DNA of 46,152 nt, taken from Chromera velia (lineage: Eukaryota). Each line of letters begins with the position of its first letter. Within the stretch, counting starts at the first letter, position 1. This document shows, piece after piece, positions 1 through 46,152 of this stretch. A program made the position numbers and the translations under genes. The notes beneath the pieces were generated by a model. The model was not told the DNA's origin. It saw only the letters and a program-made list of their open reading frames with translations, and searched no databases. The DNA is taken from assembly GCA_018398765.1 (NCBI GenBank), contig JAHBMJ010000526.1, positions 1 to 46,152 of the forward strand. Reading direction: 5' to 3'.

Positions 1-325
1 GGGGGGGGATCGAGCGATTGACTGCGTGACGCGGGGTGGGGGGGGATCAAAACAAGGGAAGGGGAAAAACGGCTCTGAACCTGAAGATCGACAGAAGGTT
101 TCCTTGAGAGTCAGACAGACAGACAGCCTTTCTTACTTTCCCCCTCCTCCTTGTGAAGTCTTCTAGGGGACAGGATGCGCGACTGCGAAGAGCATCCGAG
201 CCTCGATCTGCATTCCATTTTCCTTCCGGCTGGCAGGCAGGCAGGCAGGCAGGCAGCGAAAGGTAAGGAGCTGGCCTTTCAGCCTCGCTCGCCGCTCCCT
301 CAGACACAGGTTTTCTTTCAGCCCC

Positions 326-395
326 TCACTTCCTGATACCTGCCATCCATGATGCGTGAGGAGAAAGGTCAGTCAGGTAAGGTTCGATGAGCGGC
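326..395 (-). CDS. Possible isolated exon (VPLIEPYLTDLSPHASWMAGIRK) of an unidentified gene or a kinase 3' extension
   Basis: Pyrimidine tract plus AG upstream and GTGAGG downstream on the - strand; complex peptide within low-complexity DNA; no recognisable family. Confidence 0.25.
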
Positions 396-1864
396 ACTAC
401 GTCAGTCAAAGACACAAAGAAAAGAAGGGCAAGTGCAACGGGTGGATGATTCTCGAGGGGTGGATGTCGAACTAGATACAAAGAAGAAGAAGAAGAAGAA
501 GAAGAAGAAGAAGGAGAAGAAAGAAGCAGAAAAGGCGATTTAATTGTTTGAAAGAAATAGACAACCACGGCGATGGAGAAGCAAAGACAGAGAACGGCGG
601 CAGACAAAGAGAAAGAAAGGAGACAAGCAAAAAGAGAGGGAGGAGTGGAACGGAGGCACAAAAGGGAGGTCAGAAAGAAGAAAAGACCGCCCATAATTAT
701 GCTAACTGAGTGGGTGGGTGAGCAGAATGAAAACTGAAAGAACCAACTGCGATAAAGAAACAATCGAGATAGAGCAGTCATTCTGCCTACCGACTCCAAA
801 AGAATGAAGGCTTTCACGATGCATGCTTCACCGCAATAGACCAGAGCTCTTTATGCCTCTCCCTCCCCCTCCGTCTTTTCCCACGATTTCGATCGGAGCT
901 CGACTGATTCGGAAAGGAGGAAGCTGATACAGCCAATCAGTCAGTCAGTCAGTCTGTCAATCGAACTGCCGAATGCATGAAAAGTGATCACATCTCGAAT
1001 TAAGTTTCAATTCACACACGCCCAACCAGTGGCAAAAACATGCAGCAAGGTGGCAGGTGGGCAGATTTTTCTCGCTACCAACAAAATCAACAAGCAAACA
1101 AAAATGCCAGAAACTTCCTGGGAATGACAGAAAGGAATGAAAGAAGACCAACCGGAGAGACGTACAGCCGGGGCGCTTCACCGACCTGCTTGGTAGACAT
1201 GCAGGCAGGAAGGAAGGCGCCTACAGGGAGGGAGGCAGCAATAAAGAGAGAAGCAGGACCGAGAGGGAGGAGAGCCCTCTTCGCTCTGCCCCGCCTTCTC
1301 TCCGAGGAACGAGAAGAGAACAAAAGGGGAATGGGAAAGAAGAACGCGGCGCAGCAGTTTGAGTCAGGACAGAGAGGGAGGCAGAGAAAGAGAAAGAGGA
1401 TATGAGAACTGGTAAAAAAAGAGGAGCGAAGAGCCGAGGAAGGATCCATCGAGAGAGCTTTCCTCATTCTGTTGCTGAAGTGTCAAAGTCCATTTCTTTC
1501 TTCTGCCATCTTGATCCCCTATCTCCTCCACAGCACCCTCCGCTCCCCTTTTTGTATCGTTTCTACTCCCTCCTCCAGCGAGGGGGCCTGCAGGGCCTCC
1601 TCTTCCCTTCTCCCTCTTCTCTTCTTTAGAGAAACACAGAAGGAATCCTATCGATCTCTCGAGGCCTCCTTTGGAGGGAGAGCATCCTTCTTTCTTTTTC
1701 TTTTCTTCGTCTTCTTCCTGCCCCCCTCACCCCTCGGTCTTGACAACTGGCTGATCTACGCAAAGAAAAATAAATAAATATTCTCCTGTGACCCGATTTG
1801 GGAGAGATCAATTCCTTTCCTACTTCTACGATCAGAGACTCCGATTTCTTCTTCTCCCTCCGTC

Positions 1865-4318
1865 TCACTCGTATCCGTCCCAGAGGAGTTTCTGTAGCCC
1901 CTCGAGGTCCTCTTTGGGCTCTTTGAAGAACGGAAACTGCATCGCCTCGGAAGCGGTGGGGCGGCTGCTGGGCTTCATCTGGAGGAGAGCGAGGAGGAGC
2001 TCGAGAAACCTGAGAGCGTTTATTTTCATAAAAAGAATTCTGTATGAAAATAAGGGCTTCATCTGGAGGAGAGCGAGGAGGAGCTCGAGAAACCTGAGAG
2101 AGGAGGGGGTGGAGTGGAGAAGCATTGTGAAGTGAGTTATCCTCTGATTTGTGCGAGTACAACCTACACACACACATGGCTTGTATGTGTGTATCATTCA
2201 GGAATTTGAGGGAATGGTGCTCAGAGGGGGAGGGCATAGGCAGGAAGGAAGCAAGGAAGGAAGAAATACACACGTTGAGAGAGAGAGAGATCCTTGCAGA
2301 GAGAAGGGGGGGCCGACGAAGTTGAGTAAAGAACACAGAGAGAGCACAAACACACGAGTCACGGGAGAGGAGAACAGAGGCGTGAGGACAACACATGCTG
2401 ATGGAGTGAGTTGAATTGAACCGAAGTAAGTATTCACTCACTCACTCACTCACTCACCGGAGTTCCCTCCAAGATCTCCAGGCCTGCCTCACGACTTGCA
2501 GTTTGGATTCCACAGGAGAGACCTCTGCAGCTGCTCCTGACAGACGGCCTGCTAACACAGACCCGCAACCATTCTTCCTCACCCCCTCTGCCCCCCCCCG
2601 TCCTCCATCCATCGCTCCAGTCCCTCCTGCCCCCCGTCTCCTGCTCCCGTCAATTGGCAGCAGGAAGAGGGGGCCTGGAGAGGAGTCAGAAAAAGGGGAT
2701 GAATGTTTTGGCTTCTGGCTTGAGGTGTTTGTGTTTTCCGACTTTTGAGGCTTGCTGCTGGTCTCTCTCTCTGAAGGGAGGTGAGTGAGAGCTCGGAGGC
2801 ACGAGAGGGGAGGTTCGAATTTTGGATTGACAAATAATCGGAAGGGGGGGGACCGCGTGGGGGGGTCGGTTGACGAGGAAGAAGACGAAGAGACGGGAGG
2901 GTTCTGCCTCCGTCTGACGACTCTCTCCTTCTCTCTTCCGTCTTCCCCTTTCTTCTGCTGAAGCGGTGGGGGGCACTTGCCGAGGCTTTCATGTTCTTCC
3001 GCTCTCTGTCGCTTCTTTCCTCTTAACGTGCATGGGTAATGGGGGTGCAGAGACGCTGCGGAAAGAGGAAGATGGATTGGAGGGTTTTGTTTCGTTCTGG
3101 AGACGGAGACGGGGTCAGGAGAGACGACGGCAGAGGAAGGAGACAGGGAACTCCACGTTTCTCTGTTCCGTCTCCTCGGTGTTCTCGATCCCTCGCCGCC
3201 TTTCTGCTGCTGCTTCTTTGTCCGCCCCTCAGCATCCGAAGACGCAAGAGAAGACGACGAAGAAGACAGACATGATTGTGCGGCTGTAGACTGACTTTGA
3301 CTGTGACTTTTTGAATTCGCAATGCATGAGATTCCTTGCTGCCCCTCCACTTTCCTTTCCACAAAATCTTTTTCGGTCTCTTTGACATCTCCTCCCGCTG
3401 CTGCCCAGAAATTCATTTTTTGAGTCACCGTTCCCACCAGACCACTGATAGCAGGGGGGATGGGGAGGGGAAAGAAGGAGAGAGCGTTCCACAGGGATGA
3501 GGAGGCTGATGCTGAATTGGAGTTCGGCGTTTCCTCTTTCGCCTTCTCCCTCACTTGTTTCGCTTTGTCACACTCTTCTGGCTCTGAGTCAGAATCAGAA
3601 TCGATGCAGATGGCATCTGTGCCGACATCACAAACAATCTCAACCTCCGTGAGCTCCAGGTCGTCTCCCTCTGTCCCCATCCCCTTCTTTGCAGAAGGAG
3701 AACAAGAACGAGGGCCCGGAAAGGAGACGGAGAGGCTTGGGGTTGCAGATGTGGCAGATGTGATTTGAAGAGGTCGAGCAGGAGGAGGAGAAGACTGCTG
3801 GTGAAGTTCATGCAGTCTCTCTTTCAGACACTTCAGGTCAGCCTCCACACGCTCCTTCTCTTCATGCAGTCTGAAGATGCGGAACGGTACATCATCAAAC
3901 ACTCCTACACCCAAACCACCACCCCTGCGGGAGCACGATGCACTTTCTCGGCCTCTTCTCGAAGGAGTGGCAGAGTCTGTAGAGGAGGGGACCTTTGTCA
4001 CCTCCTGAGGGCATCGGAAGAGACAAGAAGAGAAGAGGAGAAGAGGGATCGGATATAGCCACCATTTTTCCTCATTAATTATCCATTTGTTGGTTTTCTC
4101 CTCAGCCCTCTGTCCTTTTGATCGTGCATGTTCAGGCGTGTCCTCGTGCGTGTCTCTCCGCTCTGTTGCCCATTCCGCTTTTTTGTTTTTTTTTGTTTTT
4201 CATACAGTCCACAAACAGCCTGACTCCCTGATACACGCAAATGAATAGCTGCATCGACGGAAGCACTTCTACACATACGCATATATGTGCCACACGCTGA
4301 CAAAGTAGGCATACGAAA

Positions 4319-4349
<31 letters not shown>

Positions 4350-6063
4350 GCGCGCGCATTCACCTAACCGACCCACCAACCAACCGACCGACCTTCAACA
4401 AAGCCAGGTGAGCGCTGTCGTCGTCAGACCAGAAAGGGACCAGCTCCCTTCCTGCTGCCAACTCAAACAGGACACACCCGGCACTCCACAAATCGGCAGG
4501 AAGGTTCCAGGTTGGTTCCACGCCTCGGGCCTGCAGCGAAGGGAGGGGCACATACAGCCAAAAAGAGAGCCGGTCAGGGCAGGGGGATGCTCCCAGTGTG
4601 CATGCATCGATGCACAAGAACGAGCGCATCAGGTAGCCAGTGCATGGATACAAAACAAACTCCATGCGAATGAAGGGCAGGGACATGCTTGTACCAGACA
4701 GACTGTATGGTGTACATCAGACAGACGGACAGACAGACAGACCGACAGAAAGAGAACATGTCCGTAGATAGATGTTTCTGAACTGACTGTGTCTCTCTTT
4801 TCTTTCGGTCCTTCTCTAACATTTGCCCTTCTGTCGCCTGCTTTGCCGCTGTTTGTTTGTGTATCTGCCTGCCTGCCTGTCTGTGTAAGCCAGCGACGTC
4901 GTCCGAAGACCGGATGAAAGGAAGCAATTGGTTCCAAGCCTCTCTCGCGTCAATCTCTCACCCACACACCCACACACCCCCGCCCTCTCTGTGTGACCCA
5001 CCCCAGCCGCCAAAACCTCGGGGCATCTGTAGGGACGAGTAGAGATCAACCCTGATCCCTCAAACCCAGGCTTGATCAGGATGGCGTTCCCGAAATCCAA
5101 AAGCTTGATCTTCAACGGCTTGGGGGGACTCGAACCCTCAGGCTCAGTCCCAGCGGATTCGTCAACAAATCTCGCGCTGTCCTTAACGCATGAGAGCGCA
5201 ATGTTGGCAGGCTTCAGATCTGTGTGTGCCACGTTCTGCGCGTGCAGAAGCCTGAGTGCATCAAGAAGCTGGAGCCCTGCGTCACGCACCTGCATCCATC
5301 CATCCACCCATCCAAGCAAAGTGTCCAAAATTCAGGACTCTGACCCAGAGAATGAACGAGGACGCACGGTCTCTTTGAGACTGGAAAACCTCAAAGCACA
5401 GAGAGTGTCTGTGCGTGCGTGCGTGTGTGTGTGTGTGTGGGTGGGTGCGTGTGTGTGGGTGTGTGAGAGAGAGAGGTGCATGACTGTTGCTTACTGAATC
5501 GACTTGGAGGGAGGGAGAGGGAAGGTACAAACTCCAGAAACCACTCGAGAGGCACAAGTCGGTGAGTCGCTGTTGTTTCTATTTCTGTGTGCGTATGTGT
5601 CGACATCTACGTACAATGTACACGGGCAAGAGAAGAGGAGGAGGAGGAACGAGACTGACTGACTGACTGACTGACTGACTGCATCGAGGGAGAATCCTCG
5701 TTTGTAGTGAGACGACGTTTTTGTTCCCGTCTCACTTTTTTCCTGCTTTCCCCCCTCACGTCCCCTCTTCCTCTCTCTCCCAGAATTTCCCCCCGTCCCT
5801 TTGCTTCTCTTTCTTTGTAATGCTCTCGCTTGGACAGCGGCTGCCTTCGCTCGCCTCTCCAACACAGAAGCAAGACAGGGTCCGAGGAGCTCCATGACGA
5901 TGCACCGAAACGGCCCCTTCCCTGTCTGCGTCCGAGAGATGAAGGAGCTCTGGAACCTGACGCATCTGCAGATCCATCGATCGATCGAGCAAAGCAGGGG
6001 GTGCACAGACAAATTAAGGCACTTACACTGCCGAAACCCCCTGGACGCAGTTCACCCCACATC

Positions 6064-6096
<33 letters not shown>

Positions 6097-6556
6097 CTCT
6101 CTTCAACCGCACAGGCCTGCTTACCGGTCTTTCTCTCCTCCGAGAGATTGTCCTGTGGCCTCAGACTTCAGTACCCGATCCTCCCCTCCACTCTGTCTTT
6201 CTTGCAGACTGGAGGACCCCGTCTTCAGCCCCTTCCTCTTCTTTCCACTGCCACCAGCGTCCAGCCGAACGACCTTTCCCCTCTGCTTCGTCTTTGCCTC
6301 CCGTTCCTCCCCTTCCACTTCGGCCCCCCCTAGGTTCTTGACCCTGTTCAACATCTCCACCTCTCCCTGAAAGTCAAGAAGAGGGAACCGTGGACGGAAT
6401 ACTTTCACAGCCAGCCTTTCTTTTTCCTTCCGCCCCCCTGCTGTCCTCTGCTTCTGCCCGCTCTCTGAGACCCGCGTGGCCTCATAGACGCAACCCCAGC
6501 CCCCCTCCGCGATGACGTCAGCCAGCAGACACCCCCCGATGGTCTCCCCCTTCAGC
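1865..6556 (-). CDS. Multi-exon CMGC protein kinase, CLK/LAMMER-like, divergent; 5' start exon not located
   Basis: Exons approx. 6125-6556 (IAEGGWGCVYEA; LAVKVF), a possible micro-exon ~6027-6040, 5680-5965 (CIVMELLGPCL), 5002-5289 (HTDLKPANI; LLDFGNA; ISTRPYRCPEVL), 4393-4530 (ADLWSAGCVLFEL; SAHLALLK), 2458-4004 (long Ser-rich insert) and 1865-~2009/2093 (LELLLALLQMKPSSRPTASEAMQFPFF, subdomain XI). GT-AG borders; phases compatible where checked. HTDLKP, STRxYR and HLAL resemble the CLK motifs HTDLKPEN, STRHYRAPE and EHLAMME. The gene may splice onward at GA|GTGAGA near 1866. Confidence 0.85.
1970..2100. repeat. 47-bp perfect direct repeat (1970-2016 / 2054-2100) flanking a 37-bp AT-rich near-palindrome
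   Basis: GGGCTTCATCTGGAGGAGAGCGAGGAGGAGCTCGAGAAACCTGAGAG occurs twice, 84 bp apart. The spacer contains TTATTTTCATA...GAATTC...TATGAAAATAA. Confidence 0.95.
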
Positions 6557-6623
6557 CTGCAGTGAACCTCAACAAACCCAGAGAGAACCAAGACATGCCC
6601 ACATGCACACACATACACACACA

Positions 6624-6661
<38 letters not shown>

Positions 6662-6899
6662 AGAGAGAGAGAAAGAGAGACTACAGATTCCATGACGAAC
6701 AGATTCAAACAAAACGGGACAGCGCTTCGCTCAATGCATCGCCGGAGAATTGCGGAAGAGGATCGTCTCCGCCTTCAACGTGAACCCCTGAGACTCAGAG
6801 AGGAAGGGGCACATCCGAGCATACTCTCCCACACTCTAAGGAAAACACCAACGCAACAGAAATCTCTGTCAAGGGAGACGACGATGAAAAATCTAGGGG

Positions 6900-8175
6900 C
6901 AGCAGAGAAAGACGGGCCAGAAACCGATGCAAGCTGAGAAAAGCTGACTTGCGAAACATCCCAGGCTGCTCCCTTCACCCTTGCTTTGCTGAATGCACCA
7001 GTAACAAACAAATCGAACAAATCGAGTTGGTTGGATGAAAGAAACCTCTAGCGAGAAAGATACCGGGGCCGGTGCCCCCGCTCCTTCTTTCTCTCCTCCT
7101 TCTCTTCTGTATTTGTTCGTCTGCTGAAATCGAAAAAGGCAGAATGGAGAGAAGAACAACGAGAAAGGGGTGATCTATGAAGGGAGGTTCAGAACAAACT
7201 CCGCGCCGGAGACGGAGCTAGGGAAAAACTGTGGCAAAGGGGCACACCCGCCTTGTGATACACCGAATACGAGCAGAGAGAGGAACAAGCTTGTCAACAA
7301 GCGGGCGTTCACAACTGACAGAGCACTTGGCCCACGTGACTGTCGTTCAAAGGGAGCTATTAATACGGGGTGCTATAAATATCATCACGGACACCCAGTG
7401 GCGGTCGTCTCTTGGATCATCTTGGATCTCAAAGGCCGGGCACATCAAAAATGTTTGCATGTGGGGCACGTAATATGGCACGCGTGCCGTGGCCCCCGGC
7501 CGACGGTATAGTAGCCCCCAATGCTCAAGTAGCCACGAAAAAATGGAGAGTTTGCGTCCCCAGCCGGCCCCTGCCGCGGAGCCTGTCAGATACCGTGGCC
7601 GCCGGCGGAGCCGACCAATGAAATTGAACTTTCAATGTAGTTCATGAACTTTTGGGGGCCACGGCATGCTCCCTGGGAGCACACGAATTAGTTGAATCGA
7701 TGTTGAATCGCGTCGAATTTAGTGAGGCGAAACATATGGCGAAATTGACAGCTACATTGGCATGGTCAATGGAGAGAGATGGAGAGAGATGGAGAAAGTA
7801 CCATAGAGATCAATAGAGCACATGGAGAGAACCTCTCAGAGAGACGGAGAAACTCTGGATTGGGAAAACTGTTCTGAGAACACAGTCAGAGTGATAGTTC
7901 TACCACCTGGAATGATCACTGGGTGACATATTGTGCTCCGTTCGTCAGTCAAAGTCTTCAGCTTGAAGTAGGCCTTTGTGGTGTGTTTTCTTCATCAACC
8001 TGAAGTCGCTTTCCTTGGCCCACCGTTGTGTTAAAACAAGCCGGGAGCAGCTTTACGACTATCACTGATAAGAAGAGTCGTGCATTAGACACGTTGTCGT
8101 TCTTCTTGTTGTTTCCCTTCCGGGAAAGTATTCTGGCGAAGTGTCTTTCCAGATTCGGTGAAATAGACCGGAAGG
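6900..8175. promoter_or_regulatory. Putative divergent promoter region between the kinase (-) and LUC7 (+)
   Basis: Head-to-head gene orientation; contains a 13-bp inverted repeat (7485-7497 / 7654-7666) and ATGGAGAGAG tandem copies near 7769-7797. Transcription start sites cannot be determined. Confidence 0.4.
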
Positions 8176-9177
8176 ATGTCGGCAGACATGCGGAAACACC
8201 TCGAGGCCCTCATGGCCACTCTGGGGGCTCAGGCAAACGATGACGAAGACGCAGGCATCCAGTTCACAGATCCTGATGTGTGCAAGTTCTTCCTTCTCGG
8301 TCTCTGTCCCTCGGAGCTCTTCGAGAACACGGTACGTCAGTCAGCCGGTGTCGTACAAATCAGAATAAGGCTCTGGCAAGAACACAAGTGGGAGCAACGA
8401 ACCTTCCATTCGTAAACTGAGCTGCTCTGCTTGTTTGCATGCAGAAATACTTCCAGGGAGAGTGTAAACTGAAGCACTCGGACAAAGCCAAAAAACAGTC
8501 AGTTGCGTTTCGCTTCCTCGGCGCCCTGTTTGGTCACAACCTTTCCTTTGGGTGTTCCTGGTGTGCTCTCCTTTTCGGTCTGTATGTCCGCGGTTTCTTT
8601 TCTGTTTCTGGACGGCTGACGGGAAAGGAAACCGCATGCATGTTGGCGGGCCTGTGCTGTGGATTGGACTGTTTTTGTGCGTGGGCCGTTTTGCCTTCTC
8701 TTTCTGTCTCCACGGAGCTGCGACCCGCCTTCCGCATCTCTGCTTCCATCTCTCTCTCTGTGCATGTCTCTTCCTACCCCTCTCTCTGTCCCTCTGTGTG
8801 TGTGTTTGTGGCGAAAGAAATGCTGCAAAAGCAGCCGAATGGAGAACATTCAGAGTGTGCACAGAAAGACCCAAAGCGAAAGTGGAATTTATCAGTGTTG
8901 CATTCATTCGTCGCTTTCAGGTACGCAGAGGCGAAAAAGAAGAAGCGCTACGGATACGAGGAAGAGTTCTTGAAGTTTGCGCAGCCCATGATCACCAACG
9001 CAGACAAAAAAATTGCACAGGGGAAGGTCAGACAGACCCGGGATGGAGAGAGGATGGGGAGGCGCAGGCGAAGGCTGACGTACTCTCTCTCTCTTCCTCT
9101 CTCTCTCTTTCTTTCTCTCTCTCTGTCTCTCTCTTTCTCTCTGTCTCTCTGTCTCTCTCTTTCTCTCTGTCTCTCTG

Positions 9178-9234
<57 letters not shown>

Positions 9235-11952
9235 CTGACTGACTGACGTGCTCCCACACGCGCATGGACCCTTTGACTTCGTGTCCTCCCTCCCTCCCTC
9301 CCTCCCTGCAGGCCCGTGTTGCAGATGACGCCCTCGGCCCCCCCGCTCCTGAGCCCGGAGAGGTGGAGAACGACGAGGATATCAAGAAGATGACAGAGGA
9401 GATGGCCGAGAAGGCCAAGAAAGCAGAGGCGGCAGGAGAGGAGGGAGACGTCGATCTGTCAATGAAGCTCATGGCAGAGGTGGAGGAAATCGAAAAGCGG
9501 AAAAACGTGGCAGTGCAAATGAAGCTCAATGCGAAGCAGACAGTTTTGGGTAACCAGCAGAAGCTTCGAGTTTGCGACATTTGCGGTGCCTTCCTCTCTG
9601 CAACAGATAGTGAAAAACGCCTCCAGGTTGGTGCACGGTGTTCTTGCCGACTCGCTCGCTCATTTCAGGAAGGAACGAATGATCCGGAAAGGAAAAGAAG
9701 AAATCATGAAACAGACACAATGAAAGCATGCATGAAAGAAAGAAGGGAAGGAGGGAAGAAGGAGAGAGTGAGACAAAGAGAGACCCCCACCCCCCCACCC
9801 CCACAGAGAGAGAGAGACAGCAAAAACGAAAGACTTCCTCTGTGTGCCGAATGACGATGCAGCAAAAGTCTCCGAGACAAGATAGCGGATCCAACCGAGG
9901 TAGGCAGGCAGGCAGGCAGGCAGGTGTGCGTGTATTGAGTTGGATCTGAGAAAATGTGCAGGTATCCTGCAGGTTCGTGTTTCTGTATGTGGGTGGGCCC
10001 ATCCGCTGCCTGCCCGGGAACCATCAGAGTCTCCCTTGTGCTCTCTCTGACAAGGTGGCGGCTGTTTCGGGGATGTGCGTATGCATGCGAAGATCTACAC
10101 AAGCACACATACACACACGCGCACAGAGAGAGACGACCATCCAATGACTACATGAGAAAAAAAACGCGGACACGGATGGGTGGATGATCATTTTCTCTCC
10201 CTGACTGCATGAATGAATGTCGATGATGCAGGATCACTACGAGGGCAAAGTGCACCTCGGGTTCAAGGCCATCAGGGAGAAGGCGACGGCCCTCGAGAAG
10301 TGGCTGGACAAGGAAGCCCCGTCTTCGTTTGCCTCTTCAGCTGACGGAGGGATTAACGGAGGAGGGGCGTTCGCACGGAGCTCCACTAGGGACAGGAGCA
10401 GGTCCAGAGGGTGGGTTCCTCTCCTCTCTTTCTATCAATACATGGTTGTATGGGGGTATCTCCTCTCCTCTCCTCTCCTCTCCTCTCCTCTCAGCTTCTG
10501 GTCCCCCATTCCCCCTTCCGCTCCCTGCCCGCGCTCTTTGCGTAGCCCCTCTTCATTCATCAAAATTTTTCTCTCGATCTACTTCGCTTACTCTTTCTTC
10601 TGCTGGCTCTGTCTCGCCATCTGGTGCATTCATTGCTTTCCTCAGCTCAAAGAAAAAACTGGAGGGAGGACGAGGGAGAGGGCGCGTCTGGTGTCTCCTC
10701 TCTTTTTTTCTTGTCCGACTGCCATGTTTCCTGCATTGACTCGTTCCAGTTTGCCTGCCTCTCCGGTTGTTTGCGTCCTTTTTGTATGTGGTCAAAAGTG
10801 TAAATGTGTGTGTCTGTTCGTATGTGTGTGCAGTGGGAGCCGAGAGAGGCGGGGCCCCTCACACTCTCGCGACAGAGACAGAGAGAGAGATGACCGGAGG
10901 GGCTACCGGAGGTGGGTCAAACGAGAGACAGAGACAGAGAGAGAGCGAAGTGAATGCAGAAAAGACAAAATGAAATAATCATCATGGACAATCAGTCCGG
11001 GTGAGAGAGAAAGAAATAGTCTCCTCATGCATGGTTGAGGAACCCCCCTGCAAAAACACAACGCGTGGAAAAGATCTGTGTCCGTGGTTGTGCCACAGGG
11101 CAGAGCTTGACAGTTTGTCTCCCCGTTTCTTTCTTTCTTTCTTTCTTTCTTTCTTGTTTTTGTGCTTCCGACTGCTGCCTGGTTTTCGTTTGCTACCGGG
11201 GACTTCGTGGACGTGTCCAGATGAATGTAACAAGACTCGACTGAACATTCATGCATGTGTGTGGGTTTTGTCTGTGTGTGTGTGCACGTGCAGAAGCAGC
11301 AGAGAGCGGGACTCCGATCGACGTGACTATCGTGACCGAGATAGGGACCGCTACTACGATAGAGACAGGGACAGGGGGGGGAGGGACTACGACCGGTACC
11401 GGGACAGAAGCTACAGGTGAGTGAGTGAGTAATTTGAGCTAGCTGCGACCCCTGCATGGCGGCGATGCCTGCTCAGAACAATCAAATGAGATCAAATCAC
11501 AATGCGTGCATGTGTAGGCAGGCAGGCCAGATGCATGTAGAGAAACGAGCCGGGGGGGGGNNNNNNNNNNNNNNNNNNNNNNNNNNNNNNNNNNNNNNNN
11601 NNNNNNNNNNNNNNNNNNNNNNNNNNNNNNNNNNNNNNNNNNNNNNNNNNNNNNNNNNNNNNNNNNNNNNNNNNNNNNNNNNNNNNNNNNNNNNNNNNNN
11701 NNNNNNNNNNNNNNNNNNNNNNNNNNNNNNNNNNNNNNNNNNNNNGGGGGGGGGGGGCATTCTCTCGGCAGGTCAGTCAGGCAATGCCAAGTGGGGTTTG
11801 ACAAGTCGTTTGTCCATCTTCGTCATTCTTTTTGGTCGTGATGGCCTAGCTGTGTCTGGGAAAAAAGAGGTGACAGTCACGGGTGAATATGCACACTCCA
11901 GAAGAAACCCCCCCCTCCCCCACTCTCTACTTCTGTGGCTTTCTGCAGATGA
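8176..11952 (+). CDS. LUC7: LUC7-like U1 snRNP-associated splicing factor with C-terminal RS/RD domain
   Basis: Exons 8176-8331, 8445-8497, 8921-9026, 9312-9626, 10232-10410, 10834-10911 and 11294-11416, with stop either at 11418-11420 (unspliced) or in an exon from 11949. Motifs FTDPDVCKFFLLGLCPSELFENT...GECKLKH (zinc finger 1), QQKLRVCDICGAFLS...RL-DHYEGKVHLGF (zinc finger 2) and an RS/RD-rich tail. Splice phases consistent where checked. Confidence 0.95.
11561..11745. other. Assembly gap flanked by poly-G
   Basis: Run of N. Confidence 1.
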
Positions 11953-13545
11953 AACGAGACGGGAGATCGGGTCAGCAGCGCCGCTCGGTTCTTCAGGTGA
12001 GTCACAGAATTAACTGGGTGGGTGCCCTGACCATGCATGCACTACCCTCCCCTCCCCCCTCCTCTCTCTGTTCATCTGACCATGCAACCTATCACCACTC
12101 CTCCTCTTCCTCCGCGAGGGTTGCGACCCACCCCTCAGTTTCCTCCTCCCCCCCTCCCTTCCGTCTATCCCCGCTGCAGCTTCTGACCTTGATCCTTTGT
12201 GTGAGCAGACGGACAAACAATTTCACTTCACGGTGGGGGGTCAGGAGGGGATAAACGAAAGGGAAATTCATTCTTTGTGTTTTTCGCCCTCTTCTTTCTG
12301 CGTCTGCTCTTATGAATGATGGACGAGAGGGGGAAAAGTGGAACTGGTTGACTGGATGGAAAAAGGAGGAGGATTGACGTCGTTGTTGCGTCCTCTTGCG
12401 ACTTTATGTCCGGTGATTCAGAACAGGAAAACAAAAACGATAAAAGCGAGGTGGTTTCATTCATCCATTCATTCATTCGTTTCTTCGTTCATTCATTGAC
12501 AGCATTTGATTTTGATTGGAAAGTATTGAAGTCTTCTCATGAGTTCATGCGCCCATCGGTAGGTTGGCGATCAGCATGTATGTACATACAAAAATACGAA
12601 GAGCCTGGTAAGTGCTCAGTGAATTCCATTCCTCGGTGATCTGTTTGAACGATCGAGCCGGTGCATTTCTTCCGCTGTCCGCGGGGGACGCGGGAAGGCA
12701 CACAAGATGGTCGAAACGAAGGGAGGACTGCAGTGATCCGACAAAACTGGATTGTGCGATCGAATACAATGGGCTGATGAGCTGCGTCCGTCCATTAAAT
12801 GCGTTTTTGCGTGCGCATCCATCCTTGTGTCTCCCTCCCTCCCCCCCTGTCTGATTCCTGCATGCATTCCTGTCTGTCCGTCTCTTTCATTGTGATGCAT
12901 TCCCTTCATTCTTGAGTCTCATTCGAGCCAGCCTCTCTGTCATCTGGTGTGCTGCTTCGTGTCCCTGTCTCTTGACGATTTACTCTTTAGCTCTTTTCCT
13001 TTTCAAAAAAAGATCTTCATAAAATTCACCCTCTTTTTTCTCTCGGATCGGCTCAGCGGTCTGTCTACCCACCTGTCTGTCTCTCTGTCTGTAAATGTCC
13101 CTGCATGTCTGTGCCTGCAGGAAAGGAGAACTACAGCGGAAGGAAAACTTTTCTTCGGATGTTCGACTCCTCGCCGATCCTCCTTGCAAGGCATCCTTTG
13201 GTGGTCTGCGTGGTCTCTTTGGAAGCTTCTCTCTCGCACTTTCTTCGTTGACTCCATCTTTCCTTCATCCGTCTGTCTGTCTGTGTGTCTTCCTTTCGTT
13301 TCTTTTCTCTTCTTTCAGTACTTCGGGTCCTCCCTTGCTTGGAGACCGGGCAGGGAAACAGACCATCGATGAAAAGGGGGGGAAATGGAGGACAGATGGG
13401 AGCGTGGACTCGGAGCCCGGTGCAGGGGTGGGTGGGGGGACGATTCATGTTGACAGGGAGGGATCGCGAAAATGGGAAGTGCATGCATGCCTGCATGCTG
13501 ATTTGCTCTGGCCTGGTTTCGTTGAAGGGGGGGGGGGGGGGGGGG

Positions 13546-13867
13546 NNNNNNNNNNNNNNNNNNNNNNNNNNNNNNNNNNNNNNNNNNNNNNNNNNNNNNN
13601 NNNNNNNNNNNNNNNNNNNNNNNNNNNNNNNNNNNNNNNNNNNNNNNNNNNNNNNNNNNNNNNNNNNNNNNNNNNNNNNNNNNNNNNNNNNNNNNNNNNN
13701 NNNNNNNNNNNNNNNNNNNNNNNNNNNNNNNNNNNNNNNNNNNNNNNNNNNNNNNNNNNNNNNNNNNNNNNNNNNNNNNNNNNNNNNNNNNNNNNNNNNN
13801 NNNNNNNNNNNNNNNNNNNNNNNNNNNNNNNNNNNNNNNNNNNNNNNNNNNNNNNNNNNNNNNNNNN
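13546..13867. other. Assembly gap preceded by poly-G
   Basis: Run of N. Confidence 1.
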
Positions 13868-14279
13868 GAGGGAGGGAAGGAGGGGTTTGACTAAAAGCCA
13901 AAGTGAGTCACTCGACTCGGCTAGCTGGTTGGGTGGGCAGGTGCGGGGGTGTGGGGCTGTGAATGACAAGAAGGAGGACCTTCTCGCGGGAGGAATTGAT
14001 TTGAATCAATGTGCTCGTGCATGTGGGTGAAACACAAGCCCAGGCATATATCGGGGGAGGGGGGTTGGTGTAGAGGAAAACCGTTGCGTCAGTTTTCTTT
14101 TGTCTTAATTTCAGTTCCTCAGTGGAGATAGGATAAGGAAGGAATCGAATTGCGATGCGTTCTTTAATGTGTTTAGCTGTTTTCTCTGTCTGGTCCTGTG
14201 TCTGTGATGCCGCATCTTTCTTCTTTCTTTCTCCTGCGGCCTTCAGAAAAGAGGCGTTTTCAGAGAAGAAGTCGTTTTA

Positions 14280-14810
14280 GAGATTCAAATGGGGCACAAC
14301 TGCATAATATGTATTAGCACCTCCATCTTCGTATCATCAAACTAGTCATCAAACAGTTAGACAAAGCAAGACAAAATCACAAATTATAAGACTTTAAAGC
14401 CTCTTAACTAGCCTCTTGATTCTTTTTCCAGAGATAAAATAAGGAATTTTAATTTTGTTAGTTTTTCTAAGATTTTTAGATTCATCGCTAAATTCTTGTA
14501 TGCAGTGTACACATTTAGATAAATTTATCTTTAGAGTCTAGAATCATCTAGAAATTTGTATGCCTAGTTTAAGTAGCAGTACTAATTACCAGTGCAGTTT
14601 AAATTGATTTAGGACTTAATTTATTAAAGTACGAAACATATTTCACAGACATAGGATAGGATAGGATAGGATTTATGTTTCGGGTCACCCCGCGGTCCAC
14701 TGCCGGGCCTCAACTTGTTATCCTAGATGTTACTAACTTAAGTCCTAGCTTAAGTCTCTAGTCAAAGATAATACATGCATGTGTAAGATCAACAGTGCTA
14801 AGAGCAGTGT
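14280..14810. other. AT-rich, CTAG-rich intergenic island between convergent LUC7 and RPT3, with (ATAGG)4 at 14651-14670
   Basis: Abrupt compositional change, no ORFs in the track, many CTAG/TAG/CTA words. Confidence 0.6.
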
Positions 14811-15196
14811 GATGTGTATGTCTTGTCAAGCATTTTAACTGTGCACTCCTGCTGCCTGCACCCCAAGCTACTCCGCCATCCGTACTACGCCCTGCACCTT
14901 TTTAGCAGAAGGAAAGAAGAGAGACGCACTTGTTTGATAACCAACCAAGAGCCTTTCGAAAAGAAGCCGTCGGCACTGCCACCCCTTCTCTTGCGTTGCC
15001 TGCATCACACTGCTAATCAGACACTCAACCGGCTTCCTTGTTCCCCTGTCCCTCCCTCCTTCGCCCCCTTTTGTTTTTTTTTCCTCGGATCTTCAAGAAA
15101 CAGGAAATTTCCCCCTTCAGGAGGATCGAGAAAGAACCCGTTTTTCTTGTTCAAGCGACCCATCAGAGAGAGGAGAAACAAAGAGGGACAGACAAA

Positions 15197-15377
15197 TCAG
15201 AGAGAGTAGAAGTCGAAATCCCTGTCGTGTTTCTTCACATGCGCCTTCCAGCCCTTCTCGAAGTCCTTCGGAAGAATCACGTATCTGCAACATCGAAGCA
15301 CAAAACTACTACGAATGAGCAGAAAAAATCATGAACAACTTCATACAGACCATCTCTCTCTCTCTCTCTCTCTCTCA

Positions 15378-15415
<38 letters not shown>

Positions 15416-15716
15416 CGAGATCTACAGGACAACATGGACCCTTGAAAGGGAGACAAACACGGGACCCTACACAAAAGTGATGAGGCAGATGAGGCTGCAC
15501 TTGCCTCTCTGCTCGGATAAGAATTTGTTCCTTCTACTTTGAACAATTTCAGGAACGTCCTCTGTTGCGAAGCCTGCCTTTCTGCACCTGGATGGAAACC
15601 CAGGGGCCAGAAAGGAATGGAAGAGAGAGAGAGAGAGAGAAAAAGAAACAAAAAAAGATTCTGCACACGTGATTTCTCTCCCCCACTCTTCCGCCCCACC
15701 TCTGTGTGGGTGTCTT

Positions 15717-15769
<53 letters not shown>

Positions 15770-16207
15770 CTCTCTCTCTCTCTCTCTCTTCTCCTGAAAC
15801 GCACAGAGAAAGCAATGACAGACCTGTTCTTCCGCACTGCCTGCATCCCCGCCTCCTGGCAGATGGCTGCGATGTCCGCAGCTGACACTTTCTCCGGTCG
15901 ACAAACATCTGCATAGAAGATGAGACCACACGAAAATACGAAGACACCCGTGCCCGCAGAGACAAGGGGAGAGAGAGGGAGGGAGAGAGGGCAAGGGGGA
16001 GAGAGAGGGGGCTGTCGAGCCCGCGCCCCTTCTTTCTTTGCTCCTTCTGTCTGCCAAAGGACACACATCAGAAGAAAGAAAGGCCGTTCCGTCAACGAAG
16101 CGAGCATTACCCTGTCGGGAGCCCATGTCTGCTCTCAACACAAGTGCCAAGAACGGTGAAAAAAGGGCAAAAAAAGCAAGTGTTGCGTGAAAGAAAGAAA
16201 GAAAGAG

Positions 16208-16238
<31 letters not shown>

Positions 16239-17601
16239 ACACTCACTCACTCACTCACTCACTCACAGTCTTCCAGGTCCACATCGTCTGAGAGGTTCAT
16301 CTTGGCCGTGATGGTCTGCACTCATCTCAAACAGAACAAATGAACAAACGAATCATTTTCGGAGAACACAAATAGACAGACAAGGAGGAGGCGCACAAAG
16401 TGCCCAACATTTGTCTTTGGGAATTTCTGTGAAGAAGCGCAAAGAACGCTGTCCAGACGAGAGAAGAAAAACACAGGGAGGGATAAACTCTTTCAAGACA
16501 CCAAAAAGAAATGAAGGAACACGCGGAAGCGCAGCAATACCAAGCCAGACGTCTCTGTGCGCCGTGATCCATTAGAAGAAAACAATGAGTGAATCTCAGA
16601 TTTCAACACACGCGTCTCACCCTCCTTTCTTTCTTGCCTTCCTTCTGCCTCCAAGCACCTGAAAAATCAGCCGCCTCTGTCTCCTGTCGGGAAGCGGAAA
16701 CTCGATCTTCCTGTCCAGCCGTCCTGCAGACAGGAAGGAAGGAGAGGAGGCAGGAGCTACCGAAGGAGTGAGGGGAAGTCGCGGCAGGAAGGCACATCTG
16801 ATGAACCTTGAAACCAATCTTCGACTGTCAACCAAATTGTCAGTCAGTCAGCTTGCTTTCATGTCTCTTCTTCTTGTGTGTCTGTGTGATTGTGTATTTG
16901 TGCGTTCCAGCTCTCCTCTCCCCTCCGGTGGACGATGCTGACAGGAAACAAAAGTTTTCGCTCTCATAACACCCGTCTCCCTTTGTTTCTCTGTCTGTGT
17001 GCTGTTTTTTATGTGCACACTTCGCAGGGCCGGCACTCAAGACAGCTGTGTGAGTGGGTGCATGAGCGTGTGAGTCAGTATCCCGGGAAAGGGGGAGAGA
17101 AAATCTTGGAAGGCTTACACTACACATGGGGTCAACCGACGCACAATAGGGGGAAGGAAAAGGGAGGAGGGAAGAAGCGCCAAAGCGGCAATCCGCCCGC
17201 CACTGAAAGACAGACTTTACGACTTTTTTTTTCTTTTCTCTTTCTTCATTTTCTTTTTCCACTGAAAGAAAGACGGACAGACAGAAAATCTATACGTATC
17301 TTTCTTTTCCCTCATTCCTTTTGTGTACGCAACAGCCAAAAAAGAAAGTAACCAGACAGACAGACAAACAAAAAGACAGACAGACCCGGTCGAAGGAGGG
17401 CAGGGTCGAGCGTGTCTGCACGGTTTGTGCACATGATCACCTGCAGAAAGGAAGGAGAGACATGAGTGAATGGTGTCTGAACAGACAGGGAGAAATCAAG
17501 AAAGACAGGAGGAAGCCATCAAAAGGGGGGGGCAGTCACAGAAGAAGTTTCAAGATTTCGACGGAAAAAAACACGTTCCCCTCATTCGAGCTGGGAGGGA
17601 C

Positions 17602-17633
<32 letters not shown>

Positions 17634-19454
17634 GTGCGTGTCTACACACCCGAGCGAGAGAGGGAGAGAGAGGGAGGGAGAAAGAAAACAACAGACGGAT
17701 ACATAGTTAATGATCTTTTTCTGCATTTCAACCCTCAAAAGACTGAAAAGGAAGGAAGGAAGACGGATCGGCAGAAGGGAAAGGAGAAAGAGATCGAGAG
17801 GGACGGCAAAAAGGAAATACAGGATGCACCACTGAAGTGTCCATGCACTTTCACAAAAACGACCAGAAAAGTGACTACGCCCGCTTGCGTTTGCCTTCAA
17901 AATGCTCTCTCATTCTCACCACGTCCCTTTCCTGCCCCTCCCCCGACGTAGCCAGCTAGCCGTCTCACCTTCACAGTGGTTGTCTGATCGAATCCATCCA
18001 TCTGGTTGAGGAGCTCCAGCAAGATCCTCTGCACCTCCCTGTCTGCTCCTGTCTGGGCGTCGAAACGCCTGAGGGAGAAGGAGAAGGGGACAGGCAGGAC
18101 GGAAACCGGAAACACATGAGGCAGGGAGAATTGGAACAGAGTTGGAAGCAAAGGGGGGGCTTCACAAGTCAACTTCACTCACTCACTCACTCACTCACTC
18201 ACTTTGTTGCGATGGCGTCGACCTCGTCAATGAAGACAATTGCGGGGGAATTTTCACGGGCCTGCGGGGAAAGTGAAAGAGAAAGTACATGGAGAGGGGA
18301 GATTCGTTTCAGCCAGCCTGGATCAGAAGCAATAGTGGCAAAATAATCTGTTCCCTCGATCAATCGATCGATCGCTCTGTCTGTCTGGCTGCATTCCTTC
18401 CTTCGCACATGCCCGGCTTGATACGGGTGCTTCGTTCCTTCTCTCCTTCGCTTCTTCCTTCCTTTCTTTCATTCGAAGCCGAAACAACCAGCCACGCGGA
18501 ATGACACCGACAACCAGCCAGCGAGGCAGCCAGCCAAAGAAGCAGATCCAGAGCCAGGTGCGTAGCCAGTAAACAGACTGTACGTCGTTTTCTTTCTTTC
18601 TTTCTTTCTTTCTTTCTGTCCTTCAGATGAACTGTCAGACAGACTGTATGTTCTTTCGTTGCTTTTCTTCCATTCAGATAGGCAGACAGACTATCTTTTC
18701 TTTCTTCTCTTTTTTTTGCTTCAGTCAGACAGACAGACAGACATACAGACAGACTATATGTTTCTTCTTCTCCCTTTTTTTCTTCATGAACACAACAGAG
18801 AAAAAGAAAGAAAGCAACAACAGACAGACAGAGATACAGACAGTCAGAAAGACAGACACACAGACAGTATGATTATTTTATTCTTCATTCGATTCGTTCA
18901 TTTACGAAAATCCACTTCGTTTTATGGGTCTCACGACAGCGCTGTGTCGGCCAGAGACAGACAGACAGACAGACAGGCAGGCAGGCAAACAGGCAGACAG
19001 GCAGGCAGGTATGTGCAGTTACGGGGAGAGACACGCACATGCATGGTGCCACCTGAAAAGTTCTCTCGAAACGAATGAGCAGAGGTGAGAAAGAGATGCA
19101 GAGAATTCAAAAGCACAATTCGGAATGGGTCGAGACTTTCTGAGAAAGCAGACCGACCAATCGAAACACATCCCGGACCATGCGCGGACCTTCTCCTGCA
19201 ATTCGTGCATTTGACTTTATTTAGACTTATTTTTGATCTTTCTTTCTTTCTTTCTTTCCTTTCCTTTCCTTTCTTTCCTTTCTTCCTTCCTTCCTTCCTT
19301 TCTTTCTTTCTTTCTTTTTTTTCTTTTCTTTTTTTCTTTTTTTCTTTTTTTCTTTCTTTCTTTTCTTTCTTTTCTTTCTTTCTTTCTTTCTTTCTTTCTT
19401 TCCCTCTTTCTTTCTTTCTTTCTTTCTTTTTTCTCCTCTTTCTTTCTTTTCTCT

Positions 19455-19492
<38 letters not shown>

Positions 19493-19864
19493 GTCTTCTG
19501 TCCTCTGACTTTAGATTCGTCCGCATTTGGGCTTGAGAACAAGAGCAAGAGAGAGAGAGAGACAAAAAAGGGGGGAAGGAGAGAGGGAGAGAGACACTCA
19601 GTGCCCCCTTTGGGAATTGCGTGTGCCTTCCGAACTTCCGCCCTCCCTGTTCCCCTCAGTAAGCACACCATCCACCCACACAAGGTAGACAGACCGACTG
19701 CGAACTGACAGACCGTATGTGTCTTTTTCTCCCTTCTCTTCTGACCCACATACAGACAGACTACATCGTCTTTTCTTTCCTTTTTTCTTCAGACAGGCAG
19801 AATGACTTCTTTTTTCTTCATTTTTTCCTTTCAAGCAAACAGACAGACAGACTATATCGTCTTC

Positions 19865-19896
<32 letters not shown>

Positions 19897-20140
19897 TATA
19901 TGTTTCTTCTTCTCCCTTCTTTTCTTCATGAACACAATAGACAAAAAGAAAGAAAGCAACAAAGACAAAAGAACATCACGACAACTCAGACAAAGTGGGC
20001 AGGGGGCCCGAAAGGTGAAAGTTAAGCGCCCCTTGCCTCTCCACCTCCCGACAGACTTTCACGTGATCACTGGTTTCACACGCTACTCCTCTGCTGCTTC
20101 CACTCAAGACAGGAAAGAGAAAACAGACAGACAGACAGAC

Positions 20141-20183
<43 letters not shown>

Positions 20184-22893
20184 GAGAGAAACAGAAAGAC
20201 AGCCAAACAGACCGAGATATTTTTGGACGAATTCAGACCCGACAACTCGAATGAAAGTTGCAATTGTGTGATTGGCAACCGCCTGCAAGCGACAAGAGAA
20301 CAGAACACAGAGAGTACAGGAGAGAAGGGGTCACTCAGGAAAACAACTGACAGACTGCAGACGTTATTATGAAGTCAATCAAGTCATGGTGTGCTTTTGC
20401 AACTATCCGCCTGCCTGCCTGCCTGCCGGTCAAGCTAGATTTGTGCTTTGAGTCTGCATGGAAAGAAGACGTGCAGCTCTTAAGAGGGATGGTCGCGATG
20501 CCTCCTCTCTCTCTTTTCCCTGCATGTGTCTTTGACCCCGGGGTCTCCTCACTGAGTCACCCACCTTTGCGAGCATCGTCTTTCCTGTTCCTGGGGGACC
20601 GTAGAGCAGAACGCCTCTGAAGGGAAGGGAAGGGAAGGGAAGGGATGTTGTTTGAAGCCAAACAAAATAAGGGAAGGAGGGGGGGGCGACAGGTGTGGAT
20701 GCAGTGGTCTGGTGTCGAGACAGGAATTCTGTGAATTGATCTCTGTTTGTTGAATGCAGTTGCCTCATTGATTCACCACCCTCACATGCATGGAGCTTTT
20801 TGAAGGCCCCCGCGGTCTTCTCTTCTCTTCTCTTCTGCAATTCCCTACCTCGATCATGCCTCTTGCCTCCCTCCTTTCTCATCTATGAACTCGCTGAGTG
20901 AACGAATAGAATAGCCTTCTGTTGGTGGCTGCATTATTTTTTTTTGATGAAGTCTTTTCTCCACTCTCCGTGGGTGTTCAGTCTCTTTCACTTTCTGCCG
21001 CTCCGCTCGCTCCCTCTCCCTCTCTCTTTCTCTCTCTCTCTGTGTGTGTGTGTGTGTCTCTCTCTCTCTCTCTGTCTGTGTTTGTGGTGAAGACACAGAC
21101 AGACTACACATCTCTTCCTTCTCTTCTTCTTCTCACGTGCACAACAGACAAACACACAGAGAAAGGCAGACAGGACAAGCGGTGTTCTCATGTCGTTGTG
21201 ATTCTTACAAAAACATTGACTCACTCACTCACCTACCCACCCGCCCCCGACTCCACATGCAAGTATGCACGCTGTCTTTCAAGCAACCCGGCTGACAAAC
21301 GAACGAACAAACGAGCGGACGGACGGACGTCGGAGGATCGATCCCGATCTGTTGGTAGAGCTCAGGGCACGAGAGGGGGAGCTCGACTGCTTCTCGAATC
21401 TCCTGCTTCTGGATGTCCAGACCTCCGATGTCCTGCATGCATGACGGAGGGCGGGCAGGCAGGCAGGAGCGAAGGGAGATGTGTTCGTTCATTCGCAGGC
21501 TCGTCGGTTCGTTGATTTAAGAACAGCAAACAAACACACAAGCAGGGAAGGATACAAATGAAAAGGACCAATGTGAGTTAGTGCATTGCAACAGGAAAGA
21601 GTGAGAAGCACAGGAAAAGAGAGCAAGAGGGAAGGAGGGGGAGAGGGAGAAAGGTACATGGGGGCGAGAGAGAAAAACGCAAACGAGACAGAAAAGCTTC
21701 AAGGTCTCATTTCGTCATGTCTGATGTCATCTGCTTTGTGCCACCTTAGAATTCACTCAATCTCGTCTTTGCTTGAGTGATGAAGCGACAGAGATGTACA
21801 GGGTAGCGTCAAGTTTCCTCTTCACCTCTTCGCGTACTCAAAGCACCCCTCTCCACGCGCAAACGAATCTTCTTTCCTTCCGGTCGGAACGCTCTGAGGG
21901 CCTCCCATACTCGCACAGGCCAGGCAAGGCAACGACGTCGAATCGGAGAAGAACTTTTGCCACACGCACCTACACAAGGGGGGTGGGAGAGGGAGAGGAG
22001 GGAGCTTCTGCACTGAGAGACTGACCGCATAGGTGACATCAGGCTTCTCCTGCATCTGGAGCATTTGGATCGTGCTGTCTGCCTCTGGGGGGAGGATGTC
22101 CACGACCGCGTGGGAGTGCCTGTGGAGAGCTGCCGAACAGGAAGGTTTCAAGTCCTCTCTGCAAGACAAAGAAAATATATTGACGGACAGTTTAAAGCAG
22201 CCCACAGAGAATTCTTGTAAAGCCCCACAGCATCGGATGGAATGCATGCTGGCCCCCCCCTTTGCAGACAGAGAAGGCACAGGGATCACTGAGAGCGTTC
22301 AGGAAGGACCTCAACCTCCACAGAAGTTCTGAAGAATAGACTGAGGGACGTATGGAGGAGTCGTCATGCAGAGATTCTGAGGACAAATCTTCGGCAGACT
22401 CGGAGGAGACGAAGGACAGAGGGGGGAGGAAATGAGTTCGAGCCAAAAAAAGAAATGTCACCCCTGCTGCACAAAGAGCAGCACTCTTCTGATACATGGC
22501 TTTGACCGGAAATGAGGAAGGGCGGGAGGAATGGAGGAAGGTCTTGCAGTGAATCTCATTGGCGGACCTGTTCAGAGTGGAGAGAATCCGCACATGATAG
22601 TTCGATCCGACGGTACTTGCAACTATTCCGTAATGCGCGTCGATCATTTCCAAGAACTGGCCTATGACGAGTGGCACGGACTGAATTCTCTTAATTTCCT
22701 CTTTCGCCCTGATCAGCTCTCTCTTGAGGTTCTTCTGTTCCTCCTTGATATACTCTTCTTGAATATCAAGAAACTCCAACTGCTTCTGGAGAGTCTTGAA
22801 TTTCAAGTAGAGGTCGTTCGCGTCTTCCTGCTCCTCATCAGCCTGGGTCATTACGACATCTGCCTGCTTCTCGACTACTGTCGCTGCTGCCAT
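15197..22893 (-). CDS. RPT3: 26S proteasome regulatory AAA-ATPase subunit RPT3 (6B/PSMC4), 13 exons
   Basis: Exons approx. 22568-22893 ([47 protein letters not shown]), 22025-22158 ([18 protein letters not shown]), 21330-21432 ([20 protein letters not shown]), 20565-20616 ([17 protein letters not shown]), 20212-20282 ([20 protein letters not shown]), 19158-19195 ([13 protein letters not shown]), 18203-18261 ([20 protein letters not shown]), 17969-18068 ([28 protein letters not shown]), 17387-17440 ([18 protein letters not shown]), 16658-16723 ([22 protein letters not shown]), 16268-16315, 15825-15909 ([19 protein letters not shown]) and 15197-15284 ([13 protein letters not shown]...DFDFYSL*). 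Confidence 0.97.
19220..19495. repeat. Long (TTTC)n/(CT)n pyrimidine microsatellite in an RPT3 intron
   Basis: Directly visible low-complexity run. Confidence 0.9.
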
Positions 22894-23167
22894 GATTTGT
22901 GTGGGTCAGAGGGGGGGCGTTACAGTGGACAAAAAGAAGGAGCGGGACGGAGACGACAGAGCAGTTCAACAGTAGACACAGTTGATTTCGATCTGACTCT
23001 GCAGAAAAACAGCGGACTTTACAGCGACAGTGCAACCAACGTCATTCACACGAGCTAGGTTCCATGAAAATATATATGACGACAGGTCGACACTGAAGAC
23101 TTTGCACCATCAATAGCTAAGGTTTGTATGCATCATGAATCATCTGCATGGGTGAAGAATGCATATA

Positions 23168-23224
23168 GAATGGCCCCGGAAAGCGAAGCGGGGGGCTCAT
23201 TTTTCTTGCTTTCCGGGGCCGTTC
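23168..23224. repeat. GC-rich hairpin upstream of RPT3
   Basis: GGCCCCGGAAAGC (23172-23184) pairs with GCTTTCCGGGGCC (23208-23220), extendable by GAAT/GTTC. Confidence 0.8.
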
Positions 23225-24013
23225 GCAAGCTTGCTTGCGTCAGATGCATGGTGAAGAGATCAACGCGCATCTCGACTTTTGCACGCGGAATCGCGCAACA
23301 TTTGTGCATGCGCGGAGTGTATATTGTATATGTATATACAATATACGTATATTGGGCCGTGTCTTTGATTAATATATTAAATATATGTTTTAATTTAATA
23401 TAGATTGTTTACATGTAATATCAATTTATAGTAGCTTTTTTAGTACATTAGATGTCACCCTAAATTTATTTCCTTGCATGTAAGAGTCATTGAATTTATA
23501 AATTAGTTTAAGTGAGTTGAAGCATCGAATGAATGCGGGCTGAGATGCATTCAATCTAGCATTTATTCTAACATTCAATTAAAATTACAAATAAATTTGT
23601 GCTTTATTTCTGAAGTATAATGTAAAAAAAAATGAATATAATTTACTGCATTACTATGTTTCAAAATGACAAACGATACTAGTATTATCTTATTATATTG
23701 TATTATATACTCCTATATTCGTATTAAATTAAAGAATGCTAAATGAAAAAATAAAAATAAATGATTGCTTTATTGATTGTTTGAATGAATTGAAGATAAA
23801 TATTTTTTCGAGCAGACTCGGAGCAGTTACTCAAGCATACAAGGTCGAGATTCTATTTTTTTTCATAGTTTATCTCTTCCTCCTGCTTTATGCTTGCCAG
23901 CTATGGTGTACTCTCCTGAGCGTAGCTGGACACTCAGGACCTCCTGAACTCTTCACGAAGCTCAGAAGGTACAGTCCCAACCAGGTCCGACCAGATACCC
24001 TTTCTTCCGTTCT

Positions 24014-24788
24014 CTATTGCCCCCCCTGAGGAGGAGGCCCTCGGAAGGAACCAACGGCCGGTAGAGGGATCGCAATGGGAGGGGGTGGAGGTGCAGACAG
24101 CGGAGCCGTTCGAGGGGCGAGTGTGTGACCGGAGGCAGAGGGGAGGGCCCACTGCATTGCCCTTGGTGCAGGAAAGACCGAGATGGGGATCAAACGAGGG
24201 GCTCCTCTCTGGACAGCCTCCCGTTGTCGCCTTGCAGCCTCACGCTTGTGTGCTGCTGCTTCTCTCCTCTCTCTCACCTTCTCCTCGTCAACGAGTTGCT
24301 GCACAGCTGCAACCCAGACTCGGTTCTCTTTCCTCTCCTCAGCTTCTGCAGCCTCTTGTGCCTTCTTCTCCTTTCGTGCCTCAAAGCAGACCGTCCTGGC
24401 TGCCTCCAGGAACTTCCGCTTCTCTCCTCTCTCCTTGTCTGTCTCGGGCTGTCGTGTGACGGGCTCAACGACTGTCTGCCCCCAACGACGAACAGCGACC
24501 CAGAAGGCTCCCCAAAGGTTGTCATGGTGCCTGCGTCTCCACACGCACTCTTGAAGGCAGGTCCCGATTTTGGCGGCTGAGTATTTGTTGTTCGGGATGA
24601 ACCTTTTGAGACCTGCATACACTTATAGGATAAAAGCGGCAGGAGAGGGGCAAAAGAAACTATCAGATTGTTAGACTTGAGGGAGAGTGAGAGAAAGAAA
24701 AATGGAGTGTGTTTGTGTTAGAAGAGAAAGAGAGAAGGAGAGAGTCAAGGAGAAAGAAAGAGAGAAAGAGAGAAGGAGAGAGTCAAGG

Positions 24789-24836
<48 letters not shown>

Positions 24837-26037
24837 CATGTCGGAGGGAGATAAGTGTGGGGGCCTCTCGGCTTCTCCCTGCTCCTTACGGAAAGACCCG
24901 TGAGGTGCAGGTAAAAAAAGAGAGTTCTGAGGAAGTACACACACGGGGAGACGACTTACCATTCCAAGTGCCTTCGATGGTGTTGGTGTGGATGCCTGTA
25001 AGCGGATCAACGAAGTACTTTGAGTGGTTCACCCACCAGTGATCTGCAAAGATCTCCGCAGCTGGGCCGTTGTAGGCCTTCCAACAATCAGAGTACAAGA
25101 TGGACTCGGGGTGGATGTGTTTCTTCAAGACCTTGTAAAGCGTCTCCGCAGATCTGTCTGGAACAGGAACTGCAAAAAACCTCTTCTCCAAGGTTCTCTC
25201 AACTCCTCCGACGACCCACACACCCTCGACCCTGTGGCCTCGGTGGAACTTCCTCTTTCCAAACTTGGATTCGTCGACCTCCACGATAACATCCGGACCA
25301 CCGATTTTCTCAATCAGCTCTCCCTCTCCCAAAGGGCTAATTTCCCCTGTGTCGAGGTTCAGAATGTCTCTGAAAAGACGGATGCACCGAGACACTGTCT
25401 TGTCAGAGCCCTTCACCTTCGAGTGGATCGTGGAGTGCTTTTCGCCAAGAACGAAGAAGTAGGAGACGAGAACGAAAAACCCGTAGAGGAGCTTTGAGCC
25501 CGAGAAGAGCGTGCCCTTCCGCTCGGAAGTGCGTTTTCCTTCACGCACACACCCGGGCTTTCGGCACCTCCATGAATATTTTTTGTTTCCGTCAGGCCGC
25601 ATAGTGTGACTGCAACACTGATCCTGTGACCCCTTTGCGGGAGGCTGAGCTCCGTCGCAGGTTGCTTCAACGTCTCTCTCTGCAAATTTCTCTTCTGTCT
25701 CTTCATCATCATCGTCTCTCGTGCTCTCCGTGTCCGAAAAGTCGGCATCGGATTCAGCGAGGTCAGGCAGGGAGGCGGTGTCGTCGTCTGGGCTGCACAT
25801 TACCGTCTCTTGCAAAACTCTGTGTGGGGCAGACATCAGCCATCTCCTCACTCTTGCTTCGGCTTCGTCTCTCTCATTTTCTTTCTTCAGACGCTCCTTT
25901 CTCTCCTCCTCTGTTTCGGCTGGAGACTGCGGTGGAACCTTCTGACAAGCTTTCTGGGCGTCCAAAATTTCTGGATCGTACACAGCAGGCACACTGCCTG
26001 GAGGGAGAGCTGTCGCCATCAGGTGAGGCAAATGCAT
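24014..26037 (-). mobile_element. Merlin / IS1595 (ISXO2-like) DDE transposase gene, two exons, about 558 aa; element ends not found
   Basis: Exon 1 24960-26037 carries the Cys-rich ribbon (CCSHTM...WRCRKPGC...RKGTLF), KIGGPDVIVEVDESKFGKRKFHRGH..WVVGGVER, ILYSDCWKAY and VNHSKYFVDPLTGIHTNTIEGTWN. Intron 24613-24959 (GTAAGT...TGCAG) joins in frame as N-G-L-K-R to exon 2 24014-24612 (LQECVWRRRH). The D-D-E triad is intact. Confidence 0.93.
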
Positions 26038-26336
26038 AAATCGAAGTAAATCGTAGGAGACGAAGACTGATCATGAGGAGAATGCAAGTCTGTACAAGAC
26101 AAAGTTCCTTGTTCGATCAGAAACAGAAGTGTATATATCGGAATGCATGCATGCATATATATATATATATATGCAAAAAATTAATCAGTCAATTTCCTGC
26201 ATGGATGCATCGAATTGAGATGGAGGAGCTTGGCAGGGATGGCCATCCGGGGTGCTCGCGCGAGCGCGTTTGCCTCCTATTGTACGGATGGACCGACCAA
26301 CGATATGATTGTGAATCAAATGCATGGATCTTGCAG

Positions 26337-28121
26337 GTGCGGGGGTGAACTGCCAGGATAAGATGGGTGTGTCTCCGCTAATCAATGCGGCTGAGCATGG
26401 ACACGTCGATGCAGTTCAACTCCTCCTCTCCTTCTCGGCAGATCCTTCGCTTCGTTCAGCCAAGGGGGAGAGCGCAGTCACACTAGTCTAGCGGGTCGGT
26501 GTGGGCACTCCGACATCGTCGCGCTTCTCCAAGCAGCAATGTCCTCAGGGGGTACGTCCCCCTGTGGAGACGAGGGGGAGGAATTCAAAGAGAGCCAGAG
26601 TTCTAGAGCGGTTTCGGAAGGGGGCGCGACGGGGAGCGAGAGGAGGAAGACGGAGGCCCCTCCGACCGTTCTTGGAGAGCGAGGGATGAAGAAGCATGAG
26701 GGACACTGGGAAGCCAGACAGAGCGCCCAGTGGAGGCCAATTGCGCAGATGGGGCAGTCGTTCTCTGGCCGTTTCCAGTTCTCAAGATTCTTTTGTACCA
26801 CCAAAAACGCGTCCCTCGAAGACAGGACGTCTGTGCAACACTGCAACAACTTGGTATGACAGACGATCAGATACTGCAATTTCAGAATAGTGCACGTGCT
26901 ATTGCGTCTGCCGATTTTCCTCAGAGAGAGGGATTTTCGGTCGTCTGCTTGTCGTATGCCTGGCTTTCAAAGAACCACCCAGACCCCTCCCTCTTCCACC
27001 TGTCTCTCCTCGTCAGTGCAATTGAAAGTCACTGGTGGGCATACGGAGACCGTGCACACCGAGTGTTTGTCTTCTGGGACTTCCTCTCATTTAACCAGAG
27101 AGATCGAGGAGAACATTTGATGGTCGAAGAAGACGCAAACTCGACATACTTTGAAGCCGAGAAGGAAACAAAGCCTAGAATGCCGGGAGTCAGCGAAGAG
27201 GAAACAGCCTTCGCATCCCTTCTCACCGTTTCCTCGGCCCTCTCTGCCCCATCCTCCTCCAACCCCGCCATACTCCCACACGGCATGGTGGACAAAGGAG
27301 ACACGAGATAGACGCAGAAAGTCCCTCTGCCATTACACAAGATGGACACACTCTACAGCAGTGAGCACACACGCGTTTTCAGATCCACCGGAATTCCCCC
27401 GAATGCGCAAAATAACGTGCCCTTCTCCCAAAGAGGCTGGCCTGCGATGGAGACATTTGTCTCCGGATTCAAGCATCCGCGTCTTCTCCACCTCCTCCCA
27501 ACAGCCCCCGACTCGGACGCTCCCTATCCGGACATAAACCTACAGCCTGTCCGTGTCCCCGCGGCGCCCTCCGTTTTCGAGTCTGAGCTGGCCTCCAAGA
27601 AGTTCACCAACGGAGCCGATGAGACAGTAGTGCGGCAGCTGTATGCTCACTTTGTCTCCCGAACAGCTCCCCATATCCGCACGATTTCGTTTGTGGGGAG
27701 GCAGCAGTTTGGGGACAGAGAGGCTAGGACTCTCCACGGGCTGCTGCTCCATATGGAGAACAGCGGTCGCACGGTGGCGGTCGAGAGCGTCGACCTGACT
27801 GGCACGAGTGTGACAGATGAGAGCGTCAGTCTTCTCCTGAAGGCACTGCAACAAACAGCCCCGGGGTTGAAGCGTCTAGTCCTATTCTCGCTTCCCCTGG
27901 GAATGCAAACGCTCGAGACTCTGCGGGAGGGTATGGATAGAGGGTATTTTGCTGTTCTCAATTGGTTGGATCTCCACGACGGCACACAGGTCGACTCTTC
28001 GTGTCTCGACACGGTGTGTCACATTCTGAATGCCTCTCAGAAGAGAAAAGTCAAGCGTTTCTCTCTCGATCTACAAGGTTGTCCCGTCATCGCTCGGCCT
28101 GCACGGCCACCCGACCCCTAA
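26337..28121 (+). pseudogene. Ankyrin repeat - HET (TIR-like) domain - LRR gene with three lesions
   Basis: After an acceptor at 26336: AGVNCQDKMGVSPLINAAEHGHVDAVQLLLSFSADPSLRSAKGESAVTL [5-bp insertion] AGRCGHSDIVALL (ankyrin repeats, not in the ORF track). A second frameshift lies near 26700. Then CLSYAWLSKNHPDP...VFVFWDFLSFNQ, an in-frame TAG at 27309-27311, MDTLY...RGWPAME, KKFTNGAD and RI-like LRRs (VESVDLTGTSVTD, LKRLVLFS, LNWLDLHD) to TAA 28121. Confidence 0.75.
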
Positions 28122-28695
28122 ATCGGGGGCGAAGAGTCTTATTGATGCAAAAAAGAGATTGAGATCGTAGAGGCACGCAGTAAGCTTGCAACAGCAGAAG
28201 TCAAACAACCGGGATTACGTGTAATTTGTTTGTACGATTTCTGAGTCCTCTTGTATCATTTTTATTCAAAGTTTGAATGCAAAATTGCAAATCTCTTACT
28301 TAATTCTAGATATGACTAAGCATAATGACTTTTAACCTAGTTTTTAACATAGTAGAATTTGGAATGCCAGTGACCCTTGCATATCCTTGCACTAGCTAGT
28401 CTCAGGAGTCGTTAAAGCTATGCCAACTTTTACGTGTTTCAAAATTATGTCGTCTAGTGACGTCTACTACTTAAACTACTTAAAACTACTAGTAATACTA
28501 ACTCTAGGGCCGCCTCTAGCTCTAACTTTGACATATAGAAACAGTCACTACGATAGTATGACTCACTAGTATATTCAATTAATTATTACTTCTGTTATAT
28601 ACCATAAACAGACGTAGATGAACGTCATCAAATATAGTAGTAGTATAAAACAAAATATTCTAGCTGTCTGAATTTAGCGCTAAATATATTCACTA

Positions 28696-29292
28696 GCTAC
28701 CACCTGTTCAGAAATTATTTTTTTTAAATTACTTTTTATTTTGAAAGTTGTTCAGAAAGGAGGCTATAAAAAAGTTAAATAGTCAGTTGTTGAATGCCGG
28801 GCCTATAAAATATGATTTACTCTGTATACAAAACCTTGCTAGTGGCTTGGGATTTGGCGTCGTTAAATCTAAGATTTAACCCTCAATCATTATCATCATC
28901 ATCATCATTGATCTAGAATAATCGATCGATCAAACACCCTATGCATGAATGCATGGATGAACGGACCACCCGAGCCTAACAGAGGCTAGGGGTTAAGTCT
29001 TCTATCTATCATCATCATCATCATCATACGAGTTGAGAAACTTTTGAATGACAAAAAACCCAGGAAAAAAAAATTTTTTTCTTTTAAAAAAAATTCTATG
29101 TTTTTTGAAAAACACAAATAAATATAGTATCTTATGAGTGTATGTATATACAATGAATAAGATACTTAAGTAAACACTCTGTGTGAGTTTATAGATTTAG
29201 TGTTTATTCATAAAGTATAAGCTTTGCATATACTCTTATTCAAGAGTTATAGTAGATGAAAGTGTGAAAATAATTTCTGAACAGGTGGTAGC
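28696..29292. mobile_element. MITE-like non-autonomous element with perfect 26-bp terminal inverted repeats, possibly Tc1/mariner-type with TA target duplication
   Basis: GCTACCACCTGTTCAGAAATTATTTT (28696-28721) is the exact reverse complement of AAAATAATTTCTGAACAGGTGGTAGC (29267-29292). The interior is AT-rich and non-coding, with a subterminal TGTTCAGAAA copy near 28749. Confidence 0.8.
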
Positions 29293-29526
29293 AACATCCA
29301 TATTTAATTTGTATAATGATTAATCAATCTTTTTTTTAAAATATATATTCTTTGTCTACTTAATTCATAGACAGACCATTGAATCAACAATCTAGTCAAC
29401 AATTGACTACTTAATTTACTGCTAGATTTACTGACAATATCACGATTCGGCAAATTCGATCTCGAAAGTTTTTTAGCTTATATTATTTCTCTTTAAATAT
29501 CATACAAACACATTTTTTATAGCTAG

Positions 29527-32500
29527 TTATTTTATGTTTTCACGTGCGGGCGGCTTCCCTACATATCTGTTACCGTTGCACATGTTTTCCTCCGACCACA
29601 TTGGTTGCAAATTTGAGAAGTGGAGACGGGAAATAAGAGTTTTGATGTCAGGTTTCTGACTCTCGGGCCCCCGATACTGAATAGGCACAATGTGGTCAAC
29701 ATGCCACAGGGTCCCGTAATTCTCCCACGACATTCCGGGGTTGCCGTGGAAATCGTCTTTCTCGAGGTGGGCTTTGAGATCGGGGAACGAACAACCGAGG
29801 TACTCGTGGGAGCGTCTTCGGGGGGAATGACCACGCTCTCCTTTTCGAATGGATGTGAGGCATGCCCACACGGTTGATCGTGTGACATGAGTCAGGCGGA
29901 AGAGGGGATCTTCCCGGTACCGAGTCTTTCGCGCATCGTTCTGTCGCTGCCTGAATACTGCAAAAGCGGGGTTGCCTTTCTGACACTCTGCACACCTCCT
30001 TCTGCATTTTCCGTGTTCACATATTCCACTTCCTTGACATTCACGACAGTCGCTGCGATGACGGCCGTGCTCGCAAATGCCAGATCCCCCACATTCGCGA
30101 CAATAATATCGCTGGCGTCCGTGGACACAGACAGAACCGCCTCCACATTCTACGCACACAGTGCGCCTTCGCCCGTGAGGACAAATTTGCGAACCTCCAC
30201 ACTCTTTGCAGGTCCCTCGCACACGGTCGTGTTCGCAGATCTGTGAACCCCTACACGTCTTATACAACCTCCGAATGCGACCGTGTTCACAGATCTGCGA
30301 CCCCCCACACTCTCTGCATGTTGACCGAATGCGACGATGCTCGCAAATCTGTGACCCCTTGTACTCTCTGCACGTCGATCGAATGCGACCATGGTCGCAG
30401 ATTTGGGATCCTCCGCATTCCTTACACACCCTGCGAATCCTCCCATGCTCACAAATACCCTTCCCACCGCATTCTTTGCAATCGTACCGCTTCCTTCCGT
30501 GCGGACACTGGGATCGCAGCGATGCCGGTAGCAGGTGATCGTGGGTAGCATGGAGGAGAGGTTTGTTTTTTGCTTTTTCTATGTTGCTCGCGCTCAGAAC
30601 GAGCCATGGTTGCTCAGCTGTCGGCATCCCATCCCTCCGCACAGACCCATGCTCAGGGGTAGCAGAGTCTAGCAGTTGACTTCCACTGACAGAACGGGGA
30701 GAGTCGGGGACGGAACGTGACTTGATTTGGGTTGCACTTGTGAATCGTTCAAAGAAATCCTCCCCTCTTCCTACTTTGAAATTCTCGGAAGTGCCCTCTC
30801 CTGTCGGTTGGATTTCAGTACTAAAAGAAAGAAGACGGCTCTTCAACCTCGTGAGAGATACAAAATGTACTTGCAAAAATCGGACGCCCCTTGTCGGAGC
30901 TGAAAGAGGGGGAGTCAGGGGCATGCTCTGCTGCTGCTGCTGCTTGGGAATGCTACTTGGATGTTTGCTGTTGATTGATTGGAAGGAGACTGCTGCCTTC
31001 GGCAGCTGCTGTGCTGATGCTTTACCGACATATCTGTTACCCTTACGCATGTTTTCCTCCGACCACATCGGTTGCAAATTTGAGAAGTGGAGACGGGAAA
31101 TAAGAGTTTTGATGTCAGGTTTCTGACCCTCGGGCCCCCGATACTGAATAGGCACAATGTGGTCAACATGCCACAGGGTCCCGTAATTCTTCCACGATAT
31201 TCCGGGGTTACCGTGGAAATCGTCTTTCTCGAGGTGGGCTTTGAGATCGGGGAACGAACAACCGAGGTACTCGTGGGATTAGTTTTTGACAATCGGGAAT
31301 CTGCCTTCCCGAAGAGCTCTGAGGCATCTCCAAACAGCGCACCTCATTGCTTGAGCGAGTCGGTATATTGGATCTTCTTTGTACCTCAACCGTCGCCTCT
31401 CAACCCTCTTTGCAAAAACAGGATTGTCTTTCTGACATTCTGCACAGCTAGTTCTCACGCGTCCATGTTTGCAAATACTCCCCCCCCCACAGTCTCTGCA
31501 TTTGGATCGTATACGGCCGTGTTCACAGATCCCCCTACCTCCACACTCTCTGCATTCGTAGCGACGACGGCCATGTTGACAGATAGCATTTCCACCGCAG
31601 TCCACGCAGGAATATTTGATGCGTCCGTGAATGCAAATGGAACTGCCCCCACACTCTTTACACTGATCTCGCCTCCGACCATGCTCACAAATTCCTTTCC
31701 CTCCGCAATCTTTGCAGAGAGCGCGCTGTCGACCATGTTCACAGATCCCCCTGCCCCCGCATTCTTTACAATGAGCGCGGTGGCGTCCGTGCTCGCAGAT
31801 CCCCTTCCCACCGCAATCTTTGCAGTGGTACCTTTGTCTGCCATGTGAACAGATTGATCTTCCACCACATTCTATGCACTGCTCACGTCTGCGTCCATGT
31901 CCACAGATTTCTCCCCCACCGCAATCTTTGCATCGACTGCGCAGCCGGCCATGTTGACAGATCGATTTGCCACCGCATTCCTTGCAGAGATGCTTTCGTC
32001 TTCCATGTGGACAAAGGGTCCTCTCTTGCTTGCCTAATTTAGACTGGAGCGTCACTTTTTCTTTTTTGTGTCCCTCACAGTTCCTACCATCCGCAGCCGT
32101 TTCCTCTTCATCAACCATCGGCATGTGGGAGCTCTCTACAGGCGTGGCTTCGCCCAGACCTGTCCCCGCTCCATCGTTGGCAGGCTCACTTCTTTCATGT
32201 CCATAGTCAGAAACTACACTACGGAGCCATCTACGGTGGTGCAGGGTTGGGTGATCAGTTTCGGGACGCCGGACAAAGCGGTCGCCTTTCATTTCAGAAG
32301 CTTGCTGGGAACAGACAAGCAATGATTGACTCAGACAAAGGCTTCCAGGGCGGCAAAGAACAGAACGATTGCCTTTGTTCCTATGAGCTCCCTCCGTCGA
32401 AATATGCATTGAAAGATCAACCTTCAAAATGCTTTGGTTCAGACCGTGAGAAAAAGGAGTCTCAGCATTCAAACGAAGCTTTCTGGGCTCCTTGCTCCGT

Positions 32501-32634
32501 GTGTCGTTCATGATAGACGGCTTCCTGTGATGGTCTGAAGGGAGAACAGAGGTTCCGTGGAGAATTGACGCTGTTGCGCAACGAAGGCAACGGTGCGAAG
32601 CACGACGAGAGAAGGTTGCAGCAATGCCTTGCAT
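29527..32634 (-). CDS. Intronless tandem [CHCC zinc-finger repeat array + HNH-like endonuclease] x2; one reading frame interrupted by a single TAA at 31279-31281 (possible pseudogene)
   Basis: ORFs 31279..32634 and 29527..31155 share a frame; the 123 bp between them read SHEYLGCSFPDLKAHLEK...WHVDHI. Each module is an array of 18-aa CxHGRxRxxCxxCGGxxI repeats, a basic helix (YKEDPIYRL / YREDPLFRL), then YLGCS...LKAHLE...G[MI]SW[EK]NYG.WHVDHIVP...HFSNLQPMWSEEN..GNR, a motif I recognise from phage and giant-virus HNH-type nucleases. The true start codon is uncertain. Confidence 0.85.
29983..30507 (-). repeat. Zinc-finger array B: 10 x 54-bp coding repeats
   Basis: Runs from CPHGRKRYDCKECGGKGI to CEHGKCRRRCAEC; two repeats carry Cys-to-Tyr changes. 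Confidence 0.95.
31435..32013 (-). repeat. Zinc-finger array A: 11 x 54-bp coding repeats
   Basis: Runs from CPHGRRKHLCKECGGKSI to CKHGRVRTSCAEC; period 18 aa. Confidence 0.95.
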
Positions 32635-34506
32635 TTGGAGCTATTATTGAAAGGTGTGGTGACAAAGGGTTTGACGAGCTGAGAGCCGAATGACAAATGT
32701 CTTGCGTAACAGCTCGAAAGAGTTCTGTCGAGGAACTTAATTTTCCTTCTATTTTGACTTCAAAAAGGAACAGAATAGAGGACGACCGCGCGGTTGGCTG
32801 ACTGACAGATACGAGTTAACTCGTTGCTGTTATTCTGTGTCAATGACTTCGCCCCAATGGAGTTTTCTCATCGCTGTCCGAGCAACTGTCAGACTGCATA
32901 GTGACTGCATGTAAGTTGTATGTATATATATTAATATAACTGTCTGAGTGGCAGTGCGTGCCCGAATCTTGCAACCGTACGTGAGTCAAACAACTCTGGC
33001 TGGGTTACTCTGCATGGATCGCGATCGATGCATCATGCATGCATGATGATTTGATATGATTTGATCGATGCATGCAACAGTCGACACCCTCGATCGCTGC
33101 CTGCCATGCATGGAGTACATTAATTGTGTGTTGCAAAATGTTGCACCCAAAAATCCATGCATCCATGATATATTAATATATGGTCGACTCGATGATCGCC
33201 GCATCTTCTTCTATATGCGCTAAGTGGCATATTGGGGCAAGTCCCTATGCCTAGCACTCAAGTACACTCATGTAATTTCAGATGGTTATAAAAAATCTAT
33301 TCCATCTATAGCTTTAGGTGCTTAATAATTCTAAATACTGTATTAAATTGGCCCATTGGGTTAGAATGGCTGTCAGGTTGAGTCACCTCATCATTATTAT
33401 CACTGCATAACATTGCATAACATATACGTTTATGCATGCAGTAAATTGCAGAACACAGAAAACATCTGTCATCAGAAACCTTTGCTCTTTCTTAACTATA
33501 GGTTCTTAATAACGACTATAAACTTAGTCAGGCTGTTATTTGCTACTTGTATAGCGCTACGTGTTGTAACTTAATTATAATACTGCATAATACATTAGTT
33601 TAAATAAAAATGCTTGAACTACGCTGATTTACTAATTGAGTTAAACTATAAGAAACATTAAACCGCATGTAATGCTTTTCCTTTAAGAATTCTTGCGCTA
33701 GCCCAGGCGCTAGCTCTTCTGTTTGAAATCATCGTTCATCTTAGAACACCAGAAGCCCTCAGCACGCTCGTCGACAGTTCATAATGAAGAGATCGATATC
33801 ATGTTTAATGCCAACTAGAAAGAGCTTCGGGACCCGCCAGGAGTAGTCTGAATTGAGTTCCGCCCGTCAACTGCCTGCGAGCAGACAGCCAGTCAGACAG
33901 GCGTCCCGCTGATTGGACTCAAAGGAATCTTGCCAGCCAGTCATTCCAAGAGACCGCCCTCATCCACCCCCCCGAAGAGAGGGAGAGAGTCCCGGCTTTT
34001 CTGTTTACCGACCGGCGCCGCTGAGGCAACCCCCCTCTAGGGATGTATGTATCGGCATCTCAGACCTTCCCCCCTGCGTGGAAGCGAAGACGCCAGAGAG
34101 CGTCCTCACAGTGTGGATGCAGGGACAAGCAGGCTCTGGCAGGTCCCGAAAAGCTTTCAGTAGAAGGCTCGATCTTCTCTCTCTGTCCCTGGTGCGCGAG
34201 CTCTCACCGATTTTCTTGGACGCAGATGCGGCCGTCATTTCTCTATCAATCTTTCTGTCCTTCTTCTTGCCTGTACGTCTTTTCTGCCTGTCCTCCCTGT
34301 TTATGTACGAAGTTTTTTCTTTTCCCACTGCTTTCTGACCCTAACTCTTTTTTGCAGCCACATTCTTTAGACACCTCCAGTCAGTTTCATTCTCTCCTTC
34401 ACTCTTCTCTCAATCACTTCGTTTGTCCTAATGTTTTACCCGGGCATTCTTGCCTTCTCTTCTGACTCTCCTTAGCGTTCTCGTTGATTTATCTATCTGT
34501 GCTATG

Positions 34507-37500
34507 CTATGCTTTCCCCCCTGCCTTGATCATCGCCTGGTTGTACTCCTTGAAGGTCTGTCCCCAAACGTCTGCAACCCTGACGTCCCTCCCGCACCCC
34601 TGACGGTAGTACTTGTACAGCGGCGCCGTGGTTATGTAGTAGTTCTGGTGGTATCCCTCTGCTGGCCAGAAGAAGTCGGGAGCTTTGACGATCTCCGTCA
34701 CCACGGGCTGGCCCTTCAGCGCTGCAGGTCCGAAGAGGAAACAAGATATATGAAATCAAAATACAAAGAAAGAGGGGGAAGAAACCGAGCGCGGTGAGGA
34801 GCCTTCGTGCATCCGGACTGAAAAGCATCAGCACCACATCTTGAGAGAGAGGGAAAAAATCGAAACGCGAATCGCTCTAAGCATGAAGGTATGAGTGCAT
34901 ACATGAATCAGCAAAGAGAAGAACAAAAGAAGGAAGGAAGAACGCCGATGCTTCTTTCTCTCTAGTGTGTGTGGGCGGAGGGGGGTGCGCGTGCGTGATT
35001 TTCTCCCTCTCTGTAAGAAATCCCCAGTTTCCAGAACGTCCCTCTCTCCGATTTCCACCTCTTTCTCAAGAACTCGCGCCTTTCCACCCCCATCAACTAC
35101 CTACACTAGCTCTCGATCGATCTGACGAAGCTTCCTCCCTCCTTACCTTCCTTCTCGAGCGCCTTTCTGGATTCCCACGCGGCCTGTCTCTGTGCATCGT
35201 CAAGGTAGAAGACCGCAGACCTGGAATGCTCACACACACACACACACACACAGAGAGAGAGGGAGGGAGGGAGAGACATACCACACATCAGTGAACACGC
35301 ACAGCATCCAGAGAGGGACATCTTGTCGCACGAGACCACGAGTGAAAATTCAGTCCTTTGCAAGCGTCAGGAGCAACAAAAACACATGCAAGAGCGACCG
35401 TGCGCGCGACAGAAACGGTTAATCAACAGAGGTGACGACTGCTCTCCCTGGCTGCGACTGGTGATTCTCCCCAGAGACGGGGGTTGCCATCTCTCTTTGT
35501 TTCTCTTGTCTCTCTATATGTCCATCTATCCTTTCTTCCCTCACTCCCTCCTCCCCACCTCTCCCCCCCTCTCTCTCTCCTGAAACAGAGCAATCAACCT
35601 TGCACATACACACGCACACCCACGCTCTCTCTCACACAAATAGCAGTGACTCTCTCTCGAAAAAGACCATGCACCAACCACTGATCATCTCATCCAGCTG
35701 TCTCGAGAGGCAGGGATGATCTCTGCACTGCCTAGCTGTCAGTGTTCATTCTGCTGTTCTTCCTCAATAGCCCCCATGCACCCCCCCATCCTATAGGTCC
35801 CATCGGACCTATAGGACGCTCCCTTATCGCAGAACTGCCCCCTGGGGTCTGTCGGGTCAATCGAGTGGAAGAATCTGTCCACAAGGGCGTCGTAGGAAAT
35901 CTGTAACTCCAAGCAAGCAGGCAACATCGTTCAGTGCAGGGGGAAGGAAGAAGGAAGACAGGGGGATCCATCCCGCATGCCTTTTCTTGAAAGGAAAAGA
36001 AAGATACATGGAAGGACAAGACATGCTTGTGAGCAAAAGAGAGTTCGATTCAGGCACGGGAGGTTCAGGAGGGAGTGGCCGAAATGTGGGAGTGCAGAGA
36101 AGGACCGAGTGTCGAACGCGTCTCTCAACAACGACTACCTTACTCACTGACTGACGTTCATTTGAAGGGTAACACGGATGCATTGACGAAGAGACGGACG
36201 GCAGATGCATGAAATTTAAATGGATCCGAAAGACGGAAGCATGGAGGATCAAAAAGCAAAGGAAAGGATGAGAAAAGCAAGACGAGGAGACCGACGGCTG
36301 TATGCATCTGTAAACACCGACTGATTGACTGACTGACCACTTTCGGATCAAAAACAACTAGCACAGATTCCTTGTGACCAGTCCTCCCTCTACAAACCTG
36401 CACAGACACACCAGGAAGACCCACGGACAGGCAGACAGGCAGGCAGGCAGAGGTGCATTCGAGCGGCAGACAGGGGGTCGAGCTAGGAAAACCGGCTTGC
36501 TTGAAGCACAACAGTAGATGCACTCATCGACTCCAGAGCCAAAAGCAGGGGGGCAGTGGATCCATCCCGACTGTCTGAATGCAGACAGACAAATCAGAAA
36601 GAGAACCAACTTTCATGAGTGGAAACAATCTCATTGCTCGTTCCCCCCTTCCGTTTTCCTCCCCTCCCCTCTGACCTCCTTGTAGGAGGGGAACGCCACA
36701 GTCCCGCCCTCGTACCCCGAAATGACCGAATTGACTCCGGGGACCGCCTCCAGATCTGCACGCCCGCACGCACACATACACACACACAGACAGACACAAA
36801 TGGTGTGACTTGTCACCGTACACTTTTTTCTCTGTTCTATTGGCCTGGCTGCGAAGCGTCTCCAGACGCATTGACCTCCGTGACGCAACGGAAACGAAAG
36901 GACGATTCTTCGTCTCACTTCCATTTCCCTTCACTTCGACCAATAGTGTTTCCCGTCGATTACTGTTTTCTTTCCCATCGCATTTTTCCTGAGAGCAAAA
37001 ACAAGTCCTACATAACTCACCTGACTCCACACACCAAAAGCACCCTCCAGCGAAGCTCGCCACGTCGAACCCCTTTCTTTGCACCTCCTCCCGAAAAGCC
37101 GCGATGGGCGGAACGTTCTCTCCATTCTCCCCTACACTTTCCCTGTCGAATTCGTATCTGTCCAAGTCAGGAGCCCACAGCAAAGCTGCCGCAGAAGCAG
37201 GACTCAGCTTGACCTCGCCGCCAAGAATTTCGGTCGAGATGCCGACACCTTCTGTCAAGGAGGGGGAAACACCCACTCCCCATTGACGAAGCCTTCCTGC
37301 CGTCTCTCCGCCTCTTTGGGGCCAGAGACTGCTTGTAGTGCCGACAGACGACTGCAAAAGCTCACTCGCTGTTCTGGTCACTGCAACCTCATTTCCGACT
37401 GCCTCTACCCTCTCTTGTGCTGCAGACAAAAATGGGGCACAAAGAAACTTTGAGATTATCACTGTAAGCACAAAAACGAATCGACCACTTGCATGCTATC

Positions 37501-37698
37501 AAAATTCAAGCACTTCTTCTCTAGCTGACCCTGAAAGCCGAACGGCGACTGGTCCACAAGCGGCACAAAGGCAAACCCCACAGGCCTCCTCAGGTGCAGG
37601 CACCAAACATTTTCCACGCAGACGAGGCACAGGAAAATTACAAGGGGGACGACAGAAGGAAAACGCGAACGCACACACTGTGCCCGCATCCCCGACAT
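34507..37698 (-). CDS. msrA: Peptide methionine sulfoxide reductase MsrA with N-terminal targeting presequence
   Basis: Exons approx. 37514-37698 (hydrophobic leader), 37021-37419 (ASFAGGCFWCVES), 36676-36755 (DLEAVPGVNSVISGYEGG..PSYKE), 36339-36397 (VCRGRTGHKESVLVVFDP), 35808-35900 (ISYDALVDRFFHSIDPTDPRGQFCDKGASYR), 35107-35220 (SAVFYLDDAQRQAA) and 34507-34722 (VTEI..FWPAEGYHQNYY..YKYYRQGCGRDVR). Assignment of the first exon is less certain. Confidence 0.93.
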
Positions 37699-38994
37699 AC
37701 TGCGCACCACAATCCTACACAGATCAACTACGCACACACATATAGAAAACAGAAATTTTCCTACTACTACTACAACTACTACTCCTGTGACCCAAGCCCG
37801 CAACTGCCTGGGAGGTGTGCGTCAATGTCACTTGTTGGTCCACAGACGACGAATGACGACGATCCATGAAGGAACCGAAATTCGACGAGCCCCGTCTCCC
37901 GCCGCCGGGCCCGTGCACATGCACCATGCAATCACCATGCAGATCAGGCCCCGGCATGCCCCGGCATTTGAAACCCACACTGATCAAGTGGCCCGGAAAG
38001 CCTGAGGAAAGGTGGGTCTCCCCTCTTCCTTCTGAATCAACCTGGAAGGGTTCGGTTCGGTTTTTGGCCTTCCGGAGCGACTTGTGCTGCCTTTTATTTG
38101 TTTTTGGGCTGTTCCTTTCTTTCGTTCTGATCAACCTTGGGTTCAATGCAAACAGGTATTTGATACCGTGTTATGTTGTCCAAAGCCCGACGGTATTTGT
38201 ATGTTTACATTTCAATACTTCAGCCCAGGCTCCTAACCCCTAAGACCTAGTCGGGCCTAGTCAGACCTACGGAGTACGTACCCCTAAGATGCAAACGTTT
38301 GCTCGTGCAAGAAAGGCTATCTGTAAGAGGTTTACAGAGAGTTAAGGTGACAACGTCACAGCGCATTACAGCATACGTGTATAGGTATGCGTCACATACA
38401 CAGTGTGTGCACGTGAATCTCCAATTAACAATTAAGTATAAATAAATAAATAAAAAAGAGAATTGCGTTTATTTTTGTTTGCTCAGATCATTAACTGCTA
38501 TATCAGACATCATTCAAATTAAATAGTTTTAACGTTTAAAGAATTTCTGTTTGTCGATTGACATCGATAGATTACACTTCGAAGCAAACGAGAAACAATT
38601 GAAGCTACAAAGGGTTATGAAGGACGGAAAGCACCAATGATTGCCTCCAATAATGGAGCCAGCGACCTGATTGGTGAGCCCCTATCCTTCCCGTTCCTTC
38701 TTTTTTCGCTAACTTACAAAGAAACATTATCAAACATACAGGGCTCAAACAAGCGACTAAGAGAAACCTTAGGAAAGAAGACTCCATTTATATAAAAAAA
38801 GAAAGCACGCTTGCACTGTCCTTAGCCGTTGTCCACTGGCAGTTGTACCTCGAATTCACTTTCGCTGAAAAAAGAAAAGAAGGAAAAAGAAAGAGAAAGG
38901 GTCTATTTTGCAATGATTGAGATAGCGCAAAAGGAAAGAAAGGAACGAGGAGCTCATAAAAGGCAGAAGGATATTAAGTAAAAAGTCTGAGCCC

Positions 38995-39222
38995 CTAAAA
39001 AAGGGAAGCGCGCTGGCGGTCCTGCTGGCAGAACAAGCTGGGTCGAAAACTCTGCGCCCTCTTCTTCATGTCTTCCTGTCTATACCACCTCAAAAACTTT
39101 GAGCAGAAGACCCACACGGTCACAATTTGATGACAGAGAGAAAGAATGGACGCAATGAAAGAAGGAGCCGCCAGCACGCTAAAAGTGGTGGCGCTGGCTT
39201 CTCTCTGTCTCTCATCTTCCAT
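38995..39222 (-). CDS. Possible small membrane protein or terminal exon of unknown function
   Basis: MEDERQREASATTFSVLAAPSFIASILSLCHQIVTVWVFCSKFLRW... contains one hydrophobic segment; no family recognised. Confidence 0.2.
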   Translation of the reverse strand: MEDERQREASATTFSVLAAPSFIASILSLCHQIVTVWVFCSKFLRWYRQEDMKKRAQSFRPSLFCQQDRQRASLF

Positions 39223-39519
39223 TGTTAAGGAAGCAGGTTCAGGTTGGTCCTGATTTGTGGGTGAGGTTCTTTCTCCCGGCAGTGGGGGGGCTGGGGAGAC
39301 AGTGAGAGTGCCCCCGGAGTAGGTGTACCGTCTCTTCACTGCCCCCCAGAGATTTTCTGCCTGAGGGTGGACGGGTCGGTCGTCCTCTTCCTCTTCCCCC
39401 TCTCTGGTGCTGGTGACGCCTCGAGAAGGGAGGAACTGTTGTTACACCAGAGACGCTGGTGCCTTCCTTCCTCCCTGCTGGGGCCTTTGGGGACTGCAGA
39501 GGGGGAGGCCGTTTCGGAG

Positions 39520-39669
39520 GGGAAGACGGAACTAACGAAACGTCATGACGCCTGACGAAATCTGCAGTTTCGACTTGCTGATCGAAAGGAGAAGAAAACA
39601 GCAGCAACAGCCAGGGAAGACGGAACAACTAACACTTCATGACGCCTGACGAAATCTGCAGTTTCGACT
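39520..39669. repeat. Imperfect tandem duplication, period 94 bp, with a 33-bp identical core
   Basis: TCATGACGCCTGACGAAATCTGCAGTTTCGACT at 39543-39575 and 39637-39669, each preceded by GGGAAGACGGAAC. Confidence 0.9.
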
Positions 39670-42299
39670 GTATGTTGCACTGAGGGGGGAAATGCTATTC
39701 TTACAGAATTGGCCGGGTGATATGGTTTGTTATCAGTCCGGCCGGTGGCAATGATTGGTACATGGTATCGCTACGGAAGCCCCACGCGAGATTCGTCGCT
39801 GTTTCTCTTCGTCTCTGCGCAAGCGCCCTCTGGCAGGGAGGGATTCACGCTCATTCAGAAGAAACGCGGACAAACAGGGACAATGGAGTCGTACAGCCAG
39901 GAGGTTCCCGGGTCATCGGAGAGGAAACGGTCGATGTTATTAATTGTCGATTTCAGAAGCTTCGAGGAAGCAGTCAGACGAGAGAAGTGACGCAATCATC
40001 AAGGAGCCGCCAGCGCGCTCAAACTTTAAGTGGTGAACCTGCGCTTCGCAAACAGACTGAGTCCATTCGGAGTCTCTTTTTTCTTCTCTCTTGGCTCTAC
40101 CATTGTTTCCCAAGACCGGAAAACCCAAATGCGGTCAGATGAAAGCAAAGAAAAAAAAAAAGGCTGTTAAACTCAAAGAGGCCCGTTTGAGCGGAGTTAC
40201 GAAAACAAAAAGCAAACGTAAAAAGTGTCAATATGATTGTAAACAAACGTGTTTGTTTTTGTCCCCCTTTCTAGCTTCCCTCTTCTTCCCTCTGTTCGAC
40301 CGATAATACGCATTTAGGGCAGTCTCTCTTCAATGACAAAAGACGACAAAAGCAGAGAGAGGTCCAAAGAAGCTGCCGTCAGCTCATGATTTAAGTTGTC
40401 ACAAAATAAAAAGTACAGCTACACATATTTGCTTCAGGTCACGTAAAGAAAGAAAGCAGGAGAAAGAAAAGAAAAAAAACCCTGCATGCATGCCGGTTGC
40501 ACTTCTGAATAGAACGTACAATTTTGTACCTGAATTTCCTCCATCTCGATCGATATCTCCTTTCCTCCATCGTTCCTTTTCCACCATGATGACTTCCCGT
40601 CAAGAGGCAAGGAGAACAGATAGAAGAACACGCAAAAAGAATCCTTCCTTTCCCTAGCTTTTCCCGGCCCCTTCAGTCGATGCCTTGCTTTCGCTTTCGC
40701 CCGTCCCATGCAGCTTCAAAAAAAGTTCCCTGCCTGCAGGCCCGTCTGCTTTTTCTTAATTGGATGCATTCTCTCCCCTCAAGCTTGTCGCTCACTTTTT
40801 CCTGTATGTCGTCCTTTTCCCTACTGTTCCCCTCTCTTCACTTCCGTTCCCTTCCCTTCCCGTTCCCTTTCCTTCCGATGAGCGCGCGTAAAGGAAAAAA
40901 ACAAGCAATTCATTCTCCAGCAGTCACTGTGTCTATTTCTCAAAAAGACTCCGCCAGAATTAAGTGAAGAGGCCGGCCCTCTCTTCATTCTCTTCCATCT
41001 CCCCCCCCCGTCCCCCCCGCCCTCACACATACATCCAATCAATCTAAAGACGAAAGAAAAGGGGACCACCGTTCCATCACCCCCCAATCCTATGCAGCTT
41101 CCTTCCGTCCTCCCTCCCAACCATCTTCGTTGCATGAAAGTTTCAGGCAACACGGCCGCACCAGAGAGAGAAAGAAAATTGAAATTTCATGCATGCACAG
41201 AAAAACAAGTTGCCTTTCGTTCCTCCCTGCCAGCTCCAGCCAGCTCCCGTTCTGTCCCCTCGAAGCAAAATCGGGATCGCCTCTATGGTCATAGCTGCCA
41301 GTTCTGTTTTACAGTTCCATCGAGTGCCTGATCGATCGATTGATCCGCAGTCTACATGCATGAGTCTCTGCATGGGCCATCGTCTATTCTCCTTCTCACT
41401 TCCTTTGTTTATCTGGTGTGTCTTCTTTGTGCGATGCCCAGCTGTTGTGCGACGCGAACATCAAGTCCGCTTGCAAGAAAAAGTGGTGACGTAAAGGAGT
41501 ACAGCTAAAGCAAGTAATGCTAAAGGCATGCCCAGAGAGGTCCCATCTTTAAAGATACAACAAGAAAAAAAGAGTGGCCAAATCCTTCATTTATTTTCTT
41601 TATGGGACTGGCTGGCAGATGTGCTTTGACGCCGCTACCGCCCGCACAGACAGAAACTTGATTGGTCCGCCCCGGGCCGCTTCTTTGGTTCGCTGGCACT
41701 TCATTTGTGTTTTCTTTTTCTTCTTTCGCAATTTGATTTTTCAGGGGCTTTCAACAAAAGAGAAACAAAGAGTGCATGAAACAAACAAAGTCGTTGATGA
41801 AAAACGACGGAAGTGGAGAAAGGAAATGGAGCAACAACAGCAACAGCGTACCGAGTAGAGAGAAAGGGCATAAAAGGACGCAAACAAGGCCAAAGCCATG
41901 ATCGTAAGAAAAGATCCAGACCCGTGCACATTCAGGCCCCTCCCCCTCCCCTCCAATCCCATGCGTGTAAGAAGAAAATCCCATCCAAGGCATGCATCCC
42001 TCATTTGGTCAACCCTTCGAGAAGATCGAGGGAACATGGATCCATTCGAAGTCGATCGATGGAAGGAACAACAATCCGGCCATGGCAACCGGATGCTAAA
42101 AGTCCAAGGCAAGATCGAAAGAGGAAAGAGCGTGAAATTGAACTTTTTCTCTCTTTGTTTACTAGCTTTGTTTATTCCTTTTTTCTTTCCCTACGATCTC
42201 CTTCTTTTGCCTCCCCGGACGGGAAAAAAACCCCACCCCCCCGTGCCGCTCCTGCATGCACGATCGTTACCCCCTCCCGATATTTCCCCGGCCACCCCC

Positions 42300-45082
42300 C
42301 CTCAGTTCCTCGAAGCGCTTTCTGTACATTTTCAGCTCAACTGTCTGGTCTTCGAACAGCTGCGCCTGGTGTTCGAGGAGTTCCCTCAAAGCAGAAACCA
42401 GCTGCATCATGCGCAAACGCAGACACGACCAGAGGATAAATGAATAGAACTCAAAGTGGAACAATATCATCTTGTTTGCAAATTTAGTTGCTCCTCCAAC
42501 CTCCAATCCGCCTGTATCTCACACACAAGAGGATTCAGACATGTTGCATTCACTAACGGTGCACCCCATTTTGTTTGTGTTCCCAATTTTTTCTCTTTTC
42601 TGATGGGAGAAGGGGGGGGCAAAAGAAGAAAAAAGAATTGAGGAGCCCACTCACTGACCCCAGTTTTTTCCTCCAAGTGCCGGTCCCTCTCAGCGAGGTT
42701 CTTCCGTAATGATGCCAACTGCGCACCTGTCTGAAGTGCTTGGTGGCTGAAATTTTGAAGCTGTCTGCGAAGCTCTCGGTTTTCAGTGAAGGCTCGCAGA
42801 ATTTGTTGCTCGCGGTCTTGCATTTCTTTTTCGACTTTCGCTTTTGCCTCCCGGAGGGTGGCTTCGACCTCCTCTCTCTGCGCTTTGAACTGCTTCCACT
42901 TTTGACAGAAAGTCTCTGCCTTCTCCCTTTCGTGCTGCAACAAGTCACGCGCTTTTTCCAGGTCTCGGTTCATCTCAGCAGGACTGTTAGCGGTCTCCGC
43001 TTCTTTCTGCTGCAGACGGCAGATTTCACTTTCTTTTTCCTTTGCAGTGCAGAGGGCTGCCTCCTGCATTTCTGTAAGTTTGCTTTCGAGACAGTCTCTA
43101 CTCTGGAGCAATCGGTGCTCTGCGGACGCATACTCAGCATTCTTTTTCTCTGCTACTGAGAGGCGAGTTTGGAGCTCTTCTTTCTCCTGTCTTTCCTTGT
43201 CGACTGCCGTTTCTGCCTCCTCCTTCTCCTTCCGCAGGGTTGCTAGGCCTTGCTCCTTCTCTGTTTTCAAAATCTCTTGCTCTGCGTACAAACTCTCACA
43301 GAGGGACCCTGCTGCCTCCTTCTCCTTCTTCCATCTTTCTCTGTCCTCACACAGCACCTCTGCCCTCTCCCTTTCCAACTCCAACTGCTCCTCTACTTCC
43401 CGCATTTTGTGCTCGAAGTCTCGACGCATTTCGGTAAGACGATCGGAAGACACACCAGATCGAATTTCTTCCTGCTGGAAGTACTGCAAGAGAAAGGAGA
43501 GCACACGTAAAATTAAGACATGAAGGAAAGGATGCTTTGCGAAAGGCAACGGATCGATGTACACATACAGAACAGAGAAAGAGCAAGTGTCATTGTCAAG
43601 ATCATGCAGATCAGATCAGATCAGGTCAAAGCAATAACTGAGAGAGATCACGAAGAACAGATTGTTACACAAGATCCAGAAAGTGATTCAGAATGAAACA
43701 AAAAATGCCTCTGGAGAAGGACATAGGAAAGGCAAAAAGACGTACAAGGAAGCATGCAAAAGAAAGATGAATGAGACGCAAGACTCAGTCGAAGGAACAG
43801 ATGAAAAGAAGCAAACACTCACCTGGTACTCTGAGATTTTGCTTTCTTGAAAGCCGGCTTGCACACCCTTTCTCCCTTCATCTCCTGACACCTGATGTGC
43901 CTCATTCAGTGCAGCCTTCGGAATGGCCTCCTCCGTCTGAGAAGAGCTTTCTCCCCCACAGCCATCGCCTCTTGGCGGGGATGGCGGAGAATCAAGATGG
44001 ACCTGACGGCAGGCATCGAGGTTTTCTGTGTTTTTCTGAAACTCCCTGGAGGAGATTGGCATTTCTCTCCCACCTTCTTCTGTATCTGAATGATCTGGAG
44101 AGCGTGGGGAATGGGAAAACGTTCCATTGATTTCATTTTGGAAATCATTCTGTGTTGCTGCTACTGTATTGGGAGATTCTAATTCTTCATGCAGCTGGAA
44201 TGTGCTGTTTTCAGTCATGGAGAAAAGCGGGAATGAAGCTATGATCGGTGTGTCTCTGCTGCCGCGTTTCCAACGACGATGGGAGTCCCTTTCTGCCCTG
44301 AGCAGATCACGCTCTGCGTACAGAACCTCGCACTCCTTCTTCCACCTTTCTCTATCTTCACACAGCACCTCTGCCCTCTCCCTTTCCAACTCCAACTGCT
44401 CCTCCAGTTCCCGCATTTTGTCCTCGAAGTCTCTACGCATCTCGGCGAGACGGTTGTAGAGTCCTGTCTCTCTGTCGGGATTCTTGGGCTCTTTCTCAGG
44501 CTCCCACAAAGGGTTTGATTTGTATGTCCATCCTCCCTCTTGGGGGGGCAAAGAAGACCAATCAGTCACTGTGACCACCTCCCCATCCTCCTTGAAGTTC
44601 GCCCAATAGTCTCCCGGGCAACCCTCAAACCAGTCGTCGGAACTTGACTCGGCCTCCTCCTCTCTCTGCTGGAGACTGGAGTCTGGAAGGGCAATCGGAT
44701 CATGGGCTGGGAGGGGGAAGGCAGCAGTTGGTGCAGTCACTGCGTCTGTGCTGAGGCTCAGGGGCTCGTCTGTCTGTGTCCCTGTGTGTGTCTCCTCTGA
44801 ATCCCCTTGAAGTCCCTCAAGGCCGAAAGAAGACTGCTCTTGAGAGGCTTCGGCACTGTTGGCAGTGGGAGTGTGAGACTCACTGCAGAGAATAGGGGAC
44901 ACATTCATACAAAATTCTTAATGAAGGGAGAACTGAGTGCAGCAAAAGATCAACAGAAAAACCTCGAAATTTTCAAGATCACGAAGTAAGGTAGGCAACT
45001 CCTTGCTGAGCGAATCACGGAACAGCATCAACAGGCACGCGCACCCAGTTCAACCTGGTTAAGCTTGACAAGCCCATCACTT

Positions 45083-45114
<32 letters not shown>

Positions 45115-45149
45115 CCCCACACGCACACCCACCCACCCACACTCACTCA

Positions 45150-45185
<36 letters not shown>

Positions 45186-45606
45186 CCACTAGTAAAGGCC
45201 TTGAAGCCGAAGGATACCAATTGACCAAAAAAAGGGCAGGTTCAGCGATAACTGACTGTGTCGTGGGGAGTGCGCATTCTTCGAGGATGAAAATGTCGTC
45301 CTCCACAGACTGTTTGAGTGAGTGATATTCTCTGTAAAATTCCCTCACATTGATTCTCCTGTACTGTTCGAACGTGAGGCTCCCCAGGTTGTTCTCAAAT
45401 TTCATCACATTCGCAATCACTTCTGGCAGCGGAGTGGGAAGGGGGAGCCCAAAAGCATCTGCCCTCTCCTTCAATTCATTCACCAATCCCAGAAGTTCTG
45501 GAATTTCTCTCTGTTGCAAGTACTGCTCGTGTTTCCTGCGCAGTATCGAAGTCGCGGATCTGGAGGTAGACGGAACCAATTGTGATGGAACGTCCGACTC
45601 CATCAT
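42300..45606 (-). CDS. Multi-exon coiled-coil protein of unknown function; 3' end uncertain
   Basis: Exons approx. 45228-45606 (MMESDVPSQ...), 43823-44884, 42656-43473 (E/K/Q-rich heptads) and ~42300-42402 (LVSALRELLEHQAQLFEDQTVELKMYRKRFEEL). GTGAGT donors lie at ~43822 and ~42655, and CAG acceptors are present. Confidence 0.65.
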
Positions 45607-46152
45607 GGCAGACGCTTGTTTCTCGCTTACTCACACAACACACAGAACAGCCGAAGAAGAAGAAGCACAAAAGAGGTATCTGGCCAAAGATAGTCTGATC
45701 GTGTGTTGCTTTGCAAATCCTAACGCCTTAAATTGTTGTGTTGGCGCTAGCTTGGTGACTTCCAATTCAAGAAAAAGTTGGCTGACGTTGGAAGACGTGT
45801 CAAGGACACATGGATGAGAACCTACAAGCTTCAGGCTGTCAGATGCAGTGTTGTTGTCATACACTGTTGCATGCAATATATACCAATACAGTAAAAAATT
45901 AAAAAAATATATATATATACCGTGCATGTCGTATATGGCAAAGGCCGCAAGCGCGCGTGCTCATCTGTGTGACAGCGTATCGATCCGTCGTGCGTGTCTG
46001 TCTGTCTGTCTGTCTGTCTGTCTGCGGCAGCAGAGCTCCTTGCGAGCGAAGCAGGTCAGTGCAGGATCAACAAAGCAGGCAGAGAGACGAAGTGAGCGAG
46101 ACACTGCCCGAGCGAAGGAGTGCAGAGGGCTCCGCCGCAAGGGAGTCACAAT

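What the first reader, a model, noticed from the sequence alone, without database searches (positions are those of the whole stretch)
29527..32634. Candidate natural modular zinc-finger nuclease: 18-aa CHCC repeat arrays with hypervariable positions fused to an HNH-like domain
Seen: two arrays (11 and 10 repeats) of C-x-H-G-R-[x]-R-[x]-[x]-C-x-x-C-G-G-x-x-I, each followed by a basic helix and a WHVDH...HFSNLQPMW..EN domain. The scaffold is largely fixed, while the five residues after HG vary per repeat (A: RRKHL, RLRSR, RRREQ, RQRYH, RHRAH, RQRAL, RRRDQ, RIKYS, RRRYE, RIRSK, RVRTS; B: RKRYD, RIRRV, RIRST, RIRST, RIRRL, RVRGT, RRRTV, RQRYY, RHRSD, KCRRR). Known: the DH...N motif fits beta-beta-alpha-metal (HNH) nucleases of phages and giant viruses, and TALE, PPR and C2H2 arrays encode specificity in a few variable residues. 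Inference: a repeat-coded nucleic-acid reader coupled to a nuclease, acting as a selfish homing-like element or an antiviral/anti-transposon effector, probably virus-derived because it is intronless in an intron-dense genome.
Basis: partly seen in the sequence, partly recalled or inferred. Interest (0 to 1): 0.88.

Follow-up and report, generated by a model that had tools for sequence, protein, structure and literature searches.

The report
Virus-derived zinc-repeat nuclease in an alga
This is a damaged double copy of a gene family, likely taken up by an alga from viruses, that joins strings of tiny predicted zinc-binding repeats to a likely DNA-cutting domain; in one set of viral relatives each repeat appears to read two DNA letters, which would make the family a compact natural counterpart of engineered zinc-finger nucleases, though no binding or cutting has been measured.

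Summary
The two arrays (11 and 10 repeats of 18 aa) and two HNH-type domains are real. Corrections: only positions 6, 8 and 9 vary (5 and 7 are fixed R/K), an in-frame TAA separates array A from its nuclease, and array B has lost two cysteines. The closest relatives are Chromera velia paralogues; their HNH domains form one clade nested among array-bearing viral/metagenomic HNH genes. The repeat is a large unnamed family (2,846 clusters at E<=1e-10; no Pfam or PDB match) fused to HNH, PD-(D/E)XK or no nuclease. In viruses the genes are optional insertions beside core genes, positions 6 and 9 show dN/dS above 1, and near-identical nucleases carry unrelated arrays. In 26 capsid-adjacent PD-type genes the array fits the capsid start at 2 bp per repeat, antiparallel (R:G, Q:A, Y:T; p 0.017-0.057 without a chemical prior). 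That code found no target for 111 other arrays, three other capsid-adjacent groups, or this window. Best reading: a virus-derived, homing-like nuclease family amplified in the alga; this copy is decaying. The scan noted the viral family at least eight times before; the algal capture and HNH form are what this window adds.

The parts
31279..32634 (-). Frame A from the first ATG: about 207 aa low-complexity leader, array A, basic helix, then TAA
   Evidence: start codon inferred, no RNA data
31420..32013 (-). Array A: 11 intact 18-aa C-x-H-x6-C-x2-C repeats; variable positions 6, 8, 9
   Evidence: AlphaFold2 pLDDT 93; no PDB match
31282..31419 (-). Basic helical linker A
   Evidence: helices predicted in the homologous part of module B
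31279..31281 (-). In-frame TAA between helix A and HNH A
   Evidence: one X1 contig agrees, not independently confirmed
31011..31278 (-). HNH (beta-beta-alpha-metal) domain A, D-H...N...N intact
30508..31010 (-). Open 168-codon linker without homologues at 90% in the runs (depth near single copy)
29968..30507 (-). Array B: 10 repeats, two with a lost cysteine
29812..29967 (-). Basic helical linker B
29527..29811 (-). HNH domain B and stop; D-H...N...N intact, one conserved K changed to N

Best explanation
The locus is a damaged head-to-tail pair of copies of a likely virus-derived, homing-like endonuclease gene that has multiplied in this alga (most likely Chromera velia), in which a string of 18-aa predicted zinc-binding repeats would aim a C-terminal HNH domain at DNA. 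Shown: the anatomy, the many paralogues, the nesting among viral genes, optional insertion and fast change of positions 6 and 9 in viral relatives. Inferred: each repeat binds one zinc (CxH...CxxC); the array tracks DNA antiparallel at about 2 bp per repeat, positions 6 and 9 reading one strand and position 8 the partner of the base read by position 9 of the previous repeat; the helix and HNH domain nick or cut just beyond the C-terminal end of the array; repair from the gene-bearing copy spreads the gene; unequal crossing-over and point change retarget it. In the alga the family likely turns over by birth and death; here module A makes at most a nuclease-less array and module B a partly decayed enzyme.
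For: Top 120 homologues: by motif 80 PD-(D/E)XK tails, 26 HNH, 14 other; 166 array ORFs in viral loci: 63 PD, 42 HNH, 33 short, 28 other tails including two further His-Me-like types. D-H, N, N invariant in 31 of 31 aligned HNH domains; PHROG 1035 E 3.8e-8; BFVD matches include HNH and an intron-encoded endonuclease. Tree of 101 HNH domains: 16 Chromera rows one clade (100) inside a 97% group with 30 array-bearing rows and none of 45 array-less rows (quick tree, 94 columns). Optional insertion: next to a DUF5824 gene, 13 of 76 related loci join the two flanking genes directly, 2 of 76 carry another array-HNH there, others carry other genes; 40 different arrays share one leader and nuclease type. 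Held-out dN/dS in 226-424 within-array pairs: position 6 1.5-2.9, 9 2.0-4.0, 8 0.8-1.9, Cys/His 0. Capsid-adjacent group: score 10.0 vs 3.3+-1.2, 0 of 400 shuffles (weights set after viewing); prior-free search ranks that register first of 102,904 and returns R:G, Q:A, Y:T. Position 9 to next position 8 couples as R-E, D-R, I-N. In the alga 5 of 5 frequent paralogue variants in HNH B are synonymous and HNH A vs B has pN 0.035, pS 0.145.
Against: No target was found for arrays A or B in the window (p 0.13-0.79). The code gave no excess within 500 bp of own genes for 32 prasinovirus-like HNH, 23 other HNH and 56 PD/other arrays, nor for three other capsid-adjacent groups; unsupervised code searches gave nothing or codon artefacts. 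The one positive set is PD-type, not HNH, is one inherited lineage, needs a 1-bp slip, and reaches only p 0.017 or 0.057 prior-free. HNH fold scores are low (Z 3.2 at best) and Pfam does not recognise the domain in the window. 100 of the 126 new representatives have no recognised nuclease tail, so the array often works without one. No empty allele or mobility could be tested in the alga (no genome held).
Confidence: 0.6

Rival explanations
1. The family has been domesticated by the alga as a defence arsenal: many arrays with different specificities cut invading viral or transposon DNA, like a protein-coded immune repertoire.
For: Many paralogues with different arrays and a conserved nuclease; viral origin; transposons are abundant in Chromera (PMC4501334, passage).
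Against: This copy has a stop and lost cysteines; several Chromera gene models read the arrays in shifted frames, which suggests broken copies; no match of predicted sites to nearby mobile DNA.
Confidence: 0.13
2. The arrays grip DNA with little sequence preference, and the variable positions are surface residues under relaxed constraint or protein-level arms races; specificity, if any, comes from the helix and nuclease, as in I-Bth0305I.
For: All held-out code tests were negative; in I-Bth0305I the N-terminal repeats make largely nonspecific contacts (PMC3239194 section 19); part of the 9-to-6 coupling (R/K to E/D) could be salt bridges.
Against: dN/dS above 1 at positions 6 and 9; ordered conservation of residues in 26 capsid-adjacent genes matching invariant bases, with variable residues on wobble bases.
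Confidence: 0.15
3. In the alga the copies are passive relics or nuclease-less DNA-binding regulators, multiplied by tandem duplication or transposons, with no cutting role left.
For: Stop before HNH A; many Chromera and other eukaryotic array proteins end right after the array; 7 of 14 Chromera HNH proteins hold two HNH domains, as tandem duplication would give; a Merlin-type transposase and a TIR element lie nearby.
Against: Synonymous-only frequent variants and pN/pS about 0.24 in the HNH domain indicate selection on the nuclease at least until recently.
Confidence: 0.12

Closest known systems
Modular HNH homing endonucleases of phages (I-HmuI type; free-standing forms)
   Same: HNH core joined to a separate DNA-binding region; optional gene beside a conserved gene (shown for viral relatives); long asymmetric site expected (PMC3239194 section 19; free-standing T4 examples recalled).
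   Different: Here the binding region is N-terminal and is a homogeneous array of 4-17 repeats with three hypervariable positions; no intron or intein; present as an expanded family in a eukaryotic nucleus.
I-Bth0305I / EDxHD (Vsr-like) homing endonucleases
   Same: N-terminal DNA-binding repeats and C-terminal nuclease (abstract and section 19 read); the PD-type sisters of this family have a similar plan (lead from earlier findings; not confirmed by my PDB profile search).
   Different: The window's nuclease is HNH; I-Bth0305I uses two NUMOD elements with largely nonspecific contacts.
C2H2 zinc-finger arrays (PRDM9, KRAB-ZFPs) and engineered zinc-finger nucleases
   Same: Tandem zinc modules, a few contact residues under diversifying selection, likely antiparallel reading with a cross-strand contact from the next module (C2H2 facts recalled).
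   Different: 18 rather than 28 aa, CHCC rather than C2H2 ligands, no recognition helix in the model (only a 3-residue turn), about 2 rather than 3 bp per module, and a natural nuclease fusion.
TALE repeats / TALENs
   Same: Near-identical repeats with focal variable residues.
   Different: Zinc knuckle rather than 34-aa helical hairpin; no sequence or fold match; TALE facts recalled.
EsV-1-7 cysteine-rich repeats (PF19114) and MIGE elements of giant viruses
   Same: Cysteine-rich or zinc-finger genes of giant viruses, multi-copy and mobile (MIGE: 10.1101/299784, passage); EsV-1-7 name recalled.
   Different: No PF19114 hit; different spacing; MIGE membership not tested.

Membership tests
HNH / beta-beta-alpha-metal nucleases | D-H general-base motif, structural Asn and metal-binding Asn/His on the helix | tested here: met
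   D72 H73 N100 N109 invariant in 31 of 31 rows; present in both window copies
HNH / beta-beta-alpha-metal nucleases | Profile match to a known HNH family | tested here: met
   PHROG 1035 endonuclease VII E 3.8e-8; Pfam HNH hits only 1 of 31 rows at E 0.0098 and not the window; NCBIfam none
HNH / beta-beta-alpha-metal nucleases | Fold matches solved HNH structures | tested here: inconclusive
   7 top rows are HNH-type proteins but Z 2.9-3.2, rmsd 3.5-5.9; Foldseek PDB no E<=0.001; BFVD HNH models E about 4e-5; domain not folded alone
HNH / beta-beta-alpha-metal nucleases | Metal-dependent DNA cleavage | not testable with these tools
   needs assay
Free-standing homing endonucleases | Optional gene with empty cognate alleles (viral relatives) | tested here: met
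   13 of 76 loci empty, 2 of 76 with another array-HNH at the DUF5824 site
Free-standing homing endonucleases | Target lies beside the insertion site | tested here: inconclusive
   Fit for one PD-type capsid-adjacent group; none for 55 HNH-type arrays within 500 bp or this window
Free-standing homing endonucleases | Empty allele and homing for this algal locus | not testable with these tools
   no genome held
C2H2 zinc-finger arrays | C-x2-4-C-x12-H-x3-5-H spacing and recognition helix | tested here: not met
   C-x-H-x6-C-x2-C, 18-aa period; no helix of 4 or more residues within the repeats; no Pfam hit
TALE repeats | 33-35-aa helical hairpin repeats with a di-residue at 12-13 | tested here: not met
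EDxHD / Vsr-like homing endonucleases | PD-(D/E)XK-type catalytic domain | tested here: not met
   window tails are HNH; the PD motif occurs only in sister proteins
EsV-1-7 repeat (PF19114) | Pfam profile match | tested here: not met
   0 hits at E<=0.1
MIGE | Conserved non-coding segment plus zinc-finger ORF, dispersed copies | not tested
   only the description was read

The most novel reading that the evidence does not exclude
The 18-aa CHCC repeat is a new programmable DNA-reading fold, the smallest known (2 bp per 18 aa, residues 6 and 9 plus a cross-strand residue 8), used by giant viruses and Polinton-like viruses as natural zinc-finger nucleases with swappable cutters, and captured by Chromera and other algae, where it grew into nuclease-bearing and nuclease-free families comparable to KRAB zinc fingers.
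Probability: 0.4. Interest if true: 0.9.

Novelty: new variant of a known kind. Interest (0 to 1): 0.72.

Why it matters
If the repeats carry a code, they are a DNA reader that needs about 9 aa per base pair with no solved relative, already fused in nature to at least two nuclease folds: useful for compact genome-editing tools and a direct handle on thousands of unnamed viral and algal genes. The algal expansion would be a case of a viral selfish nuclease invading a eukaryotic nucleus and seeding a new family of DNA-binding proteins. The capsid-adjacent genes give a concrete protein-site pair that can be tested in one experiment.

Tried and rejected
No whole genome held. No RNA holder listed. 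The second read-laying run did not complete, so the TAA and a fuller paralogue variant table stay unconfirmed. PDB by sequence: nothing for the module, a LIM protein at E 0.19 for PD-type arrays, a designed repeat and weak hits for the HNH alignment. Array alone: 0 Foldseek PDB matches and 0 of 48,161 chains at Z>=2; this shows neither novelty nor difference of fold. Code searches that failed: fixed C2H2-like prior over 98 arrays and 96 geometries (best excess 21 was the 9-to-6 coupling), EM over own flanks (learned codon periodicity; first swap control was faulty because 76 loci fell in one cluster), EM for 40 same-leader arrays (collapsed; no peak), own versus swapped flanks for 132 and 130 arrays (no clear excess; 11 vs 6.2 expected for the parallel direction in 80 arrays), a naive register score that favoured homopolymers. 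The parallel direction fits capsid group I less well (5.8 vs 10.0) but fits group II's first six repeats at the start codon (p 0.17-0.19), so direction rests on one group. An endogenous virus around the gene was considered: 14 long ORFs scanned gave kinase, LUC7, MsrA and no viral family. Literature: ten full-text searches (listings only) returned no description of this repeat; the Chromera genome paper has 0 hits for zinc or HNH in its main text; supplements were not read and may list the family. Rows dropped: 5 array-less rows from the tree; arrays with irregular spacing or without the shared core from group I (52 found, 29 then 26-27 kept).

Full report
Observation. The minus-strand frame 32640-29527 has 1,038 codons with one internal TAA at 31281-31279. 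Array A is intact; array B has lost a cysteine in repeats 3 and 5. The two HNH regions are 94% identical in DNA while the arrays differ. Across 1,157 homologous repeats the entropy is highest at positions 9, 6, 8 and 17 (3.8, 3.3, 2.7, 2.6 bits), and positions 5 and 7 are almost always R or K, so three, not five, of the residues after HG vary.

Source and family. The best protein matches are Chromera velia paralogues at 58-79% identity, so the window is most likely Chromera (inference). 4,469 of 5,565 candidates match the module; array A matches 5,369 clusters at 50% identity at E<=0.001 and 2,846 at 1e-10. ESM Atlas neighbours are viral clusters, mostly Nucleocytoviricota, without a common Pfam family; for the array alone the nearest cluster is 79% eukaryotic, with low recognition. 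Pfam and NCBIfam do not name the repeat. Of the top 120 homologues 80 have a PD-(D/E)XK-like tail, 26 an HNH tail and 14 neither by motif. Of 166 array ORFs in viral loci 63 are PD, 42 HNH, 33 end shortly after the array and 28 have other tails, some of them further His-Me-like domains. In Chromera the array also occurs without nuclease, often in proteins labelled CBM20.

The nuclease. PHROG 1035 (endonuclease VII) matches at E 3.8e-8. D-H, N and N are invariant in 31 of 31 aligned domains. The module model has pLDDT 81.6; its top structural rows are HNH-type proteins (retron Ec83, BrxU, Cap5, GVE2 HNH, Cas9 HNH) but at Z 2.9-3.2 only, and predicted viral HNH proteins match at E about 4e-5. 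The array model (pLDDT 93) shows one beta-bridge and a three-residue turn per repeat, holding positions 6-9, and has no PDB match. Zinc binding is inferred from the C-H-C-C pattern.

Origin and fate in the alga. In a quick tree of 101 HNH domains (94 columns; 5 array-less rows dropped) the 16 Chromera rows are one clade (100) inside a 97% group with 30 array-bearing viral or metagenomic rows and no array-less row: one capture, then expansion; the donor is not resolved. Such genes sit in giant viruses next to capsid or YqaJ genes and in a small genome with an A32 ATPase. In two public runs the HNH B bin has summed depth 855 and 1,418 against about 15 and 31 in unique flanks, and 27-28 contigs share one variant (the tool warns this is no copy number, and X1 may be the source). 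All 5 frequent variants are synonymous; HNH A against B has pN 0.035, pS 0.145. Seven of 14 Chromera HNH proteins hold two HNH domains and several read the arrays out of frame, which fits tandem amplification with birth and death. None of 14 other long ORFs scanned is viral.

Behaviour in viruses. Beside a DUF5824 gene in prasinovirus-like contigs the array-HNH gene is an insertion at the stop codon: 13 of 76 related loci join the flanking genes directly, 2 carry a different array-HNH there, and the rest carry other genes or end too soon. Forty different arrays share this leader and nuclease type. Nucleases 93-97% identical carry unrelated or much changed arrays (L239/L208, L368/L252, L243/L182). 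Choosing repeat pairs on one set of synonymous sites and measuring on another, dN/dS is 1.5-2.9 at position 6, 2.0-4.0 at 9, 0.8-1.9 at 8, 0.7-2.0 at 17 and at most 1.0 elsewhere (226-424 pairs, not independent; codon bias may lower dS). In the window itself synonymous sites are saturated (pS 0.83-0.88), so this could not be measured here.

Is there a code? My unsupervised searches failed. Fifty-two arrays lie head-to-head with a capsid gene, in four groups. In group I the residue order is conserved and fits the capsid start ATG ACN GGN GGN GGN YTN AT when the array runs 3' to 5' along the sense strand, two bases per repeat (position 6 then 9), with one 1-base slip: all seven invariant arginines fall on G, both invariant glutamines on A, and three of four hypervariable residues on wobble bases. 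With chemical weights set after viewing, the score is 10.0 against 3.3+-1.2 (0 of 400 shuffles, 22 loci). Without any prior this register ranks first of 102,904, p 0.017 or 0.057 by score, and itself returns R:G, Q:A, Y:T (26 loci). Over 281 arrays, position 9 couples to the next repeat's position 6 (z 9.2) and 8 (R-E 22 vs 8.4, D-R 8 vs 2.3, I-N 21 vs 14), as partners of one base pair would. The geometry puts the nuclease just upstream of the ATG, towards the inserted gene, where alleles differ most. Against this: groups II-IV gave no significant site, 111 other arrays, 55 of them HNH-type, gave no excess within 500 bp, and arrays A and B have no distinguished site in the window. Their targets may lie further away or in other genomes, or the code may be narrower than it looks.

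Mechanism, rivals and what is known. Most likely the family works like a modular free-standing homing endonuclease whose array selects the site (0.6); rivals are weakly specific binding (0.15), domesticated defence (0.13) and passive or regulatory relics (0.12). Closest known are I-HmuI-type HNH enzymes and I-Bth0305I (PMC3239194, abstract and section 19 read), where the N-terminal repeats are largely nonspecific. Giant viruses are known to carry many homing and HNH endonucleases (10.1101/299784 and PMC13620141, passages). Ten full-text searches (listings only) showed no description of this repeat; PMC4501334 has no hit for zinc or HNH in its main text; supplements were not read. The scan has noted the viral family at least eight times; these notes are not independent evidence. 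Verdict: real, unnamed and testable; a new variant of modular homing nuclease; this particular copy is damaged. Interest 0.72.

Noticed in passing
window 28696-29292: A 597-bp element with perfect 26-bp terminal inverted repeats, 235 bp past the gene's stop; very high summed depth in its bin. Likely a MITE.
   Followed up: no
window 24886-26070 (-): ISXO2/IS1595-type (Merlin-like) DDE transposase, Pfam E 3.2e-11, in a stretch of about 23360-26140 with three- to six-fold depth.
   Followed up: partly
window 23170-23250: Short hairpin-forming sequence with extremely high summed depth (bin mean 7,994 and 11,822) and many different loose ends: a very abundant short repeat or element end.
   Followed up: no
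window 26300-28121 (+): Intron-poor gene pieces with an ankyrin-like start and a leucine-rich-like end, broken by a stop at 27309-27311; no Pfam hit.
   Followed up: no
L295-L374, end of the DUF5824 gene: Insertion hotspot in prasinovirus-like genomes: many unrelated genes start right at the stop codon, and some loci repeat the gene's 3' end after the first insert (L314, L318, L335, L356, L357, L362), like stacked cassettes.
   Followed up: partly
P0155, P0166, P0171, P0180, P0184, P0190, P0193, P0195 and others: A second Chromera family with the same arrays at the C-terminus, no nuclease, and a CBM20 label; also AP2, ankyrin, SET, OTU and Myb labels on array proteins of other eukaryotes.
   Followed up: partly
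L221 about 430-450 bp past the array gene: A second site that fits this gene's own array as well as the capsid start does; possibly a decayed copy of the target.
   Followed up: no
L001/L002: The contig holds a long inverted duplication centred between two array-HNH copies; a hairpin-ended small virus with an A32 ATPase or an assembly artefact.
   Followed up: no
L567: A capsid-adjacent array gene in a genome record titled as a Bacteroides MAG; likely a misbinned viral contig.
   Followed up: no
L098, L014, L138: Arrays built from repeated blocks of 3-7 repeats, a sign of recent unequal crossing-over.
   Followed up: no
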